From contig CAVVMA010000018.1 in assembly GCA_963749215.1 (NCBI GenBank), positions 238,922 through 302,921 of the forward strand: a stretch of 64,000 nt of DNA. The letters run 5' to 3'. This document shows, piece after piece, positions 1-64,000 of this stretch (the first letter of the stretch is position 1; each line of letters opens with the position of its first letter). The notes under the pieces were generated by a model. The model was not told the origin of the DNA. It searched no databases and saw only the letters and a program-made list of their open reading frames with translations. The position numbers were made by a program, and so were the translations under genes. The stretch is from an uncultured delta proteobacterium (lineage in GTDB: Bacteria; Desulfobacterota; Binatia; Binatales; Binataceae).

Positions 1-1361
1 CTCGAATGGGAAATTTCGGCCCCGGTCATCTGAAAGCCGCCGTCGCCGCATAGCACGAGCGGCCGCAGCCGGTTGCCAAGTTGCGCGCCGATCGCGGCGG
101 GCACCGCGAAGCCCATCGAAGCGTAAAATCCTTGCGCCAAGTAAGTCCCGCCGTGCGGCACCCGCACGTCGAGTCCGCCGAACAGCATGTCGCCCGATTC
201 CGCCACCACCATGTAACCGCGATGCGCCGCGAGGAACTCGTTTACCGTACTGAGCAACGCGCAGACTTTCACCGCGGCCCCGTCGCGCGAGGCGACGCCG
301 CCGAGGTTGTCGGCGTAGCGCACGTGCTCGCGATGGGTCCTAAGCTTCGTGTGCAGCAGCGCGCGCACGAAGTCGCGCACGCCGACATCCATGTAGCTGT
401 GGTACTTCACGTCGACGCGCCGGTCGACGGCCCATACCGTCTTGTCCTGGATAATATGCGGCGGGCGGTTGCCGAAGTTCATGTCGGTCTTGAGGCAGCC
501 GAGATTGAGCACGAAGTCGGCGGCGTCCATCCGCTTGACGATCGGCGCGGGACTGAGCGGCCCGACGTGTACGCCCATATGCAGCGGATGGTCCATCGGG
601 AAGGCGCCTTTGCCGAGCACGGTGGTCAGCACCGGCGCGCCCATCTTGCCGGCCAGCTCGACCAGGTCACGCGAGGCCTTGTAGCGATGGATTTCGATTC
701 CCGCGATCACCACCGGTCTGGACGACGCGTTGAACATCGCGGCGGTCTCGCGCACGGCCTCCGCGACCTTGCGCGCGTCGGACTCGTGGAAGTGAAGATG
801 CCCGTCCCATTCGATGATCTCGTCGGGCACTTCGATCTCACGATCGACCATGTCGCGATGAATCTCGATGTAACCGGGGCGCTGCTCGGCCCATACCGCG
901 CGCGTCACGTCGTGCAGATCGGCCGCCGCGCGCCTCGGATCGGTCAGCACGCGCGACGCGCAGGTGACTTCCTGGTAGATGCGATGCTGTGACTCGATCT
1001 CGCGGGCCTGATGGTGGATCAGCGTGCCGAGCTTGCGTTCGTCCTCGCCGGGGCCTCCGGAGAAGATCAGGAGCGGCACCCGCTCGGAGAACGAACCAGC
1101 GACCGGATTCACCATATTGTGCCCGCCGGCGCCGTAGGTCACGCAGACCACGCCGATCCGGCCCGTCGCCCGAGCATAGCCATCGGCCGCGAAGCCCACG
1201 CCAGGTTCATGAGAGAAGGTGACGATCTCGAGACCGTGTTTGCGGCCAAGCGCGAAGAACAGCCTCAGTGCCAGATCACCAGGAATCCCGAAGACCCGGG
1301 TCACGCCGATCTTGAGCAGGTAGGCGACTAGAAAGTCGCCGAGCGTCATCCGGCGTTTCAT
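1..1361 (-). CDS. Thiamine-diphosphate-dependent alpha-keto-acid decarboxylase (indolepyruvate/phenylpyruvate decarboxylase family); 3' end lies beyond the left edge
   Basis: Absent from the ORF track because it runs off the window. My reverse-strand translation from ATG at ~1361 reads MKRRMTLGDFLVAYLLKIGVTRVFGIPGD...VCVTYGAGGHNMVNPVAGSFSERVPLLIFSGGPG...AESGDMLFGG...GFAVPAAIGAQLG...LCGDGGFQM. These are the PYR-domain and TPP-binding GDG signatures. Confidence 0.8.
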   Translation of the reverse strand, partial: MKRRMTLGDFLVAYLLKIGVTRVFGIPGDLALRLFFALGRKHGLEIVTFSHEPGVGFAADGYARATGRIGVVCVTYGAGGHNMVNPVAGSFSERVPLLIFSGGPGEDERKLGTLIHHQAREIESQHRIYQEVTCASRVLTDPRRAAADLHDVTRAVWAEQRPGYIEIHRDMVDREIEVPDEIIEWDGHLHFHESDARKVAEAVRETAAMFNASSRPVVIAGIEIHRYKASRDLVELAGKMGAPVLTTVLGKGAFPMDHPLHMGVHVGPLSPAPIVKRMDAADFVLNLGCLKTDMNFGNRPPHIIQDKTVWAVDRRVDVKYHSYMDVGVRDFVRALLHTKLRTHREHVRYADNLGGVASRDGAAVKVCALLSTVNEFLAAHRGYMVVAESGDMLFGGLDVRVPHGGTYLAQGFYASMGFAVPAAIGAQLGNRLRPLVLCGDGGFQMTGAEISHS

Positions 1362-1445
1362 CACGCTCCTCACCGCCATCGCCTGGGAGGAGTCTAACAG
1401 AAAGCATTCGCGCGGGTGCGTGCGATGCAGGAAACAGGCCAAGCT

Positions 1446-1659
1446 ACCCTCACCCGGTGAGTAGCGAGCTTCGCTCGCACTCGCCGACCTCTCCCTGGTC
1501 AGGGCGAGGTGGCAGAGGCTCGCGCCGGGGTTTCGTTCCTTTCTTCCTCCGGTCGTTACCGTCGCGCACGAGAGAGCGATTCAGAGACGAGCGCCAGCAT
1601 CTTACGCCTCTCCCTGGTCAGGGAGAGGTCGGCGAGCGTTGCGCTCGCCGGGTGAGGGT
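1446..1659. repeat. Structured intergenic repeat, inverted pair (CCCTCACCC ... CTCTCCCTGGTCAGGG(C/A)GAGG // CCTCTCCCTGGTCAGGGAGAGG ... GGGTGAGGG)
   Basis: The two ~60-bp arms are reverse complements of each other and flank a ~90-bp spacer. The motif set matches 7975, 10393, 39546 and 57169. Confidence 0.8.
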
Positions 1660-1678
1660 ACCGCCGGGTTGTGATCGC

Positions 1679-2290
1679 TCAGACTTTGATCGCCAGAATT
1701 GAGCGCACCTTTGCCGCGACGTCTTTCGCGCGCACGACATCGGTAATTATCGCGGCGGCGTTGGCGCCGGCTTGCAGAACTTCGCGCACGCGTGGTTCGG
1801 TGATGCCGCCGATGGCTACGATCGGTAGCCTCACTGCGGCGCGGACTGCGCGGAGGTTGTTCAGACCCTGGCCGTCGCGGGTTCTCTTGAGGCCGCCGGA
1901 GTACATCGGGCCGAACCCGATGTAGTCGGCGCCGCCGGCTTCGGCCGCGCGCGCCTGCTCGGCCGAGTGCGTCGAGATTCCGATCAGCTTGCGCGCGCCC
2001 ATCAGGCGGCGCGCCGCTTCGAGCGGAAGATCATCCTGGCCGAGATGGACGCCGTCGGCCTCGGCCAGGATCGCGATATCCGCCCGATCGTTGACGATGA
2101 AGATCGCTCCCGCCGCGCGGCAGAGCGGCGCGATCGCCCGGGCCGCGGCGGCGAAGTCGCGCGCCGGCGTATCTTTGAGGCGCAACTGGAGAATTCGCGC
2201 GCCCGCCCCGATCATCACGCGCGCCAGTTCGACGGGATCGTGTCCGCCTGAGGGATCGACGATCGCGTAGAAGTGGGAGGGGAGGATCAA
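1679..2290 (-). CDS. thiE: Thiamine-phosphate synthase
   Basis: C-terminal 204 aa of ORF 1679..2668: HFYAIVDPSGGHDPVELARVMIGAGARILQLRLKD...IFIVNDRADIA...GVHLGQDD...IGISTHS...ADYIGFGPMY...PIVAIGGI. The upstream part of the ORF is Arg-rich junk overlapping the regulator gene. The likely start is TTG at 2290, overlapping that gene's TGA (TTGA). Confidence 0.85.
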   Translation of the reverse strand: MILPSHFYAIVDPSGGHDPVELARVMIGAGARILQLRLKDTPARDFAAAARAIAPLCRAAGAIFIVNDRADIAILAEADGVHLGQDDLPLEAARRLMGARKLIGISTHSAEQARAAEAGGADYIGFGPMYSGGLKRTRDGQGLNNLRAVRAAVRLPIVAIGGITEPRVREVLQAGANAAAIITDVVRAKDVAAKVRSILAIKV

Positions 2291-3804
2291 TCCGGCGGGC
2301 TCTTGCGCAGGACGATTCGGTGCTCGGTGATTTTCTTGCGCAGGGTGTTGCGATTGAGACCGAGCATCCGGGCCGCCCGCACCTGGTTGCCGCCCGCGCG
2401 TTCGAGCACGATATCGATCAACGGACGCTCCAGCTCCGCGACCATCGTCTGGTAGAGACCGCGCACTTCCTCGCCGCCGCCGTCGGCGGCCAGCTCGCCC
2501 ATCCGGCGCGTGACGATATCGGCGAAGGTGGCGCTCGAATCCGACGACGCGTGCGCGGCGATCGGAGCGGATCCCAGCGCGATATCCTCGGGCTGAATCG
2601 CCGTGCCGGGAGCGAGCAGCGCCGCGCGCAGCACGCAATTCTCCAGCTCGCGGACGTTGCCGGGCCAATGGTACGAGGCGAGCTTGTCGTAGGCTTCGCG
2701 GCTGACCGCAGTGGCGCGTGCGCCCATCTCCCGCGCGGCTTTGGCGACGAAATAGTCGGTCAGTTCGGGAATGTCGTCGCGGCGCTCACGCAGCGGCGGC
2801 AGCTTGATCAGGATCACGCCCAGGCGAAAATAGAGGTCCTCGCGAAAGCGGCGCGCCCTGACCGCGGCTTCGAGATCCTGGTTGGTGGCCGCGATCACGC
2901 GCGCTTCGAGCTTGTGAGTCTCCACGCCGCCGACCCGCGTGAACTCGCGCTCCTGGAGAACCCGCAGCAGCTTGGGTTGCAGTTCGAGCGGCAGGTCGCC
3001 GATTTCGTCGAGAAAGATCGTGCCCTGCCCGGCGAGCTCGAACTTGCCGGAGCGCCGGTCGGTCGCTCCGGTGAACGATCCGCGCTCGTGGCCGAACAGT
3101 TCGCTTTCGAGCAATCCGCCCGGGATCGCCGAGCAATTGACCGCCACCAGCGGCGCGCGCCATCGCGCCGACTTGAAGTGGACCGCCCGCACCACCAGTT
3201 CCTTGCCGGTTCCGCTCTCGCCGGTGAGCAGCACCAGCGCGTCGTTGTTCACGACCTTGCCGATCAGCTTGTAGACTTCCTGCATCGGGGCGGAACGGCC
3301 GATTATCTCGCCCCCGACCAGGCTGCCGCTGACCTGGTTGTGCAGGCGATCGAAATCCGCGCTCTGCGCAGCGATTTCGCTGGCGCGGGCGACGGCCGAG
3401 GCGACCAGATCGAGATTGGCGAACGGCTTGGTCAGGTAATCGTGCGCGCCGCGTTTCATCGCCTCGACGGCGTTGTTCATCGTGCTGGCGGCGGTGATGA
3501 TGATAACCAGGGTGCGGATTTCCTCGGTGCGGGCGGTGGTCAGCACCTCCAGTCCGCCCACGCCGGGCATCACGATATCGACCAGCGCGACATCGAAGCG
3601 TCCGGTGCGGAGCGCGTCCATCGCGCTCTGGCTGTCGCTGGCCTCTTCGACCGCGAAGCCGGCGGCTTCCAGGCTGTCGCGGAGCACGAGGCGAATCGCC
3701 GGGTCGTCGTCGGCGACCAGCACCGTGGCCAGAGGGTTGCCCCCGGGTTTGATCAAATCTGGATTTGCTGCTGCCATTACCGGAATCGGCGCATCCGCCG
3801 CCAT
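2287..3804 (-). CDS. Sigma-54-dependent response regulator (REC + AAA+ + Fis-type HTH; NtrC/AtoC family)
   Basis: N-terminal receiver (LVADDDPAIRLVL...DVALVDIVMPG). AAA+ core with GESGTGKELVVRAVH, the GSFTGA loop (GAFTGA variant) and LFLDEIGDLP. C-terminal HTH GNQVRAARMLGLNRNTLRKKI. Confidence 0.9.
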   Translation of the reverse strand: MAADAPIPVMAAANPDLIKPGGNPLATVLVADDDPAIRLVLRDSLEAAGFAVEEASDSQSAMDALRTGRFDVALVDIVMPGVGGLEVLTTARTEEIRTLVIIITAASTMNNAVEAMKRGAHDYLTKPFANLDLVASAVARASEIAAQSADFDRLHNQVSGSLVGGEIIGRSAPMQEVYKLIGKVVNNDALVLLTGESGTGKELVVRAVHFKSARWRAPLVAVNCSAIPGGLLESELFGHERGSFTGATDRRSGKFELAGQGTIFLDEIGDLPLELQPKLLRVLQEREFTRVGGVETHKLEARVIAATNQDLEAAVRARRFREDLYFRLGVILIKLPPLRERRDDIPELTDYFVAKAAREMGARATAVSREAYDKLASYHWPGNVRELENCVLRAALLAPGTAIQPEDIALGSAPIAAHASSDSSATFADIVTRRMGELAADGGGEEVRGLYQTMVAELERPLIDIVLERAGGNQVRAARMLGLNRNTLRKKITEHRIVLRKSPPD

Positions 3805-3825
3805 TTCGCAATCGTAACAGTAAGC

Positions 3826-4968
3826 CTAAGCCGTCGGCGAGTCAGTCCTGACCGGGAGCGTCACCTTGAAGGTCATCCCGGGCGGAGCGGAAGAGTCGAC
3901 GGAGCCGGAACCGGCTTCCCCGCCGGCGTTGTGACCGTACGCCGCGATACCGCCGCCCCGCTCGGCCCAGAGGCTGCCGCCATGGAGCATGACGATTCGC
4001 TGGCTGATTACCAATCCCAGCCCGGTACCCTGCGGCTTGGTCGTGAAGAATGGAGTGAACAGTTGCGCCAGGTCTTCGTCGCTGATCCCCTTGCCGCTGT
4101 CGCTGACCTCGACGCGCAAGAAATGGCGGCGACGGCCTTCCGCGGTCATCCGAAACTGCGTCTCCATCCGGGTGCTGAGCCTGATCGTGCCGTGAGAGCC
4201 GATCGCCTCTACGGCGTTGCGGATCAGATTGAGGAATACGCGCTCGAGCGCGCCTGCGTCGCCGGCGACCTCGGGAAGACTCGGATCGAAGAGTTGCTCA
4301 ACCGTTATTCCGGCCGGACAGTTCGGGTAGAGCCCCGCCATCTTGAGCGCCTGATGGAGCACGCGATGGATATTGACCGGCTGGGTTGCAAAGCGCTGAT
4401 GGGAGCTGAAGGCGAGCACCTGCTCGACCAGCGCGGCGATTCTATCGACGCCCTCGAGGATGACGTTGCAATATCCCTGGGCGCGCGGGTCGTTGCGAAA
4501 CATCGCGGCCAGCAGCTCGCCTGCGCCCTTAATTCCGGTGAGCGGATTCTTGACCTCGTGCGCAAGTCCGGCGGGCGAGAGCCGCAGACCGGCCGCGCTC
4601 CCTTCCACAGTTCGCTCGGTGCTCTTCTGATGCGATAGGTCCTGAAGCAGGATCACCGCGCCGCGGATTCGGCCATCCTCTTTCGTCAGCGGAGAGGCCT
4701 CCGCGCGCACCGCGACGGAACGGCGATTCAGGACCAGCTCGGCATCCGGGTCGGACAGATTCTGCCCGCTCTTTAGGCACGATGCGATCATCCGAGCCAA
4801 CCAGTCGTTGCGGCCAAGCAACTCGTGAATGAAGCCCGAACCGGGTTTCGAGACGCCAAGCAACGTTTCAGCAGCGGGATTGAGCGCCGTAGGTTCAAGG
4901 TCCGCCGAAAGCACGACTATTGCATCGCCTAGACTATCGACGACATCGCGCCAAACGGTTATCCGCAT
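3826..4968 (-). CDS. PAS-domain sensor histidine kinase (NtrB-like, cytoplasmic)
   Basis: H-box HEVKNPLTGIKGAGELL. N/G boxes LNLIRNAVEA, DSGKGI, GTGLGLVISQRIV. No obvious TM segment. Sits 22 nt upstream of the response regulator on the same strand. Confidence 0.85.
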   Translation of the reverse strand: MRITVWRDVVDSLGDAIVVLSADLEPTALNPAAETLLGVSKPGSGFIHELLGRNDWLARMIASCLKSGQNLSDPDAELVLNRRSVAVRAEASPLTKEDGRIRGAVILLQDLSHQKSTERTVEGSAAGLRLSPAGLAHEVKNPLTGIKGAGELLAAMFRNDPRAQGYCNVILEGVDRIAALVEQVLAFSSHQRFATQPVNIHRVLHQALKMAGLYPNCPAGITVEQLFDPSLPEVAGDAGALERVFLNLIRNAVEAIGSHGTIRLSTRMETQFRMTAEGRRRHFLRVEVSDSGKGISDEDLAQLFTPFFTTKPQGTGLGLVISQRIVMLHGGSLWAERGGGIAAYGHNAGGEAGSGSVDSSAPPGMTFKVTLPVRTDSPTA

Positions 4969-5230
4969 CGCTGATGCACGGGGAGGCAGGCGGGCATTCT
5001 GGGCGGCAACCTACCATAAACCGGCGCACCAGCTAAGGCGTCGGCCAATCCCCGGATCGGAGATCATTAGTTTGTGTTGCCGCAAGGTGCCAGTTAGATA
5101 AGCCTGATGCTGTGGAGAGATTAGAGCTTTTAATGTATGACCGCTCGATTACGGGTTGATTGACAAAGGTTCAACCGCTAGGGTCTTCGGAACCCCCGAT
5201 TTCGGTCGGGAATCCTCGAATCTGAAAGTG

Positions 5231-6262
5231 ATGCGAAAGAGACGACTATTCCCAGGGCTGCTACTGGTTCTTGTCCTGCCCGTCTGCGCCCAAGCGAAGA
5301 TTTGGGGCGCACACAGCTTGGTTGTTTCGAGTCAGTCCGCCTCGGCCTCGGCTAACCAGATACGCTTCGGCGGTCAGCCGGTCCTGATTCCGACCGTCTC
5401 GGTGCCAGCTACCGAAGCCGTCGCGACGCCAGCCCGACTGGCCGTGACGGGTCCGGTGGTGACCGTGAGCCTTCCCGATCCCAAGCTTCACTTGGCCTTC
5501 AAACACGACGCACCGCGCCGAGTTCCACCCTTTCCGCTGACCCTGAATCAAACCGTCCGCCGGTATATCGACTCATTCCTCAACCAACCGGAGTTCCTTG
5601 AGGCCTCCTTCAGTCGGGTCGCGCCGTATATGGCGGACATGGTCAGGGAACTCGACCAACGTGGCCTGCCGAGGGATCTCTTGTACCTGGCCTTCGCCGA
5701 GAGCGAGTTCTCCAAAGAGGGCGCTGGGCCGTGGCAGCTTACCCGATCGACGGCGCGGCGCTTTGGCCTCCGTATCGACCGCTACGTTGACGAGCGCCGC
5801 GATCCGGTAAAATCTACCCGCGCGGCGGCCGAGTTCCTCGCCGACCTGCACGATCAAATCGGCGATTGGAGGATAACGCTGGCGAGCTGGAACCGTGGCG
5901 AAGGTTCCATCGACCGGTTCTGGGCGCTACGCGGCACGGACTATAGCCGTTTGATCAAGAAGCTGCCGCGATGCACCCGCACCCTGCTCAACCGTTTCAT
6001 GGCGGTGGCGCTTATCGCCCGCAACGCGGAGGAGTACGGTTTTGAGCCGATGGAGTATTCGCGTCCTCCGTTCGACCGGGTATCGGTGCGAGGCGGAACG
6101 CTGCTCAGTTCGGTGGCTCGGACGGCGGGAACGTCGGTCCAGACGATCCGTCGGCTGAATCCCGCCCTCTTGCGCGACAAGGTCCCGCCCAATGTCACCG
6201 TCTACGACGTATGGGTGCCGCGCGTATCTGATGACTCCGCGGAAGACTCAGGCGAATACTGA
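5231..6262 (+). CDS. Secreted lytic transglycosylase (SLT domain) with C-terminal LysM
   Basis: Signal peptide MRKRRLFPGLLLVLVLPVCAQA. SLT catalytic region LAFAESEFSKEGAGPWQLTRSTARRFGL. LysM-like VRGGTLLSSVARTAGTSVQTIRRLNP. Start moved to the ATG at 5231 inside ORF 5156..6262. Confidence 0.8.
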   Translation: MRKRRLFPGLLLVLVLPVCAQAKIWGAHSLVVSSQSASASANQIRFGGQPVLIPTVSVPATEAVATPARLAVTGPVVTVSLPDPKLHLAFKHDAPRRVPPFPLTLNQTVRRYIDSFLNQPEFLEASFSRVAPYMADMVRELDQRGLPRDLLYLAFAESEFSKEGAGPWQLTRSTARRFGLRIDRYVDERRDPVKSTRAAAEFLADLHDQIGDWRITLASWNRGEGSIDRFWALRGTDYSRLIKKLPRCTRTLLNRFMAVALIARNAEEYGFEPMEYSRPPFDRVSVRGGTLLSSVARTAGTSVQTIRRLNPALLRDKVPPNVTVYDVWVPRVSDDSAEDSGEY

Positions 6263-6376
6263 GTTCGATCCCGATCGACTTCTCGCCCGATCAACTTCGC
6301 TGCCGTTCCACTTCCCCCAAGCGATTCTCTCGCGAAGCCAAGGCGCGTATCCTTGGGCGCGGCAGGGGATCTCTCC

Positions 6377-7646
6377 ATGATCGGCGCAGACGATGCCCTC
6401 AGGCTGGTCCTGAATAACGTCGCGGTGCTCGGCGTCGAGCGGGCGCCGATAACCTCGGCGCTTTCGCGCGTGCTGGCCGAGGAGATCCGCTCGCCCCGCG
6501 ACATTCCCGGCTTCGACAACTCCGCGATGGATGGTTACGCCGTGCGCGCGCAAGACGTGGCGTCGGCGAGCGAATCGAAGCCCGCGAGGTTGAGAGTCGT
6601 CGAGACGATCGCCGCCGGCGCGATGCCTTCGCGAGCGATCGGGTCGGGCGAGGCTGCCAGGATCATGACCGGGGCGGCCCTTCCTGCGGGCGCCGACGCG
6701 GTCGTCCCGGTCGAGCGGACGCGCGGCACCGCGAGCGATACAGAAGTCGAAATTACCGCCTCGTCGGAGCGGCGCGGCTTCATTCGCCCGCGCGGCGAGG
6801 ACCTCCGCGAGGGTGCGATCGCGATGATTTCCGGGAAACGGCTGTCGCCGGCCGACCTCGGGACGTTGGCGTCGCTCAACCGCTCGGTGGTCAACGTCTA
6901 CCGGAGGCCACGCGTAGCGATCGTCGCCACGGGTGACGAGCTGGTCGAACGTCGATCAGATTCCCACAGGGGCGCAGGTCGTGAACTCGAGCGCGTACGC
7001 GCTTCATGGCGCGATCGTCGAAGCGGGCGGAGAGCCTGTCTTGCTCAAGGTGGCGCGCGACCGGCCCGAGGAGGTTCGGGCGCGGCTTTCAGAAGCGCTC
7101 GCGTTTGATGCGGTCCTCTCGACCGGAGGCGTTTCAGTCGGGCAATTCGACCATGTGAAGGAAGTGCTCGACGCGATGGGGCTCGCGCAACTCTTCCACG
7201 GCGTCGCGCAAAAGCCGGGGCGTCCGCTCAAGTTCGGCCTTATCGGCAAGCGTCCGATGTTCGGACTGCCGGGAAATCCGGTTTCGACGATGGTCTGCTT
7301 TTACCTGTACGCACGTCCCGCGATCCTCAAGATGGGCGGGCGACGCGAGCTTGGGCTCCCGCGCATAACCGTGCGATGCGCAACCGACATCAAAGTGTCC
7401 AACGGCCTGACCGAGTTCGTGCGCGTCAGGCTGGAGCGGCGCGAGGGCGAGTTGTTCGCCGCGCCGACCGGCAGCCAGGGTTCGGGAATTTTTAGTTCGC
7501 TCTCGCAAGCGGACGCCCTGCTGGTCGGCCCGATGAAGGAAACGCTTTTGAAGGCGGGGTCTCAGGCGACGGTTCTGCTGCTCGCGGCGGAAGCGGCTGC
7601 CGACACGGAACCGTTCTTCGAGGAGCGCCGCTTCCAGAGCCATTGA
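6377..7646 (+). pseudogene. moeA: Molybdopterin molybdenumtransferase MoeA, split by one +1 frame change near 6950 (or a sequencing indel)
   Basis: ORF 6353..7108 carries DIPGFDNSAMDGYAV...IMTGAALPAGADAVVPVE...VAIVATGDELVE. ORF 6933..7646 continues in the next frame with VDQIPTGAQVVNSSAY...STGGVSVGQFDHVKE...GLPGNPVSTMV. Together they make one complete MoeA. Confidence 0.8.
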
Positions 7647-7846
7647 ATGACCAGGGTCGCTGCGGAACCGAAAATCGCGGCGCCGAGCAGAATCGTGGAG
7701 ACTGGAATCTTGAGGGCCAGCAACGCGAACGGGAGCAGGCGGATATCGACTGCCTCCAACTGGAAATTTTCGTAAATGACGTACGCGACCCACAACGCAA
7801 CGATCGCGGCGATGATGACTTTCGGATTCTTGGCGAAGTTTGGCAT
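7562..7846 (-). CDS. Small inner-membrane protein, LapA/DUF1049-like
   Basis: MPNFAKNPKVIIAAIVALWVAYVIYENFQLEAVDIRLL...ILLGAAIFGSAATLVIQWLWKRR: two TM helices around a short loop. The 3' end overlaps the moeA 3' end convergently by 85 nt. Confidence 0.5.
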   Translation of the reverse strand: MPNFAKNPKVIIAAIVALWVAYVIYENFQLEAVDIRLLPFALLALKIPVSTILLGAAIFGSAATLVIQWLWKRRSSKNGSVSAAASAASSRTVA

Positions 7847-7974
7847 CGCGACGCGTCCTCCTTTAGCGAGATTGGAGCGTTTACGCCACGTTGTCAACGC
7901 AGCGGAGTCACGTCAGCACAGCAATTTTTTTCCGTCATCCTTAGGGCTTGTGATTTCACACGTCGTTAACAGCA

Positions 7975-8122
7975 CCCTCACCCGGCCGGCGAGAACGCTG
8001 GCCGTCCTCTCCCGCAAAAGAGCGGGCGAGGTGTTAGGAGCCAGGAGAGCAAAGCCTCGTATGCCTTCTCCCGGTTGCGGGAGAGGTCGTGCGGGCCGGC
8101 ACGGCCCGCGCGGATGAGGGTG
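7975..8122. repeat. Structured intergenic repeat, inverted pair
   Basis: CCCTCACCCGGCCGGCGAGAACGCTGGCCGTCCTCTCCCGCAAAAGAGCGGGCGAGG ... CCTTCTCCCGGTTGCGGGAGAGGTCGTGCGGGCCGGCACGGCCCGCGCGGATGAGGGTG. It occupies the first 34 nt of the 8089 ORF. Confidence 0.75.
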
Positions 8123-8130
8123 CTGCCGGC

Positions 8131-8613
8131 GTGAAATACCGCATCGGCCAGGGCTTCGATCTTCATCCACTTGAGAAAGGCCGCAAGCTCATCCTCGGCG
8201 GGGTCGAGATCCCCCACGACCGCGGATTGCGCGGACACTCCGATGCTGACGCGGCGGCGCACGCACTTGCCAACGCGATCCTCGGCGCGATCGGCGAGGG
8301 CGACCTCGGCCGCCACTTCCCCGACCGCGACCCCCGTTACAAGGACGCCGACAGCCTCATCCTGCTCGCCGAAGTCAGCAAGCTCGCGGGCACCCGTGGA
8401 TGGAGTCTCGTCAACGCCGACCTGACGATTTTCGCGCAAGCGCCGCGCTTGGCGCCCCATCTCGCCGCGATGCGCGAGCGGCTGGCCGCCGCGCTCGACG
8501 CGCAGCCCGATCAACTCAACGTCAAGGCGTCGAGCCCGGAGGGAGTAGGCGCGCTCGGCCGCGGCGAAGGAATCGCCGCCGCCGCGGTGGTGCTGCTCAG
8601 CCGAGTAGATTGA
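8131..8613 (+). CDS. ispF: 2-C-methyl-D-erythritol 2,4-cyclodiphosphate synthase
   Basis: KYRIGQGFDLHPL...LGGVEIPHDRGLRGHSDADAAAHALANAILGA...GRHFPDRDPRYKDADS...IFAQAPRLAPH. Start placed at the GTG at 8131, just past the repeat element. The ATG at 8089 is the alternative. Confidence 0.9.
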   Translation: MKYRIGQGFDLHPLEKGRKLILGGVEIPHDRGLRGHSDADAAAHALANAILGAIGEGDLGRHFPDRDPRYKDADSLILLAEVSKLAGTRGWSLVNADLTIFAQAPRLAPHLAAMRERLAAALDAQPDQLNVKASSPEGVGALGRGEGIAAAAVVLLSRVD

Positions 8614-8696
8614 ATATATGGCCTGGCTTACCATGTATTGAGTATTGAGAATTGTGAACTTGGGGCATCGACACGAGCAAGTCGGGTTGCGGGCGA

Positions 8697-9068
8697 ATGA
8701 AGACGGGGACGTTCACTGTAGAGCCCTTTGCCGACAGCATGGAGCGGTTCCGCCGAACCTTTGAGGCGGTGCGGGCCGGGAAGCGCGTTAAGCCGCAGGC
8801 GGTGGCTGGCTTTACCAGCCTCGAGGCGGCTCGCAATTTCCTGACGCGCCAACGGCTGACTCTATTGCGGGCGATCAGGACGCACCATCCGCACTCGATT
8901 TACGACCTGGCGAAGACGGTCAAGAGAAATCTGAAGAACGTGCAGGAAGACGTGCAGATTCTCGAGCGGCACGGGCTGCTCCGTATCACGAAGCGTCCGC
9001 GCGGTACGCGACAGGTCAAGGTGCCGGAAGTTCCGTTCGAGGAGATCGCGCTGCGGATCGCGATTTGA
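8697..9068 (+). CDS. Winged-HTH DNA-binding protein (putative transcriptional regulator or antitoxin-like)
   Basis: 123 aa. LTRQRLTLLRAIRTHHPHSIYDLAKTVKRNLKNVQEDVQILERHGLL is a wHTH pattern. AT-rich upstream region carries a TATTGAG TATTGAG direct repeat. Confidence 0.55.
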   Translation: MKTGTFTVEPFADSMERFRRTFEAVRAGKRVKPQAVAGFTSLEAARNFLTRQRLTLLRAIRTHHPHSIYDLAKTVKRNLKNVQEDVQILERHGLLRITKRPRGTRQVKVPEVPFEEIALRIAI

Positions 9069-9084
9069 GCGGCAGGTCGCCCGC

Positions 9085-9447
9085 CTAAAGATCGTCGTCG
9101 CCGCCGGACTCGCCGCCTTCGTCCAGGTCGCCGCCGCTTTCGAGCTCGTCGACAGCTTCGTCGAATTCGGCGCCGCCGAACTCATCGCCCATCTCCTTGC
9201 CCATGTTGCGCATCATCCGGGCGACGCTTTTCGGATCTTTCTCGTCGAGGTCGCCGAATTTGGACGGATCCGCGAGCTGGTCGAGGCGCGCCTCTTCGCT
9301 GCGCGGCATCGCGAACCGCGACATCAGGCGATGCATCTTCGGGCTGCCGCAATGCTTGCACTTCGCGTCGACCTTCTCGCTGACGCGAGTGGTGAGGAAG
9401 CTGGTGCGTTTGCGGCACTTGTCACATTCGTATTCGTAGATCGGCAT
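9085..9447 (-). CDS. FmdB-family zinc-ribbon protein with acidic tail
   Basis: MPIYEYECDKCRKRTSFL...KCKHCGS (CxxC...CxxC), then a D/E/G-rich C-terminus. Start at the internal ATG at 9447 of ORF 9085..9495. Confidence 0.8.
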   Translation of the reverse strand: MPIYEYECDKCRKRTSFLTTRVSEKVDAKCKHCGSPKMHRLMSRFAMPRSEEARLDQLADPSKFGDLDEKDPKSVARMMRNMGKEMGDEFGGAEFDEAVDELESGGDLDEGGESGGDDDL

Positions 9448-9583
9448 GGCAGCGACTGTCCGCGAAAGTTTCGCGCACCGCGGGGGACTAGGCAATAGCT
9501 CCGTTATCCTTCAATAATGCCCTGACGCAATAATGCCCTGGCGGCGACCGAGCGGCGGCGCAGGACATGCGAACCGAAGAGCG

Positions 9584-10369
9584 ATGAACGACTTGCGGCA
9601 GATGTGGCGGGAAACCCGGATGGTCGTGCTGGTCGCGATCTCTGCCGCACTCTATGCCGCGGTGCTGGTGCCATTCAAAGGCGTGCCGCTGATTCCCGGC
9701 GTGACCGAGCTGCGTCCGGCCAATGCGGTCCCAATCGTATGCTCGTTCCTGTTTGGTCCGGCGGCGGCGTGGGGCTCGGCGATCGGCAACATGATCGGCG
9801 ATTTCTTCGGCGGCGTCGGCCCGGGCGACGTTTTCGGCTTCTTCGCCAATCTGGTCTACGGCTACCTGCCCTACAAGATCTGGAACGTTATCGCCGCGCA
9901 GCAGAGCCCGGTAGGCCGCTCGCCGATCGGAATCCTCAAGTACGTGGCCGTATGCCTGATGGCGAGCACGCTATGCGCGGACTTTGTCGCGTGGGGTGAG
10001 AACCTGATCGGGCTGCGGCCGTTCTGGATGCTCGGCAACGTGATCGTGCTGAACAACATGATCGCCGCGACGGCGATCGCGCCGTTTCTGCTGATCGGCA
10101 TCTATCCGAGGGTGAAGCAGGGACGGATGCTCTATGAAGACGTGATGCCGTCGCTCAAGCACGGGCCTTCGGCGCGGCGGATAGCCGGGGTCGTGATGAT
10201 CGCGGTCGGAGAATCGGGCGCCTGGATTCTCGGCAACCTGATTTCGACCGGCTACTGGCTCCCCGCCTTTCTGCCCCATTCGATGGCTCATGCCCCGTAC
10301 GACCGCGCGATGGCGATCGTCGTGAGCCCCATGATGGCGCTCGCAACCCTCGGCGTGTGGATTTTGTGA
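9584..10369 (+). CDS. ECF-transporter substrate-capture (S) component, unusually long, substrate unknown
   Basis: Polytopic membrane protein. ELRPANAVPIVCSFLFGPAAAWGSAIGNMIGDFFGG is the typical ECF S-component core. Directly upstream of ECF A and T genes. Start uncertain (ATG at 9533 or 9584). Confidence 0.6.
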   Translation: MNDLRQMWRETRMVVLVAISAALYAAVLVPFKGVPLIPGVTELRPANAVPIVCSFLFGPAAAWGSAIGNMIGDFFGGVGPGDVFGFFANLVYGYLPYKIWNVIAAQQSPVGRSPIGILKYVAVCLMASTLCADFVAWGENLIGLRPFWMLGNVIVLNNMIAATAIAPFLLIGIYPRVKQGRMLYEDVMPSLKHGPSARRIAGVVMIAVGESGAWILGNLISTGYWLPAFLPHSMAHAPYDRAMAIVVSPMMALATLGVWIL

Positions 10370-10392
10370 CGCTCGCCGGGCCGGCTGCTGCA

Positions 10393-10480
10393 CCCTCACC
10401 CGCCGGTCGTCTTGGCAGCAAGACGCCCGCCGACCTCTCCCGGCTTGCGCCTGCGGACCAGGCCGCAGGCGCGGGAGAGG
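10393..10480. repeat. Structured intergenic repeat, single unit
   Basis: CCCTCACCCGCCGG...GCCGACCTCTCCCGGCTTGCGCCTGCGGACCAGGCCGCAGGCGCGGGAGAGG, with a nested hairpin in the loop. Confidence 0.7.
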
Positions 10481-10503
10481 TGTAGAGAAGGCTGCGCCTC
10501 GAC

Positions 10504-12258
10504 GTGAAACCAGTCGAATCACCTGCCGCCGCCGCACCCTCCGCTTCCGATCGCGCTGTCGAGGCCGTTGCGGTTGACGATGTCACCTTCACCTATCACG
10601 GTGCCGAGCAGCCCGCGCTGGTGAACGCGAGCTTTCGTCAAGCTCCGGGCGAGATGGTCGGAATCATGGGCGCCTCGGGCGCGGGCAAATCCACGCTCGT
10701 GAAGTGCCTCAATCGCATCATTCCGGGCTTTGAGGACGGTGACTTCCGCGGTGTGGTCCGGATCGGCGGCCGCTCCCTGGAGGGCGCGCGCGTGTCCGAC
10801 GTCGCCCCGATGGTCGGGATGGTGTTCCAGGACTTCGAGGCGCAGTTGTTCTCGACCAACGTTCAGCACGAAGTCGCCTTTGCGATGGAGCAGGTCGGGA
10901 TGGCTCGCGCCGAGATGGTCGGCCGGATCGCAGACGCGCTCGCCGCGGTCGGCCTCAATGGATTCGAACGTCGCGACCCAACCTCGCTGTCGGGAGGAGA
11001 GAAGCAGCGCCTGGCGATCGCCTCGGTGATGGCGCTGCGGCCGGCGGTAATCGTGCTCGACGAGCCGACCACCGATCTCGACCCCGAGGGCAGGGCGGAA
11101 GTCTTCGCGCTGGTCCGCCGCTTCCGCGAGCAGGGGCTGAGCCTGGTGGTGATCGAGCACGAAGCCGAGGAGCTGCGCGAATGTGACCGCCTCCTGCTGA
11201 TCCGCGAGGGGCGCGTGATTGCCGACGACACTCCGGAGCACCTGATGACGCGGCTCGACCTGCTCGAAGAATGCGGCGTGCATCCGCCCGATCTCAATCA
11301 CGTCGCGGCCAAACTCGGCCTGCGGGCGCATCTGCGCACCGTGGCGGAAGGCGAGGCGATAGTCAGACAGCATTTCCCTAGGCTCGCGGATCTACGCGCC
11401 GATTCCGCCGGCGAAATTATCCAAGCGCCCGAGGCGGAACCGGCGGCAGGGCAGGGCGCTCCACTCGTCGAAGTTCGCGATCTGAGTTTTTCCTATCCGG
11501 GCGGCGCTCGGGTGCTCGACAAAATCGACCTCACGATCGCGTCGGGCGAGTTCATCGCGATCATCGGGCAAAACGGATCCGGCAAGACCACGCTGGCGAA
11601 GCACATCGTTGGTCTGCTCAGATGCGAGCCGGGAAAGATCCTGCTCTCGGGCCGCGACCGCGCCGCGATGCGCCCCGCGGAAACGGCGCAGGAGGCGGGC
11701 TACGTATTCCAGAACCCCGACCATCAGATCTTTGCCGCGACCGTGGAGGAAGAGGTCGGATTCGGACCGCGCAACTTCGGCCTCGACGCGGAAGAGGTCG
11801 AGCGGCGATGCGTTGAGGTGTTGCAGGCGGTCGGGCTGGAGGGCGCGCGCCGGAACGATCCTTTTCTGCTCGGCAAAGGCGAACGCCAGCGCCTGGCGGT
11901 CGCGAGTGTGATGGCCCTGAAGCCGCGCCTGCTGATCCTCGACGAGCCGACCACCGGCCTGGACTATCGCGAGCAGCGCCGGATGATGAGCCTGGTCGCG
12001 GAGCTGAACCGTTCGGGAATCGCGATCGTGATGATCACCCATACGCCGTGGCTGGTCGCCGAGTACGCGCGGCGAGTGGTTCTGATGCGGACCGGGAAGA
12101 AGCTCTTCGACGGGCCGGTGCGCGAGTTCTTCGCGCAGGAGCAGATGCTGCTGAGCGCGTCGTTCAGGCCGCCCGAAGTAGTGGCGCTCGGCCGGCGCTT
12201 CGGCGCGAGCACGCTCAGCGTCGGCGAATTCGTGAACTGGGTTCAGAGCCGCGCCTGA
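10504..12258 (+). CDS. Fused tandem ECF/ABC ATPase (EcfA1-EcfA2 type)
   Basis: Two complete ABC cassettes. Cassette 1: GASGAGKST, LSGGEKQRLAIA, VIVLDEPT. Cassette 2: GQNGSGKTT, GKGERQRLAVA, LLILDEPT. Confidence 0.9.
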   Translation: MKPVESPAAAAPSASDRAVEAVAVDDVTFTYHGAEQPALVNASFRQAPGEMVGIMGASGAGKSTLVKCLNRIIPGFEDGDFRGVVRIGGRSLEGARVSDVAPMVGMVFQDFEAQLFSTNVQHEVAFAMEQVGMARAEMVGRIADALAAVGLNGFERRDPTSLSGGEKQRLAIASVMALRPAVIVLDEPTTDLDPEGRAEVFALVRRFREQGLSLVVIEHEAEELRECDRLLLIREGRVIADDTPEHLMTRLDLLEECGVHPPDLNHVAAKLGLRAHLRTVAEGEAIVRQHFPRLADLRADSAGEIIQAPEAEPAAGQGAPLVEVRDLSFSYPGGARVLDKIDLTIASGEFIAIIGQNGSGKTTLAKHIVGLLRCEPGKILLSGRDRAAMRPAETAQEAGYVFQNPDHQIFAATVEEEVGFGPRNFGLDAEEVERRCVEVLQAVGLEGARRNDPFLLGKGERQRLAVASVMALKPRLLILDEPTTGLDYREQRRMMSLVAELNRSGIAIVMITHTPWLVAEYARRVVLMRTGKKLFDGPVREFFAQEQMLLSASFRPPEVVALGRRFGASTLSVGEFVNWVQSRA

Positions 12259-13024
12259 TGCCGATTTATCGCTACATCGACCGTGCCAGCTTCGTCCATC
12301 GGTTGCATCCGACGGTCAAGGTCTTCGCGCTGTTCATCATTTTCTGGTCGGTGTACTGGGTGGACAATCCGGTCGCCTTCATACCGCTGGGCCTGGTCCT
12401 GCTGACGCTGGCGATGCTGACCGGCTCGGGGCCGAATTTCTATTCGCTCCGATGGCTGTTCATCATCATAGTCACTTCGACCACCATCTCGTGGATGCTC
12501 GTCTTCGGCCACCGGGGAGCGTGGGTGACGCACGCTTCCGTGATGCTCGGTCTGGGGCGCGGACTCAAGTTCGCGGAGCTTGCTGGCGGGCTCGGTATTG
12601 TTCCTCTCGACCACCAAGGTCGAGGAGTTCATGGTCGGGCTCGCGCGGCTGGGAGTGCCGTATCGCGCGCGCTTCGCGATCACGCTTTCGTTTCGCCTGG
12701 CGCCGCTGTTTATCGATTCGTACCTGACGGTGGTCGACGCGGAGAGCCTGCGCGGGCTCGATTTCGGCCGCGGCCGTATCATCGACCGTCTCAAGCGCTA
12801 CGCGCCGGTGGTGATTCCGGTGTTCATGGGCGCGCTTGCGCAAGGCCAACAACATGGCGATGGCGCTCGAGGCGCGGGGCTTCGGGATGAATCCTCATCC
12901 CAGCAGTTTCATCGAATATCACGTCCGTCCCCGCGACATCGCGACGGTCGTGTTCCTGATCGCGCTGGGCGCGAGCTATTTCGCGATGTACTGGACGGGG
13001 TTCGGTATCATCGCTATCCGGTGA
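12258..13024 (+). pseudogene. ECF transporter T component (EcfT/CbiQ family), broken by two +1 frame changes (~12560-12580 and ~12838)
   Basis: Three consecutive frames carry the pieces. Piece 1: MPIYRYIDRASFVHRLHPTVKVFAL... Piece 2: LLAGSVLFLSTTKVEEFMVGLARLGVPYRARFAITLSFRLAPLF...AESLRGLDF. Piece 3: RKANNMAMALEARGFG... The ATG overlaps the ATPase stop (TGATG). Confidence 0.75.
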
Positions 13025-13349
13025 GATCGCCGCAATGTTATACGCATCGCAGCCGTTCCATCGTAAGCGCCATCTCGACCGAAGCCCGTCGTCGTCGACA
13101 GCTCAGGGCGCTTGCGAAGGCGGCGGGTTCTTGGAAAGACCGCGATCATCCCGAGCTCAAGGGTGGGGCACTACGATGGGTGTCATGGATGCGCGGCAAG
13201 AGCGAAGGGTGCTGTCTTCGCTTGGCGGCGGGGCTGACGGCGCGTCACCTTGCGTCGCGATTCTACCCGTTTTGCGCATCGAGGGGCGCGTGCTAATTAA
13301 CACGGGCCGAGGCGGCCGGCGAGACGCCGGCCCTACTGGCAGAAGGAAG

Positions 13350-13622
13350 ATGCTTTTCGTGATTATCGGCCACGACGGTCCCGACGGTGCTGCGCTGAGG
13401 CCCAAGCTGCGCCCGGCGCATCTCGACAACCTGCGGCGGCTCGCCGAGCAGGGCCGGCTGGTGCTCGCGGGACCATTCGAGGACTCAAGCGGCAGCCTGA
13501 TCATCGCGGATTTTGGTGCGGAGGCTGATGCGCTCGCATTTGCGCAGAACGATCCGTATACCGAAGGCGGTGTGTTCGAACGCGTGGAAGTGAGACCGTT
13601 CCGCAAGGTGTTCCCGGAATGA
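13350..13622 (+). CDS. YciI-family protein
   Basis: MLFVIIGHDGPDGAALRPKLRPAHLDNLRRLAEQGRLVLAGPF...ADALAFAQNDPYTEGGVFERVEVRPF. AGGAAG Shine-Dalgarno sequence sits 5 nt upstream. Confidence 0.8.
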   Translation: MLFVIIGHDGPDGAALRPKLRPAHLDNLRRLAEQGRLVLAGPFEDSSGSLIIADFGAEADALAFAQNDPYTEGGVFERVEVRPFRKVFPE

Positions 13623-13648
13623 AGCGCCGTCGCGCCACCGTTTTGGCG

Positions 13649-13726
13649 CCCCCCTCCGTTTCGGAGAGGGGAGGGGGAGAGGTCGCGGAAACCTAACCCC
13701 TGACCCCTTCCCTGCGAGGGAAGGGG
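13649..13726. repeat. Structured intergenic repeat, variant subfamily (CCCCTCC..GGAGAGGGG and CCCCTTCCCTGCGAGGGAAGGGG hairpins)
   Basis: GAAACCTAACCCCTGACCCCTTCCCT...GGGAAGGGG closely matches the reverse complement of 20738-20785. Confidence 0.7.
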
Positions 13727-13756
13727 AAAAAATGCAGACTTGCTAGTGGAGAATCA

Positions 13757-14966
13757 ATGACCGGACCGCTGTCAGACCTGAAGATCGTCGAAGTCGGCGA
13801 GATGGTTTCCGCCCCGTACGCCAGCAAGCTGCTGGCCGACATGGGCGCCGAGGTTATCAAGATCGAGCGGCCGGGCGCCGGCGATCGCGCGCGCTCGCGC
13901 GGACCGTTTCCCGGCGGCATTTCCCATCCCGAGAAAAGCGGCCTCTTCCTTTATCTCAACACCAACAAGCTCGGCATCACGGTGGACCTCGCGCAGCGCG
14001 AAGGCTTCGAGATTTTCGAGAAGCTGCTCGCGGGCGCCGATCTTCTGATTCACAACGTCGCGCCGCCGGACATGGATCGCACGGGTCTCAGCTACGAGCG
14101 ACTGCGCAAGGTGAATCCGAGTCTCATCATGACTTCGGTCCTGCCGTACGGGCTCTCCGGCCCCAAGCGCGACTGGCGCGCCGAGAACCTCAACCTCTGG
14201 TGCGCGGGCGGCGTTTGCTACCTCAACGGCGGCGGTCCGCAGTCGGGCGATCTTCCGCCGCTCAAGACCTTCGGCGATCAGGCCGGATATCAGGGCGCCG
14301 TTCATGCGGCGGCGGCCGCGATGGGCGCGGTGATCGCGCGGCTTCGCGACCGGGACGGCCAGCATATCGAGGTGTCGGTGCAGGAGTCCGTCGCCGCCGA
14401 GATGGAAATGGTGTTCGAGTATTGGCCGTACATCAAAATGATCGGATCGCGGCTGGGGCAGAAGCCGCTTCAGCCGGTCGAAATCTTCGAATGCAAGGAC
14501 GGCTACATCTACGTCTGCTGTATCGAGGAGCATCAGTGGCGCGCGTTCGTCGACCTGATGGGAAATCCCGAATGGGCCGACGATGGAGATCTTCGGCGAC
14601 CGGCTGCAACGCGGGATCAACTGGGATGCGCTCAAACCGTTCATCGCGGAGTACGTGAGCACCCAGACCGTGCTCGATCTTTATCGCAAGGCGCAGGATC
14701 GGCGGGTGCCGTTCGCGCCGGTTTCGACGATGGGCGACCTGCTCAACTCGGAGCATCTCAAGGCGCGCGGCTTTTTTGTCGAGATCGCGCAACCGGTCGC
14801 GGGCACGCACAAGTATCCCGGCGCGCCGGTCAAATTCGGACGCACCCCGTGGGAGATTCGGATTCCCGCGCCCACCCTGGGGCAGCATAACCGGGAAATA
14901 CTCGGCCGCCGTCTCGGGCTCGCGCCCGCGCGGCTGGAAGAATTGAAACGCAAAGGCGTCATCTGA
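13757..14966 (+). pseudogene. Family III (CaiB/BaiF) CoA-transferase with one +1 frame change near 14580
   Basis: ORF 13757.. starts LSDLKIVEVGEMVSAPYASKLLADMGAEVIKIERPGAGD and stays sensible to GNPEWADD. ORF 14583..14966 continues in the next frame (EIFGDRLQR...VPFAPVSTMGDLLNSEHLKARGFFVE...). Confidence 0.8.
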
Positions 14967-16207
14967 TGGCCAAACCACCGCTCGAAGGAATCCGCGTCGC
15001 CGATTTCAGTTGGGTATGGGCCGGACCGTTCTGCACGCTCCAGCTCGCCCATCTCGGCGCCGATGTAATCAGGATCGAAACCAAAACGCGTCCGTGTGTC
15101 ACCCGGATGCTGCCGCCGTGGCCGGAAAACAAGATGGGCCTTAACCGCTCCGGCTATTTCAATCAGTACAACCAGGGCAAGCGCTCGATCGCGCTCAACT
15201 TCAAGGTGGCCGGCGCGCTCGAAGTCGCGCGGCGCCTGGTCGCGAACAGCGACGTGGTGGTCAACAACTTCGCCGCCGGCGTGATGGAGCGGCTGGGCTT
15301 CGGCTACGAGCAATGCCGCAAGCTCAAGCCCGATATCGTGATGATCTCGCTCTCCGGCTATGGCGACACCGGTCCGTACAGCGAGTACGTCGCATACGGC
15401 CCCGCGCAGGTGCCACTCTCGGGCCTGTCGTCGTTGACCGGCTACAAAGGATGGCCGCCGATGCACGCCGGCTTCAGCTACGCCGATCCCAACGCCGGCA
15501 TCCACGGCGCATTCGCGGTGCTGTGCGCGCTCTACCATCGCGCCAAAACCGGCGAGGGCCAGTATATGGACATGAGCCAGTGGGAATGTGCGATGGATCT
15601 GATTCCCGAGGGCTTGCTGGAGCACGCCATGAACGGCCGCGAGCCGGTGCGCGACGGGAATCGCGACCCGTTGATGGCGCCGCACGGCATCTTCCGATGC
15701 AAGGACCTTCCCGAGAAGAACATGGACGTGACGATCGACGCGTGGGTCTCGATCGCGTGCGCGAACGACGCCGACTTCGCGCGGCTGGCACAAGCGATCT
15801 CGCGTCCCGAACTGGCGGCCGATGCGCGCTTCAAAACCCTGGATGCGCGCAAACGCAACGAGGACGAGCTGGAGAAAATAATCACGGGATGGACCTCGCC
15901 GCGCGACGCACACGACGCGGCGCGCGCGCTGCAGTCCCATGGCGTCGCGGCGGCGGTATGCGCGAGCAACAAGGACGTCGCCGAGGACCCGCATCTCGCC
16001 GAGCGCAACGCATTCGTCCGGCTCAACCATCCTGAAGTCGGCGTGCAGCAGCATATCGGAATTCCGTGGCGAATGAGCGGGACGCCATGCGCGGTCAGCG
16101 CACCGGCGCCTTGCCTTGGGCAGCATACCGACGAGGTTCTGACCGGCCTGCTCGGCTACAGCGACGCCGACCTGAAGAAGCTGCGCGAAGCGGGCGCGCT
16201 CGAATAG
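14966..16207 (+). CDS. Family III (CaiB/BaiF) CoA-transferase, intact paralog
   Basis: PLEGIRVADFSWVWAGPFCTLQLAHLGADVIRIE...NQGKRSIALN. The ATG overlaps the previous stop (ATCTGATGG). Confidence 0.9.
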   Translation: MAKPPLEGIRVADFSWVWAGPFCTLQLAHLGADVIRIETKTRPCVTRMLPPWPENKMGLNRSGYFNQYNQGKRSIALNFKVAGALEVARRLVANSDVVVNNFAAGVMERLGFGYEQCRKLKPDIVMISLSGYGDTGPYSEYVAYGPAQVPLSGLSSLTGYKGWPPMHAGFSYADPNAGIHGAFAVLCALYHRAKTGEGQYMDMSQWECAMDLIPEGLLEHAMNGREPVRDGNRDPLMAPHGIFRCKDLPEKNMDVTIDAWVSIACANDADFARLAQAISRPELAADARFKTLDARKRNEDELEKIITGWTSPRDAHDAARALQSHGVAAAVCASNKDVAEDPHLAERNAFVRLNHPEVGVQQHIGIPWRMSGTPCAVSAPAPCLGQHTDEVLTGLLGYSDADLKKLREAGALE

Positions 16208-16225
16208 CAATCGAGAGGTGTCGCG

Positions 16226-17068
16226 ATGCGCAAGCTGACAACTCTGATTGACGGGCTGAATTTTCCCGAAGGCCCGCGCTGGCATGACGGCAGGCTCTTC
16301 TTCTCCGACATGCACGCGCACAAAGTCATCGCGGTGGACATGGCGGGACGTGCCGAGACGATCTGCGAAGTCCCGGCGTGGCCGTCGGGGCTCGGATGGC
16401 TGCCGGACGGCAGGATGCTGGTGGTCTCGATGACCGATCGGCGGCTGCTGCGGCTCGATCGCGACGGCCTTAAGGTGGTCGCCGACTTGAGCAAGCTCGC
16501 GTCGTTCCATTGCAACGACATGGTCGTCGATTCGAAGGGGCGGGCGTATGTGGGCAACTTCGGCTTCGATCTGCACGCGCATGCCACGCCGAAGTTCGCG
16601 GCGATCGTGATGGTCGAGCCCAACGGCGCCGCGCGCGTCGTGGCCGACGAGCTGGGATTTCCCAACGGCGCCGTGATCACGCCGGACGGCAAGAGTCTGA
16701 TCGTCGGCGAATCCACTCGGGGGCGCCTGACCGCGTTTGATATCGGTGCTGACGGGTCCTTGAGCAACCGCCGGCTGTGGGCCGAAATCGTGCCCGCGGT
16801 TCCCGATGGAATCGCGTTGGACGCCGAAGGCGCAGTGTGGGTCGCATCGCCGCTGACTGACGAAGTCATTCGCGTGCATGAAGGCGGCAAGGTGACAGAG
16901 CGGATCAAGACCGCGAATCACGCCTACGCGTGCATGCTCGGCGGACCGGGTCGGCGCACGCTATTCGTGCTCACCGCAGCAGATTCCGATCCCGCTAAAT
17001 GCCGCGCCACCGCGACGGGCCGCATCGAGACCACGCCGGTCGAGATCGCCGGCGCAGGGCTCCCTTAG
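16226..17068 (+). CDS. SMP-30/gluconolactonase/LRE-like beta-propeller protein
   Basis: LNFPEGPRWHDGRLFFSDMHAHKVIAVD...FHCNDMVVDSKGRAYVGNFGF...FPNGAVITPDGKSLIVGES...PDGIALDAEGAVWVA. Confidence 0.85.
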   Translation: MRKLTTLIDGLNFPEGPRWHDGRLFFSDMHAHKVIAVDMAGRAETICEVPAWPSGLGWLPDGRMLVVSMTDRRLLRLDRDGLKVVADLSKLASFHCNDMVVDSKGRAYVGNFGFDLHAHATPKFAAIVMVEPNGAARVVADELGFPNGAVITPDGKSLIVGESTRGRLTAFDIGADGSLSNRRLWAEIVPAVPDGIALDAEGAVWVASPLTDEVIRVHEGGKVTERIKTANHAYACMLGGPGRRTLFVLTAADSDPAKCRATATGRIETTPVEIAGAGLP

Positions 17069-17133
17069 TCGAAGAAGCCTGTTGCTGCGGCGGCCATTCC
17101 GGAGACTCGCGCGGAGACCATGTAAGTAATTAG

Positions 17134-18453
17134 ATGGCGACTCCGATCAAGACCGAAGCCTGGAAGAGCCCCGCGTGGGGCGTGCTCGCCGTCTTTGCGG
17201 CCCTTGCGTTGCCGGGAGTCTTCATAAAAGGCAAATTTGCCGACCAATGGGACGAGGCAACCTACCACTACCCGACAATTCTGAAATTCGCTTCAACTCT
17301 GCCCCACCCCGATCTCAGCCGGTATCAATCAGGAACCGGACCGCTGTTCCATCTCATTATGGCAATGCCGGCGCGCGCTGGCTTCGGCTTGTTGAGCTTG
17401 AGGCTAATCAACCTCGGACTCTCGGCCACGACCGTGATTCTCGTGATGCTGTACCTGAGGCGCCATGCTGCCCGCGGCGCCGGGGCTTCGGCCTATATCG
17501 TGAGTTTGGTTTTCGCCTTGTGCCCCTATCTGCTCGGCCCGTCGATACGACTGGCGACGGACAACCTCGCGCTGGGATGCGCCGTCGCGATTCTATATCT
17601 CCTTGACGATACCAGACCCGCCTCCGTCGGGATGTTCCTTCTCGCGGTCGTGCTGGCCGTGATTGCAATCCTGACACGGCAGCTTTATTTGTGGCTGGTG
17701 CCGCTGCTTCTCGCGTATGCAGTCTGCAATCCTGCGTGGAGCGGCATCCGTAAGGCAGTCGCGATCGCCGCGTCGATCACTCCCTGCCTCTTCATAGTAC
17801 CTCTATTCATTGTCTGGCATGGGCTCATACCCCCGGACTTTGCCGAGCGGACCTCGTTGAACAATCGGCTATTCAATGAGAAAGGGTTGATGTTGGTGTT
17901 TTGCATTGCCGGGCTCTATGCCCTCGTCTTCGCTCCGCAGCTAACAAGGGCCTTGTGGCCTTCGAGCCGCCGTGCTCGATTGATGTTACTTGGCCCGGTC
18001 GGATTGTCACTGATATGCCTTCCGATACTAAGAGCCAAAGGAGGCGATTACATAGTACCAACGGAAGGTGGATGGCTGCGGGCGCTGGCGGAGCGCACGC
18101 CGGCTTTTCTCGGCGTGTGGAGCCTGTTCTGGGTGCTCTTTCCGATCGGTTGGGCAGTTATCTGCGCGATTGGCTATCGCGTGTTGCAAACCAGGACCGG
18201 ATACTGGCTACTGGCGGCGTTCGTTCTCTGGTTGGTATTTAATCTCGGTCAGGGGCGTGCGATGGCCAAGTACTATGAGCCTTTCGAGATCATAGTGCTG
18301 GGGCGCTTTGTAGTCGAAGCCCCGCCATCCAATGTCTGGTCCGCGGCGCCCGCACTGGGCATGGCGGCGGCGTTCGTTGTGATTGACGTCGCCCGGTTCT
18401 GGTTGTCCGCATCGTGGGCCACGCCCGGTCTTTCGCATCTCACTCCCGGCTAG
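17134..18453 (+). CDS. Polytopic membrane protein, GT-C-fold glycosyltransferase-like (ArnT/PMT-type)
   Basis: About 12 predicted TM segments with an early periplasmic-loop motif region (DEATYHYPTILKF). Lower GC than its surroundings. The family call is by architecture only. Confidence 0.5.
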   Translation: MATPIKTEAWKSPAWGVLAVFAALALPGVFIKGKFADQWDEATYHYPTILKFASTLPHPDLSRYQSGTGPLFHLIMAMPARAGFGLLSLRLINLGLSATTVILVMLYLRRHAARGAGASAYIVSLVFALCPYLLGPSIRLATDNLALGCAVAILYLLDDTRPASVGMFLLAVVLAVIAILTRQLYLWLVPLLLAYAVCNPAWSGIRKAVAIAASITPCLFIVPLFIVWHGLIPPDFAERTSLNNRLFNEKGLMLVFCIAGLYALVFAPQLTRALWPSSRRARLMLLGPVGLSLICLPILRAKGGDYIVPTEGGWLRALAERTPAFLGVWSLFWVLFPIGWAVICAIGYRVLQTRTGYWLLAAFVLWLVFNLGQGRAMAKYYEPFEIIVLGRFVVEAPPSNVWSAAPALGMAAAFVVIDVARFWLSASWATPGLSHLTPG

Positions 18454-19429
18454 GGCCGGCAATCGCAGCGCTCGTGAACCGGTCCTTCAACTCTTTGGCC
18501 ATGGCGTTGAAGGAAAACTTGGGGGCGCCATCGGCATGCCACAAGCCCCAGTGCGGGCCCCACGAGTTTTGCGCGACGAGCCAGGGCTCGTCGAATGCCT
18601 CGAACAGAAAGGTGGAGCCGAGCTGATTTGAGTTCGCAAAGATCTGCCGGGTGTAGGTAGCCTCGTGGGCGACGCTCGGGACCGCAGCTTTGTTCTCGGC
18701 GCCCGCGCTGGGCCAACCGGTCTCGCCGATTATTACCTCCTTGCCTGCAAACATTTGGTTGAACATGTAGTACGTTCCAATGAGATTGTTTATGGCGTCA
18801 TGATCGCCGATCGGCACCGGCCCGTAAAATGGGTAGATGTTAATCATTATGGAGTCGACGTAATGTTCAAGCTGAGTCGTAATATCAGGGTTGCCGGCGT
18901 CTCCATACTCGAGCTCGGTAGTTACTTGCACGCCGGTGTTTTCAAGCCTCTCGCGGACATACTGCAAATCGGCGACCAGCTGACTTACCGAAATTCCATT
19001 TGGGGTGTCCGTCAGGAGACACTCGTTGCCCACCACGACGGCTACCACCGTCTTGGGGTAACGGTTGGCCAGGCTGATCGCAGTATCAAGAAATGTGGTG
19101 TTGTTCGAACTGTTGTACGCGGAGTCCTCATAGACGCCCTGGTAGACTCTGAGTTTGGGAAAATGGGTGGCGGCGATGGGAACCACTTGGTCCAGGCCCG
19201 AAGGCGTATCGTCGCCGTAGGTCTTGATATACGTGAACTTGCTGGAAATGATTCCCAGGTCTGATCTGAACTGCTCATGAGAGATGAGGGTACCTGGCGC
19301 CTGGCCTCCATGATGAAACGGTCCGTAATTGATTCCGAGGAACGGTCCCGCTAACGCCGAGCCCGACGTCATCAGGAGCAGCAAGCCGGCTAACAGGTCA
19401 AGACCCGATCTGATCTTGGTGGTGCTCAT
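18440..19429 (-). CDS. Secreted glycoside hydrolase family 17 (beta-1,3-glucanase/glucanosyltransferase-like)
   Basis: Signal peptide. GINYGP... VVVGNE (acid/base Glu). VIIGETGWPSAG matches the GH17 signature around the nucleophile Glu. FLFEAFDEPW. Confidence 0.75.
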   Translation of the reverse strand: MSTTKIRSGLDLLAGLLLLMTSGSALAGPFLGINYGPFHHGGQAPGTLISHEQFRSDLGIISSKFTYIKTYGDDTPSGLDQVVPIAATHFPKLRVYQGVYEDSAYNSSNNTTFLDTAISLANRYPKTVVAVVVGNECLLTDTPNGISVSQLVADLQYVRERLENTGVQVTTELEYGDAGNPDITTQLEHYVDSIMINIYPFYGPVPIGDHDAINNLIGTYYMFNQMFAGKEVIIGETGWPSAGAENKAAVPSVAHEATYTRQIFANSNQLGSTFLFEAFDEPWLVAQNSWGPHWGLWHADGAPKFSFNAMAKELKDRFTSAAIAGPSRE

Positions 19430-19495
19430 CGAGTGTCAGGTCTCGGGGTGTCAGGTCCTTACCTTAGAGGCAAGGGGAAGAGAAAGCCCCCTGAC

Positions 19496-20647
19496 TTAGA
19501 CGCCGGCCTGGAGTTGGAGTAGTTCCAGCGTCACCTCGGCGGTCGCGATCATATCTTTCACGTCGAGCCATTCGCGCAGCGTGTGAATATCGCGCATGCC
19601 GGTGCCCAGGTTCGCGACCACCATGCCGCGCTGATTGAGGATGTTGGCGTCGCATCCGCCGCCCATCGCCTCGGGCTTCACCACCCGACCCGCGCGCCGC
19701 GCCGCCTCGACAACCTTGCGCACGATCGGCGCGTCGTCGGGGACATTCATCGCTTCGTACTCGGGCGCGGCCTTGTAGTCGAGCTTGGCCTCGAAACGCT
19801 GCCCCTCGATCGTGACGCTCGCCTTGGCGACCGCCTGCTTGAAGCAATCGACCATGTGCTCGACCTGGGCGGTCAGCTTGGCGTTGTCGCGCGAGCGGGC
19901 CTCGCCGCGCACGATCACTTCGTTGGGTACGATGTTGAGCGCGCGGCCGCCCTCGATTCGTCCGAGGTTGGCGGTGGTTTCGTGATCGATCCGCCCCAGT
20001 CGCATCGCCGCGATCGCCTCGGCCGCCACCTTGATCGCGGAAATCCCGCGTTCCGGCGCCATCCCGGCGTGCGCCTCCAGCCCTTTGACCGTGAAGCTCA
20101 CGACGTACGCGCCCGGCGCGCGCACGAACAGGTAGCCGGGCGAGTCGCTGTCGTAGACCAGTCCCTCGCGCGCCTCGATCAGGCCGAGGTCGAGGTAGCG
20201 GGCGCCGAGCAGGCCGACCTCTTCGCAAATCGTGAAGACCACGTCGATCGGCCCGTGCGCGATGTCGCTCTCGCGCAATCGATGGAGCACTTCGCAAATG
20301 ATCGCACATCCGGACTTGTCGTCTCCGCCGAGCACGGTGCTGCCGTCGGTCCTTATGATATCGCCCTCGACGATCGGCTTGACGCCCTCGCCGGGCACGA
20401 CGGTGTCCATGTGGGCGCAGAGCAGAATCGGAGGTGCACCCTTCACCTTGCCGGGAATGCGGCCGATCAGGTTGCCGGTGTTGCCCTTGACGCGCTCGCC
20501 GGCGCCGTCGAACTTGCAAGCCGCGCCACAGGCTTCGAGCTCGCGCTGGAGCCGAAGCGCGACCTCGCGCTCGCGCCGCGATAGAGAATCGATCTGGACC
20601 AGTTCGAGGAAGAGATTCTTCAGGCGATCATTGTTGACAGTTGCCAT
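19496..20647 (-). CDS. M20-family metallopeptidase (tripeptidase/PepT-like)
   Basis: LVQIDSLSRRE...LLCAHMDTVVPG...VLGGDDKSGCAII...VFTICEEVGLLGA...RIEGG. Start at the internal ATG at 20647. Confidence 0.85.
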   Translation of the reverse strand: MATVNNDRLKNLFLELVQIDSLSRREREVALRLQRELEACGAACKFDGAGERVKGNTGNLIGRIPGKVKGAPPILLCAHMDTVVPGEGVKPIVEGDIIRTDGSTVLGGDDKSGCAIICEVLHRLRESDIAHGPIDVVFTICEEVGLLGARYLDLGLIEAREGLVYDSDSPGYLFVRAPGAYVVSFTVKGLEAHAGMAPERGISAIKVAAEAIAAMRLGRIDHETTANLGRIEGGRALNIVPNEVIVRGEARSRDNAKLTAQVEHMVDCFKQAVAKASVTIEGQRFEAKLDYKAAPEYEAMNVPDDAPIVRKVVEAARRAGRVVKPEAMGGGCDANILNQRGMVVANLGTGMRDIHTLREWLDVKDMIATAEVTLELLQLQAGV

Positions 20648-20737
20648 TGGGAGCCACCAGCAGAACAGGTTCGCGCAAGTCGTAGCGCGACACAATGGCG
20701 ACGGCGCTGGTGCTTGAGAACCGCAAACGCAAAGGGT

Positions 20738-20847
20738 TCCCCCTTCCCGCCCTTAGGGAAGGGGGACAGGGGGTTAGGTTTCTGGAAGTCCCGAGCGCGG
20801 CAGAATACCTCTCCCCCGGCCCCTCTCCCAAAAAAGGAGAGGGGAGC
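20738..20847. repeat. Structured intergenic repeat, variant subfamily
   Basis: CCCCCTTCCCGCCCTTAGGGAAGGGGG...GGGGTTAGGTTTC...CCCCTCTCCCAAAAAAGGAGAGGGG. Confidence 0.7.
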
Positions 20848-20910
20848 CCGATGCTAGGTGTTCTGGGGAGGACCGGCGTGCCGCCGGTCTGTGCTCCCCC
20901 GAGTCAGGTG

Positions 20911-22752
20911 TCAGCGGGCGGTGGCGGTGCGGGGGAGAGGAGCCTGGGAATCGAGATTCGCGGTCAATTCGGCGCGGAGGCGCTTGAGCTCCGCCGGCAT
21001 GGTCGGACCTATTTTGTCGAACAGCTCGCCCGCCGATTCCATTTCGGCTTTCCATTCCCTGGGATCGACGGCGAGCGCTTGCCGGATGGTCTCGTGCGAG
21101 ATGTCGAGACCCGAAAGATCGAGGTCGGCTTCGTTGGGAACTCCGCCCGCCGGCGTTTCGATCGCGTGCACGCGGCCATGAATCCGATCGAGCATCCAGC
21201 CGAGCACGCGAAGGTTTTCGCCGTAGCCGGGCCACAGGAATTTGCCGTCGGCGCTCTTCCTGAACCAATTGACCATGAAGACTTTGGGCGGGCGACTGAT
21301 TGCTTTGCGCATCTCGAGCCAATGGGCGAAATAGTCGCCCATGTTGTAGCCGCAGAACGGCAGCATCGCCATCGGGTCGCGCCGCACGACGCCGACCGCG
21401 CCGGCCGCCGCCGCAGTGGTCTCCGAGCCCATCGTCGCGCCCATGAAGACCCCGTGCGTCCAGTCCGAAGATTCGAGCACCAGCGGCATCGTAGTGGCGC
21501 GACGGCCGCCGAAGATTATTGCCGAGATCGGCACGCCTTGGGGATCGTTGGCGTGCGACGACATCACCGGATTGTTCACCATCGGGGTGGTGAAGCGGCT
21601 GTTTGGATGGGCCGCCTTGTCTGCGGGATTGCGGCTCCAGGGCTTGCCGTGCCAGTCGATCAGTCCGGCGGGCGGATCGACCTCCATCCCTTCCCACCAC
21701 ACGTCGCCGTCGGGCGTCATCGCGACATTGGTGAAGATCGAATCATGATGGATCATTCGCATCGCGTTCGGGTTTGACTTCGCGCTGGTTCCCGGCGCGA
21801 CGCCGAAGTAGCCGTTCTCCGGATTGATCGCCCACAGACGGCCGTCGGAGCCGACTCGCAGCCACGCGATATCGTCGCCGATCGTCGAAACGCGCCATCC
21901 CTTGGCCGCCATCGCGGGCGGCGGCGTGAGCATCGCCAGATTGGTCTTGCCGCAGGCGCTGGGAAACGCGGCGGTGACGTAGGTGGACTCGCCCTCGGGG
22001 CTGGTGATTTCCAGGATCAGCATGTGCTCCGCGAGCCATCCTTCCCGGCGCCCCATCGCGCTGGCGATCCTGAGCGCGAAACACTTCTTGCTGAGCAATG
22101 CGTTGCCGCCGTAGCCGCTGCCGACCGACCAGATCGCGTCGTCCTGCGGGAAGTGGCAAATCAGCCGGCGGTCGGGATTGAGATCGAGCGTGCAATGCAC
22201 GCCGCGATTGAATTCCCCCGACGCGCCGAGCATCTCCAGCGCCGCCTTGCCCATCCGGGTCATGATCCGCATGTTCAGCGCGACGTAGATGCTGTCGGTG
22301 ATTTCGATTCCGACCTTGGCGCTGGGCGAGCCGAGCGGACCCATCACGTAAGGCACGACGTACATCGTGCGGCCGCGCATCGAGCCGTCGAGCCATCCGC
22401 GCAGCTTGCGATAAGTTTCTTCAGGGGCCGCCCAGTTGTTGGTCGGACCAGCTTCCTGCTTGGTGGGCGTGCAGATGAAGGTGAGCTGCTCGGTGCGCGC
22501 GACGTTGTTGGGATCCGAGCGATGGAGATAGCAGCCGGGGCGTTTGCTCTGATTGAGCGGGACCAGGATACCGGCGTCGACAGCCTGCTGCGTGAGGCGG
22601 CGCCTTTCTTCCTCCGAGCCATCGCACCAGTGGATACGATCGGGCTTGGCCAAGCCCGCGATTTCCGCGACCCACTCAGCGAGCGCGCGGCTTCGCGTGT
22701 TGAAACTCCCTGGGGGCAAATCCCGCGTCACTTCAGCGGCCTCGTTTCCCAC
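20911..22752 (-). CDS. pckG: Phosphoenolpyruvate carboxykinase (GTP)
   Basis: 613 aa, full-length match by eye to GTP-PEPCK: RIHWCDGSEEE, ARTEQLTFIC, MYVVPYVMGP, FPSACGKTNLAML, GDDIAWL, FGGRR. Confidence 0.95.
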   Translation of the reverse strand: MGNEAAEVTRDLPPGSFNTRSRALAEWVAEIAGLAKPDRIHWCDGSEEERRRLTQQAVDAGILVPLNQSKRPGCYLHRSDPNNVARTEQLTFICTPTKQEAGPTNNWAAPEETYRKLRGWLDGSMRGRTMYVVPYVMGPLGSPSAKVGIEITDSIYVALNMRIMTRMGKAALEMLGASGEFNRGVHCTLDLNPDRRLICHFPQDDAIWSVGSGYGGNALLSKKCFALRIASAMGRREGWLAEHMLILEITSPEGESTYVTAAFPSACGKTNLAMLTPPPAMAAKGWRVSTIGDDIAWLRVGSDGRLWAINPENGYFGVAPGTSAKSNPNAMRMIHHDSIFTNVAMTPDGDVWWEGMEVDPPAGLIDWHGKPWSRNPADKAAHPNSRFTTPMVNNPVMSSHANDPQGVPISAIIFGGRRATTMPLVLESSDWTHGVFMGATMGSETTAAAAGAVGVVRRDPMAMLPFCGYNMGDYFAHWLEMRKAISRPPKVFMVNWFRKSADGKFLWPGYGENLRVLGWMLDRIHGRVHAIETPAGGVPNEADLDLSGLDISHETIRQALAVDPREWKAEMESAGELFDKIGPTMPAELKRLRAELTANLDSQAPLPRTATAR

Positions 22753-22841
22753 AACCGGTCCCTATTTGCTTAGATTAGCACAGCCGCAAATGCAAGCGAT
22801 ATCGTATTAGTACCGCTCATCGTCGAATTCGGCTGGCGAAA

Positions 22842-22854
22842 CCCCGGCCCGGGG
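22842..22854 (-). terminator. Possible weak intrinsic terminator after the ferritin-like operon
   Basis: CCCCGG-C-CCGGGG palindrome followed by TTT on the minus strand, about 20 nt past the stop at 22875. Confidence 0.3.
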
Positions 22855-22874
22855 TGAGGCGACCGGTTCGTCGC

Positions 22875-23642
22875 TCAGTACGCGACGCTTTTCCGCGTGG
22901 CGGCGATCAGCCGCTCGATTTCTTCCTCGCTGAAACCGGCCAGCAGGCGCGCCTCTATGGCGATCGTGATAAACGGACCGGCGTCGGTCTTGACGTCTTC
23001 GCGCGCGCGACGGCCGCCGCCGAAGTTGAACATCTCGTCGATCCGATCCTGGAAATCCAGCGCCCGCTTGAGCCGCTCGGGATCGCCCTCGGTCAGCTTG
23101 CGCATCCATTGCGAGCCCATCCGGACGTGGGTGATTTCGTCGGCCAGCACGTAGTCCACCGCGCGCTCGATAACCTCGTCGCCGTTATGCTGCGCGATCC
23201 TGATTAGCTGCTCGAAGACGTTGCAGGCCAGACCCTCCAGCCCGCGATTGATTCCCGCCACGCGCGCAGCCGGATCTTCGGCCTGCGTGCATCGCCAGAG
23301 GATTTCGGTCTCGGTGTACTCGCCGGCATAGCCGCCGAGATATTCGAGCAGGCGCTGGAAGATTTCGGCATGGCGCGATTCGTCCCATACCTGGCGCGCC
23401 ATGTCGAGCTGGAACTCCCACGGCGCGTCGGGAAAGTCGAACAGCGTCCGTCCCGCGGCCTCCATCGCCTGCACCTCGCCGGTGTAGATTCCATGCAGTC
23501 GCGCGCGCAGCGCCTCCTCGTCGAATGGAATGACTCGCCCGTCCAGCGCCTGTGCTTCGCGAATCTCGCGAGCCTGACGGCCGCGCAGCAGCACGAAGCG
23601 ATCCTCGCGAGCCAGCTTGTGCACCGGTATGCATCTTTGCAT
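22875..23642 (-). CDS. Ferritin-like di-iron-carboxylate protein, DUF455-like, paralog B
   Basis: 255 aa. Ligand-like pattern GEVQAME / WDESRHAE / GLEGLACNV / ADEITHVRMG (E, ExxH, E, ExxH), reminiscent of the DUF455/MiaE clan. Confidence 0.7.
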   Translation of the reverse strand: MQRCIPVHKLAREDRFVLLRGRQAREIREAQALDGRVIPFDEEALRARLHGIYTGEVQAMEAAGRTLFDFPDAPWEFQLDMARQVWDESRHAEIFQRLLEYLGGYAGEYTETEILWRCTQAEDPAARVAGINRGLEGLACNVFEQLIRIAQHNGDEVIERAVDYVLADEITHVRMGSQWMRKLTEGDPERLKRALDFQDRIDEMFNFGGGRRAREDVKTDAGPFITIAIEARLLAGFSEEEIERLIAATRKSVAY

Positions 23643-23696
23643 GGTGATGAGTCCTCTTTCTGCTTTCGCCGGGCTTGCCTTGGTGGTGTTTGCGGC

Positions 23697-24497
23697 TCAG
23701 TAAGCAGCGCTGCGCGCTGCTGCCCTGACGATACGCTCGATTTCCTCTTCAGTGAAGCCGGCCAGCAGGCGTGCGTCTTTTGCGATTGTTAACGTGGCGT
23801 CGAACTGGATTTCCTTTTCGGCCACCCGCTGCGGCACCTGGCGTGCATCTTCCTGGGTGGTGCGTCCGCCGTTGAAGTTGAACAGGTTGTCGATATTGGC
23901 CTGGAAGTCCTGCGCCCGCTTGAGCCGCTCGGGATCGCCCTCGGTCAGCTTGCGCATCCATTGCGAGCCCATCCGGACGTGCGTGATCTCGTCCGCCAGC
24001 ACATAATCGACCGCGCGCTCGATCACCGGGTCGCCCATCTTTTGCGCGAGCCGGATTATCTGCTCGAAGACGTTGCAAGCGAGCCCTTCAAGTCCGCGAT
24101 TGATCCCGGCTACGCGGCAGGCCGGGTCGTCGACCTGCGTGCACGACCAGAGGACTTCGCTCTCGGGAAATTCGCCCAGATACGAACCGACGTACTCGAG
24201 CAGCTTCATATAGATTTCGGCGTGGCGCGACTCGTCCCATACCTGGCGCGCCATGTCGAGCTGGAACTCCCATGGCGCCTCGGGGAAATCGAACAGCGAG
24301 CGTCCCGCCGCTTCCATTGCCTGGATCTCGCCCGCGCAGATACCGTGCAGGCGGCCCTTGAGGAAGTCATCTTCGTACGGCATCGCGTTGAACGGGAGCA
24401 GCTTCTGGTCCAGGCGCGCCTGCTGAAGATCTTCGAGCGGAACGAGGATGTGATTCTCGGAACGGGCGAGTTTGTCAACCGGGATGAATTTCTGCAT
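23697..24497 (-). CDS. Ferritin-like di-iron-carboxylate protein, DUF455-like, paralog A
   Basis: 266 aa. GEIQAME / WDESRHAE / GLEGLACNV / ADEITHVRMG. Core nearly identical to paralog B, with a 10-aa C-terminal insertion. Confidence 0.7.
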   Translation of the reverse strand: MQKFIPVDKLARSENHILVPLEDLQQARLDQKLLPFNAMPYEDDFLKGRLHGICAGEIQAMEAAGRSLFDFPEAPWEFQLDMARQVWDESRHAEIYMKLLEYVGSYLGEFPESEVLWSCTQVDDPACRVAGINRGLEGLACNVFEQIIRLAQKMGDPVIERAVDYVLADEITHVRMGSQWMRKLTEGDPERLKRAQDFQANIDNLFNFNGGRTTQEDARQVPQRVAEKEIQFDATLTIAKDARLLAGFTEEEIERIVRAAARSAAY

Positions 24498-24535
24498 GGT
24501 CTCTTCTCCTGCGGCTTTTTGAAAAACCCGTAAAA

Positions 24536-24582
24536 CCCCTCTCTTATCTCCCCCGCGGGGGGAGAAGGTTAAGGAAGGGAGT
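24536..24582. repeat. Short degenerate member of the structured repeat family
   Basis: CCCCTCTCTTATCTCCCCCGCGGGGGGAGAAGGTTAAGGAAGGGAG, in the 101-nt gap inside the operon. Confidence 0.5.
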
Positions 24583-24598
24583 TACTCACTCCTCTACG

Positions 24599-24991
24599 TC
24601 ATTTCGTCCAGGCCGAGCGGCGGCCGGTTAGACTTTTCGCTTCCCAGATCATCCAGCGGCCTTCGTGTTCGCCGAGCCTGACCTGGATCAGAATCGGCGC
24701 GGCGCCCGGCCCGATGATTCGGGCCTTGACGTAGTAGTGTCGATTGGCGCGGGCCTGCGCGACGATTTCATGTCGATCATACAGGCCCGCGCGGACGCCT
24801 TGGGCAAGCCCGCCCGCCTCGGCCCGCGCCCGCTCCATCGCCATCGCTTCGAGTCCGATACGATCGCCCGCGGCGATCAGCTCCAGCACGCGTTCGGCGG
24901 CCGCGGTCATCTCGGCCGGCACCGGGCTCCGCTGCGCGATCGGCTGCGGACCCATCACGTTGGCGCGGTTGCCGAGATCAGGCATTGCCAT
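24599..24991 (-). CDS. Hypothetical 130-aa protein (paralog of 24978..25370)
   Basis: C-terminal half YDRHEIVAQARANRHYYVKARIIGPGAAPILIQVRLGEHEGRWMIWEAKSLTGRRSAW aligns with FDSFELLARAKIGFQQVAKIRWTSRDGQPVLLQIRWGQQADRNWKILNVEDLTVKRSPW of its neighbour. Confidence 0.6.
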   Translation of the reverse strand: MAMPDLGNRANVMGPQPIAQRSPVPAEMTAAAERVLELIAAGDRIGLEAMAMERARAEAGGLAQGVRAGLYDRHEIVAQARANRHYYVKARIIGPGAAPILIQVRLGEHEGRWMIWEAKSLTGRRSAWTK

Positions 24992-25370
24992 TCCTGGGAC
25001 GCATAAGAGCGGCGAGCGGCGGTATATCGGCCCACGGCGATCGCTTGACGGTCAAGTCCTCGACGTTGAGGATCTTCCAGTTTCGATCGGCCTGCTGACC
25101 CCATCGGATCTGGAGCAGGACTGGCTGCCCGTCCCGCGAGGTCCATCGAATCTTCGCGACTTGCTGAAAGCCGATTTTGGCGCGCGCCAGCAACTCGAAC
25201 GAGTCGAACGGGCGCTTCGGCTCGGCCGCAGCCATCGCGGCGCGATGACTCTCAATTCCGGGCTCGGCAACCATCCGCTCGGCGCCGTCGCGATCGCCGG
25301 CCAGAAAGGCCCGCGCGTACGCCTCAATATCGCGGTCGAGCTCGGGGATAGGTGTGCGCTTGATCGTCAA
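24978..25370 (-). CDS. Hypothetical 130-aa protein (paralog of 24599..24991)
   Basis: Likely TTG start at 25370, overlapping the upstream TGA (TTGA). The upstream part of ORF 24978..25463 is Arg-rich. I recognise no known domain. Confidence 0.6.
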   Translation of the reverse strand: MTIKRTPIPELDRDIEAYARAFLAGDRDGAERMVAEPGIESHRAAMAAAEPKRPFDSFELLARAKIGFQQVAKIRWTSRDGQPVLLQIRWGQQADRNWKILNVEDLTVKRSPWADIPPLAALMRPRNGNA

Positions 25371-25984
25371 CTGCGTCCGAGCCTCGCGGGCTCTTCTTGT
25401 TTGTCGGCGAAGCCGGTCACGCCACCCGAGGCGGCCAGCGCTTCGTCGAGTTGTGCTTCCCATTGCGACGCGCGGCGATGCTTCTCCGCCGAATCGAGCA
25501 GATCGGCGAGCAGCACCGAACCGCGCTCGACGTGGCGCTTCTCCTCATCGACCAGCCGGGCCAGAATCCTGAGCGTCGGCGGCTCGTAGACCGGGTTGGC
25601 GGCCTCGATATGCGCGCTGTAATGGGAAATCAGATGGGGTTTCAGCACGCGGTAGATTCCGACCAGCCGCTCGATAGTGTCCTCCCACTCTTCCTTGTCC
25701 TCGATCATATTCATGAAGGTGACGAAAGCCGGGTTGGGCGGCTTGGAGACCTGGGCCTGGCTGCGCAGCTCGCCCAGGCGCTTGCCGAAAGCGTCGGCGT
25801 GCAGCGCGTCCTCGTAGACTTGGCGCGCCATTTCGAGCTTGACCTGCAGCTCCGGCGTAAGCGCGATCCAGCCCGCCATCATGCGCATCATGCGCTCTTC
25901 GGCGTAGCGGTAGTTCATGATGTAAGTGGCGCTCTGGCGGACGCTGTAGACGCCGTCCATCGTGCGTCGATCGTAAAATGCCAT
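25367..25984 (-). CDS. All-helical ferritin-like protein (third putative di-iron component)
   Basis: 205 aa. YAEERMMRMMAGW, ARQVYEDALHADAFGKRL, HIEAANPVYEPP, LVDEEKRHVERG: carboxylate/His motifs spaced as in four-helix-bundle oxygenase subunits (PaaA/PaaC-like feel). Confidence 0.55.
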   Translation of the reverse strand: MAFYDRRTMDGVYSVRQSATYIMNYRYAEERMMRMMAGWIALTPELQVKLEMARQVYEDALHADAFGKRLGELRSQAQVSKPPNPAFVTFMNMIEDKEEWEDTIERLVGIYRVLKPHLISHYSAHIEAANPVYEPPTLRILARLVDEEKRHVERGSVLLADLLDSAEKHRRASQWEAQLDEALAASGGVTGFADKQEEPARLGRS

Positions 25985-26015
25985 CGATAAAAACTCCCGC
26001 GGTCTCCTCTGTGCT

Positions 26016-26684
26016 CTACGCTCCGGCGCGATTTGGTTTGGGCGCGTCCGCGGCCTCACTCAGGCCGGGCGCGAAGAAGCGGCCCTGGACGATCGCTGCG
26101 ATCTCGCGCCAGTAGGTTTCCTTGGCGGTGTCGCGCAGCAGGCCGGCGCCCATCGCCCATCCGGCGCACAGCATATGAACCGCTTCGACCACGCTTTTGA
26201 GATCATCGAACTGAATCACGCCGCGCCGCCGTCCGCGTTCGAGCACGTCGGCGACCACGCCGGTGTATCCTTCGCGGACTCGCTCGAAGGTGGCGCGATA
26301 GCCGGCGCGGCGCGCGAGATAGCGGACCTCGTGATGGAGCACGGTGAAGGCCTCGCGATAGCGGTCGATTACGTCCAGCGTCGCGCGCATCACTTCGAGC
26401 AGCTCGCGGCGCGGATCGCCGCCGGTGCGCTCGCGGATTCCGGGCAGGGCCTCGGTCAGTTCGGCGACCATCGATTCGGCCAGCAGCGCGAGAATGTCGT
26501 CCTTGCTCTGGAGATAGAGATAGATCGAGCCCGCCGCGATCCCGGCTTCGAGCGCAATCTCCTTGACGGTCGCTTCATGGAACGACTTGCGCTCGAGCAC
26601 GCGACACGCCGCGAGAAATATCTGGCGTCGCCGCGCGCGCACGAGCGACTCGTCCTGCGGCGGAGTCTTCAGCGCTTCGGCCAT
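26016..26684 (-). CDS. TetR-family transcriptional regulator
   Basis: N-terminal HTH RRRQIFLAACRVLERKSFHEATVKEIALEAGIAAGSIYLYLQSKDDIL. First gene of the minus-strand operon. Confidence 0.9.
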   Translation of the reverse strand: MAEALKTPPQDESLVRARRRQIFLAACRVLERKSFHEATVKEIALEAGIAAGSIYLYLQSKDDILALLAESMVAELTEALPGIRERTGGDPRRELLEVMRATLDVIDRYREAFTVLHHEVRYLARRAGYRATFERVREGYTGVVADVLERGRRRGVIQFDDLKSVVEAVHMLCAGWAMGAGLLRDTAKETYWREIAAIVQGRFFAPGLSEAADAPKPNRAGA

Positions 26685-26741
26685 TTGGAGTAGAAAACGG
26701 CGCCAACGACAGTGGCGCACCGTCTCAATCCGAGCGTATTG

Positions 26742-26755
26742 AATGAACGTTCATT
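26742..26755. promoter_or_regulatory. Perfect 14-bp palindrome AATGAACGTTCATT, candidate TetR operator
   Basis: Lies 58-71 nt upstream of the tetR start and ~110 nt upstream of the divergent DDN-type reductase gene, in an AT-richer patch. Confidence 0.55.
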
Positions 26756-26864
26756 TTGTCAAGCTCCGATCGCGATCACCGGATAGAAGAACCCGGTTTC
26801 GCGTCGCGGGGTGCGGCGGGTTATTCTGGCCCGCGCAGTCCCTAATCGGCGCGAGGTGAAGAGG

Positions 26865-27311
26865 ATGGCTTCAGACAAGAGTTTCGAAAAGGAAACCGCT
26901 TTCGAGCGGATCGCGAATCGGACCTTCGGCGGGCTGGTGCGTTTGGGACTTGGATTCGGCCACAACTATCTGCTCGAAGTGCGCGGGCGCAAAAGCGGCA
27001 AGGTCTTTTCGACGCCGGTCAACCTGCTCGAGTACAACGGCAGGCGCTATCTGATCGCGAGTCGCGGGGAGACTCAATGGGCCCGCAACGCGCGCGCGGC
27101 AGGGCGCGTCACGCTCCGCAAGGGAATTCGCCGCCGTGACTACAAGGTCCGCGAACTCCCGGTCTCCGAGCGGCCGCCGATCCTCAAAGAATTCCTCGAT
27201 CGATTCGCGACGAGCGTGCAGCGCTTCCACGCGGTGCCGAAGGGCTCGCCGGCCGAGGCTCACGTTGCCGATGCGCCCCGCCATCCGGTGTTCGAGTTGA
27301 TTGAAGGTTGA
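26865..27311 (+). CDS. Deazaflavin (F420H2)-dependent nitroreductase/DDN-family oxidoreductase
   Basis: LLEVRGRKSGKVFSTPVNLLEYNGRRYLIASRGETQWARNARAAGRVTLRKG, the split-barrel DDN/DUF385 pattern. Start at the internal ATG at 26865. Confidence 0.75.
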   Translation: MASDKSFEKETAFERIANRTFGGLVRLGLGFGHNYLLEVRGRKSGKVFSTPVNLLEYNGRRYLIASRGETQWARNARAAGRVTLRKGIRRRDYKVRELPVSERPPILKEFLDRFATSVQRFHAVPKGSPAEAHVADAPRHPVFELIEG

Positions 27312-27338
27312 TGTGGCGGCTGACGCGCGTCGGGACCT

Positions 27339-28349
27339 TCAGATTTCGCGGTCGATCTGTTCGTCGATCAGGACGCGCAGGCTGTCGCGATAGATCGAGG
27401 GCTTGAGCTGCGTGAGGATGCGGCGCGCGACTTCGACCTGCTCCGCGGCCATCGCGCGCGCGCGATCGAGCAGGCGGGGGCTGCGCAGGATCTGCATCGC
27501 ACGCGCGAAGTCGGCGCCGTCAAGCGCGCGGCCGTTGCCGAACAGGCCGCGCAACTCGGGGTCGGACTCGACCGCGAGCACGACCGGCAGCGACGGAATT
27601 CCCTCGCGGAGATCGGAGCCGACCGGCTTGCCGGTCTTCGCTTCGGGGCCGAGCACATCGAGCAGGTCGTCGATCATCTGAAACGCGAGCCCAACTGCGC
27701 TGCCCAAATCTTCCATCGCGGCCGACATTGGAGCGGGCGCTCCGGCGAGCTTGGCCGCGACTCTGCCACCGGCCGCGAACAGCGACCCGGTCTTGCGCCC
27801 GATCACCGCCATATAGTCGGCGAGGCTCACGGCCGGGTTGCGGCGCAACCGTCCCTCCATCACTTCGCCCTCGGTCAATTGGATACAGGCCTGCGCGGCG
27901 GTCCGCACCAGATGCTCCTCGAAGCGGCCGCACAGCTCGAAGGCGCGGCAGAAAAGGTAGTCGCCGGCGACCATCGTGGGGCCCGGGCCATAGCGCATGA
28001 AGGCCGAGGGCTTGCCGCGCCGCAGCGTGCCGCCGTCGATGATATCGTCGTGAAGCAGCGTGGCCGAATGAATCAGCTCGAGCGCGATCGCGGCGTCGAC
28101 CGCGTCGCCAACCGTACGTTCATTGCCGCCGCATCCGTGATAGACAAGCAGAATGAACAGCGGGCGCAGGCGCTTGCCGCCGCCGTCGATAAGATAGTGG
28201 CAGATTTCGGAGATCAGCCGCTCGCGCGAGTCGAGCAGATGCGCGAGCTTCTCTTCGACCGCCAGCAGGTCGGCCTCGACGATATGGGCCGGGTTGAGCG
28301 GCTCGATCATCTCCGACACGGCGCTGGCTGCGGACTTTGCCTTATCCAT
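27339..28349 (-). CDS. Polyprenyl diphosphate synthase (trans-IPPS, long-chain type)
   Basis: LIHSATLLHDDIIDGGTLRRGKPS (first DDxxD) and FQMIDDLLD (second). It is the C-terminal 336 aa of the artefactual 602-aa ORF 27339..29147. Confidence 0.9.
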   Translation of the reverse strand: MDKAKSAASAVSEMIEPLNPAHIVEADLLAVEEKLAHLLDSRERLISEICHYLIDGGGKRLRPLFILLVYHGCGGNERTVGDAVDAAIALELIHSATLLHDDIIDGGTLRRGKPSAFMRYGPGPTMVAGDYLFCRAFELCGRFEEHLVRTAAQACIQLTEGEVMEGRLRRNPAVSLADYMAVIGRKTGSLFAAGGRVAAKLAGAPAPMSAAMEDLGSAVGLAFQMIDDLLDVLGPEAKTGKPVGSDLREGIPSLPVVLAVESDPELRGLFGNGRALDGADFARAMQILRSPRLLDRARAMAAEQVEVARRILTQLKPSIYRDSLRVLIDEQIDREI

Positions 28350-28369
28350 ATTCAACGAAGTAAGTCGAT

Positions 28370-29147
28370 TCAACGAAATAAGTCGGCTTCGGCCGGCCGA
28401 ATCAGCGCCTTCGCGCCGCCCTCGGACGGATCGTATTTGTAGCCGCGCACGAGCACGGCCGGGACCGCCTCGGCCTTGCCCATCAGCAAGCCCGCCGCCG
28501 ACGCGATCTCGTCGGCGATCGCGACGACCGTATGATGGAGTTCGCGGCCGGCCAAATCGGTGGTGCCGCGCAGATCGAGCATCGGGTTCATGCCGGCGAT
28601 TCCGAGGCAAATTTCGGTGAGGCCGTCGCGCCACGGACGCCCGAAGGTATCGGTAACGAGCACCGCGACCTCGACGCCGGTCAATCGCTTCAACTCGGCG
28701 CGGATTCGCGCCGCCGAGGCGTCGGGATCGACCGGCAGCAGAATCGCGCAGTCGTCGCTTCATGCTGTTCGACTCGTCCACTCCCGCATTGGCGCAGACC
28801 CATCCGGGCCCGGTTTCGACGATAAGCACCGCGCGATCCATCCGCACGATCCGGCTGGTCTGCCTGAGCACGATTTCGACCGCACGCGGATCCTTGTCCC
28901 ATCGCCGGGCGAAGTTGATCGCCAGCTCCGAAGGCTCGACCTCCCTGAGATCAACCAGCCGGCCCTCGGACTTCGAGATTACCTTCTGGCAGATCACAAC
29001 GATATCGCCGTGAGCCAGGGTAAGCCCGCCCTTTTCCAGCGCTCGCGTCAGAAGCCCGGCGAGATCGTCGCCCTGCTTGACCAGAGGCATCCCCTCAATC
29101 GGGGTCAGGGTCAGGGTAGCCACAAGAAGCTTAAGCCTACACCTCAA
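28370..29147 (-). pseudogene. cofE: F420-0:gamma-glutamyl ligase CofE with one +1 frame change near 28755-28762
   Basis: N-terminal part (LTPIEGMPLVKQGDDLAGLL...ICQKVISKSEGR...VCANAGVDESNS) is in the frame of ORF ..29147. The continuation DDCAILLPVDPDASAARIRAELKRLTGVEVAVLVTDTFGRPWRDG... is in the frame of ORF 28370..28693. Confidence 0.8.
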
Positions 29148-30093
29148 GGGCGCGCAGAACCACGTCCGCGAGCCGGGCCGCGCGCGCCGGAGTACTCATA
29201 ATAGTATCGGCGGCCACGGCCCTCATGCCAAGCTTTTCGATCTGGGCAACGTAGCGCCAATCGACCCTGTCGAGCACGAAGACGCTCGCGATGTCGCGAT
29301 ATAGTTTAGCGACGCCGAGCGGCGAGACCTCATGGCCGAGCCCGCGCATCATCTTGTCGGCGGGTCCCTTGATAGTTTTGCCGCCGACGATCGGGCTGAT
29401 CGCGGCGACGCGCGCGCGCACCGACCTGAGCGCCGCGCGCATCCTGCGCAGCGCGAGTATCGGGCCGATCGAGACGAAGGGATTCGACGGCGCCAGGATC
29501 GCCGCGGCACAGGCCCTGATCGCCGCGATCGCCGCGGGCAGCGGATGAGCGCGAGCGATGCCGCGGAGCTCGATTCGCTCGACGCGTCCGCGCGCGCGGC
29601 CGCGCACGAAATATTCCTGGAAAGGAATCGCCGGGCGGCCGCGCAGCTTCACGAAAGTGCGCACGCGGTCGTCGCTCATCGGAAGGATTCTCGCCCGCAC
29701 TCCGAAGCGCCCGGCGATCTCGCGCGTGATTCGGCTCAGCGCGACGCCGCGGCTCAATTGCTCGGTGCGGAACAGATGGGTGGCGAGGTCCCGATCGCCG
29801 AGCGCGAACCATCCGGGGCCGTAGAAGCGCTCGAGCGCACCGAGCGCGTTGAAGCTCTCCTGGTCGAGGCCCCATCCGTGCGCGCGGGAGACCACTTGGG
29901 CGAGCGTGTAGATAACGGTGTCGATATCGGGTGATACATGGAGCCCGTAGAAGTGTTCGTCGTCGCCGGTATTGACGATGACGGTCAGGCGGCCGGGATC
30001 GACCCGGCGGACCAGGCCGCGCAGGAATTTAGCCGCACCCACTCCCCCCGCCAGCGTGATGATCGTGCTGGTGTTCGATGGGCCGCGCTCCAT
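29137..30093 (-). CDS. cofD: 2-phospho-L-lactate transferase
   Basis: IITLAGGVGAAKFLRGL...IVNTGDD...GLHVSPDIDTVIYTL...GDRDLATHL...SNPFVSIGPIL. Start at the ATG at 30093. Confidence 0.9.
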   Translation of the reverse strand: MERGPSNTSTIITLAGGVGAAKFLRGLVRRVDPGRLTVIVNTGDDEHFYGLHVSPDIDTVIYTLAQVVSRAHGWGLDQESFNALGALERFYGPGWFALGDRDLATHLFRTEQLSRGVALSRITREIAGRFGVRARILPMSDDRVRTFVKLRGRPAIPFQEYFVRGRARGRVERIELRGIARAHPLPAAIAAIRACAAAILAPSNPFVSIGPILALRRMRAALRSVRARVAAISPIVGGKTIKGPADKMMRGLGHEVSPLGVAKLYRDIASVFVLDRVDWRYVAQIEKLGMRAVAADTIMSTPARAARLADVVLRALEV

Positions 30094-31274
30094 TGGGCGC
30101 CTTTCTTCCGTAGAGCTTCCTGTAGGTCGTTGTGCGCTCGACCGCGACGCGTCCAATCTCACGCGCTTTTTCCTCGATCACATCTACGGGCACGAACTCT
30201 CCGGCGGTGCCGCCGGCCTGCGCCGTGATGCTCTCCTCCATCAGCGTGCCCGAGAAGTCGTTGCATCCGGTCTTCAGCGTGATCGCCGCGAGATCGACGC
30301 CGAGCTTCACCCACGAAGTCTGGAGATTGTCGATCCAGCCGCGCAGGAACAGCCGCGAGAACGCATACATCCTGAGATCCGGCAGTCCGGTCTCCGATGG
30401 CGTCACCAGTCCCTTGCGATAGAGCACGGTGTTCTCGTGGATAAAGCGCAGCGGCACGAATTCGGTGATGCCAGCGGGTCTGCTTCTGAATATCGCGGAG
30501 CAGGCTCAGATGGTTGACCACGTGGCGCGGACTTTCGAGATGGCCATACATGATCGTCGAGGTGGTCGGCACGCCGAGCGAATGCGCGGTCGTGATGATA
30601 TCCACCCACGCGGCCACATCGACCTTTTTGTGGCTTAAGATTTCGCGGACGCTGTCGTCGAGAATTTCCGCCGCGGTGCCGGGAATCGATCCAAGTCCGT
30701 TGTCACGGAGCATCGCGATATACTCGCGATATTCCATCTGCACGCGCCGCGCGCCGTACATGATCTCCATCGGCGAGAAGGCGTGGACGTGGATCTCGGG
30801 GAATTCGCTCTTAATCGCGCGCAGCAGGTCGCGATACTTGAACGGCGGCATGTCGGGATTGATCCCGCCCTGCATGCAGATTTCGGTTGCGCCCCGGGCC
30901 TGCGCGTCCGCGACCTTTGCCAGGATGACGTCGTCGCCATGGTCGTAGGCGTCGGATTCCCACTTCTGGCGCTTGAAGCCGCAGAACTGGCATCCGACGA
31001 AACAGATATTGGTGAAGTTGATATTGCGATTGACGACGTAGGTTACTTCGTCGCCGACATCTTCGGCGCGCGCGAGGTCCGCGCACTTGATGACGGCGCG
31101 CAGGTCGTCGCCCTCGGCGGTGTACAGCGCGAGGCCCTCTTCGGCGGTCAGCTCACCGCGCCGGAGGCTCTTTTCGAGCGCGGCGCGCACGCTCGCCGAC
31201 GCCGGGCGCATCAGGACGTTGAGCGGCGTCGCCTCGATCTCGTTCACATAGCCGCGAAGTTCAGCGAGGTTCAC
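30029..31274 (-). pseudogene. cofH: FO synthase subunit 2 (radical SAM) CofH with one +1 frame change near 30474
   Basis: NINFTNICFVGCQFCGF (CxxxCxxC)...CMQGGINP...LLRDIQKQT, then the frame switches to (A)GITEFVPLRFIHENTVLY...NDFSGTLMEE (ORF 30029..30457). The 3' end overlaps cofD by ~65 nt. Confidence 0.8.
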
Positions 31275-32473
31275 GCGTTACCTCCAGTGCCGGTGCCAAT
31301 CTCGATCGCAAGTCGATGCAGTCCCGGCGTGAGCCGCGGGTCCACCCATTCATCATTTATATATTCGGGATAGATTGCCAGACGTTCGTCGAGCCGGAAA
31401 CCCGCGCGGGCGCATCGCTCGGCGAGCATCGCGATATGCGGCCACGGCGCTTCCGGATTGACGTAGTCCTTGCTGAGCGGGGAAATACCGCCCCAGTCAT
31501 TGATCCCGGCGCTCAGGAACAGCTCGATAGAATTCGGCGACAGATTCGGCGGCGCCTGCACGTTCATCCGGCCACCCAGGACCAGCCGGGCGGTCGCGAT
31601 CGCGCGCGCCATCTCGGTCTCGTCGGGCTCGGGCGCGCCGGCCATCGCGATCCCGGGCTTGGCGCGGAAATTCTGGATGATCACTTCCTGGATATGGCCG
31701 TGACGCTCGTGCAGGTCGCGAATCGCAACGATACTCTGCGCGCGCTCGGCCGGCGTCTCGCCGATCCCGAGCAGGATTCCGGTGGTGAAGGGGATTTTCA
31801 GCTCGCCGGCCTCGTCGATCATCCGCATCCGCAGCGCGGGATCTTTGTCGGGCGCCGCCTGATGGACCCCGCCGCGCTCACGCAGGCGCGGCGAGATATT
31901 TTCGAGCATCAGACCCATGCTGGCGTTGAGCGGCCTGAGCGCGCGCATCTCGTCGCGGGTCATCAAGCCGGCGTTGGTATGGGGCAGCAATCCTTCTTCG
32001 AGCGCCAGCTCGCACGCCCGCCCGACGTGTTCGATCGTGGTCCGCACGCCGAGCGATTTGAGGGTTTCGCGATATTCGCGAAACGCGACCTCAGGCTTGT
32101 CGCCGAGGCACATCAACGCTTCCTTGCAGCCGAGCTTGCGCCCCTGGCGCGACCACTCGGCGATCTCGTCGGGCATCATGGTCCACGCGCCCGGATCGCC
32201 GGGATCCTTGCGGAACGTGCAGTAGCTGCATCGATCGCGGCACAGATTCGTGATCGGCAGGAAGACCTTGCGCGAGTAGGTAACGTCGCGGCCCTTGGAA
32301 AGATCGCGCATCGCGGCCGCCGTGCGGAGAATCGCGGGCAACTCGCCGTCGGAACATTCGATCAGCGCGATCGCATCGGCCTCGGACAGTCTGCCGCCCA
32401 AGAGCGCGCGATCGAGAATCTCGCGAATGCGTATCGCGAATCGGCGACGACTCGGCGTCCCCGGGCGAGACAA
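31271..32473 (-). CDS. cofG: FO synthase subunit 1 (radical SAM)
   Basis: VTYSRKVFLPITNLCRDRCSYCTF...CLGDKPE...GLLPHTNAG...FTTGILLGIGE. Has a 4-nt overlap with cofH. Confidence 0.9.
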   Translation of the reverse strand: MSRPGTPSRRRFAIRIREILDRALLGGRLSEADAIALIECSDGELPAILRTAAAMRDLSKGRDVTYSRKVFLPITNLCRDRCSYCTFRKDPGDPGAWTMMPDEIAEWSRQGRKLGCKEALMCLGDKPEVAFREYRETLKSLGVRTTIEHVGRACELALEEGLLPHTNAGLMTRDEMRALRPLNASMGLMLENISPRLRERGGVHQAAPDKDPALRMRMIDEAGELKIPFTTGILLGIGETPAERAQSIVAIRDLHERHGHIQEVIIQNFRAKPGIAMAGAPEPDETEMARAIATARLVLGGRMNVQAPPNLSPNSIELFLSAGINDWGGISPLSKDYVNPEAPWPHIAMLAERCARAGFRLDERLAIYPEYINDEWVDPRLTPGLHRLAIEIGTGTGGNA

Positions 32474-32680
32474 GTTGCTCCAGCGTCATGACTGATCGCG
32501 GTTATAGGTCATCGGGTATGGTGAGGCAACCAAGGCGCTATCAGCCTTTCCCGCGCCCTGTCTCAGAGTTGAATCCGCATTTCTGGAGCGGGTGAACGGT
32601 TTCCGAACCGTCGGCCTTGTGCTTGGCAAGCGAGGATGGCAAGCAACGTCGTCACCGAATGGCTGAGCGATCTCGACTTG

Positions 32681-33028
32681 TCAGATCGTAATGAAAGCGT
32701 TCAGCTTGGCGCGGACGAGCTGCGCAACCTCAGTCGGCACGGCAGCGCCCGCGTAACGGACGCGGCGGGCTATCGCGTCGATACTGCGGAGGTGGCTGGT
32801 CAGGATTTCGCCGGCGATCGGCAAGCCCGGCGGCAGAACGACGCTGGTCGGAAATGGCCGCACGCGTGACGTGATAGGGCAGACGATTGCCAGCCCGGTG
32901 TTCTCGGTAAACCTGGCAGAAGAAACCACCAGAGCCGGCCGCCGGCCTGCCTGCTCCCTGCCTCTGGTGGGCTCAAAATCGGTCCAGATCAGATCGCCGG
33001 CGCCGGGTGCGTAGGCTCGCCGAGTCAT
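32681..33028 (-). CDS. mazF: MazF/PemK-family endoribonuclease toxin
   Basis: GDLIWTDFEPTRGREQAGRRPALVVS...AIVCPITSRVRPFPTSVVL...ILTSHLRSID. Confidence 0.85.
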   Translation of the reverse strand: MTRRAYAPGAGDLIWTDFEPTRGREQAGRRPALVVSSARFTENTGLAIVCPITSRVRPFPTSVVLPPGLPIAGEILTSHLRSIDAIARRVRYAGAAVPTEVAQLVRAKLNAFITI

Positions 33029-33297
33029 TCTTCGACGATCTCACGGCCCACGTCCGGTCCCCAATTGAAGGCCCCGGCATAGGCCGCCCGCCACTGCTTA
33101 GGGCTCTTGCCCGCGAACAGCTCGTCCAAAGTAAAATGGGGAACGCTACGCCGGATCACGATCCCCCCGTCGTGAGTCTCAATCTCGACGCGCTCGCCGG
33201 CGCTAAGCGCGGCGGCCCTCACGGTCTCGCCCGGCAAGCGGATCGCGAGATTTCTTCCCCATTTCCCGACTATAGCTTGACGCAGAGTGTCTCCCAT
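33025..33297 (-). CDS. mazE: AbrB/MazE/SpoVT-type antitoxin
   Basis: IVGKWGRNLAIRLPGETVRAAALSAGERVEIETHDGGIVI swapped-hairpin pattern. Has a 4-nt overlap with mazF. Confidence 0.8.
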   Translation of the reverse strand: MGDTLRQAIVGKWGRNLAIRLPGETVRAAALSAGERVEIETHDGGIVIRRSVPHFTLDELFAGKSPKQWRAAYAGAFNWGPDVGREIVEE

Positions 33298-33371
33298 CGT
33301 GGGATATTCCTAGCATATCCCGTCCTGACGGGTCAAAAGCAGAGCTTGCCAAGCACGAGGTCGACGCAGAC

Positions 33372-33689
33372 TTATTTCTCCTTGAGGCGTGGATCGTCGG
33401 TCGCCATGCATTGAGAACTGACGATTGCGTCTCCATAGATTTTGTTGGCCCGTGATGGATTGGCCGCAAATTTACTCTTGGCGATCTTGATCATGTTTAT
33501 CTGCATCGTACTGCAATCTACTGCTGTATCGTGGGGACTGGTGATGCTCCATTTCGCCAGTGGAGCATCAAGATCGACTCCTCCAAGCGGGTCGCTAGAG
33601 GCAGGAGGGACCATCAGGTACCAGCCCGCGAGCGCGAGCGCGGCGGCGTGGCAGAGATTTATGCCTTTGCGGCAGCGCACTTCTTGCAA
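33372..33689 (-). CDS. Small secreted hypothetical protein
   Basis: Signal-like LCHAAALALAGWYLMVPP, two Cys, low GC. No domain recognised. Confidence 0.4.
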   Translation of the reverse strand: MQEVRCRKGINLCHAAALALAGWYLMVPPASSDPLGGVDLDAPLAKWSITSPHDTAVDCSTMQINMIKIAKSKFAANPSRANKIYGDAIVSSQCMATDDPRLKEK

Positions 33690-34009
33690 GCACGTTCGAT
33701 ACGGCGCACATGAGTAAGAATAGATTGCAACGGTTTGACAACCTTGAAGATGCGGCCGAACTGTACCTGAGTTGCGGCTGTAGGGGTTCTGGTTTTGGTG
33801 AATTTCAGAGCTTGGTCGTTGGTCATCTCCCCCAATTTTGAAACACGGTGGAGCTGGTCACCGGGCTGCCGGGGGGCCCGAAGCAGCCCTTCGATGTGGG
33901 AGCAAATTTCATTGACTCGTTCGCGTTTTTCGATCAACGGCTTGAATATTTCAGAAAGCTCGTGAACAAGGTCTTCGAAATTGTCCACGGATCGTTCTTC
34001 CTGCGTCAT
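33659..34009 (-). CDS. Hypothetical helical protein (116 aa)
   Basis: Internal ATG at 34009 gives MTQEERSVDNFEDLVHELSEIFKPLIEKRERV... Low GC. Overlaps the downstream ORF by 31 nt. No domain recognised. Confidence 0.35.
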   Translation of the reverse strand: MTQEERSVDNFEDLVHELSEIFKPLIEKRERVNEICSHIEGLLRAPRQPGDQLHRVSKLGEMTNDQALKFTKTRTPTAATQVQFGRIFKVVKPLQSILTHVRRIERACKKCAAAKA

Positions 34010-34180
34010 GGTATCACCCCGTTGCGGATCATCCTGCCTTTCCCAATGCCTGAAATAAAGAGCGGCCCCGATCCCGGGGGAACAGGGCTCGGGTTCGCTG
34101 ACCCCCGCCGTAAACACGGCCCACATCCGTGTTTCGCATCGATTGCGAGCGGCCGGGTCCCCGCACCGGGAGGCGCTCTG

Positions 34181-34215
34181 TTCGGAAATTCTAGTTCGGA
34201 AATTCTAGTTCGAAG
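34181..34215. repeat. 14-bp tandem repeat TTCGGAAATTCTAG x2.5 in a divergent intergenic region
   Basis: TTCGGAAATTCTAG TTCGGAAATTCTAG TTCGAAG. A further TTCTAGAG follows 25 nt downstream. Confidence 0.8.
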
Positions 34216-34303
34216 TCCTGCTTCACGCCGATCCGCATCTTCTAGAGTTTCTAATTTGTCAACCCTGTTCAAGGAGCGCACTCTATTGGAGGAGGTCGCA
34301 GAA

Positions 34304-34504
34304 ATGGAACACGTAAGAGAAAGCCCGTTTCCGCGCGTTCTGAGAGAAGCTGGAATCATAATCGTGGATGACGTGTGTACGTGCGGGCATCGTTGCAGCG
34401 AACACGCGGACAGACTCCAATTCGGGCATGGGCGTTGCAGCATCGTTGAATGTGCTTGCGACCAGTTCCGCTGGGAGGCGTTCGTGGAGTTGCCACTCCA
34501 GTAG
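34304..34504 (+). CDS. Hypothetical Cys/His-rich 66-aa protein (possible zinc binder)
   Basis: MEHVRES...VDDVCTCGHRCSEHADRLQFGHGRCSIVECACDQF. GGAGGAGG Shine-Dalgarno-like sequence upstream. Confidence 0.35.
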   Translation: MEHVRESPFPRVLREAGIIIVDDVCTCGHRCSEHADRLQFGHGRCSIVECACDQFRWEAFVELPLQ

Positions 34505-34530
34505 GCGGGGCGATAGAGCGGAGGCGCTGT

Positions 34531-34914
34531 GTGTTACCGGATTGGCTAACAAATCCACGTAGAATCCCGGAAGCCGGTTGGGTCTTTTGGTCAACGCTTA
34601 TCGCTTGGGCCATATCTCGAAAGGTTTTTCCACAAAGATTCCCCCGCTTCAAGGCCGTACTGAGTTATGCGTTGTGGGGTGGACTTGTGATATTTCTCGG
34701 ACTGCTCCTTGCAGTCCTGGTGCATCCGATCGAAATATCAGAGCAGGCTGGCAAAACTGTCGGTTACACGTTCGTGGTTTGGGTCTTCTCCGGGCTCTTT
34801 CCGCTGCGGTTGAAGACCTTCGTCAACGACGTTTTTATGGGCGAGCTTGTTTTCATCGGCCTGATCCTTGTTGTCTTTGGGATCGAGTTGGGGGTTGTCT
34901 GGCTAGCTGGCTGA
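34531..34914 (+). CDS. Hypothetical membrane protein (3-4 TM)
   Basis: WVFWSTLIAWAI...AVLSYALWGGLVIFLGLLLAVLV...YTFVVWVFSGLFPL...LVFIGLILVVFGIELGVVWLAG. Start uncertain (GTG at 34531 chosen). Confidence 0.4.
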   Translation: MLPDWLTNPRRIPEAGWVFWSTLIAWAISRKVFPQRFPRFKAVLSYALWGGLVIFLGLLLAVLVHPIEISEQAGKTVGYTFVVWVFSGLFPLRLKTFVNDVFMGELVFIGLILVVFGIELGVVWLAG

Positions 34915-35069
34915 GCAGATGGGGCCGGAAGCCCGAAGGCTCTCGGCCCCGTGATCCGCGATCGCGGCCGGTCTACTTCTTCGCGCGCTTCGCCCTCTTG
35001 GCCCTCGCGGCCGATCTCTACCGATCGGGAAAGCACTTCTTGCATCGGGCGTCCTAGTCCTACTCGATC

Positions 35070-35387
35070 TTAGCTGGCGTGCGCGGATTGGCCGAGCGCG
35101 ATTTCAGGCGGCGCGACGCGGGAGTCGTCCGAACGTCGCCCGCCCCGAGCCAGCCGCTGTGCCGCAGTCGCGACGGAGACAGTTCTCCCACGGAGTCGCT
35201 TCGCCAGCAGGTCGCGGAACCCCGGGTTTTGGTCGATGAGCTGTTCGATCAGGTCGTCGTCCTCTTCGAGAGGAACCAATTGAAACGACGGCCTGCCATT
35301 GACGGTGACTACCACCGGCTCGTCATGGCACAGATTGCCATAGCGGCTCAGCTTGGACTTGGCTTCACTCAGTGGAACGACTTTCAT
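35070..35387 (-). CDS. Phd/YefM-family antitoxin with extended C-terminal tail
   Basis: MKVVPLSEAKSKLSRYGNLCHDEPVVVTVNGRPSFQLVPLEEDD. Confidence 0.8.
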   Translation of the reverse strand: MKVVPLSEAKSKLSRYGNLCHDEPVVVTVNGRPSFQLVPLEEDDDLIEQLIDQNPGFRDLLAKRLRGRTVSVATAAQRLARGGRRSDDSRVAPPEIALGQSAHAS

Positions 35388-35685
35388 GGGCAGTAAACCT
35401 CTTGCCCTGAACGTAAAGGGAATTTCCTCGCTTCTCGCCGATCAGCACAATCGTGACGGCCCTTGCGGTCCTGTCGATGGTGAAAAGCACCCGGTATCGA
35501 CCGAGGAGTCTCAACTCGCGCGGCGCTACTGGGTTGGGCCGCAAGGTCTTCATGTTCCGAGCCTCTTCGAGCGGGTCATTCGCCAGGCGGGCGGCGGCTT
35601 CTCTCAACACGGAACGTCCCGGCTTGCCCAGCGCGCGCAGATCGTCGATCACCGATTCCTCCAGCTCGACGGTCCAAGCCCGCAC
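35365..35685 (-). CDS. RelE/ParE-superfamily toxin, encoded upstream of its antitoxin (HigB-like order)
   Basis: LRPNPVAPRELRLLGRYRVLFTIDRTARAVTIVLIGEKRGNSLY. Overlaps the Phd-like gene by 23 nt. Confidence 0.75.
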   Translation of the reverse strand: MRAWTVELEESVIDDLRALGKPGRSVLREAAARLANDPLEEARNMKTLRPNPVAPRELRLLGRYRVLFTIDRTARAVTIVLIGEKRGNSLYVQGKRFTAHESRSTE

Positions 35686-35769
35686 TCAATTAAGCTAACA
35701 TAGACTATAATTATGGTCTACGCTCGCGCGCTCGGTCTTTGCCCGGCCCGACGACTGCCGGAAGGCGTT

Positions 35770-36391
35770 TCATCGCTTCGCTCCTTGATGAAAGGTCCAG
35801 AAGCGGACGCCGGTGGTACCTGCGGCTTGTCCGTCGACGATCAGCTCGAAGCCCTGGCGGCGATAGAATGCGACGTTGCGCGGCTGCTCGGTTTCCACGT
35901 AGCACGGCGACGCCCTCGCGATGCGCCCGCTGGATCGTCGGCCTGATCAGCTCGCCGCCCAATCCGCGTCTCTGGAGCGCCGGTTCCACGCCGAGCAGAA
36001 GCAGATACCAGTACGGTTCGGTCATGTCGCGCTCGCGCGCGACGGCCTCGTGCCCGACCACTTCGCGAAATCTTGCGATCGCGTCCGCGCCGATCACGCT
36101 CGAAAGCTCATGGAGGCCCGCCGCCTGCACCCGCTCGCGCGTCCATTGAACGCCCGGCGGCAGCCATAGCGCTACGGCCTCCATCGCGCCGGCGGTCGTA
36201 TAGACCTCGCCGGCGAGAACGCCGAAGCGGAGCATCCGAGCGTAGAATTCCGGGAGCATCCGCGCGCGCTCGGCCGCGTCCGGGATCGTATAGAGCATCA
36301 GCGGATCGTTCTGGAACGCCCGCCCGAGTATCGCCGCGGCCGGTCCGATCTGCGATTCCTCGAGGCGTACGATTTCGCTCTTGGTGCTCAT
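35770..36391 (-). pseudogene. GNAT-family N-acetyltransferase with one +1 frame change near 35903
   Basis: YWYLLLLGVEPALQRRGLGGELIRPTIQRAHREGVA, then out of frame. The next frame reads CYVETEQPRNVAFYRRQGFELIV...FWTF and stops at 35770. Confidence 0.75.
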
Positions 36392-36486
36392 TCGATGAAG
36401 TGTATCCGATCGGTTATCAAGACCGCGAGTTCGGCGATCGAGGCGCGCGGTTGTGCCGCCCGGTCGGGTCGCTTATGTAGGAACAG

Positions 36487-37352
36487 ATGAACCGCGAGGA
36501 CTTTTCCTTCGCCAGTACGATCGACGGGCTCGAAATCGCCTGCTACCGATGGGCCACGACGGCGCCGACCGCGTGGCATCGTCCAGATCGCGCACGGGAT
36601 GGGCGAGCATGCGCTGCGCTACGAGCATTTCGCGAGCGCGCTCTCGAACGCGGGCTTCCATGTCTACGCCAACGACCATCGCGGACACGGCCGCACTGCG
36701 CGAAAACCCGAGTCTCTCGGCGACTTCGGCGAGGGCGGATGGAACGCGCTGGTCGCCGACATGGTCACGCTCAGCGAGCTTGCCGCCAGGCGCGACGATG
36801 GACTTCCAATCGTACTGCTCGGCCACAGCATGGGCTCGTTTGCGGCCCAGCAATATATCCTCGATCACAGCCGGCTTATCGCAGGCGTCGCGCTCTCGGG
36901 ATCGGTGGCGGTCGACAAGCTGACGTTCGATCCGTCGCGAGAAGTCGACCTCTCGTCATTCAACCGCGGTATCGAGAATCCCAGGACGGCGTTCGACTGG
37001 CTGAGCCGCGACCCGGCGGTCGTAGACGCGTACGTCGCGGATCCGCGATGCGGTTTCGGCGTGAACGCGCGCGCCGTCCAGTCGATGGCGGCTGCGGCGC
37101 CGCGGCTTGTCGATCCCGCCACAGCTTCGGCGCATCCGGCCGGACCTGCCGATTTACATCTTCGCCGGCGATCGCGATCCCCTCAATCACGATCTCGAAT
37201 GGCTGAAGCCGGTGGCCGAGCGCTACCGGGCGGCGGCGTCAGGAACGTTACCGAGAAATACTACGCGGGTGGCCGTCATGAGATGCTCAACGAAATAAAT
37301 CGCAGCCGAAGTCATTGCCGACTTCCGGAGCTGGCTTCAGCACATCGTGTAG
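36487..37352 (+). pseudogene. Alpha/beta hydrolase (lysophospholipase/monoglyceride-lipase type) with at least 4 frame changes
   Basis: Pieces fall in frames 1, 2, 0, 2, 0. MNREDFSFASTIDGLEIACYRW. IVQIAHGMGEHALRYEHF...DHRGHGRT...LLGHSMGSF. LRRIRPDLPIYIFAGDRDPL...AERYRAA. GVRNVTEKYYAGGRHEMLNEINR. AEVIADFRSWLQHIV*. Confidence 0.8.
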
Positions 37353-37365
37353 GATGCTTCCGAAC

Positions 37366-38292
37366 ATGGATTTTTCCGCGCTCATCCATACCTACTCAAT
37401 CGTCGCGCGCGATCCCGAAACCGCAGAGCTGGGCGTCGCCGTGCAGTCGCATTACTTTGCCGTCGGATCGGTCGTCCCGTGGGTCGAGGCCCATGTCGGC
37501 GCGGTCGCCACCCAGGCGATGGGCGAGCCGAGCTACGGGAGCCGCGGGCTCGATCTGATGCGCGAGGGAAAGAGCGCGGCCGAGGCTCTCGCGCAGTTGC
37601 TCGCAGCCGATGCGGCGCGCGAAACGCGTCAGGTCGCGATGATCGATTCGGCGGGGCGCGTCGCGGCACATACCGGTGCGAACACGGTCGAGTCGGCGGG
37701 GCATATTGTCGGCGACAACTTTTCGGTGCAGGGAAACATGCTGCTCAACGGAAATGTCTGGCCTGCGATGGCGGATGCGTTCGTCGCAACGGCCGGCGAT
37801 CTTGCGGCGCGGATGCTGGCGGCGCTCGATGCGGCCGAAGCGGCCGGCGGCGATATCCGCGGGCGACAATCGGCGGCGCTGGTCGTGGCGAGCGGAAAAC
37901 CCGGCGCCAACAAGTGGGACAAACCCTTCGATCTCAGAGTCGATGACAGCCCCGAGCCGCTGGTGGAGTTGCGCCGGCTCGTCGGCCTGGGGCGCGCGAT
38001 GCTTCATCGCAGCGCCGCCAGCGCGGCCGTGTCGCGGGGTGACTTTGCTGCTGCGCTCGCCGAGCTCGCGGCGGCCGGACGCGCGGCGCCCGACGACGTG
38101 GAGAATCAGTACTGGCGGGCCATTTTGATGGCGGTGACGGGCAGCGTCGAGGAGTCGCTTCCACTGTTCCGCCAGGTCTTCGCGCACAACCGCAACTGGA
38201 TGACGCTGACCAGGCGCCTGCCGAAGTCGGGACTTTTTCCGGACGATCCGGTCTTGCTCGACCGCATTCTCAGGGAATCCGGCGCGAAATAA
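37366..38292 (+). CDS. DUF1028-family (Ntn-hydrolase-fold) protein
   Basis: TYSIVARDPETAELGVAVQSHYFAVGSVVPWVEAHVGAVATQA... The ATG at 37354 is an alternative start. Confidence 0.7.
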   Translation: MDFSALIHTYSIVARDPETAELGVAVQSHYFAVGSVVPWVEAHVGAVATQAMGEPSYGSRGLDLMREGKSAAEALAQLLAADAARETRQVAMIDSAGRVAAHTGANTVESAGHIVGDNFSVQGNMLLNGNVWPAMADAFVATAGDLAARMLAALDAAEAAGGDIRGRQSAALVVASGKPGANKWDKPFDLRVDDSPEPLVELRRLVGLGRAMLHRSAASAAVSRGDFAAALAELAAAGRAAPDDVENQYWRAILMAVTGSVEESLPLFRQVFAHNRNWMTLTRRLPKSGLFPDDPVLLDRILRESGAK

Positions 38293-38314
38293 TGCTGCGC
38301 GGATCGGGCGCGTC

Positions 38315-38329
38315 TGGCACTGCGGTTGC
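38315..38329 (+). promoter_or_regulatory. Consensus sigma-54 (-24/-12) promoter TGGCAC-N5-TTGC
   Basis: TGGCACTGCGGTTGC is an exact match to both conserved blocks with correct spacing. It lies 23 nt after the DUF1028 stop and 96 nt upstream of the E1alpha ATG. Confidence 0.7.
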
Positions 38330-38424
38330 GTCCCGCGACATTTGCCCGTTTCGCACGATCGGGTAGTCTGAATGCAAGACCTGCCACTTCTCCTTCCGGA
38401 GACGCGTGGGAGACGCTCCTGGTG

Positions 38425-39465
38425 ATGCCTGACTCCGACGGCGGCAACGAACCTTCCAGACGACATCGCGCGCCAACGGCTCGCGCGTTGAATACGAGCT
38501 GCAACTTTATTACTGGCTCAAGCTGATCCGCTCGTTCGAAGAGCGCGTCTCGCGGCTCCATCGCCAGAACAAAATCCTGGGCGGGGTCTACTCGGGCGCC
38601 GGACAGGAAGCGATCGTCACGGGAATCTGCGCGCCGCTCCGCGACGGCGATTTCGTCGCGCCGCTCCATCGCGACCTCGGCGTTTTCCTGATTCGCGGCG
38701 TCGATCCGGGCCGCCTGATGGCCCAACTGATGGGCAAGGAGACCGGGTTGTCGCGCGGCAAGGACTCCTTCCTGCACGCCGGCGACCTGGAGCGCGGAAT
38801 ATTCGGCTCGACCTCGATGCTCGGCTCGTCGCTGCCGGTCGCGGTCGGCGCGGCGCTCAAGTTCCAGATCAAAAAGGAAAAGCGCGTCGCGGTCGCATTC
38901 TTTGGCGAGGGCGCGGCCTCGCGCGGCGACGTGCACGAGGCGATGAACTTCGCCGGCGTGCGCAAGCTGCCGGTGATCTTCGTCTGCGAAAACAACCGCT
39001 ACGCCTACTCGACGCCGGTGGAAAAACAGATGGCGATCGAGGACGTTGCCGACCGGGCCACTCGCGTACGGATTCAAGGGGCATGTCTGCTCGGGCAACG
39101 ATCTGCTCGAGGTGCTGGAAACCAGCGAACGCGTGATCGAGCGGGTGCGCGAGAGCGGCGGTCCGTCGCTGATCGAATGTAAGACCTACCGCTATCGCGG
39201 GCACAGCGAGCACGATCCGGCGCTCTATCGCGAGAAGGAGGAATTGCTGCAGTGGGAGAGCCGCGACCCGATTCCGCGTTTCGAGTTCTACCTGGAAAAG
39301 AAAGGCCGCGAGCTGCCGCGGCTGCGCGAGCAGATCGACGAGCGCGTGCAGCGGGTCGTGCAGCAGGCGGTGGACTTCGCCGAGCAGAGCCCGTTTCCCG
39401 AACCTAAAGAAGCACTTGAAGATCTGTATGCAACCCCAGTCGGCCGCGCGGCAGCCAGGAGCTAA
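38425..39465 (+). pseudogene. 2-oxoacid (acetoin/pyruvate/branched-chain) dehydrogenase E1 alpha subunit with two frame changes (~38433-38487 and ~39058)
   Basis: The only ATG (38425) is in frame 1. The body (EYELQLYYWLKLIRSFEERV...GAGQEA...FFGEGAASRGDVHEAMNFA...PVIFVCENNRYA) is in frame 0, which has no start codon. The tail (LAYGFKGHVCSGNDLLEV...TYRYRGHSEHD) is in frame 1. Confidence 0.8.
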
Positions 39466-39486
39466 AGCCGCAGAAAACCAACGCTG

Positions 39487-39545
39487 ATGGAAGAAACCTA
39501 TATCAAGGCGATCAATCAGGCGCTGCACGAAGAGATGCGGCGCGA
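39487..39545 (+). repeat. Duplicate copy of the first 59 nt of the E1beta gene (58/59 identical to 39708-39766)
   Basis: ATGGAAGA(A/G)ACCTATATCAAGGCGATCAATCAGGCGCTGCACGAAGAGATGCGGCGCGA occurs twice, 221 nt apart. Confidence 0.95.
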
Positions 39546-39662
39546 TTCTGTTCCCTCTCCCATGGTCTGGGAGAGGGCCAGGGTGAGGGTCCGTAAGAAG
39601 GTTTTGATTTTTTCCCGTCGGACCCTCACCCCAACCCTCTCCCGGCTCGCGGGAGAGGGCTT
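39546..39662. repeat. Structured repeat element inserted between the two copies of the E1beta 5' end
   Basis: CCCTCTCCCATGGTCTGGGAGAGGGCCAGGGTGAGGG...CCCTCACCCCAACCCTCTCCCGGCTCGCGGGAGAGGG. Shares TTCTGTTCCCTCTCCC with the copy at 57286. Confidence 0.85.
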
Positions 39663-39707
39663 CCAGAGCGCCCTCGCCGACAAATGCTCGGCGTTTGCGT
39701 AGCGGCG

Positions 39708-40688
39708 ATGGAAGAGACCTATATCAAGGCGATCAATCAGGCGCTGCACGAAGAGATGCGGCGCGACGAGAATGTTCTGATGATCGGCGAAGACGTGGCA
39801 GAGCTCGGCGGCGCGTTCAAGGTTACCGAAGGCTTGCTCGAAGCCTTCGGCGAAGACCGCGTGATCGATACGCCGATCTCGGAGACCCTGATCGTCGGCG
39901 CCGGCATCGGCGCGGCCGTGATGGGGATGCGGCCGGTGCTCGAGATGCAGTTCGGCGATTTCATTTCGTGCGCCTTCGATCAGATCGTCAACAGCGCCGC
40001 GACGCTGCGCTACCGGCACGGCGGACGAGCGTCGTGTCCGATCGTGATTCGCGCACCGTCGGGTGCCGGCGTCCACGGCGCGATTTTCCATTCGCAGAAC
40101 ACCGAGGCCTGGTTTGCGCGCGTGCCGGGATTGAAGGTCGTCGCGCCGGCCACTGCCTACGACGCCAAGGGGCTGCTCAAGAGCGCGATCCGCGACGACG
40201 ATCCGGTTATCTTCCTCGAGCACAAGCGGCTTTACCGCAGTATCAAGGAGGACCTGCCCGAGGGTGAGTTCACCGCCCCGATCGGCGTGGCCGAAGTCAG
40301 GCGCGAGGGGCGCGACCTTTCGATAATCACTTACGGCGGCACGCTTCATCAGGCGCTCGACGCGGCGCGAATCGTCGAGAAGGAAGACTCGCTCCGGGTT
40401 GAAGTGCTCGACCTGCGCACGCTGCTGCCGCTCGATCGCGAGGCGATTCTTGCCACTGCGCGCAAGACCGGAAAAGTGCTGATCGTGCACGAGGACCGGC
40501 TGACCGGCGGGATCGGCGGCGAAGTCGCGGCGATAATCGCAGAGCACGCTTTCGGCTTTCTGGACGGCCCGATTCGCCGGCTTGCGGCGGCGGATACGCA
40601 TAACGCGTTCAGCCCGCCGCTGGAGGAATTCATCCTGCCCAACACCAACAAGATCGTCGAAGCGGCCCGCAGCCTGGCGGCTTACTGA
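39708..40688 (+). CDS. 2-oxoacid dehydrogenase E1 beta subunit
   Basis: MEETYIKAINQALHEEMRRDENVLMIGEDV...GAFKVTEGL...RVIDTPISE...APSGAG...HSQ...PGLKVVAP. Start taken at the second copy of the duplicated ATG. Confidence 0.9.
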   Translation: MEETYIKAINQALHEEMRRDENVLMIGEDVAELGGAFKVTEGLLEAFGEDRVIDTPISETLIVGAGIGAAVMGMRPVLEMQFGDFISCAFDQIVNSAATLRYRHGGRASCPIVIRAPSGAGVHGAIFHSQNTEAWFARVPGLKVVAPATAYDAKGLLKSAIRDDDPVIFLEHKRLYRSIKEDLPEGEFTAPIGVAEVRREGRDLSIITYGGTLHQALDAARIVEKEDSLRVEVLDLRTLLPLDREAILATARKTGKVLIVHEDRLTGGIGGEVAAIIAEHAFGFLDGPIRRLAAADTHNAFSPPLEEFILPNTNKIVEAARSLAAY

Positions 40689-40689
40689 G

Positions 40690-42072
40690 ATGGCGCTCGA
40701 CGTGGTGATGCCTCAGATGGGCGAGAGCGTGGTCGAGGGCACCGTCGCCAAGTGGCTCGTGAAAGAAGGCGACCGCGTCAGGGAAGACCAGCCGCTCGCG
40801 GAAATTTCGACCGACAAGGTCGATACCGAAATTCCTTCGCCGGGCGCGGGAGTGATCGCCAGGATCTTGATAGGCGAGGGCGAGACGGTCGCGGTGGGCG
40901 CGCGGCTGGCGGTGATCGAGTCGGTGGCGGGCGCTGCCGCTTCGACCGCTCCGGCCGAATCAGCGGCGCCGCCACCAACGCCGGCGCCGCCGCCATCGCA
41001 GCGTCGTGTGAGTGCGTCGCCGCCGGACCGCCCAGCGGATCGCAGTGATGCGCAGCCGCCGCCGACGGCGACGGCTGCGCGTCCCGGCGCAGAGCCCGCG
41101 CGTGCGCCGGAGGCGGTGCGCCGCTACTCGCCGGTAGTCCTCAAGATGGCCTCCGAACTCGGGATCGATCTCGCCCGTGTTGACGGCACCGGAATCGACG
41201 GCCGTGTCACCCGCCGCGACGTGGAGCGCTACCTTGAGTCGGTTCAGCAGGGTGCCGTCGCGCCTTCGGCGCCATCGCCGCGCGATGGCGCGGCTACCAA
41301 GGCCGCGGCCGGCTCGGCGCCGATCCGACCCGCGGCTGCGCCCTTCAAGCCGCCGATCTACGAGCCACGCGAAGGCAACGTAGTCGAGCCGTTTTCGCGC
41401 CGTCGCAAGGTGATCGCGGAGCACATGGTCTTTTCCAAGACGCATGCTCCGCACGTCGGCACGCTGGCGGAGGTGGACATGACGCGCGTAGCGCGCCTGC
41501 GCGAAGTGCACAAGGTGGCGTTCCAGGCGAGCGAGGGGTTCGCGCTCACGATTTTGCCGCTGGTCGCCGCAGCGACGGTGCGCGCGCTCAAGGAATTTCC
41601 GCGGATGAACGCGTCGGTGGCTGGCGACGCGCTCGTGATCCGCAGGGCGATCAATCTTGGAATCGCGGTCGACACGGAGGAGGGGCTGCTCGTCCCGGTA
41701 GTCAAGTCGGCGGAGGGAATGTCGGTGGTCGGCCTGGCCCGCGAGATCGAGAATCTGCGGCGGAAGGTCGCGGATAAGCGCATCACCGCGGACGATCTTG
41801 CCGGGGGAAGTTTTACCCTTTCCAATCCCGGCCGCGAAGGCAACGCCTATGGGTTTGCGATTATCAATCAGCCGCAGGTCGGAATTCTCAGGATGGGCGA
41901 ACTGAAAAAACGCCCGGTTGTAGTCGAGGCGGACGGCGAGGATGCGATCGCGATCCGCACCATGATGTACCTCGCGCTCTCGTACGACCATCGCGTCGTC
42001 GACGGCGTACTCGGGAATCGCTTCCTGTATCGCGTCGCGCGGATTCTCGAAGCAGGAGACCTTTCCCTATGA
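40690..42072 (+). CDS. Dihydrolipoamide acyltransferase (E2), single lipoyl domain
   Basis: Lipoyl domain [20 protein letters not shown]...[14 protein letters not shown]. Pro/Ala linker. [26 protein letters not shown]. Catalytic [10 protein letters not shown]. Confidence 0.9.
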
Positions 42073-43076
42073 CTATGAAAGCGATGGCCGTACATACCCC
42101 GGCGCCGATCGAAACCAACCCGCTGAGCGCGATCGAAGTTCCGGTACCGGAGCCGCGCGCGGGCGAGATTCTGATCCGGGTTCTCACCTGCGGCGTATGC
42201 CGGACCGACCTGCATGTCGCGGAGGGCGACCTGCCGCCGCGGTTGCCGCGAGTGATTCCCGGTCATGAAATTGTCGGCGTGGTCGAGCGATGCGGCGACG
42301 GATGCAAGCGCTTTCGGGCCGGCAATCGGGTCGGAATCGCGTGGCTGCGCGAGACCTGCGGCGCATGCCTCTATTGTCGGCGCGAGCGCGAGAATCTCTG
42401 CCCGAATGCGCGCTTCACCGGCTACGACCATGACGGCGGCTACGCCGAAGCTGCGATTGCCCGCGAGGACTTTGTCTATCCGATTCCCGCCTCGCTTGGT
42501 GACGAAGAAGCCGCGCCGCTGCTCTGCGCGGGGATCATCGGCTACCGCGCGATCAAGCGCGCCTCAGTCCAGCCCGGCTCGACCGTGGGACTGTATGGTT
42601 TCGGCGGCTCAGCCCATATCGCGATCCAGGTGCTGCGTCATTGGGGATGCCGCGTGCTGGTGATGAGCCGCGGCGACAAGCATCGCGAGCTCGCCCAGAG
42701 CCTCGGCGCCGATTGGATCGGCGAGGCGCGCGAACGGCCTCCTAGGCTCCTCGATGCGGCGATTTTGTTCGCGCCGGCCGGCGACCTCGTGCTGCCTGCG
42801 CTCGAAGCTCTCGATCGGGGCGGAATTCTCGCGATCGCCGGAATCTACCTCAGCCCGATTCCGCAGCTCGACTACGAGCGCCATCTTTTCTACGAGAAGG
42901 AACTCCGTAGCGTGACCGCGAACACGCGAGTCGACGGCGAGGAGTTCATGAAAGTCGCCGGGGAGATTCCGATTCGCACCCATACCGCGGCGTTCGGCCT
43001 CGGCGAGGCGAATGTGGCGCTGAACATGCTCAAGCACGACGAGCTCAAGGGCGCCGCAGTGCTGCGGATCAAATAG
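42069..43076 (+). CDS. Zinc-dependent alcohol dehydrogenase (MDR family)
   Basis: [14 protein letters not shown]...PGHEIVGVV...[15 protein letters not shown]...[10 protein letters not shown]. Has a 4-nt overlap with E2. Confidence 0.9.
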
Positions 43077-43153
43077 GGCTCCAGGCGGTCGCTTTATTTC
43101 GACCTCAGATTGACCGGCGCGCGTATCGCTTGCTAACTTCGACTCGGATAATC

Positions 43154-43702
43154 ATGGCCGACGCGAAACATGTCAGTGCACTGAGTAAGGGCGAGGAAAT
43201 CCTGCTCGGCGATACCGCTTTCCTTACCCGTTTGGACAAGGCGATCGGCTGGGCGCGGAAATTCTCGATCTTTCCCTATCCGTTCGCGACCGCGTGCTGC
43301 GCGATGGAATACATGGCGCTGGCCGCGACTCCCTACGATATCGACCGGTTCGGCGCGCTGCTGCCGCGTTTCACGCCGCGTCAGGCTGACCTGCTGATGG
43401 TGGTCGGCACGGTGTCGATTCGTCAGGGGCCCATTCTCAAGCGCGTCTATGATCAGATGGCGGAGCCGAAATGGGTGATGGCCTTCGGCGCGTGCGCGTC
43501 GACCGGCGGCTTCTACGACAATTACGCTACGCTGCCGGGAATCGATCGGATCGTCCCGGTGGATGTGTATGTTCCTGGATGCCCGCCGCGCCCCGAAGGC
43601 GTGCTCGACGCCCTGATGGCATTGCAACGCAAAATCCAGGGCCAGAAGCAGAAGCTCGGCGCGCTGCGGGAAAAACATCAGGCCGCGACCGGCGCCCGCT
43701 AG
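43154..43702 (+). CDS. nuoB: NADH-quinone oxidoreductase subunit B (20 kDa, N2 cluster)
   Basis: FATACCAMEYMA...DRFG...PRQADLLMVVGT...KWVMAFGACASTGG...VPVDVYVPGCPPRPE. Confidence 0.9.
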   Translation: MADAKHVSALSKGEEILLGDTAFLTRLDKAIGWARKFSIFPYPFATACCAMEYMALAATPYDIDRFGALLPRFTPRQADLLMVVGTVSIRQGPILKRVYDQMAEPKWVMAFGACASTGGFYDNYATLPGIDRIVPVDVYVPGCPPRPEGVLDALMALQRKIQGQKQKLGALREKHQAATGAR

Positions 43703-43716
43703 TCACCGCATCCTCG

Positions 43717-45036
43717 ATGGAGAGAATCCTAACCCGCTGGTTGGACATTCCCGACCTGCGCCGTCTCGAAGTGTACGAGGCGCACGGGGGTTACAAGGCG
43801 TTGCGCAAGGCGCTCACCGAGATGACGCCGGAGCAGATCGTCAACGAAGTTAAAGCGTCGAATCTGCGCGGCAGGGGAGGGGCCGCGTTCCCGACCGGCG
43901 TGAAGTGGAGCTTTATCCCGAAGGACTCGAAGAAACCCGTCTACATGTGCTGCAACGCGGACGAATCCGAGCCCGGCACGTTCTGCAATCGCTACGAGCT
44001 GGAAAACGATCCGCACGGCATAATCGAGGGAATCCTGATCACCTGCCGCGCGGTGGGCTCCCACGTTGCCTACGTGTACATACGCGGCGAGTTCAACGCG
44101 CAGAAGCGCATCCTGGACGCCGCGATTGCCGAAGCGCGCGCCGGCGGCTACGTCGGTCCCGACGTGATGGGCTCGGGATTCGCCGTGGAGATTTACACCC
44201 ATCGCGGCGCCGGCGCCTACGTATGCGGCGAGGAGAGCGGGCTGCTCGAATCGCTGGAGGGCAAGCGCGGCTATCCGCGCAATCGGCCGCCGTTCCCCGC
44301 CATTCATGGAGCATTCGGATGCCCCACGGTCGTCAACAATGTCGAGACGATGCACAACGTGCCGCATATCATCGCGCGCGGCGCCGACTGGTTTCGCTCG
44401 ATCGGTCCTGAGAAAAGTCCGGGACCGAAAATTTTCTGCCTGTCCGGTCATATCAACAAGCCGGGAATCTACGAGCTGCCGATGGGCTTTCCGCTCAAGG
44501 ACCTGATTTATGAGGTTGGCGGTGGAATCAGCGACGGCCGCAAACTCAAGGCCGTGATTCCGGGCGGAATATCGTTCCCGCCCTTCACTGCCGAAGAGGC
44601 CGTCAAGGTCAACATGGATTTCGACTCGGTGCGCGCCGCGGGTTCTCTGATGGGCACGGCGGGCGTGATGGTGATGCACGACGGGACCTGCATGGTCGAC
44701 GCGCTGCGGACCGCCGCCCATTTCTTCCATCATGAATCGTGCGGCCAGTGCACGCCGTGCCGCGAAGGCACCGGATGGATCGAGAAGCTGCTCACCGAGA
44801 TCGAGGCCGGCCGCGGCCGGATGGAAGATCTGGACACGCTGATCTCCGCTGCCACCAACATGGAAGGCAACACGATCTGCGTGCTCGCCGACAGCCTCTC
44901 GATGCCGGTCAAGGGCTTCGTGCCGAAGTTCAAGGACGAGTTTATCGAGCACATCCGGCTCGGCCGCTGCCCGGTCCGCGATTCGGAGCAAAGAGCCACT
45001 ACGCTGATTGGCGAAGGCAATCGTCCCAATGCCTAA
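43717..45036 (+). CDS. nuoF: NADH-quinone oxidoreductase subunit F (51 kDa, FMN/NADH site)
   Basis: SNLRGRGGAAFPTGVKW...YMCCNADESEPGTF...GAGAYVCGEESGLLESLEG...HESCGQCTPCREG. Confidence 0.95.
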   Translation: MERILTRWLDIPDLRRLEVYEAHGGYKALRKALTEMTPEQIVNEVKASNLRGRGGAAFPTGVKWSFIPKDSKKPVYMCCNADESEPGTFCNRYELENDPHGIIEGILITCRAVGSHVAYVYIRGEFNAQKRILDAAIAEARAGGYVGPDVMGSGFAVEIYTHRGAGAYVCGEESGLLESLEGKRGYPRNRPPFPAIHGAFGCPTVVNNVETMHNVPHIIARGADWFRSIGPEKSPGPKIFCLSGHINKPGIYELPMGFPLKDLIYEVGGGISDGRKLKAVIPGGISFPPFTAEEAVKVNMDFDSVRAAGSLMGTAGVMVMHDGTCMVDALRTAAHFFHHESCGQCTPCREGTGWIEKLLTEIEAGRGRMEDLDTLISAATNMEGNTICVLADSLSMPVKGFVPKFKDEFIEHIRLGRCPVRDSEQRATTLIGEGNRPNA

Positions 45037-46645
45037 GCTAACTATCGACGGCAAGCAGCTCGACGCGCCCGACGGGATCAACCTGATCGACGCGGCCGAG
45101 CGGGCCGGTATCGAGATTCCCCACTACTGCTACCATCCGGGGCTTTCGGTTCCCGGCAACTGCCGGATGTGCCTGATCGAAGTCGAGAAGATGCCGAAGC
45201 TCCAGATCGCGTGCAACACCAAAGTGGCCGAAGGAATGGTGGTGCATACCGCCAACGCCCGGGTGAAGCAGGCGCAGGCCTCGGTGCTCGAATTCCTGCT
45301 GATCAACCATCCGATCGATTGTCCGATCTGCGATCAGGCCGGCGAGTGCAAGCTCCAGGACTATTACATGGATTACGACGATCGGCCGTCGCGCTTCCCG
45401 CTGGGCGAGAAGAACCGCAAAGGCAAGGCGATCGATATCGGCTCCGGCGTGAAGCTCGACCAGGAGCGATGCATCCTGTGCGCCCGCTGCACCCGGTTCT
45501 TCGACGAGATCACGCACACTTCCGAGCTGGCGATTTTCGGGCGCGGCGATCACAACGTGATCGATACCTATCCGGGCGCGAAAGTCGACAACAAGTACGC
45601 CGGCAATATCGTCGATATCTGCCCGGTCGGCGCATTGACCGAAGCGGCTTTCCGTTTCCGGATGCGGGTCTGGTACCTGGATCGTACGCCCTCGATCTGC
45701 GGCGGCTGCGAGCGCGGATGCTCGATCGATATCGATCACCATCGCGGACGCATCTACCGTTTCAAGCCGCGCTACAATCCGGCGGTGAACAGCTACTGGA
45801 TGTGCGACGAGGGGCGGCACGGGTTTCCCGCGCTCCAGAGCGAGAGCCGGCTGGCCGCGCCGCTGGTGCAATCGGGCGATCGGATGGTGCCCCAGGGATG
45901 GGCCGCAGCAATCCGGCGCGCGGCCGAGACTATCACCGAGACCGTGAACCTCAGCGGCGCGGCGTCGATCGGCGGGATCGTCGGCGCGGATGCGACCAAC
46001 GAGGAAGCGTTCGCGCTCAAGCGCCTGATCGCGGCGACGATCGGATCGAAACATCTCGGCGGATTCAATTGGTCACCGCCCGGCGCGAGCGGCGACGACA
46101 AGCTGCTGATTCGCGGCAACAAGAATCCGAACACGCGAGGTCTGCAGGCGCTGGGACTCGCGCCCGACGGTATCGAGCGGCTCGCGGCCGCGGTCGCGTC
46201 GGGCGAGCTGAAGGTGCTGATCGCGTTGCGGGCGGATTTGGCGCGGGCACTCGGCGAGGAGGAGTTCGGCCGCCGGTTCGGCGCTCTCGACTATCTGATC
46301 GTGCTCGATACCGACGCGAACGAGACCGCTCAGATGGCCAACCAGGTGCTGCCGATTGCCGCCTACCCGGAGCTCGACGGGAGCTTCACGAATTTCCAGG
46401 GGCGCGTGCAGCGAATCCATCGGGCGTTCGATCCGGTCGGCGAAGCGCTGGCAGGAACCGAAGCGATCGCCCGGCTGGGACATGCGATCGACGGCGTAGT
46501 GCGCATCGGCGCAGCCGAGCACGTTTTCACCGAGATGGCCGCATCGGAGCCGGCGTTTCAGGGCCTGTCGCTCGGCGGCCTCTCGCCGCACGGCGCGATG
46601 CTCGCGACCGCGACAGCCGAAACATCCCGGATTGCGCAGACGTAG
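45029..46645 (+). CDS. nuoG: NADH-quinone oxidoreductase subunit G-like (short form, 538 aa)
   Basis: HYCYHPGLSVPGNCRMCLIEVE...ACNT (2Fe-2S). HPIDCPICDQAGECKLQD. CILCARCTRF. ICPVGALT. A truncated molybdopterin-like domain follows. Overlaps nuoF by 8 nt. Confidence 0.85.
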   Translation: MPKLTIDGKQLDAPDGINLIDAAERAGIEIPHYCYHPGLSVPGNCRMCLIEVEKMPKLQIACNTKVAEGMVVHTANARVKQAQASVLEFLLINHPIDCPICDQAGECKLQDYYMDYDDRPSRFPLGEKNRKGKAIDIGSGVKLDQERCILCARCTRFFDEITHTSELAIFGRGDHNVIDTYPGAKVDNKYAGNIVDICPVGALTEAAFRFRMRVWYLDRTPSICGGCERGCSIDIDHHRGRIYRFKPRYNPAVNSYWMCDEGRHGFPALQSESRLAAPLVQSGDRMVPQGWAAAIRRAAETITETVNLSGAASIGGIVGADATNEEAFALKRLIAATIGSKHLGGFNWSPPGASGDDKLLIRGNKNPNTRGLQALGLAPDGIERLAAAVASGELKVLIALRADLARALGEEEFGRRFGALDYLIVLDTDANETAQMANQVLPIAAYPELDGSFTNFQGRVQRIHRAFDPVGEALAGTEAIARLGHAIDGVVRIGAAEHVFTEMAASEPAFQGLSLGGLSPHGAMLATATAETSRIAQT

Positions 46646-46699
46646 CGCCGAATCCGGTCTTCAAGGTCAGCGCGCGCAGAGTTTCTCTACTTCAGCTAA

Positions 46700-46895
46700 C
46701 TTGATCCTGTTTCGCGCGTACAAGGTCGAAAACCTGCGAGCGGCGGTTGCGCTGCATTTCGCATGGTACAATTTCGTCCGAATCCATCGGACGCTGCGCG
46801 AGACCCCGGCGATGGCTGCTGGCATCACGAATCGGCTATGGTCGGTCGGCGAGTTGATTGAAGCTGCGGAATCCGAGGAGGGCATAGCGGCATGA
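46700..46895 (+). mobile_element. C-terminal fragment of a DDE transposase (IS1/IS1595-like tail); no catalytic domain or inverted repeats present
   Basis: ...LRAAVALHFAWYNFVRIHRTLRETPAMAAGITNRLWSVGELIEAA is the characteristic conserved tail of such transposases. It starts abruptly just after the nuoG stop. Confidence 0.6.
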
Positions 46896-46911
46896 CGGGC
46901 CAAGGGGAACC

Positions 46912-47460
46912 ATGAAAACCAAGACGTTGATCCCTGATCCTGTGGGTGCCGCTCACATTCATATAAGCCTTTTGGCGCCGGCCGATGCCGTCTTATATCG
47001 AGCCATTCGATTGGACGCGCTTCGATGCAATCCAGAAGCATTCGGCAGCACGTTTGAAGCTGAAAATGCCCAACCCTTGAGTTGGTTCTCAGACAGGCTT
47101 GGGGGTTCTGAAGTGTTTGGTGCCTTCCATGGCTCGGACCTCATCGGTATCGCTGGATTGTTGATCGGAAAAAGCCCAAAGGAGGCTCATAAGGGCCTGC
47201 TCCGGGGCATGTACGTTCGGCCTGGCTCCAGAAGGACCGGCGTCGGGCGGCGACTGGTGGAGATCATCGTCGAAGTTGCCCGACGGCGGGGGCTCGAACT
47301 GATCCAACTGAGCGTTGTTAGCGACAACGAACCAGCGCGGCGGCTCTATGCCGGTCTGGGCTTCTTGGAATATGGAATCGAAAAGAACGCTCTAAAGCAG
47401 GAGGGCCATTACTACGACGAGGTTCTTATGGTAAAGGACCTCACGCCAGATTCAAATTAA
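46912..47460 (+). CDS. GNAT-family N-acetyltransferase
   Basis: GMYVRPGSRRTGVGRRLVEIIVEVARRRGLELIQLSVVSDNEPARRLYAGLGF. Lower GC. Confidence 0.85.
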   Translation: MKTKTLIPDPVGAAHIHISLLAPADAVLYRAIRLDALRCNPEAFGSTFEAENAQPLSWFSDRLGGSEVFGAFHGSDLIGIAGLLIGKSPKEAHKGLLRGMYVRPGSRRTGVGRRLVEIIVEVARRRGLELIQLSVVSDNEPARRLYAGLGFLEYGIEKNALKQEGHYYDEVLMVKDLTPDSN

Positions 47461-47582
47461 GACACTACCCGCGAATGGCTCTGCTCTCCCAGCTCCGGCG
47501 CCGCTCCGCGCTATGCGCAGCTTCTGCGCTCGCCGTACTGGAGCCCGCAAAAGCTCCGTGCCTACCCCTTGGGCCGCCTGCT

Positions 47583-49938
47583 TCAATGGCAGCTGATTAC
47601 TTCGATCGGTCCGGGAACGGCGGTGATGGTCTGGACGATAAACGCGTTGTTGTCGTCACCCGAAATCGATACCTGTTGGGCGCTGTCCGTGCCGGCCTTG
47701 AGATCTGAGAATCCACTCACGGTCGGCAGCGTCCCCTGCAGCAGGTGAGTCGAGTTGTCCGACGCGTTGATGGCGGCGATCTCGACCGTGCCGTCACTGC
47801 GCGAGTAGCCGCTGTCAGCGGAAAAGTTGCTCCCAACGGTCTCGGTGGTAAACCCGCCGCTGCCGCTCGCGTCGCCAAAGTCGGCGAAGGCCAGCATGCT
47901 CGAGCTGGAACCAACTTCATTCGCTCCCACATCAACTACGGTTGGATCGAGCAAGCCCAGGAAGAACCCGTTCACAATGGCGAAGCCGTCGGCGCTCGTA
48001 CCCATATGGAGGGTGAAAGGACCCGACCAGCTTTCAGCGCCGTTCGACGAGTACACGCCCACTCCTCCGGGAAGGTTGCCGTCGTTGACGCCGATGCTGC
48101 TCCACCCAACGGCGAGGTTGGAGCCGGAAGCAACTATACAAGGCGATCCCGAGAAGCTGCTGGTAATCAGTGACGAAGCGCCGAAGCTAACGCCACCATT
48201 CGTCGAAACGTTCAGATTTATCCCACCCGCTCCCGCGGCGGAGACGACATAAACGTTGGTGGGTCCGCCGTTGGGTCCGTCAACCGCCACCTGCGGAGCG
48301 AGCGGCACGATCCCGGGGATTCGCCACCGAGGTTCTGAATGGTTCCGGGGGCCGCTGCCGTTGAATGTCACGTAATCGATCGAAAGTGCAATGCTGGTCT
48401 TGTTTTCCAGACGATATGGACGTTTCCCATCGAATCGTAGTCGGACGATGGAGTCACGTTGCTCGATGTAAGGGTCGCTGGTGATGTTGTAGGGCGAGCC
48501 CCAGGTCGCACCGTTGTAGAGAGGATGCCTTGGATCGAGGAAAGGCTGCCACCTGTACCTGCCGCGACAAAGAGCTTGTTGCCGGAACTCCGATAGCCGG
48601 GCGCCGCGCCGCGTGAGGAGACCAACACGGGCGACGTGCAAGTGCTGAACAGCGGAGCCGGCGATGGCGTCGCGGTTGGGGTCGCGCTACAGTGGCGGTC
48701 GAAGTCGCCGTCGGCGTGGGAGTTGGACTGGCGATCACAGTCGGACTTGCAGTCGGAGAGGCGGTCGGCGTGCCGGTCGGAGTGGCGGCGGTCGGAGTCG
48801 TGGCGGGAGTCGAAGTGACGGCCGGGGTCGGCGTGGCGGCGGCGGGCGGAGTCGGCGTCTGGATCGCAAACGGCGGGGTCGGCGTAGGCGTCGGGGTCAG
48901 GGTTGGGCTCTGAGTAGGTGTCGGGGTCGGCGTAGGCGTCGGGGTCGAGATGGCGGGCGTCGGGGTTGGTGTGGCTGTCGCGCAGCAAATCTCGAGCGCG
49001 ATACCCTGCGGCCCCTTGAGCTTGGTCTTCGCCCCGGCCACCATGACCAGCGGCTTTACGTTGCCGCCGGCGCCGGATGGATAGACGGTGGCGCTGTTGT
49101 TGCCGTGGTTCGCGACGAAGATCTGCCCGCTGCGACAATCCACCGCGATGCCGAAAGGATTGCTGAGCTTGGTCTTGGGCCCGGCGATGATCGCGCTCGG
49201 GGATTCGTTCAGCTTGCCGGTGCCCGCCCTCAGTGGCTGGTAGACCGTCACGCTGTTGTTCCCGTTGTTCGCCACATCGATATCGTCGCCGGGCGCCAGG
49301 GCGATCCCAGTGGGTTTGTGGAGTTTGGTTTTGTTGCCGATGATGGTGGCGATCGGCGATACATTGCCGTTGACCCCGCGCCCATAGATCGTCACGCTGT
49401 TGTTCCCGTTGTTGGCCACGTAGATGTTCAGCGCCGTATCCAGCGCGATACCGAAGGGAGACTTCAGACCCGTGCTGGCGCCCGCGATGGTGATCACCGG
49501 CACTGCGTCGCCGTGGCTATCCGGCGCATAGACCGTGACGCTGTCATTCTTGCTATTGGCGACGTAGATGAAGCCGAGACAGTCGACCGCGATGCCCAGC
49601 GGCGAAGACAGCCCGGTGCTGGGGCCCACGATGGTAACAATCGGCGAGACGTTGCCATTGGTTTCCGCCCCATAGATGGTGACGCTGTTCGCGCTGGCAT
49701 TGGCCACGTAGAGGTTGTCGTTTTGGTCGACCGCGATTCCGTAGGGCTGATCGAGCCCGGTGTTGGAGCCGTCGATCAACTCGACGGGCGGTACATTGCC
49801 GTTCGCACCCGCCGCATAGCCGGTCACGACGTTGCTGTGATTGGTTACAAAAAATTGGCTGACGGTCGCGCCGCGGGCATCGGTGGGGCGCCCACCGACC
49901 ACGGCGATTAGCAGGAGGAGGGTGAAGGTGATCTTCAT
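47583..49938 (-). pseudogene. Large secreted protein: NHL-repeat propeller + ~100-aa Thr/Pro linker + BNR/sialidase-like propeller, with two -1 frame changes (~48690 and ~48408)
   Basis: Signal peptide [16 protein letters not shown]. Six to seven NHL-like repeats (P.GIAVD....YVAN...NSVTVY). TPTPTP linker. Then CTSPVLVSS...MGNVHIVW, STNGGVSF, SSNGAESW, SRSDGTVE (Asp-box-like), spread over ORFs 48454..50094, 48368..49138 and 47583..48641. Confidence 0.7.
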
Positions 49939-50191
49939 GAGCCTTGCGGCTCGCGAGGTTGACCGTGTCACACCCAAAAAGATCACGAACCTGCGATCGG
50001 TGGTGGCCATAGCCTCCTGTCCAAGACGGGATAGCCGCCAAGGGATCGACATTCCCCGCCTTTTGAGAGAGTTTGGGCGCGACCATAGCGCCATTAGCCG
50101 CCTAAAGGCAAATCGACCAAAATCCGATCACCAGTCCTCAATTCTCACCGATGCGTTGCGAGATCCACCTGTAAGTCGACGACACCGACGC

Positions 50192-50314
50192 GCGGCGCTC
50201 ACGGAGGGAGCGAAATCGCTCGAGGAACCGGCAGACAAGCCCTGTGGCGATCGCAGAGCGGCGCTGATCGACTCGGTGGGCAACACCTGGTGGATCGCGA
50301 CCCGGAAGCAGGAT
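50192..50314 (+). pseudogene. Remnant of a VOC/PhnB-like gene (C-terminal ~40 codons only)
   Basis: AALTEGAKSLEEPADKPCGDRRAALIDSVGNTWWIATRKQD resembles the terminal beta-alpha-beta module (..yGdR.g.v.DpfG..WwIat) of glyoxalase/PhnB proteins. There is no N-terminal part or start. Confidence 0.45.
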
Positions 50315-50401
50315 AAGTGTCGGCATTGGACTCGGCGCGATAACTTTTCGCCGCCTCGCGCGTTATTTAGTGAGGGGGGAATCTGAAGCGGAGAAATATC
50401 G

Positions 50402-51454
50402 ATGGCAACCGAGGAAAAAATCGCTCAGCCTTCCGCGCTGCCGCCGTCATTGGCGCTCTATCAGATGGCGGTCGGCCACTATTTTTCTCGCGCGCTCGCT
50501 CTGGTCACGAAACTGAACGTTGCCGACCTGTTGAAGGACGGGCCGCGGCCATTCGGGGAACTCGCCAAAGCCACCGGCACGGACGCGCCGGCCCTTAATC
50601 GCGTGATGCGCCTGATGACCAGCGCGGGTGTGTTCGAGGAGCGTGAGGGCGGCAACTTCGCGCTGACGCCGCTTGGCGAGTATCTCCGCACCGGAGTGCC
50701 CGGCTCGATGCGGGCTTCGGTCATGCTGTTCGCCGGTGAGGGAATTCAGGAATCGTGGAAGGAACTGGAATATTGCGTCCGCACCGGCGAGCCCGCGTTT
50801 CGCCGCATCTCGCCCACCGCCGACGCCTTCACCGCTATGGCTCAGAATCCCGAAATGGCCGCGGCTTTCGACGAAGCGATGTCAACCTTCGCGCCGCTGA
50901 CCGCGGCCGCGGTCGCCGCGTCGTATGACTTCTCGGCCTTCGGCGCGCTCGTAGACGTAGGCGGCGGCAACGGCGCTATCCTGATCGGGATCCTGAAGGC
51001 GAGCCCGAATCTGCGCGGAATCGTGTTCGATCGGCCGCAGGCGGCGGAGAGCGCAAAAAAGCGGATCGCGGCGGCGGGTTTGGAATCACGATGCGAAGCG
51101 GTCGGCGGAGACTTCTTCAAATCGGTCCCGTCCGGCGTTGACGCTTATCTGCTCAAGCACGTGATCCACGACTGGAACGACGAACGCGCCGTCGCGATTC
51201 TGAAGAACTGTCATCGTGCGATGAACCCGAACAGCAAGCTGCTGATTGTCGAGGGCGTCTACCCGCCGCGAATCGATCAATCGGACCTCGCGCGCGGCGC
51301 CGCCGCGAACAACGTCAACATGCTGGTCTGCACCGGCGGCCGGCAGCGGTCGGAAGCTGAATTCCGCTCGCTCTACGACGCGGCAGGATTCAAACTGACC
51401 CGGATCGTCCCGACTCCGGCGCGGGTATGCGTGATCGAAGGCGCGCGGGTGTAG
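50402..51454 (+). CDS. Class I SAM-dependent O-methyltransferase (COMT/Methyltransf_2 type with N-terminal dimerisation wHTH)
   Basis: LVDVGGGNGAILIGIL (motif I), VGGDFFKSVP, LLKHVIHDWNDERAVAILKNC. Confidence 0.85.
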   Translation: MATEEKIAQPSALPPSLALYQMAVGHYFSRALALVTKLNVADLLKDGPRPFGELAKATGTDAPALNRVMRLMTSAGVFEEREGGNFALTPLGEYLRTGVPGSMRASVMLFAGEGIQESWKELEYCVRTGEPAFRRISPTADAFTAMAQNPEMAAAFDEAMSTFAPLTAAAVAASYDFSAFGALVDVGGGNGAILIGILKASPNLRGIVFDRPQAAESAKKRIAAAGLESRCEAVGGDFFKSVPSGVDAYLLKHVIHDWNDERAVAILKNCHRAMNPNSKLLIVEGVYPPRIDQSDLARGAAANNVNMLVCTGGRQRSEAEFRSLYDAAGFKLTRIVPTPARVCVIEGARV

Positions 51455-51491
51455 GTCTCCGTTCGCTCGCGCCAAAAAGGGAGCGCGCTCT

Positions 51492-51944
51492 ATGGCCAAG
51501 GACCTTTGGAAGACACCGCCGGTCGTTCCCTCGCTCGTCTACGAAGACGTGCCGGGCGCGGTCGAATGGCTGAGCCGTGCATTCGGCTTCCGCGAGCGCT
51601 CCGACGCGCGTCTCACCGGGGCCGGATTCGTGCTCGCGTGGATGGAAGTGGGCGACGGTCTTATCACTCTCACGACCGGCGGCGGCTCCGCCTGCAGCCC
51701 CAAGAGCGCCGGCAAGACAACCCAATCGGTGAAGGTCTACGTCGACGACGTCGATCGCCACTTCGAGCGGGCGAAGGCCGCTGGTGCGTCGATCGTCTCG
51801 GAGCTGGAAGAGGGTTTTTGGGGCGGGCGCTTCTACCGGGCACAGGATCGCGAAGGACATCAGTGGGAATTCTCGCAGATCGATCGGGAGTGGGCAGCTC
51901 AAGAGTGGAAGCTGCCGCCGCGCACAAAGAGGGGCGTGAGCTGA
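51492..51944 (+). CDS. VOC-family (glyoxalase/bleomycin-resistance fold) protein
   Basis: VPSLVYEDVPGAVEWLSRAFGF...VKVYVDDVDRHFERAKAAGASIV...FWGGRFYRAQDREGHQWEF. Confidence 0.8.
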   Translation: MAKDLWKTPPVVPSLVYEDVPGAVEWLSRAFGFRERSDARLTGAGFVLAWMEVGDGLITLTTGGGSACSPKSAGKTTQSVKVYVDDVDRHFERAKAAGASIVSELEEGFWGGRFYRAQDREGHQWEFSQIDREWAAQEWKLPPRTKRGVS

Positions 51945-52008
51945 TCCGCAGGGTTCCGCCGCGTGTCGTCCGCCGCTAAGCTTGAGACCGAGGCGAAAGC
52001 GGCGCGCG

Positions 52009-52158
52009 GTGAAAGCGGTCATAATCGGCGGCGGGATTATCGGAGCGGCGGTCGCGTGGCGACTGGGCCTCGACGGCGGGCGCAAGCCGCCAGGCGGGAT
52101 CGCGTGCTGTTCTCCGGAGCGATTCGGCCAGCCGCCTGGGAATCGGGGCAAGCTTTGA
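52009..52158 (+). pseudogene. 49-codon remnant of an FAD-dependent oxidoreductase (N-terminal Rossmann GxGxxG only)
   Basis: GTG-KAVIIGGGIIGAAVAWRLGLDGG, then unrelated sequence and a stop at 52156. Confidence 0.5.
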
Positions 52159-52511
52159 AGGCGCTCGGGTTGGTCCGCGACCTGTTCTTTCGCGCCAAGA
52201 TCGACGCGGTCGCGCGCGCGACCGGCGCCGAGGTCTCCTATGCGTCGACGCTGGATTCGGCGCTCGGACAATGCGCGGAGGGCTCGTTCGCGATAGTCTT
52301 CGCCGACTTGTCGGACGCATCCCTTGCCACTCACGAATCGGTGTCGCGGCTGCGCGCGGCCGCACCCGGCGCGCGCCTGCTTGGCTTCGCCTCGCACGTC
52401 GATCTGAAGGCGCTGCGCTCGGCGCGCGAGGTCGGGTTCGATCAGACTCTCTCGCGCGAGCAGTTCACCTCCCGCCTGCCTGAATTGCTGTCCTCCGATC
52501 GCTCTTCCTGA
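52155..52511 (+). CDS. Hypothetical 118-aa protein (receiver-like alpha/beta pattern, no phospho-acceptor recognised)
   Basis: LKALGLVRDLFFRAKIDAVARATG...FAIVFADLSD...LLGFASHVDLKALRSAREVGFDQTL. TTG start at 52155 overlaps the upstream TGA. Confidence 0.4.
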   Translation: MKALGLVRDLFFRAKIDAVARATGAEVSYASTLDSALGQCAEGSFAIVFADLSDASLATHESVSRLRAAAPGARLLGFASHVDLKALRSAREVGFDQTLSREQFTSRLPELLSSDRSS

Positions 52512-52702
52512 CCGGAGGTCCCAGGACAGGCAGCGAAACCGACCGGCGCGACGCCGGTCCTGCTTCGGAAGGGAACCGGTCCTGAGGTCGGTGCGATCCG
52601 AAGTAGGGCCGGCGTCCCGCCGGCCCAGCCCCGCCCGAGCGAGATTTCTGCAACCCTGCGCCCGCGCCGAGCGTCTTACATATCGAACACGCCAGGAGGT
52701 AA

Positions 52703-53074
52703 TTGGTCGTGCCTGAAGAAGGATCGGGAACTCAGGGTGGCGCAAGCCACGGCGACTCAGGTCAGGAGCGGCTCGAAAGGCGCCTGGACCGTATCGAAGC
52801 CGAAATTATCCGGGAGAATCGATGGTGGCGGGGCGGTTTAATCGCCGCGCTGGTGTTGTTGGCGTTGGCGATTCTGGTCGCGGGGCATCATCGCAGGCGC
52901 CACGAAATGGGACCGATGGGCCCGGCCGGATGGGGACAACGGATGCCTTACGGCCAATTCGGTGGATATCCTCCGCCATGGGCTTTCGGCGGTCGCGGCG
53001 GCCCGTGCGGAGGCGACGACGGTCACGGTCGAGGGTTCAGGCCGGAACCCGGACCGGGAGGACCGCCGAGGTAG
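52703..53074 (+). CDS. Hypothetical single-pass membrane protein with Gly/Pro-rich tail
   Basis: AGGAGG Shine-Dalgarno sequence at 52693. GTG at 52709 is a likely alternative start. TM segment GGLIAALVLLALAILVAG. Confidence 0.45.
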   Translation: MVVPEEGSGTQGGASHGDSGQERLERRLDRIEAEIIRENRWWRGGLIAALVLLALAILVAGHHRRRHEMGPMGPAGWGQRMPYGQFGGYPPPWAFGGRGGPCGGDDGHGRGFRPEPGPGGPPR

Positions 53075-53206
53075 CGCTGCAACGCGCTTGGCGGCTTTGA
53101 GCGACTCGCGAGCCACCGCGGCCCTCGGTCAGAAATCGCAAGCCTGGGGGGCGGGCGCCGGAGGCCGGTATCTGCCGGCGCCGTAGGTCGCATCATCCAA
53201 TTCGGT

Positions 53207-53797
53207 TCAGTAGATCCACTTGTCCTGTTTTTTGTCCCAGCGGAAAATCTCGGTCGTGTTGGTAATGCTGTTCGGCTTGGGTGTCGCGTGGCGCGCTTCA
53301 TCGAGCGTCTTGCCTTCCAGCCGATACTCGAACTCCTGGTAGTATAGCTTGCCCACAGGGATTCCCTTGGACGACTGCTTGCACGTGCAGCTCTGGATAC
53401 TGCCGTAGCCTACGTAGGTCGAGGTCTGGAGTCCGTTGCTGTCCTTCCAATCGAGGTGCGCGATATTGTTGCGCTCGCGGTCCTTCAGCTTCGTCCCCCA
53501 ATCGTTGCAGAAGGCGGGAAACTCCTTCTCCGCTTTTGCGAAGAGCCGGTCTCCGAACATTCGCGGAGACAGCTTCTTGAGCTCCGCCGCCACGCGATGA
53601 ACTGCCCTTCTGGCCACGCCCGGCGTGGCGGCGGCGGCCGCGGCCTTAGGAGCCGCGGCCTGCTGCGGAGCACTGGCCTGAGGAACGTCCGCCTGCGAGG
53701 CCCCGTCGAGCGCTGGCGAACCGCACCAGGCGGCGGTTGCGGCGGACAGCAACGTGGCGGAAGCGAGCGCTGAGATAATTGTAGCTTTTGGGCGCAT
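53207..53797 (-). CDS. Secreted hypothetical protein
   Basis: Signal peptide MRPKATIISALASATLLSAATAAWC, Ala/Pro/Gln linker, Cys-containing globular C-terminus. No domain recognised. Confidence 0.5.
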   Translation of the reverse strand: MRPKATIISALASATLLSAATAAWCGSPALDGASQADVPQASAPQQAAAPKAAAAAATPGVARRAVHRVAAELKKLSPRMFGDRLFAKAEKEFPAFCNDWGTKLKDRERNNIAHLDWKDSNGLQTSTYVGYGSIQSCTCKQSSKGIPVGKLYYQEFEYRLEGKTLDEARHATPKPNSITNTTEIFRWDKKQDKWIY

Positions 53798-53891
53798 ATT
53801 TTAACTTATTGCATACCTCCGCGCGCGACCCAAGAGGCAATTTTCCGCCGTTGTTGCTGTCCTGCAACCTCGCCGGCCAGGACTCTTCAGC

Positions 53892-54605
53892 TCATTCCTG
53901 CGGCACCAGCTCCACGCGCCGGTTCTGCGCGCGTCCCTCGTCGGTATCGTTGGTGGCCACGAAGTTGGTCTTGCCGAATCCTTTCGCGATCAACCGGCTG
54001 GCCGGGATGCCCTTGCCTTCCAGGTAGCTGGCGACCGCGGCTGCGCGGCGTTCCGAGAGCTTCTGGTTGTACTCGTCGCTCCCGATCCAGTCGCAGTATC
54101 CGTTGACATCGATCGTCACGTTAGCATGCGACTTGAGGGTCTCGGCGGCTTCGTCGAGTACGGGCTCGTCCTCGGGACGGATGACCGACTTGTTGAAGTC
54201 GAAGTGGACACCTCTAAGCACCAGCTTTTCCCTGGCCGGTGGTGGAGGCGGCGGTGGCGGCGGCGGTGGCGGCGGAGCCTGTGCGACTTCCGGCGCCGGC
54301 GGCGGTGGCGGTTTTATCGGATCGCAGATGAAATGGCCCGTCACAGCTCCGAGAATCGCGCCGATAGCGGCACCCGAGCCTCCGAAGATAGCCTTGCCGT
54401 TATTGCTCTCGCCTTTTCCGTGCGTGTTGTCGGCGATCACGATGCCCGAGGCGGCGCCGGCAGCGGCGCCCGCCACCGCTCCCAGCCCTGCGCACTGACC
54501 CCATTCCCTCGGTTGCCCCATCTGCGAGCAGCCCGCGACCATCGCCAGACAGTAGATCAGGCCGGCGAACGCTGCTGCTGAAGACAATCCAGTCCTGTGC
54601 CTCAT
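53892..54605 (-). CDS. OmpA-family peptidoglycan-binding lipoprotein with glycine-zipper and poly-proline linker
   Basis: Lipobox LAMVAGC. GAVAGAAAGAASG zipper. P13 run. OmpA-C domain VHFDFNKSVIRPE...NQKLSERRAAAVASYL...GRAQNRRVEL. Confidence 0.9.
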   Translation of the reverse strand: MRHRTGLSSAAAFAGLIYCLAMVAGCSQMGQPREWGQCAGLGAVAGAAAGAASGIVIADNTHGKGESNNGKAIFGGSGAAIGAILGAVTGHFICDPIKPPPPPAPEVAQAPPPPPPPPPPPPPAREKLVLRGVHFDFNKSVIRPEDEPVLDEAAETLKSHANVTIDVNGYCDWIGSDEYNQKLSERRAAAVASYLEGKGIPASRLIAKGFGKTNFVATNDTDEGRAQNRRVELVPQE

Positions 54606-54825
54606 GAAATCCTCCTCCCGCGAAAGTTCCGGACCCGACCCTTAGCGATTCCTCCCCAGACCCCCGGCGCCTCGCTTAAAGCGAGGCGTTCGCACTTTAT
54701 TCCACAAAACCCTGCAATCTTAAAGGGGGGCCAAAAAGCTCTGTTCCCCGGGGAAGGACACAGAAACGCCCGCAGGCCCGTGTCTCCCGGTCTCCCCCGA
54801 CCCTGGAACGCAGCCTAAACCGGTC

Positions 54826-54839
54826 CGAACCAACGTTCA
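54826..54839. promoter_or_regulatory. Candidate LexA/SOS box CGAAC-N4-GTTC (Cheo-box type)
   Basis: CGAACCAACGTTCA lies 34-47 nt upstream of the uvrB ATG, i.e. over the -35 region of the putative promoter. Confidence 0.55.
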
Positions 54840-54857
54840 AGACTTGCGGTTCAATCT

Positions 54858-54866
54858 TGCTAATAT
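54858..54866 (+). promoter_or_regulatory. Extended -10 element TGcTAATAT ending 6 nt before the uvrB ATG
   Basis: An AT-only hexamer preceded by TGn, in a 65% GC genome. No Shine-Dalgarno sequence fits between it and the ATG at 54873. Confidence 0.45.
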
Positions 54867-54872
54867 GCATCC

Positions 54873-57116
54873 ATGCTCTCGCTGGCACGTGGCAAGGAAG
54901 GCACTTTCCGCCTGGTTTCGGGCTACCGTCCTCAGGGCGATCAACCCGCCGCGATCGAGGCGCTCAACCGCAACATCGTGGAAGGCGTCAAGCATCAGGT
55001 GCTGCTCGGGGTCACCGGCTCAGGCAAGACCTTCACGATGGCCAACGTGATCGCGAAGCTGAATCGGCCCGCGCTCGTGATCGCGCCCAACAAAACCCTG
55101 GCCGCGCAGCTATACAACGAATTCAAGAGCCTGTTTCCGGAAAACGCCGTCCGCTACTTCGTTTCGTATTACGACTACTACCAGCCCGAAGCCTACGTTC
55201 CTTCCACCGACACGTATATCGAGAAGGACGCCAGCATCAACGACGAGATCGACAAGCTGCGTCATTCGGCGACCAAGGCCCTGCTCGAGCGCAACGACGT
55301 CCTGATCGTCGCCTCGGTCTCGTGCATCTACGGACTCGGCGAGCCGGAGGTCTACTTCGAGATGCTGGTGTTTGTCGAGGAGGGCCAGACCGTCGAGCGC
55401 GATCGGATGCTGCGCAAGCTTGTGGATATCCATTACATGCGCAACGACTACGACTTCCATCGCGGGACCTTCCGCGTGCGCGGCGACACGGTCGAGGTGT
55501 TCCCGGCCTATGAAGAGAGCCGGGCGGTGCGGATCGAGTTTTTCGGCGATCAGATCGAGGCGCTGTACGAGATCGATCCGCTGCGCGGCAAGGTGATTCG
55601 CAAGCTCCAGAGCGTCGCTATCTATCCGGCCTCGCATTACGTGACGACTTCCGACCGGATGGAAGTCGCGGTCCGCAATATCCGTGCGGAGCTCAAGGAG
55701 CGGCTCGAATTCTTCCGCGCGCACGATCGCCTGCTGGAAGCCCAGCGCCTGGAGCAGCGCACGCTCTACGACCTGGAGCTGCTCGCCGAGATGGGATTCT
55801 GCCCGGGAATCGAGAACTATTCGCGCCATCTGACGGGCCGCGCGCCGGGACAGGCGCCGCCGACCCTGCTGGATTACTTCGCGAGCAACTACCTGGTGTT
55901 CGTCGACGAGAGCCACGTCACGATTCCGCAGCTCGGCGGGATGTACCGCGGCGACCGATCGCGCAAGGAGACCCTGGTCGAGTTCGGCTTCCGGCTTCCC
56001 TCCGCGCTCGACAACCGGCCGCTTAACTTCGAGGAATGGGAGGGGCTGGTCAATCAGGCGATGTACGTCTCGGCGACCCCCGGCGACTACGAGCTCAAGA
56101 AGTCGGACGGGCTGGTGGTGGAACAGCTAATCCGTCCCACCGGACTTATCGATCCCGAGATTGAAGTTCGCAAGGCCGGCACCCAGGTCGACGATTTGCT
56201 GGAGGAAATCCGCAAACGGGCCGAGGCCAGGGAGCGCACGCTGGTAACCTGCCTGACCAAGAAGATGGCCGAAGACCTGACCGACTACTATCACGATCTG
56301 GCCGTGCGGGTGCGCTACCTGCACTCCGATATCGAGACTATCGAGCGCGTCGAGATAATCCGCAGCCTGCGCAAGGGCGAGTTCGACGTGCTGGTGGGGA
56401 TCAACCTGCTCCGCGAGGGGCTGGACTTGCCCGAAGTCTCGCTGGTCGCGATCCTCGACGCCGACAAGGAGGGATACTTGCGCTCGGCCCGCTCGCTTAT
56501 CCAGACCATCGGGCGCGCCGCGCGCAATCTGAACGGCAAGGTAATCATGTACGCCGACGCGATGACCAACTCGATGCGAATCGCGATCGACGAGACCTAT
56601 CGCCGCCGCGCCAAGCAGCTTGCCTACAACGAGGCCAACGGCATCACGCCCACAACGATCGTCAAGGGAATCGACGCCTCGCTGGTCGAGATGTACTCGC
56701 CGGAATGGGCGGTCGTGCCGGAGATCGAAGAGGGCGCCGAAAGGCCGGAGCTAATTCCGCCGCACGAACTTCCCGATCGGATCACGGCGCTGCGGCGCGA
56801 GATGATGGAAGCGGCGGTGAAACTCGAATACGAACGCGCCGCTAAGTTGCGCGATCAGATCAAGCGGCTGGAGCGGATGGCGTTCGGACTCGATAAGCCG
56901 AAGCCGGCTGCCCCGGCAAAGCCGCCGGGCAGCGCCCATTCGAGCGCCAGCGAGCAGGCGGAAGGCCGCCACAGAGGCCACAAGGTGGTCGGAATCGGCA
57001 GCGAGAATCCAAGCCGGACCCGCGGCCGTCGCGGAGCAGGCGCAGCCACCGGCGCGGCCGCAGGCGCCTCGCGCAAGCAAGGCCGCCTGAAGCTGGTGCC
57101 CGATCGGCCGGAGTAG
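54873..57116 (+). CDS. uvrB: Excinuclease ABC subunit B, with ~85-aa basic low-complexity C-terminal extension
   Basis: [15 protein letters not shown]...[14 protein letters not shown]...[14 protein letters not shown]...DESHVT...UVR domain [36 protein letters not shown]. Confidence 0.95.
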
Positions 57117-57168
57117 AGGCGGGCCGTTCTCTCGAGGCGTAGAGCGTGTGACCTTTGGTGCTTGCGAC

Positions 57169-57340
57169 GCCCTCACCCGCGCGTCACGGCGTTTGCAGGA
57201 AAAGAGCAAACGCCGCTCCGCTCGCCCTCTCCCGGAGGGAGAGGGATTAACAGTGGCAAGCGCGCAATATGGTCGCAGCAGCGACTTCTGTTCCCTCTCC
57301 CTCCGGGAGAGGGCGAGCCGCGAAGCGGCGCGGGTGAGGG
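57169..57340. repeat. Structured intergenic repeat, full composite copy
   Basis: CCCTCACCC...CCCTCTCCCGGAGGGAGAGGG...CCCTCTCCCTCCGGGAGAGGG...GGGTGAGGG: outer arms complementary, two inner hairpins. Confidence 0.85.
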
Positions 57341-57425
57341 CGCGCTATCTATCAGCGAAAACAAAAGCCACGAGCCCGAGCGCCATTGTTCGGGAGCGAG
57401 GGATCCAAGCGGCGGAGAACCACAG

Positions 57426-58169
57426 TTGCGAATTATTTCTCTCGAACGCGTCCTGATCGCGGTCACCGACTTCGACCAATCCTGTGACAACTGGCGCAAG
57501 GCGGGTTTCTCGCTCGACGGCGCCGCAAACAGGACCGGAGGAATCCGCAGCGCGCGCTTTGAGTCGGGCGCGGTGACCGTCGAGCTCTGCGCCTCGCAGG
57601 GCGAGCTCGACCGGGCGAATCCGATGGCGGTTCAGATGGCGGCGGTGGCCGCGCGCGGCGGCGGCATCTTCGGATGGCTCTGGGGCGTGGCCGATTCGGA
57701 CGCCGAGATATTCGCAGAGCGCTCGCGGGCTCACGAGCTACTCGACGGGGTGTTCACCGGCGCGATTCCGAAGTCGCCCAAAGCCGGCCCGCGCACAACC
57801 CCACCCAATGCCAACACCGTCGCCTACCTGGAGCATCTGGTCGTGATGGTCCCGCAACTCGACGAGGCGATCGTCGCGTTCGAGCGCGTCGGAGTTCCCT
57901 GCAAGCGCATTCGCGAGGCCGGGCGCGGGATGCGCCAGGCGTTCTTCAAGCTGGAGGAAAGCGTGTTCGAGGTGGTTGGACCGTCGGGGTCGGAACCGCG
58001 ATGCTGGGGGCTCGCGTTCATGTGCGACGACGCATCCGCGGCGGTCGCAGTAGCGCGCCGCAACGGGTTGCAGGCAACCGAGCCGAAGCCCGCGATCCAG
58101 GGCGGGCGCATCGCGCGAATCGTCGAGCCGCTCGACGCCGTCGCGGTCGCCTTCATGGACAAGCGATGA
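57426..58169 (+). CDS. Two-module VOC/glyoxalase-like protein
   Basis: LERVLIAVTDFDQSCDNWRKAGF and LEHLVVMVPQLDEAIVAFERVGV...FFKLEESVFEVVGP. A TTG start at 57426 with GGAG 10 nt upstream is assumed. The upstream part of ORF 57162 is repeat-derived. Confidence 0.55.
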   Translation: MRIISLERVLIAVTDFDQSCDNWRKAGFSLDGAANRTGGIRSARFESGAVTVELCASQGELDRANPMAVQMAAVAARGGGIFGWLWGVADSDAEIFAERSRAHELLDGVFTGAIPKSPKAGPRTTPPNANTVAYLEHLVVMVPQLDEAIVAFERVGVPCKRIREAGRGMRQAFFKLEESVFEVVGPSGSEPRCWGLAFMCDDASAAVAVARRNGLQATEPKPAIQGGRIARIVEPLDAVAVAFMDKR

Positions 58170-58250
58170 AGGGTGGGGGCCGATTGAGCCGGATGGGCTA
58201 TGCCTTTTGCGGCCTCGGAGCGCAGAATGAATAGAGGGCGGTACCAGAAG

Positions 58251-58559
58251 ATGAGCAGATATTGGCTTTCATTCGAGTTAGGTCTGCGCGGAAACTACGA
58301 AGCTCTTTACGAGTGGCTTGACGGTCTGACCGCGAGGGAGTGCGGCGACAGTGTCGCCACCTTCGAGTGCAATAAGAGCCCGGACCAAATCAAGAAAGAA
58401 CTGTCGCCGCTTCTCGGTCCGGCAGCAAGAGTGTACCTCGTCGGGCGGACGAACAAGGGCGGCTATGTAGGACGATTCGTGCTGGGTAAACGCAAACGCG
58501 CGCCTTGGGAGGGGTATGGTGCCGCAGCCGCCGGTCTTGACGACGAGGAAGAGGGATGA
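58251..58559 (+). CDS. Hypothetical 102-aa protein with acidic tail, translationally coupled to the PIN gene (candidate antitoxin)
   Basis: MSRYWLSFELGLRGNYEALYEWLDGLTARECGDSVATF...APWEGYGAAAAGLDDEEEG. ATGA overlap with the next gene. I recognise no RHH, AbrB, Phd or HTH pattern. Confidence 0.5.
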   Translation: MSRYWLSFELGLRGNYEALYEWLDGLTARECGDSVATFECNKSPDQIKKELSPLLGPAARVYLVGRTNKGGYVGRFVLGKRKRAPWEGYGAAAAGLDDEEEG

Positions 58560-59023
58560 GACGCGTATGCGCAGACGCATGCTTCCTAATTGCCTTATAT
58601 CACGAGCGCGACGGCTTCCACGCGATCGCGCGGCAGTGGTTTGCGGACCTTTTCGAGAATACCCTGAACCGGCTGATCGTTCCCTGGCCTGCGCTGTACG
58701 AGACCGTCTCGACCAGGATGGTGCGATCTCCGCGACGTGTCGAGCGCATGTATACCGAGTGGAGAAATCTAAGGGCCAATCAGCGGCTGGACCTGCTGGA
58801 CGATGGACCTTTCAGGGACGGCGCGATCGACGGGTGCTTCGCGGAGCCCGCGAAAGGGGCGCGTCGCTATCGCGCTCTCAGCCTGAGCGATCGAGTGATC
58901 CGGGAGATGCTGGCTGACACCGGGACGCGGATCGACGTGTTCCTGACTTTCAACGCGAGCGACTTTATCGACGTATGCCAGAAGTTTCGGCGCGAAATGC
59001 TTCCAGCGACCAGCCGAGCATAG
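58556..59023 (+). CDS. PIN-domain protein (VapC-like ribonuclease)
   Basis: N-terminal CADACFLIALYHERDGFH (Asp 1), YETVS (Glu), SLSDRVI (Asp), FNASDF (Asp/Asn): the spacing of PIN acidic residues. Confidence 0.65.
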   Translation: MRRVCADACFLIALYHERDGFHAIARQWFADLFENTLNRLIVPWPALYETVSTRMVRSPRRVERMYTEWRNLRANQRLDLLDDGPFRDGAIDGCFAEPAKGARRYRALSLSDRVIREMLADTGTRIDVFLTFNASDFIDVCQKFRREMLPATSRA

Positions 59024-59074
59024 CCCTGCTGCCTTATCTTGCGTTGGACCATCCGCCGCTCGACGCTGACGAGG

Positions 59075-60019
59075 TCAGGAGGCGGCGGTCGTTCCGAGCG
59101 CGGTCTGGAGCGCGGCGGTTATCTGCTCGACGCCGCGCTTGCCGGTCTCCGTGACGTTCGAGAACAACGCGAAGTCATGGATCGCGCCGTCGTAGCGTGT
59201 GCAGGTCACCGGCACGCCGGCCTGGCGCAGGCGCACGCCGTAGGCTTCGCCCTCGTCTCTGAGCGGATCGAACTCGGCGGTGACGATCAGGGCCGGAGGC
59301 AGTCCGCGCGGGTCGCTCGCCCGAAGCGGTGAGGCGTGAGGATTCGACCGGTCCGCGTCACTCGATAGGTATTGCTGCCAGAACCAGATCATGTCGGCGC
59401 GCGTCAGAAAATAACCGTCGGCGTTGGTCCGGTAGGACGCAGTATCCATCGCGGCGTCGATGACCGGGCAGATGAGCACTTGAAGGACCAGCCTGGGGCC
59501 GCCGCGATCGCGCGCCATCAGGGCGGCCACTGCGGTGAGATTGCCGCCGGCGCTGTCGCCGCCGATCGCGATTCGCCCGGCGTCGAGGCCAATGGCCGAC
59601 GCATTTTCGGCGACCCATCGGGTCGCCGCGTAGGCGTCTTCGGCGGCGGCGGGAAACTTGTTTTCGGGCGCCAGCCGGTAGTCAACCGACACCGTCATGC
59701 ATCGCACGCGGTTGGTCAGGATACGGCAGAAGTCGTCGTGGCTTTCGAATCCGCCGAGCACCCAACCGCCGCCGTGAAAGTAGACCAGACCGGGAAACGG
59801 TCCGGCGCCTTCGGGCGCGTAAATCCGTACCGGAATCTCATCGGCCGGTCCGGGTATTCGACGGTCTTCGGTCCTGCCGACCGGCTCGGGGTTTCTGGCC
59901 GCGAGCGACATCATCTCGAATCGGCGGCGGGCCTGCGCGGCGGTTTCGTCTCGCAGCGGCGTTATCCCGGCGGCGGCCATCTGTTCGACCATCATCTTGA
60001 ATTGCGGATCGAGCGGCAT
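59075..60019 (-). CDS. Alpha/beta-hydrolase esterase/lipase, hormone-sensitive-lipase family
   Basis: VYFHGGGWVLG oxyanion motif, GDSAGGNL nucleophile elbow, DPLRDEG, and the His region in the tail. Confidence 0.9.
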   Translation of the reverse strand: MPLDPQFKMMVEQMAAAGITPLRDETAAQARRRFEMMSLAARNPEPVGRTEDRRIPGPADEIPVRIYAPEGAGPFPGLVYFHGGGWVLGGFESHDDFCRILTNRVRCMTVSVDYRLAPENKFPAAAEDAYAATRWVAENASAIGLDAGRIAIGGDSAGGNLTAVAALMARDRGGPRLVLQVLICPVIDAAMDTASYRTNADGYFLTRADMIWFWQQYLSSDADRSNPHASPLRASDPRGLPPALIVTAEFDPLRDEGEAYGVRLRQAGVPVTCTRYDGAIHDFALFSNVTETGKRGVEQITAALQTALGTTAAS

Positions 60020-60058
60020 AAACCCCTCCGGCTCCCGGCGGGAACCATCGCCCGATGA

Positions 60059-60067
60059 TGATATAAT
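60059..60067 (+). promoter_or_regulatory. Extended -10 element TGaTATAAT ending 8 nt before the uvrC ATG
   Basis: Perfect TATAAT with upstream TGn. Only TCGGCCGG separates it from the ATG at 60076. Confidence 0.45.
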
Positions 60068-60075
60068 TCGGCCGG

Positions 60076-62058
60076 ATGGCAAAGCGCTCCTTCGACACGC
60101 TGGTGGAGTATCCGCAGCTCACGGACGCTCCGGCGCCTCCTGCCGAGGCGGCCGCGGCCGACGACGAAATCTGCCGCAAGCTCGATACGGTCGCGCCCAA
60201 GCCCGGCGTATACCTGCTCAAAGATCGCGCCGGCAAGGTGCTCTACGTCGGCAAGGCCAAGTCGCTGCGATCGCGCGTGCGGGCGTACTTCCGCCCCGGC
60301 GACGAGGGTGACGGGCGTTTTCAGGTCCGTTTCCTGATGCGGAAAGTGTGCGATTTCGACACGCTGGTCACCACCAGCGAAAAGGAAGCGCTGATTCTCG
60401 AAAACAACCTGATCAAGCAGTACCATCCCCGCTACAACATCCGTCTCAAAGACGACAAATCCTACCTGAGCGCCAAGATCACCAACCATCCCTGGCCGCG
60501 CATCACCGTGACGCGCAAGATCGTCAAGGACGGCGGGACCTATTTGGGTCCGTTCGGCTCGGCGGACGGGCTGCGCGAGACGATCGACGTAATCCGCAAG
60601 ATCTTTCCGCTGCGCACCTGCTCGGACGCCGTGTTCCGCAACCGCGCCCGGCCCTGTATCGAGTATCAGATCAAGCGTTGTCTGGGACCGTGCTGCCTGC
60701 CGGTCGATCGCGGCGAGTACGAGCGCCATCTGCGCGCCGCCCGGATGCTGTTGGAGGGGAAGAACCTCGAGCTGCTCAGAGAGCTTCGCGAGCAGATGAA
60801 ATCGCACGCCGACCGGCTCGAATTCGAGGATGCCGCCCGGATGCGCGATCGGGTGCGCGCGCTGGAGAAGACCGTCGAGCGCCAGACCGTGCTGCACCAT
60901 TGGGGAATCGACCAGGATGTGTTCGGGCTCTACCGCGAGGGCGGCTCGATCGAAACCATCGTGCTGCTGGTGCGGGGCGGCAAACTGACGACCACTCAAG
61001 GCTGGAGCTTTCGGGACCTCGAGTTCGCCGACCAGGACGTGCTGGCCGACCTGCTGACGCAGTTCTATTCCGGCGGCCGGTTTTTGCCCGACGAAGTCAT
61101 CTTGCCGGTCGAGCTGGAGGACACCGAAGTGCGCGCCGAGCTGCTCTCCGAGCGGCGCGGCAAGAAGGTCGAAATCTTTGTTCCGCAGCGCGGCGAGAAG
61201 CGGAGCCTGCTGGAACTCGCGATGGAAAACGCGCGGCAGAGCTTCGCGGCGCGCCGCGACAACGAGAAAATCCGCGAACGGATGCTCGAAGACCTCCGCA
61301 CCAAGCTTCATCTGCGCAACACTCCCAAACGCATCGAATGCTACGACATCTCGAATCTGCAGGGCTCGATGGTGGTCGGGTCGCGGGTGACGTTCGACGA
61401 GGGCGAGCCGCAGAAGAACCTTTATCGCCGCTATCGAATCCGCAGCTTCCAGGGCCAGGACGACTTCGCGAGCCTCTATGAGGTGTTGAAGCGCCGCCTC
61501 GAGCGCGCGGTGCGGGAGAACGAACACCCGGATCTGTGGGTGATCGACGGCGGCAAAGGCCAGCTCAACGTTGCGCTGACGGTGCTGAAGGAGTTCAACC
61601 TGGCCGATCAGATTGACGCGATCGGACTTGCCAAGCAGCACGTGCTCAACGACGGCCGCCAATCCGCGGTCGTGAAGTCCGACGAGCGGGTCTTCCTTCC
61701 CAATCGGAAGGATCCGGTCGTGCTGCCGCGCAACTCGACGGCGCTGTTCCTGCTGGTGCGCATCCGCGACGAGGCCCATCGCTTCGCGATCACCTACAAC
61801 CGCGAGCTGCGCCGCCGCGCGCGGCTGCGCTCGGTACTCGACGACGTGGAGGGAATCGGTCCGGTGCGGCGGCGTGCGCTGCTGCGCCATTTCGGGAGCC
61901 TAAGGCGCATCCGCGATGCGAGCGTGGAAGAGCTGGGGGCGGTCAAGGGGATGAACCCGGAGCTGGCGGCCGAAGTCCGCCGCCATCTGGACGCGCTCGG
62001 CGCGCTGCTCGATCCGGAGGAGGAGTCCGCAGCCGTCGAGACCGCGCCGGCGAGCTGA
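60076..62058 (+). CDS. uvrC: Excinuclease ABC subunit C
   Basis: GIY-YIG PGVYLLKDRAGKVLYVGKAKSLRSRV...YHPRYN. UVR domain LEFEDAARMRDRVRAL. Endonuclease V-like and C-terminal HhH2 VEGIGPVRRRALLRHFGS. Confidence 0.95.
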   Translation: MAKRSFDTLVEYPQLTDAPAPPAEAAAADDEICRKLDTVAPKPGVYLLKDRAGKVLYVGKAKSLRSRVRAYFRPGDEGDGRFQVRFLMRKVCDFDTLVTTSEKEALILENNLIKQYHPRYNIRLKDDKSYLSAKITNHPWPRITVTRKIVKDGGTYLGPFGSADGLRETIDVIRKIFPLRTCSDAVFRNRARPCIEYQIKRCLGPCCLPVDRGEYERHLRAARMLLEGKNLELLRELREQMKSHADRLEFEDAARMRDRVRALEKTVERQTVLHHWGIDQDVFGLYREGGSIETIVLLVRGGKLTTTQGWSFRDLEFADQDVLADLLTQFYSGGRFLPDEVILPVELEDTEVRAELLSERRGKKVEIFVPQRGEKRSLLELAMENARQSFAARRDNEKIRERMLEDLRTKLHLRNTPKRIECYDISNLQGSMVVGSRVTFDEGEPQKNLYRRYRIRSFQGQDDFASLYEVLKRRLERAVRENEHPDLWVIDGGKGQLNVALTVLKEFNLADQIDAIGLAKQHVLNDGRQSAVVKSDERVFLPNRKDPVVLPRNSTALFLLVRIRDEAHRFAITYNRELRRRARLRSVLDDVEGIGPVRRRALLRHFGSLRRIRDASVEELGAVKGMNPELAAEVRRHLDALGALLDPEEESAAVETAPAS

Positions 62059-62387
62059 GTCCGCCCGGCCAGAAAGCGGACTTGACTCATCTGTAGAGTT
62101 CTACTACTTTTTGTTTTGTCGCCAGCGCGAGCCGGGCGGATGGCAAACACCGCCGCGCCACGCGGTCGGAACCCTCCAGCTGTCCGCCCGGCAAATTCTC
62201 TTCCAGACCGCGCGCTTTTCCCGAAGCTCAAAACCTGCCGGCCGGCGTTCGCCTCGCTTAAACCAGCGTTTGCCTCGCGGCACGGAGGCGGTATCTTTAA
62301 GTCGATACATCCGATACCGGCGGCGGCGCTGGTCCACTCGCGCGCCGGCAAACGCAGGCGATCGTCAACATCCGGAGTAGCGAAGCC

Positions 62388-64000
62388 ATGAGCAAGAACA
62401 GTTTCGGCGCGCGCGCGACGCTCAGCGTCGGCGGCAAGGACTACACAATTTACAAGCTCGAGGCGCTGGAGAAGCACGGCTTTTCGCCGGCCGAGCTTCC
62501 ATATTCGATTCGCGTGCTGCTGGAGAGCGTGCTGCGGCGCGAGGACGGCGCGATCGTCACTGCGGCGCAGGTCGAGGCGCTCGCGCGATGGAACAAGGAC
62601 GCACACGGCGAATTCGCGTTCGTTCCGGCGCGCGTGCTGCTGCAGGACCTGACCGGTGTGCCGGTAGTCGCGGACCTGGCTGCGATGCGCGACGGGATCA
62701 AGCGGCTGGGCGGGAATCCCGCCCGGATCAATCCGATTCAGGCGGTCGACCTCGTGATCGACCATTCGGTGCAGGTCGACGTGTCCGGCAATGCGGGCGC
62801 GTTCGCGAAGAACAGTGCGATCGAGTTCGAGCGCAATCATGAGCGTTACCTCTTCCTGCGCTGGGGCCAGCGCGCGTTCAACAATTTCCGGGTGGTGCCT
62901 CCCGACACCGGGATCGTCCATCAGGTGAACCTCGAGTACCTGGCGCCGGTGGTCTTCACGACGCCCGGCGGCGACGCCTACCCGGACACGGTCGTCGGCA
63001 CTGATTCGCATACCACCATGATCAACGGGCTGGGCGTGGTTGGATGGGGGGTGGGAGGAATCGAGGCGGAAGCCGCGATGCTCGGCCGATCGATCCCGAT
63101 GCTGATTCCCGAGGTGATCGGTTTCCGGCTGACCGGCGAGCTGCACCCCGGCGCGACGGCGACCGACCTGGTGCTGACCGTGACTCAGATGCTGCGGCAG
63201 AAGGGGGTGGTCAACAAGTTCGTGGAATATTTCGGTTCAGGGATCGAATCGCTCGGCGTTGCCGATCGCGCGACGCTCGCCAACATGTCGCCCGAATACG
63301 GCGCGACGATCGGGTTCTTCCCCGTCGACGACCAGACGCTGAGCTACCTGCGTATCTCCGGTCGCTCCGAGGAGCGCGTCGATCTGGTCGAGGCCTACTG
63401 CAAGGCGCAGGGACTGTTTCGCAGCGACAAGTCGCCCGAACCGGCCTTCACCGACACGCTCGAGCTCGACCTCAAAACCGTGGAGCCGAGTCTCGCCGGA
63501 CCGCGCCGTCCGCAGGATCGTGTGCCGCTCCGAGTTGCCAGGAGCGAGTTTCGCCGCGAGCTGGCCAAGGAAGTCAACGGTCACAGCGGAATCGATCCGG
63601 CGGTGGTCGCGCGATGGGTAGGCGAGGGCGGAAATCCGGAGGTCGCGCCGGAAGATCGGATCCAGCGCCCGGATCTCGGCGCGCTGGGGCACAGTGTCGA
63701 AGTCACCGACGCGGAGGGCGCACACTTCGCGGTCGGCCACGGCTCGGTGATCATCGCGGCGATCACGAGCTGCACCAACACCTCGAATCCAAGCGTGATG
63801 CTCGGGGCCGGCCTGCTCGCAAAGAAAGCCGTCGCGCGCGGATTGACGGTCAAGCCGTGGGTCAAGACCAGCCTCGCCCCCGGCTCCAAAGTCGTCACGC
63901 AGTACCTCAAGCACGCGAAGTTGATGGAGCCTCTGGAGGAACTGCGGTTCAATCTGGTCGGCTATGGATGCACCACCTGTATCGGCAACAGCGGCCCGAT
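62388..64000 (+). CDS. acnA: Aconitate hydratase A; 3' end beyond the right edge
   Basis: Not in the ORF track (runs off the window). My translation from ATG at 62388: MSKNSFGARATLSVGGKDYTIYKLEAL...PARVLLQDLTGVPVVADLAAMRD...IDHSVQVD...VVPPDTGIVHQVNLEYLA...VGTDSHTTMINGLGV...GWGVGGIEAEA. Confidence 0.9.
   Translation, partial: MSKNSFGARATLSVGGKDYTIYKLEALEKHGFSPAELPYSIRVLLESVLRREDGAIVTAAQVEALARWNKDAHGEFAFVPARVLLQDLTGVPVVADLAAMRDGIKRLGGNPARINPIQAVDLVIDHSVQVDVSGNAGAFAKNSAIEFERNHERYLFLRWGQRAFNNFRVVPPDTGIVHQVNLEYLAPVVFTTPGGDAYPDTVVGTDSHTTMINGLGVVGWGVGGIEAEAAMLGRSIPMLIPEVIGFRLTGELHPGATATDLVLTVTQMLRQKGVVNKFVEYFGSGIESLGVADRATLANMSPEYGATIGFFPVDDQTLSYLRISGRSEERVDLVEAYCKAQGLFRSDKSPEPAFTDTLELDLKTVEPSLAGPRRPQDRVPLRVARSEFRRELAKEVNGHSGIDPAVVARWVGEGGNPEVAPEDRIQRPDLGALGHSVEVTDAEGAHFAVGHGSVIIAAITSCTNTSNPSVMLGAGLLAKKAVARGLTVKPWVKTSLAPGSKVVTQYLKHAKLMEPLEELRFNLVGYGCTTCIGNSGP

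Follow-up and report, generated by a model that had tools for sequence, protein, structure and literature searches.

Six co-directional genes on the minus strand, in the order tetR, E, D, C, B, A, lie within a 64-kb window (the whole stretch of DNA analysed here) from the genome of an uncultured soil bacterium of the Binataceae and raise the question of what product a TetR-family regulator would control there. An earlier interpretation made from the letters of the DNA alone, referred to below as the sequence-only reading, had proposed a heteromeric ferritin-like complex under TetR control, and that proposal is now backed by gene adjacency in more than 50 genomes outside Binataceae, by gene fusions and by an operator footprint. 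We propose that the operon encodes an uncharacterised di-iron carboxylate redox enzyme that is soluble and heteromeric and probably activates O2, as an oxygenase, an oxidase or a desaturase, a reading to which we give an even chance.

Organization and proposed regulation of the operon

Open reading frames for all six genes are present where the sequence-only reading placed them, except that C, then given as 24599–24991, is better started at 24985, where its homologues begin (MPDLG). The order tetR-E-D-C-B-A is kept in about 20 Binataceae species genomes. The tight junctions described earlier can be read from the sequence: a 31-nt gap between tetR and E, a TTGA overlap between E and D, and a D-C overlap of 14 nt that becomes 8 nt with the homologue-supported start of C. 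Gaps of 101, 54 and 122 nt separate C from B, B from A and A from pckG, respectively. Comparison with seven other Binataceae loci gave dN/dS values of 0.09–0.21 for A and B, 0.16–0.21 for E, 0.19–0.32 for tetR and 0.26–0.71 for C and D (0.32–0.71 for D alone); all six genes are thus under purifying selection and are real. A hairpin was said to end the operon before pckG, and a candidate 6-bp GC stem followed by UUUCGCC is present at this site, but the terminator scan made no call there and the sequence folds no better than when shuffled (z = −0.22), so that the case for a terminator is weaker than first described. As already noted from the operon's genes, no reductase or ferredoxin is encoded within the six-gene unit.

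The first gene, tetR (26016..26684, minus strand), encodes a TetR-family repressor (Pfam TetR_N, 42.9 bits vs a 24-bit cut-off, E 4e-11, along with TetR_C_24). Its closest solved relatives are Bacillus FadR/YsiA (1vi0, 3whb), B. halodurans FadR (5gp9), Thermus FadR (3ang) and KstR2 (E about 1e-9), and it scores 59.6 bits against the NCBIfam FadR equivalog, under the 200-bit cut-off. FadR proteins are acyl-CoA sensors; that the effector of this TetR is acyl-CoA-like would be a weak guess. The divergent intergenic region upstream of tetR contains a perfect 14-bp palindrome, AATGAACGTTCATT (26742..26755), just after a TTGACA hexamer. This palindrome is unique in the window, where 0.05 matches are expected by chance, and its 12-bp core, ATGAACGTTCAT, occurs in exactly one copy at each of 19 Binataceae loci and at none of 68 other loci, lying upstream of tetR at those loci where the two matches were placed relative to each other. 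The conserved palindrome is therefore referred to here as the candidate TetR operator.

Across this region lies a gene for a DDN-type F420H2-dependent reductase (26811..27311, plus strand), assigned by Pfam F420H2_quin_red (E 8e-9) and TIGR00026 (52 bits, above the cut-off). In this window it shares the palindrome-bearing intergenic region with tetR. A DDN gene accompanies the cluster in 12 Binataceae loci, between about 0.3 and 6 kb away, and at none of the loci outside Binataceae. It may be a co-regulated neighbour of the operon, and the F420 link raised by the sequence-only reading would be hypothetical.

DUF455 proteins A and B and their divergent paralogue E

A (22875..23642, minus strand, 255 aa) and B (23697..24497, minus strand, 266 aa) share 64% identity and are clear ferritin-like members of DUF455 (PF04305, COG2833), scoring 87.2 and 92.8 bits, respectively, against a Pfam gathering threshold of 34.3 bits. 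The family is large, with 1,417 clusters at 50% identity found in the search made here (E ≤ 1e-3), and is also present in eukaryotes; no function for it was found in Pfam, NCBIfam or the literature searched. Both proteins contain the motifs GE(V/I)QAME, DESRH, GLEGLA and DEITH, and both carry on four core helices the complete E/ExxH/E/ExxH set that the sequence-only reading had recognized. In B the ligands are E57, E89/H92, E137 and E170/H173; these residues are invariant in 111/111 DUF455 genes from 87 loci, as are the second-shell residues R84, W87, D88, R91 and D169, and ligands and second shell are also invariant over 20 sequences down to 27% identity. The model of B, with a pLDDT of only 64.9, contains four long core helices (43–70, 76–103, 125–153 and 157–184), and its top fold matches are cyanobacterial aldehyde-deformylating oxygenase (ADO) and bacterioferritin (E about 6e-3).

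B is a Binataceae-specific paralogue and forms a sister clade to A in a neighbor-joining tree. With 57–63% identity to the DUF455 proteins of Rokubacteria-type loci, compared to 50–58% for B, A is the nearer of the two to the single DUF455 gene of these genomes, the order being reversed only at the Entotheonellaceae locus L032. The combination of one E with two DUF455 paralogues is seen in at least four lineages and seems to have arisen by independent duplications.

E (25367..25984, minus strand, 205 aa) matches no Pfam family at threshold, scoring 13.8 bits against DUF455 vs the 34.3-bit cut-off. BLASTP against B gave an E value of 4e-10, and HHalign of the E family against DUF455 gave 97.7% probability (E 1.9e-12), showing remote homology. 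The sequence-only reading had counted E, along with A and B, as a di-iron protein on the strength of its EDALH and EEKRH motifs; these motifs are there, but the ligand positions of the family are degenerate. Among 69 genes the position equivalent to E89 is variable, that of E137 is Lys in 59, and that of E170 is Thr in 16, leaving no conserved di-iron ligand set. The family has conserved motifs of its own, K115-P116-H117 and a C-terminal GGVTG. E is thus a divergent DUF455 paralogue and, since its family has lost most ligand positions, we propose that it serves as a non-catalytic, putatively scaffolding, partner and not as a third di-iron protein.

Accessory proteins and conservation of the module

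The two small proteins, D (24978..25370, minus strand, 130 aa, with a TTG start overlapping the E stop codon) and C (24599..24985, minus strand, 128 aa), had been described as mutually homologous 130-aa proteins with no recognised domain. They are indeed paralogues (30% identity, E 7e-12), and neither matches a sequence family at threshold, but both can now be placed as NTF2-like. The AlphaFold model of C (pLDDT 86.7) forms a cone with helices at 24–38, 42–47 and 51–59 and four strands, in agreement with the NTF2-like fold, in which three helices lie against a curved antiparallel sheet, and Foldseek matched it to NTF2-like proteins, SgcJ and ketosteroid isomerase (probability 1.0, TM about 0.55–0.62). 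D, which shows a weak match to the NTF2-like family DUF4864, is assigned to this fold through its homology to C. An N-terminal peptide of C, MPDLGxRxNVMGPQPI, is conserved and unstructured in the model; the invariant residues of C are G5, R7, G12, P13, Q14 and I16. Only 182 homologues of C were found, and all organism-bearing source names among them are Candidatus Binataceae; D orthologues are present at every complete Binataceae locus.

Outside Binataceae, DUF455 and E genes are adjacent in more than 50 genomes of several phyla, including Methylomirabilota/Rokubacteria, Tectomicrobia, Verrucomicrobiia, Myxococcota, Gammaproteobacteria and Ilumatobacteraceae. Single chains that combine the two account for about 22 of the best 150 representatives clustered at 50% identity, their sources being Bacteroidota, Polyangiaceae and Chloroflexota, and fusions make up 17 of 80 loci from metagenomes. 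The E reading frame runs on for 128–140 aa in about 18 loci of Rokubacteria; the C profile matches this C-terminal extension in six of them, and tblastn with C or D gave weak matches to the E tail in other Rokubacteria loci. In seven metagenome loci a 2x[4Fe-4S] ferredoxin gene lies between DUF455 and E, and the genes follow one another closely or overlap; these relatives belong to a distant branch, sharing only about 30% identity with A and B. Adjacency, the E-DUF455 and E-NTF2 fusions and the ferredoxin insertion all argue for a physical complex. Neither the obligatory E partner, the fusions nor the NTF2 and ferredoxin accessories of DUF455 proteins were found in the literature and databases searched. 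A census of 133 neighbor-gene clusters outside Binataceae revealed no family in more than three clusters and therefore indicates no conserved pathway context and no clue to the substrate. Anecdotally, acyl-CoA genes adjoin some loci.

Proposed enzyme, alternatives and relation to known systems

The data presented above have led us to propose a model in which A and B would be the catalytic subunits, each with a (D/E)ExxH-type two-iron site, and E would form a pseudo-symmetric heterodimer with a DUF455 subunit. E would be an ancient ligand-degenerate paralogue with a scaffold or docking role, as PaaC is for PaaA, while C and D would attach to E, where they would bind a small ligand, probably a hydrophobic one, or present it. 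From AATGAACGTTCATT, TetR would repress the operon until a small-molecule effector binds, and its control would probably extend to the divergent DDN gene. Electrons would come from outside the operon; the supply in trans suggested by the sequence-only reading is plausible, and a ferredoxin may be the likeliest donor by analogy with the distant branch, whose module has a gene for such a protein, of the 2x[4Fe-4S] type, between DUF455 and E. For this enzyme we infer the identity of the metal, the formation and stoichiometry of the complex, the O2 chemistry, the electron donor and the substrate.

A more tentative extension is that E:DUF455 may represent a class of di-iron oxygenases, heteromeric and dependent on ferredoxin, that is spread widely over the phyla and has so far gone unrecognised. 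In this class one catalytic DUF455 subunit, often present as two paralogues, would sit on a ligand-dead paralogous scaffold, and the lineage-specific plug-ins would be either NTF2-like proteins that carry the ligand or a 2x[4Fe-4S] ferredoxin dedicated to the enzyme. In Binataceae a lipophilic or acyl-CoA effector might induce such an enzyme by way of the FadR-like TetR, and the enzyme could draw on carriers reduced by F420H2/DDN. The theme of a catalytic plus a degenerate di-iron subunit is already known and this cluster is a variant of it, in which a bacterial DUF455 subfamily comes with a ligand-dead paralogue, recurrent fusions and optional NTF2-like or ferredoxin subunits. An orphan domain thereby becomes a defined, reconstitutable and experimentally tractable system: the proteins indicated for co-expression are E, one or both of A and B, and C and D, and TetR with its 14-bp candidate operator provides a regulatory handle for finding the inducer and, through it, the substrate. 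Should the chemistry prove new, the di-iron oxygenases would gain a branch in abundant uncultured soil phyla (Binatota, Methylomirabilota, Tectomicrobia and Myxococcota).

The cluster might instead encode a reductase of peroxide or oxygen, akin to rubrerythrin or symerythrin, that protects against oxidative stress, with the DUF455 site reducing H2O2 or O2 with ferredoxin electrons and acting on no organic substrate. We regard this as unlikely, though it is the strongest of the alternatives. Symerythrin and rubrerythrin are likewise four-helix bundles with a di-iron site that receives electrons from small iron-sulfur proteins, the DUF455 profile finds its best PDB sequence match in symerythrin (E 2.4e-4, over one helix pair), one lineage has a ferredoxin partner, and the surrounding genes, mostly of the housekeeping type, show no conserved pathway. 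However, no rubrerythrin model is matched at threshold (13.6 bits vs a 22.8-bit cut-off), there is no rubredoxin domain, the regulator is a FadR-like TetR and no peroxide sensor, and small organic molecules are the usual ligands of NTF2-like accessory subunits. An obligatory degenerate partner also points to oxygenases, being typical of PaaAC and the multicomponent monooxygenases, whereas rubrerythrins are homodimers.

The matches to symerythrin and bacterioferritin suit a peroxidase or a ferroxidase equally well, and iron storage or detoxification, by a ferroxidase like ferritin or Dps or by an encapsulin cargo and with no action on a metabolite, would also account for the fold matches to bacterioferritin, ferritin and Dps-like proteins. 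It is nevertheless improbable: A and B, at 255–266 aa with long N- and C-terminal extensions, are far larger than ferritin subunits, and pairing with a paralogue that lacks the site, the presence of NTF2 partners and control by TetR do not fit such a role. Encapsulin cargo was rejected on scores, since the weak matches to encapsulin-associated ferritin-like proteins (TIGR04535, E 0.018–0.038; EncB_fam, E 2.3e-4) reach 14–21 bits, far under the curated cut-offs of 125 and 90 bits, and no shell gene lies beside any annotated locus examined. Least probable is a mere neighborhood in which A and B are independent DUF455 enzymes and E, C and D have unrelated roles: solo DUF455 genes do exist (L024, L027, L070, L074, L075, L077, L078 and L082–L087), and one MAG can carry both an E-adjacent and a solo DUF455, but single-chain E-DUF455 and E-NTF2 proteins occur in several phyla and the adjacency persists across many phyla in otherwise unconserved neighborhoods.

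Among known oxygenases, ADO and the acyl-ACP desaturases resemble the proposed di-iron enzyme in being soluble, in taking electrons from free ferredoxin and in showing weak, superfamily-level sequence matches (E about 1e-2 to 1e-3); their substrates are fatty-acyl compounds. They are monomers or homodimers with no degenerate partner. The bacterial multicomponent monooxygenases (sMMO, toluene/phenol hydroxylases) have a homologous alpha/beta ferritin-fold pair, one member of which binds iron, and small extra subunits, but the present subunits are half the size and come with no reductase or Rieske ferredoxin. No Phenol_Hydrox, MmoB/DmpM or reductase family was detected in the six proteins even at E ≤ 1, so that the cluster does not belong to these monooxygenases and the resemblance drawn by the sequence-only reading is conceptual only.

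PaaABCDE likewise combines a catalytic ferritin-like di-iron subunit, a homologous subunit with no metal ligands and small accessory subunits; its substrate is a CoA thioester, and the regulator of the present operon is FadR-like. Unlike that system, the cluster has no PaaB-, PaaD- or PaaE-like gene, and thus no PaaE reductase, its accessories are NTF2-like and its catalytic subunit is duplicated. PaaA_PaaC (PF05138) scores of 15.4, 16.4 and 13.2 bits for A, B and E, respectively, fall below the 28.5-bit cut-off, and assignment to PaaABCDE was rejected. Some JGI annotations of E read “1,2-phenylacetyl-CoA epoxidase catalytic subunit”.

Operon layout and the DUF455 subunits

An ORF check of the window places the six minus-strand genes of the operon at 26016-26684 (tetR, TetR_N by Pfam), 25367-25984 (E, no Pfam family at threshold), 24978-25370 (D, a paralogue of C), 24599-24991 as first read (C), 23697-24497 (B, Pfam DUF455) and 22875-23642 (A, Pfam DUF455), in agreement with the sequence-only reading. 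Since homologues of C begin at MPDLG, its start more likely lies at 24985, which shrinks the D/C overlap from 14 to 8 nt. The other tight junctions described earlier are likewise borne out by the sequence (a 31-nt tetR/E gap and a TTGA stop/start overlap of E and D), and the remaining gaps measure 101 nt (C-B), 54 nt (B-A) and 122 nt (A-pckG). Pfam identifies the divergent gene as F420H2_quin_red (DDN gene, 26811-27311, plus strand) and the downstream gene as GTP-PEPCK; the source names of the closest homologues are Candidatus Binataceae. All six genes are under purifying selection when compared with seven other genomes, with dN/dS values of 0.09-0.21 (A and B), 0.16-0.21 (E), 0.19-0.32 (tetR) and 0.26-0.71 (C and D). 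The hairpin proposed to end the operon before pckG proved to be a short GC stem that is uncalled by a terminator scan and folds no better than shuffled sequence, leaving an intrinsic terminator after A unsupported. The C-B spacer (24498-24598), far shorter (about 10-65 nt) in other Binataceae loci checked, carries a GC-rich palindrome, CTCCCCCCGCGGGGGAG, at 24548-24564, which has no second copy within the window and whose folding is not better than that of shuffled sequence (z = -1.5).

A and B, which share 64% identity, score 87 and 93 bits against Pfam DUF455 (cut-off 34.3). The E / ExxH / E / ExxH set noticed in both proteins extends to the family: all six ligands are 100% conserved in 111 DUF455 genes from 87 loci, as are R84, W87, D88, R91 and D169 (numbering follows B). 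In an alignment reaching down to 27% identity, the ligands E57, E89, H92, E137, E170 and H173 are invariant, likewise A83, W87, R91, D169 and P189. Soluble di-iron-oxo enzymes are characterised by a (D/E)ExxH pair, to which the WDExRH and ADExxH motifs correspond. The DUF455 family has no solved structure, and sequence and profile searches of the PDB with A/B, E and C returned no solved relative nearer than superfamily level; the best matches of the DUF455 profile are symerythrin (2.4e-4), R2-like ligand-binding oxidase, aldehyde-deformylating oxygenase and bacterioferritin. An AlphaFold model of B, built on a shallow alignment of close homologues only, has four long core helices at a pLDDT of only 64.9, and its Foldseek matches (aldehyde-deformylating oxygenase, then ferritins, E about 6e-3) are generic for that reason. 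No functional study was found in the literature searched under DUF455, COG2833, PF04305, IPR007402 or At1g06240, and no assigned function for DUF455 in the family libraries or papers searched.

A conserved AY-stop terminates both A (22875-22880) and B (23697-23702), with A265 and Y266 invariant among the Binataceae sequences, and GGVTG (E residues 187-191) closes the domain in nearly every member of the E family. These ends may be contact elements between subunits.

C and D, described earlier as mutually homologous 130-aa proteins, are indeed 30% identical (E 7e-12), and neither meets a sequence family at threshold in family searches. The model of C is a three-helix, four-strand cone (pLDDT 86.7) and, in structure comparison, resembles NTF2-like proteins, SgcJ and ketosteroid isomerase. 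Only 182 homologues of C were found, and all organism-bearing source names are Candidatus Binataceae. C and D diverge fast, with 39-53% identity where A, B and E hold 74-82%. C opens with some 16 residues that hardly vary (G5, R7, G12, P13, Q14, I16) yet are unstructured in the model, which suggests a putative docking peptide.

E and its linkage to DUF455

Although E matches no Pfam family at threshold, its homology to DUF455 is detected by BLASTP against B (E 4e-10) and by HHalign of the E family against DUF455 (97.7% probability, E 1.9e-12). The sequence-only reading took E for a third di-iron protein; its EDALH and EEKRH motifs are present, but no metal site is conserved in the family, as judged from 69 genes. 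At the counterpart of E89 the residue varies among D, C, N, L, G, T and others; the counterpart of H92 is His in 48 of the 69, that of E137 is Lys in 59, and that of E170 is Glu in 46 and Thr in 16. The family has invariant features of its own, K115-P116-H117 and the C-terminal GGVTG. E is thus a ligand-degenerate paralogue rather than a third di-iron protein.

The complete tetR-E-D-C-B-A set recurs in about 20 Binataceae species genomes and further metagenome contigs, usually with pckG downstream and often with the DDN gene near, at varying distance. Outside Binataceae, a genome scan read with tblastn and profile searches recovered a simpler core, a single DUF455 gene beside an E gene, at more than 50 loci in Methylomirabilota/Rokubacteria, Tectomicrobia/Entotheonellaceae, Verrucomicrobiia, Myxococcota, Gammaproteobacteria and Ilumatobacteraceae. 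The Rokubacteria-type DUF455 is nearer to A than to B, except at an Entotheonellaceae locus (L032). The 133 neighbour clusters surveyed around the cores contain 179 Pfam families, none of them shared by more than 3 clusters; hence the pair of E and DUF455 alone is conserved.

Gene architecture links the components into a predicted module in four ways. E-DUF455 fusions of 400-550 aa, with the E domain N-terminal and the DUF455 domain C-terminal, make up about 22 of the best 150 representative clusters at 50% identity (from Bacteroidota, Polyangiaceae and Chloroflexota MAGs) and occur at 17 of 80 metagenome loci; within them the full ligand set survives in the DUF455 half but not in the E half. 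E-NTF2 fusions are seen in about 18 Rokubacteria/Methylomirabilota loci, where the E reading frame extends 128-140 residues further, the tail matching the C profile in 6 of them, with weak tblastn matches to C or D in some others; elsewhere in Rokubacteria, and in Tectomicrobia, NTF2 is encoded by a gene of its own next door. Seven metagenome loci have the order DUF455-ferredoxin-E with tight or overlapping junctions (ferredoxin genes at L129 3945-4268, L133 2326-2694, L135 1093-1449, L139 1098-1427, L144 690-1106, L153 1131-1466 and L155 8601-8942). The inserted protein has two CxxCxxCxxxCP motifs and matches Fer4 dicluster families; these relatives are distant, sharing about 30% identity with A and B and 32-38% with E. 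Recurrent orders with two DUF455 genes (D) are E-D-D, D-E-D and D-E-n-D, and some MAGs carry one E-linked and one solo DUF455 (L055/L075, L063/L086, L056/L087). A rough neighbour-joining tree with midpoint rooting resolves these arrangements as separate lineage-level duplications, the Binataceae A and B forming sister clades.

The 2x[4Fe-4S] ferredoxin of the seven contigs is 107-138 aa long with a basic helical C-terminal extension, and GC content, computed for three longer contigs, is about 0.66-0.69.

Relation to known enzymes and a proposed mechanism

In function, the nearest parallel is the PaaA/PaaC core of phenylacetyl-CoA epoxidase, with the alpha/beta pair of bacterial multicomponent monooxygenases coming second; both combine a catalytic ferritin-fold subunit with a ligand-dead homologue. 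Family scores and missing components rule out membership in either PaaABCDE or the bacterial multicomponent monooxygenases, so that the likeness to the latter drawn in the sequence-only reading is conceptual only. Family scores also rule out encapsulin cargo; encapsulin-cargo, rubrerythrin and ribonucleotide-reductase R2 models all fall below threshold, and MiaE and COQ7 are absent from the Pfam output at E <= 1. The heteromeric metallo-enzyme originally proposed is strengthened by the fusions, the cross-phylum linkage and the ferredoxin-bearing relative, but without E as a di-iron component. We predict that the module is a catalytic-plus-degenerate-partner di-iron enzyme.

In the proposed mechanism, DUF455 would be the catalytic di-iron subunit and E its paralogous metal-poor partner, the two forming a pseudo-symmetric heterodimer. 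E would also anchor accessory subunits, which in the Binatia, Rokubacteria and Tectomicrobia groups are NTF2-like ligand binders; another lineage has a ferredoxin. The presence of that ferredoxin speaks for reduction of the metal centre during turnover, which fits an O2-activating oxygenase, desaturase or oxidase and, equally well, a peroxide reductase. In Binataceae the module has expanded to two catalytic and two NTF2 paralogues under a FadR-like TetR, whose predicted operator sits in the promoter stretch common to the operon and the DDN gene. A lipophilic or acyl-thioester substrate is weakly favoured: the repressor is FadR-like, NTF2 folds tend to bind hydrophobic ligands, there is a resemblance to aldehyde-deformylating oxygenase and desaturase, and acyl-CoA genes are scattered near some loci. 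Against these hints, the neighbour census supports no pathway, and one fused-form lineage lies in a carbohydrate-catabolic cluster. The finding renders DUF455, a large DUF, experimentally tractable.

Candidate operator and gene neighbourhood

The closest solved relatives of the tetR product are the acyl-CoA-sensing FadR of Bacillus and Thermus and KstR2 (E about 1e-9); its FadR equivalog score is below cut-off. A candidate operator, the perfect 14-bp palindrome AATGAACGTTCATT, lies in the tetR/DDN intergenic region at 26742-26755, directly after a TTGACA hexamer, and occurs once in the window. Each of 19 Binataceae loci has exactly one copy of its 12-bp core, whereas 68 other loci have none; wherever positions were compared, the copy lies upstream of the tetR match. 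This pattern is a phylogenetic footprint of the predicted operator. The F420 link raised earlier remains a Binataceae-specific adjacency of the DDN gene.

Acyl-CoA/lipid neighbours at some loci include enoyl-CoA hydratase, acyl-CoA dehydrogenase, 4HBT thioesterase, WS/DGAT, acyl-CoA carboxylase and acyl-CoA synthetase; with no family in more than 3 of the 133 clusters, this theme was demoted to a weak lead. PEPCK lies downstream in Binataceae and biotin carboxylase in Rokubacteria, and NTF2-fold iota-carbonic anhydrases exist; the CO2/bicarbonate link that these might suggest was set aside. At Rokubacteria loci (L029, L033, L036 and others; about 9.8-13.5 kb) an acyl-CoA carboxylase set directly follows the module: biotin carboxylase, a 71-aa ORF that looks biotinyl-carrier-like by sequence, a DinB-family protein and carboxyltransferase. 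DNA polymerase IV precedes the module there, and further upstream are ORFs resembling, by reading alone, HscA, cysteine desulfurase and serine acetyltransferase. The carbohydrate context is confined to one fused-form lineage (L095-L099, e.g. L096 2174-16377) and does not generalise; the fused gene lies within a conserved co-directional cluster with PfkB kinase, GH38 mannosidase, DeoC/LacD aldolase, GFO/IDH/MocA oxidoreductase, FAA-hydrolase family, MR/MLE enolase-superfamily, GH3 and DHO_dh-like proteins.

Several ORFs recur near the module. An M20-peptidase-like ORF, assigned by sequence likeness, follows pckG at 19496-20695 (minus strand); BLAST clustering of locus ORFs places M20-family genes a few kb downstream of the module both at further Binataceae loci and in an unrelated fused E-DUF455 lineage; members lie at L096 (15151-16377, the only one confirmed by Pfam), L098, L126 and L134. 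Because M20 is a large family, this co-location may be coincidence. In other lineages a conserved ORF of about 190 aa follows the last DUF455 gene, at L107, L114, L115 (9980-10552) and L119 (4895-7412); the L119 member resembles an S24/S26 peptidase, has no Pfam hit and is directly followed by an asparagine synthase gene. At L108-L111 that position is taken by a family of about 180-205 aa, with no Pfam hit for the L109 member, the one scanned. Neither family resembles NTF2-like proteins.

Near the operon, two cof genes appear frameshifted. In cofE (F420 gamma-glutamyl ligase; 28370-29147, minus strand) the frame switches near 28,700, the N-terminal half ending in VCANAGVDESNS and the C-terminal half, in another frame, carrying DDCAILLPVDPD and LKRLTGVEVAVLVTDTFGRPWR; the break reflects an indel error, or else the gene is a pseudogene. 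In cofH (30029-31274, minus strand) the switch lies near 30,465, with HLSLLRDIQKQT in one frame and GITEFVPLRFIHENT in another. Two such frameshifts side by side point to indel errors introduced by long-read assembly. The operon itself has all six genes intact. Between the DDN gene and cofE, a long ORF (27339 to about 28330, minus strand) has a 3' part resembling, by reading alone, polyprenyl-diphosphate synthase (LHDDIIDGG, FQMIDDLLD), which, next door to the quinone-reductase-type DDN gene, hints at an isoprenoid-quinone theme.

Follow-up and report, generated by a model that had tools for sequence, protein, structure and literature searches.

How can a gene inside a tightly packed operon be translated when a structured repeat stands directly in front of it? 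This question is raised by the junction of two E1 subunit genes in the window, a stretch of 64,000 nucleotides from an uncultured soil bacterium of the Binataceae. On the + strand, the gene for the E1 alpha subunit of pyruvate-dehydrogenase type (38425-39465, stop codon TAA at 39463-39465; NCBIfam TIGR03182 on both halves) is followed by those for the E1 beta subunit of 326 amino acids (39708-40688; NCBIfam NF006667, 367 bits at a cut-off of 321) and the E2 acyltransferase (40690-42072), the latter starting 1 nt past the E1beta stop. The E2 stop is overlapped by a Zn-ADH gene (42069-43076). The abutting and overlapping E1beta, E2 and ADH genes show that the rest of the operon is tightly coupled, and in 80 relatives the gap between E1alpha and E1beta mostly amounts to 0-21 nt or is replaced by an overlap. 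As written, the frame of E1alpha is broken by single-base insertions at 38458, 38464 and about 39060, and a tblastn search with the E1alpha of L001, the closest relative with an empty site, placed one frame change near 39060. Since the extra bases are absent from short-read unitigs and from the independent NCBI metagenome contig L081, we regard them as assembly errors. The E1alpha start is preceded by a Shine-Dalgarno-like GGAG motif that is common to relatives.

A repeat search of the window revealed a 60-nt direct repeat at 39486-39545 (copy 1) and 39707-39766 (copy 2, which forms the working 5' end of E1beta), both on the + strand, with a spacing of 221 nt and 59 of 60 positions identical. 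The sole mismatch, GAA/GAG at 39495/39716, is synonymous. An earlier note on this DNA had described the first 59 nt of E1beta as present twice; this is correct, and the repeat grows to 60 nt once the G preceding each ATG is counted. The 161 nt between the copies comprise an inverted pair of CCCTCTCCC/GGGAGAGGG/GGGTGAGGG motifs and 47 unique nt. Copy 1 occupies the ancestral position, as had been supposed: the 3' end of E1alpha and the 20-nt spacer behind it (39466-39485, +, followed by the G at 39486) align to L001, where the spacer measures 17 nt, and relative to outgroups the structure is indeed an insertion. No Shine-Dalgarno motif was found in this spacer, nor before the start codon of copy 1 (ATG1) or of copy 2 (ATG2) in any allele. 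Import of the E1alpha 3' end from an L001-like lineage was considered and rejected, since from end to end the window's E1alpha is nearer to the sister clade; the L001/L239 type is confined to its last ~25 nt, and these look ancestral.

The possibility of an assembly artefact, which the earlier note had itself named, could be dismissed. Although the assembly of the window contains many single-base insertions relative to short reads, three assemblies and the unitigs of two studies (2025 soil, 2017 peat) are identical across every junction, and homologous structures occur in other genomes, which makes an artefact practically impossible. The identical structure is found in L081 (98.8% identity over 5,965 bp), the right junction is present in the JGI contig L214 (99.88% identity), and all junctions are spanned by the short-read unitigs X1 (39516-39746), X3 (39273-39653) and X5 (39610-39859). 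As a 50-mer is common to both copies, an empty allele in near-identical strains would escape detection with these unitigs (k=31).

Its sequence blocks place the inserted element among the intrastrand triplex motif (TM/PIT) repeats, a class already known, of which it represents the inverted-pair form; the statement that a repeat-family element lies between the copies is thereby confirmed. PIT elements were reportedly described by Hoyne et al. in 2000, and TM/PIT repeats presumably overlap the 'boxC' repeats of E. coli. Exact TM blocks lie at 39553-39589 and, inverted, at 39623-39659, and their strings match those of TMECO in Table 1 of Holder et al. 2015 (PMC4666352). The left unit (39546-39589, +) begins with TTCTGTT and continues with the three-block motif CCCTCTCCC-ATGGTCT-GGGAGAGGG-CCA-GGGTGAGGG; TTCTGTT is also found 5' of a motif copy at 57286. 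In computed folds it is followed by a central TCCG/CGGA stem with an A+T-rich loop of 25 nt (39590-39622, +), behind which stands the inverted right unit CCCTCACCC-CAA-CCCTCTCCC-GGCTCGC-GGGAGAGGG (39623-39659, +). The pair forms a 41-nt imperfect inverted repeat and is predicted to fold into a very stable RNA hairpin (z = -7.4, Watson-Crick folding only), whereas the complete insert of 161 nt lacks terminal inverted repeats, its right end being the 47-nt unique filler (39660-39706, +). Searches of the insert gave only sub-threshold hairpin look-alikes in Rfam and no promoter; one weak terminator-like site is located inside copy 1.

The motif pattern occurs four times in the window and not at all in shuffles. 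A second exact TM pair lies at 57225-57313 and variant copies at 1447-1658, 7975-8075 and 10393-10480, all intergenic and without an ORF of the kind discussed below; unitig joints at these other loci, searched for empty sites, yielded paralogue noise. At least 120 metagenome contigs matched the motif in a scan, and the right unit is multi-copy in the source metagenomes, where the unitigs over 39605-39658 are 4 to 8 times deeper and differ in their flanks. The filler and the left half of the insert show single-copy depth there, which speaks against a donor locus for the insert. Compared with its flanks, the insert has only about half the unitig depth, through either polymorphism or coverage bias. 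No match to the filler was found elsewhere in the 64-kb window or in the collected loci. Its derivation from an E1alpha tail was also rejected, as it bears no likeness to the E1alpha tails of 80 relatives, and a weak likeness to the tail of L236 past TAG-CGSCG is unconvincing.

The next question concerns the age of the insertion, which the earlier note had implied to be recent. None of 80 species-representative relatives carries the structure at the E1alpha-E1beta junction. However, both junctions (GCGA|TTCTGTT and GTAGCGGC|GATG) are common to the window, L241, L242 and the group of L236, L234, L237 and L238, and L243 retains only the right half of the insert, with the shared right junction. 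Between the window and these sister Binataceae lineages E1beta is 9-10% divergent in nucleotides. In a neighbour-joining tree of E1beta the carriers and two empty alleles form one clade with 90% bootstrap, the window being sister to the rest and the empty L001 lying outside. The alleles are those that were found through E1beta, a small sample with four carrier types. These comparisons show the insertion to be old, and it is best taken as a single event in the ancestor shared by a small clade of Binataceae. Copy 1 has decayed in the sister alleles: it differs from copy 2 at 5 of 60 positions in L241, at 10 in L236, mostly non-synonymously, and at ~20 in L242. L236 has a homologous filler, whereas that of L241 and L243 is shorter by 12 nt and that of L242 has been replaced. 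A further MITE of ~178 nt (TIR AGAGCNTTGC, ~11-nt duplication) is nested inside the element in L236 and L242, both orientations being seen.

The near-identity of the two copies in the window, the native context of the upstream one and the empty sites in 80 species-level relatives would all suit a recent insertion whose upstream copy acts as a decoy, capturing the old initiation region and lowering or disturbing the translation of E1beta. This is very improbable in view of the junctions shared with diverged lineages, of the window allele, which shows a polymorphism of its own at 39578 and is present in both soil and peat, sampled at an interval of years, and of the fixed end of the reading frame described below. 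We instead ascribe the close match of the copies in the window to a probable later homogenisation, occurring now and then through gene conversion or through recombination with an empty allele. The two empty alleles of the clade, L240 and L245, are nested among carriers, though support is modest, at 73% for the grouping of L240 with L242 and 28% at the node below L245. The junction of L245, TAG-CGGCG-ATG, is identical to what precedes copy 2 in every carrier. This suggests a precise loss of the insert via the repeats, but the nesting could instead reflect recombination between lineages.

Just one of the three frames through the insert is open, namely that of the chimeric ORF which the earlier note had recognised and which is confirmed here (39487-39702, +; 71 codons and TAG at 39700-39702, within the filler). 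Its start codon and first 20 codons are duplicated E1beta sequence. From the same start, this ORF extends over 67 codons in L241, 132 in L236 and 134 in L242, and in every carrier it runs without internal stop and ends exactly 5 nt 5' of the E1beta ATG. The spacing from ATG1 to ATG2 is 221, 209, 404 and 410 nt, each being 2 mod 3. The frame survives a 12-nt deletion in the filler, a 12-nt deletion in copy 1 and the nested MITE, whichever way round it lies; where 1 nt is deleted, in L242, the replaced filler compensates for it, and a TAA again stands 5 nt before the ATG. In dinucleotide shuffles the chance of an open frame was 0.025 for L236, 0.06 for L242 and 0.42 for the window, tests that are not independent because the alleles share ancestry. 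Metatranscriptome contigs extend only to 39508.

An ORF that is open and ends at a fixed point in all carriers, despite indels, a MITE and a compensated frameshift, argues for a bridge delivering ribosomes to E1beta and not for a competitor, and we therefore abandon the designation as a decoy. We infer that its frame and end point are under selection and the peptide is not. The conserved leader that the earlier note had envisaged in relatives is thus found with respect to the frame and not with respect to the peptide. A functional peptide or regulatory leader as the product of the ORF would agree with its retention in all carriers, yet this is highly unlikely: lengths vary between 67 and 134 codons, the sequence is not conserved, part of the L242 ORF is read in another frame, and a protein search with the ORF returned no family, only the query itself, and no homologues outside the locus.

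More weight has to be given to the view that the ORF is incidental, a frame inherited within a G+C-rich repeat with few stops, and that E1beta initiates by itself at 39708 or 39684. The high shuffle probability for the window and the common ancestry of the carriers are in line with this. Gene callers are split between these two starts. An in-frame ATG or GTG, 24 nt 5' of ATG2 in the window (ATG at 39684, in the filler), L236 and L241, could be an independent start. On the other hand, the longer alleles have low open-frame probabilities, all indels are multiples of three or compensated, the nested MITE is open either way round, L242 keeps its stop 5 nt before the ATG with a different filler, and neither candidate start has a Shine-Dalgarno motif. 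We consider an incidental frame fairly unlikely. The region of ATG2 is predicted by folding to be mostly paired.

From the observed structure, age, distribution and frame conservation, it appears rather probable that a TM pair with ~47 further nt entered the junction of a PDH-type operon with duplication of the E1beta start, and that the resulting ORF bridges translational coupling across the hairpin. Copy 1 holds the native position just past the E1alpha stop, and ribosomes leaving E1alpha would for this reason restart there. They would translate the otherwise meaningless ORF through the ~107-nt hairpin, terminate at the TAG that lies 5 nt ahead of the genuine E1beta start codon and initiate anew there, and coupling would be preserved with the ORF as a bridge across the insert. 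The two copies would occasionally be homogenised and would also allow the insert to be lost precisely. When the window is compared with L241, the TM blocks show no change in 62 nt, compared with 22.5% at third codon positions of E1beta; substitutions are concentrated in the central stem-loop (39590-39622) and the small loops, and the right unit (39623-39659) is almost invariant in every carrier allele. As the blocks themselves are conserved, the element may serve a function that the bridging model leaves unexplained.

The origin of the duplication has to be considered separately. Transposase target-site duplications are of fixed length, 2-14 bp, and the statement of the earlier note that the present one is too long for this mechanism stands with 60 bp; the replication- or recombination-based mechanism that it proposed is still a plausible candidate. 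Inspection of the two junctions gave no convincing microhomology, and a search for an attL/attR scar found no integrase, cargo or remnants between the repeats, just 161 non-coding nt. A large tandem duplication followed by internal deletion was rejected, since it needs a second 161-nt copy nearby and none exists in the 64 kb. In a single step, the 161-nt segment might have been inserted at a break with 60-nt staggered ends, or copied in through a replication template switch resuming 60 nt upstream, either of which would have created duplication and ORF at once. The left end of the repeat unit (TTCTGTT) directly abuts copy 1, unrelated TM pairs have long unique flanking duplications at L158 (41 nt, 100%) and L099 (~104-111 nt, 93%), and the nested MITE has its ~11-nt duplication, all of which render this origin a tentative option. 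It is weakened by the E. coli TM pair that has no flanking duplication, by the lack of a donor copy of the filler in the window, the loci and the unitig depth of the source metagenomes, and by the coincidence that the duplication would have to start exactly 1 nt before an ATG. Moreover, long duplications do not hold as a general rule: they were found at 3 of 31 TM pairs in a first set (9 of 620 control positions), at none of 16 further TM loci in scans of viral contigs and not at the hrpB-mrcB pair of E. coli; over all TM pairs surveyed the figure is ~3 of 60. At hrpB-mrcB, one E. coli strain is without the TM pair and another has a single collapsed hairpin.

A two-step course explains both the repeat start 1 nt before the ATG and the fact that the sole open frame is the one in use. 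Here the element would first have settled in the spacer just ahead of the ATG, intergenic DNA being where it usually resides, and would have broken the coupling; subsequent duplication of 60 nt of the gene start to the upstream side would have been selected because coupling was thereby restored. TM loci are recognised as hot spots at which local rearrangements arise (PMC4666352). However, no intermediate allele is present among 11 cluster members and 80 relatives, and this course, which calls for a double template switch or for something no less complex, is somewhat doubtful. That TM palindromes in general spread or rearrange via a break or replication process duplicating tens of target bases (41, 60 and ~105 nt), and that a gene start caught in such a duplication is co-opted as a ribosome bridge, is a speculative idea to which we assign a low probability. 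If true, it would offer a general route for structured repeats into coupled operons without silencing them, and a first mechanistic handle on the movement of a very widespread repeat class.

TM/PIT repeats are present in hundreds of bacterial genomes. The locus provides a dated natural series of alleles, comprising empty sites, filled ones, filled ones that also contain the nested MITE in one or the other orientation, rearranged ones and some that have apparently become empty again, across which reading frame and end point are conserved and sequence is not. Comparison of the alleles in this way yields evidence for selection on the coupling of translation across a hairpin that was inserted. For annotation, the lesson is that near-identical flanking repeats need not imply a recent insertion.

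Compared with known systems, the element corresponds to TM/TMECO (PMC4666352) in its blocks (CCCTCTCCC, a loop, GGGAGAGGG, 3 nt, GGGTGAGGG), in the inverted pair of ~100 nt as at five E. coli K-12 loci, and in being multi-copy, widespread across phyla and associated with local genome rearrangement. It differs by its place in an operon junction, the ORF read-through and the 60-nt target duplication, none of which is described for the family. REPIN/REP sequences, which are mobilised by RAYT, likewise consist of two inverted hairpin units ~100 nt apart, numerous and non-coding. Their IS200/IS605-type mobilisation proceeds without target duplication, in contrast to the 60 nt observed here. With MITEs the insert shares its small, non-autonomous and palindromic nature and the direct repeat of target sequence on both sides, and the nested element of L236 and L242 fits this kind. 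However, 60 bp is several-fold above any transposase stagger, an unrelated 47-nt filler is included, and instead of a fixed short duplication we find 60 nt here and none, 41 or ~104 nt at other TM pairs. According to PMC12548453, MIRUs have been proposed to insert at start codons with their internal ORF coupled to the downstream gene; in these operon-junction repeats (Supply et al. 1997, as cited there) the ORF stop abuts the downstream start, and insertion therefore costs little expression. In the same way, all four carrier allele types have an intercistronic ORF ending at the downstream start. Whereas MIRUs carry their own ORF with a 4-nt overlap with that start, the ORF found here is not intrinsic to the repeat unit and is absent from the other TM copies of the window; its start codon is a duplicated piece of the target gene, its stop lies 5 nt 5' of the ATG, and for a repeat there is a G+C-rich palindrome unrelated to MIRUs. 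The MIRU idea would thus be extended to an unrelated repeat class and phylum, with duplication of the downstream gene's start as a new route to a bridging ORF. In synthetic bicistronic designs and natural leader ORFs, too, a short upstream ORF ending beside a start codon overcomes RNA structure and an absent Shine-Dalgarno motif; those arrangements are designed or simple, whereas the present one has arisen by duplication around a mobile repeat.

At the junction of the E1alpha (38425..39465) and E1beta (39708..40688) genes, a repeat search of the window revealed a direct repeat of 60 nt (39486-39545 and 39707-39766; copy 1 and copy 2), identical at 59/60 positions, the sole mismatch being a synonymous GAA/GAG. 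Each copy consists of the G preceding the ATG and nucleotides 1-59 of E1beta. The 161 nt between them comprise TTCTGTT directly after copy 1, a left unit CCCTCTCCC-ATGGTCT-GGGAGAGGG-CCA-GGGTGAGGG, a TCCG/CGGA stem closing a 25-nt loop, an inverted unit CCCTCACCC-CAA-CCCTCTCCC-GGCTCGC-GGGAGAGGG and a filler of 47 nt (39660-39706) up to copy 2. The ATG of copy 1 (ATG1, 39487) opens an ORF of 71 codons that closes with TAG at 39700-39702, 5 nt before the ATG of copy 2 (ATG2, 39708); the other two of the three frames are interrupted within the insert of the window. By NCBIfam, the operon encodes a PDH-type E1alpha, E1beta (NF006667, with a score above the cut-off), an E2 and an alcohol dehydrogenase (ADH) of the Zn-dependent type.

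The duplication and the inserted repeat had been described in an earlier note (as 59 nt with 58/59 matches), together with the chimeric 71-aa ORF, and all were confirmed. An assembly artefact, which that note had considered, is contradicted by independent data. An NCBI metagenome contig (L081; 98.8% identity over 5,965 bp) is identical from 39153 to 39926 and contains the whole structure, and a JGI contig (L214, 99.88% identical) begins within the element and continues into E1beta. Both junctions are spanned by Logan unitigs of short-read runs from two studies, one on soil (2025) and one on peat (2017) (X1 39516-39746, X3 39273-39653, X5 39610-39859); X1 and X3 share a C>T variant at 39578, in an internal loop of the hairpin. 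Compared to the unitigs and L081, the window carries single extra bases at 38458, 38464, ~39060, 6948, 10457/8, 12579-82, 12834-6, 13040, 13224 and 13649, none of them within the repeat and insert structure. The first three break the E1alpha frame; these bases, which account for the apparent frameshifts, look like indel errors of long-read assembly and not like pseudogenisation. The unitigs carrying the insert (39516-39746; X1, X2, X4 and X5) reach about half the depth of the flanks (in X1 3.3 versus 5.2-6.9, with 8.8 for the shared 50-mer). This fits a population of which about half is empty at this site, and a coverage bias at the hairpin is equally possible.

E1beta places the host in Candidatus Binataceae. 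In none of 80 species-representative relatives was a duplication or the motif of the insert found at the E1alpha-E1beta junction, where the genes mostly overlap or are separated by 0-21 nt. In the closest of them (L001), the E1alpha 3' end and spacer align to the sequence upstream of copy 1, so copy 1 stands in the ancestral context, as the earlier note had proposed. An allele series was obtained from contigs of the E1beta 90%-identity protein cluster (n=11 members). In L241, the copies match at 55/60 positions, the filler is 12 nt shorter and the ORF has 67 codons. In L236 (likewise L234, L237 and L238), a MITE of ~178 nt is nested in the left hairpin, within its loop; the copies match at 50/60, with mostly non-synonymous changes in copy 1, the 47-nt filler is homologous and the ORF has 132 codons. 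L242 shows the L236-type MITE in opposite orientation; its copy 1 has lost 12 nt and its central loop 1 nt, the filler is replaced and the ORF has 134 codons. In L243 only the right half is present, with a filler 12 nt shorter and unrelated DNA upstream to the contig end. L240 and L245 are empty (TAG, 5 nt, ATG), and L239 and L244 have other spacers; the empty sites which the earlier note had suggested looking for were found here as well as in the 80 relatives.

L241, L236 and the window share the junctions GCGA|TTCTGTT and GTAGCGGC|GATG; L242 retains the left one and L243, without the left half, the right one. A neighbour-joining tree (E1beta nt 61-978) groups the window with all carriers and two empty alleles in one clade (90% bootstrap), leaving L001 outside; the window is sister to the remaining members (100%) at 9-10% divergence. 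Shared junctions and tree together show one old insertion event; the recent insertion implied earlier is not supported, the same junctions being present in sister alleles this divergent. As the event is older than this divergence, and as L236 and L242 have a decayed copy 1, the 59/60 identity in the window implies that its copies would have been homogenised after insertion; copy 2 could have been the source of a gene conversion, or copy 1 could have provided the homology for recombination with an empty allele. The empty alleles L240 and L245 are nested among the carriers with modest bootstrap support, and the L245 junction TAG-CGGCG-ATG equals the sequence before copy 2 in every carrier. Both observations fit a recombination between the repeats that removed the insert precisely; the alternative is that lineages exchanged alleles.

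The nested MITE (L236 2681-2862, L242 ~2660-2838, L243 ~700-750) has the TIR AGAGCNTTGC, a core GATTCCTCGC...GTCATTCCGAGCG and a duplication of ~11 nt, CCATCGTCTGG. L242 and L243 share one orientation and L236 has the other (L242 versus L236: 88% over 179 nt, minus strand), which reflects either an in-place inversion or a repeated hit. In L243, the unrelated DNA (1-700) takes the place of E1alpha, copy 1 and the element's left half and includes a lysine-rich ORF of 113 aa; the break point falls within the MITE, and only 886 nt of contig precede E1beta. The more distant L244 (91% E1beta identity) carries a different 229-nt insert at the same junction (1662-1890) with a CATTCTGAGCG...GAAGAATC motif. 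The E1alpha-E1beta junction seems to have been targeted repeatedly.

The ORF of each of the four carrier types begins with the duplicated ATG, is free of internal stops and terminates exactly 5 nt before the ATG of E1beta; the ATG-to-ATG distances (221, 209, 404 and 410 nt) all equal 2 mod 3. The frame survives in-frame deletions and a net insertion of 183 nt that is open in both orientations; in L242 a frameshift is compensated by the different filler, with TAA again 5 nt before the ATG. In dinucleotide shuffles, the frame stays open with probabilities of 0.42 (window), 0.025 (L236) and 0.06 (L242). The peptide sequence is not conserved across the alleles, and a protein search found no homologues outside this locus. 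The ORF, previously read as a decoy, is therefore most likely a selected bridging ORF. A GGAG is conserved upstream of the E1alpha start and occurs in no allele before ATG1 or ATG2, E1beta/E2 and E2/ADH abut or overlap, and the ATG2 region is mostly paired in the predicted fold. According to a recent review (PMC12548453), MIRUs are repeats inserting at the start codon, and their internal ORF, being coupled to the gene, keeps the cost of insertion low. From these observations we infer that the bridging ORF may deliver ribosomes to E1beta, carrying them through the hairpin. RNA contigs at the locus extend only to 39508. An in-frame ATG at 39684, 24 nt 5' of the E1beta ATG, would add eight residues (MLGVCVAA); the codon is ATG in L236, GTG in L241 and absent in L243, and gene callers differ in choosing between these starts.

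The three-block motif of the insert is the intrastrand triplex motif (TM) TMECO of Holder et al. 2015, which follows earlier work on PIT elements (Hoyne et al. 2000); Holder et al. tie triplex motifs to local genome instability (PMC4666352). A pattern scan of metagenome contigs matched at least 120 of them, so the TM family is ubiquitous. According to unitigs of the source metagenomes, the right unit is multi-copy and the filler and left half are single-copy. The element RNA is predicted to fold into a near-perfect hairpin of ~107 nt (z = -7.4); an Rfam search yielded only sub-threshold hairpin look-alikes, and neither a promoter nor a convincing terminator is present in the insert. When the window is compared with L241, the 62 nt of motif blocks and central stem are unchanged (39553-39659; nine-base blocks); the loops and linkers differ by ~17% and E1beta third codon positions by 22.5%. 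Ribosome delivery does not account for this invariance; the motif may be under constraint of its own, or other copies may have homogenised it.

Elsewhere in the window, a cluster at 57170-57340 has, in another arrangement, CCCTCACCC and GGGTGAGGG on either side of two exact CCCTCTCCC/GGGAGAGGG hairpins, and shares the 16-mer TTCTGTTCCCTCTCCC with 39546-39561. Variant members at 1447-1658, 7975-8075 and 10393-10480 consist of CCCTCACCC, a hairpin linker of 20-30 nt, CCTCTCCC, a loop and GGGAGAGG, and a further G/C-block palindrome lies at 20720-20850; the repeat search found no long flanking duplication at these four sites. Five tandem copies of a ~144-nt unit (49024-49716, 61-71% identical) are probably a repeat-domain coding region.

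Among ~60 TM pairs surveyed, unique long flanking duplications were found at only two others, on unrelated metagenome contigs with a TM pair and short fillers between duplications of unique sequence: L158 (3759-3799/4008-4048; 41 nt, 100%, intergenic) and L099 (541-651/877-987; about 104-111 nt, 93%, covering tandem repeats of a 21-mer and a hicB-like gene at its 3' end). Control positions showed none except tandem repeats, and the E. coli hrpB-mrcB pair has none. At this locus, one E. coli strain without the pair has a different spacer sequence, and in E. coli 07_3636 the two units of K-12 are collapsed to one CCCTCTCCC-TGT-GGGAGAGGG hairpin, the 'palindrome effect' noted by Holder et al. (PMC4666352). 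No donor for the 47-nt filler was found in the source metagenomes, in the window and loci or in the E1alpha tails of the relatives. An origin in one step, by insertion at a 60-nt staggered break or by template switch, is simpler and agrees with the other long duplications; about equally plausible is an intergenic insertion followed by a compensatory duplication restoring coupling, which better accounts for a repeat starting 1 nt before the ATG.

The element is a member of a known repeat class, and what is new is the way the bridging ORF was built, together with the allele series documenting it. The inverted two-unit arrangement is common to the window element and TMECO at five E. coli K-12 loci (PMC4666352), and the function suggested here for the bridging ORF resembles that proposed for MIRUs.
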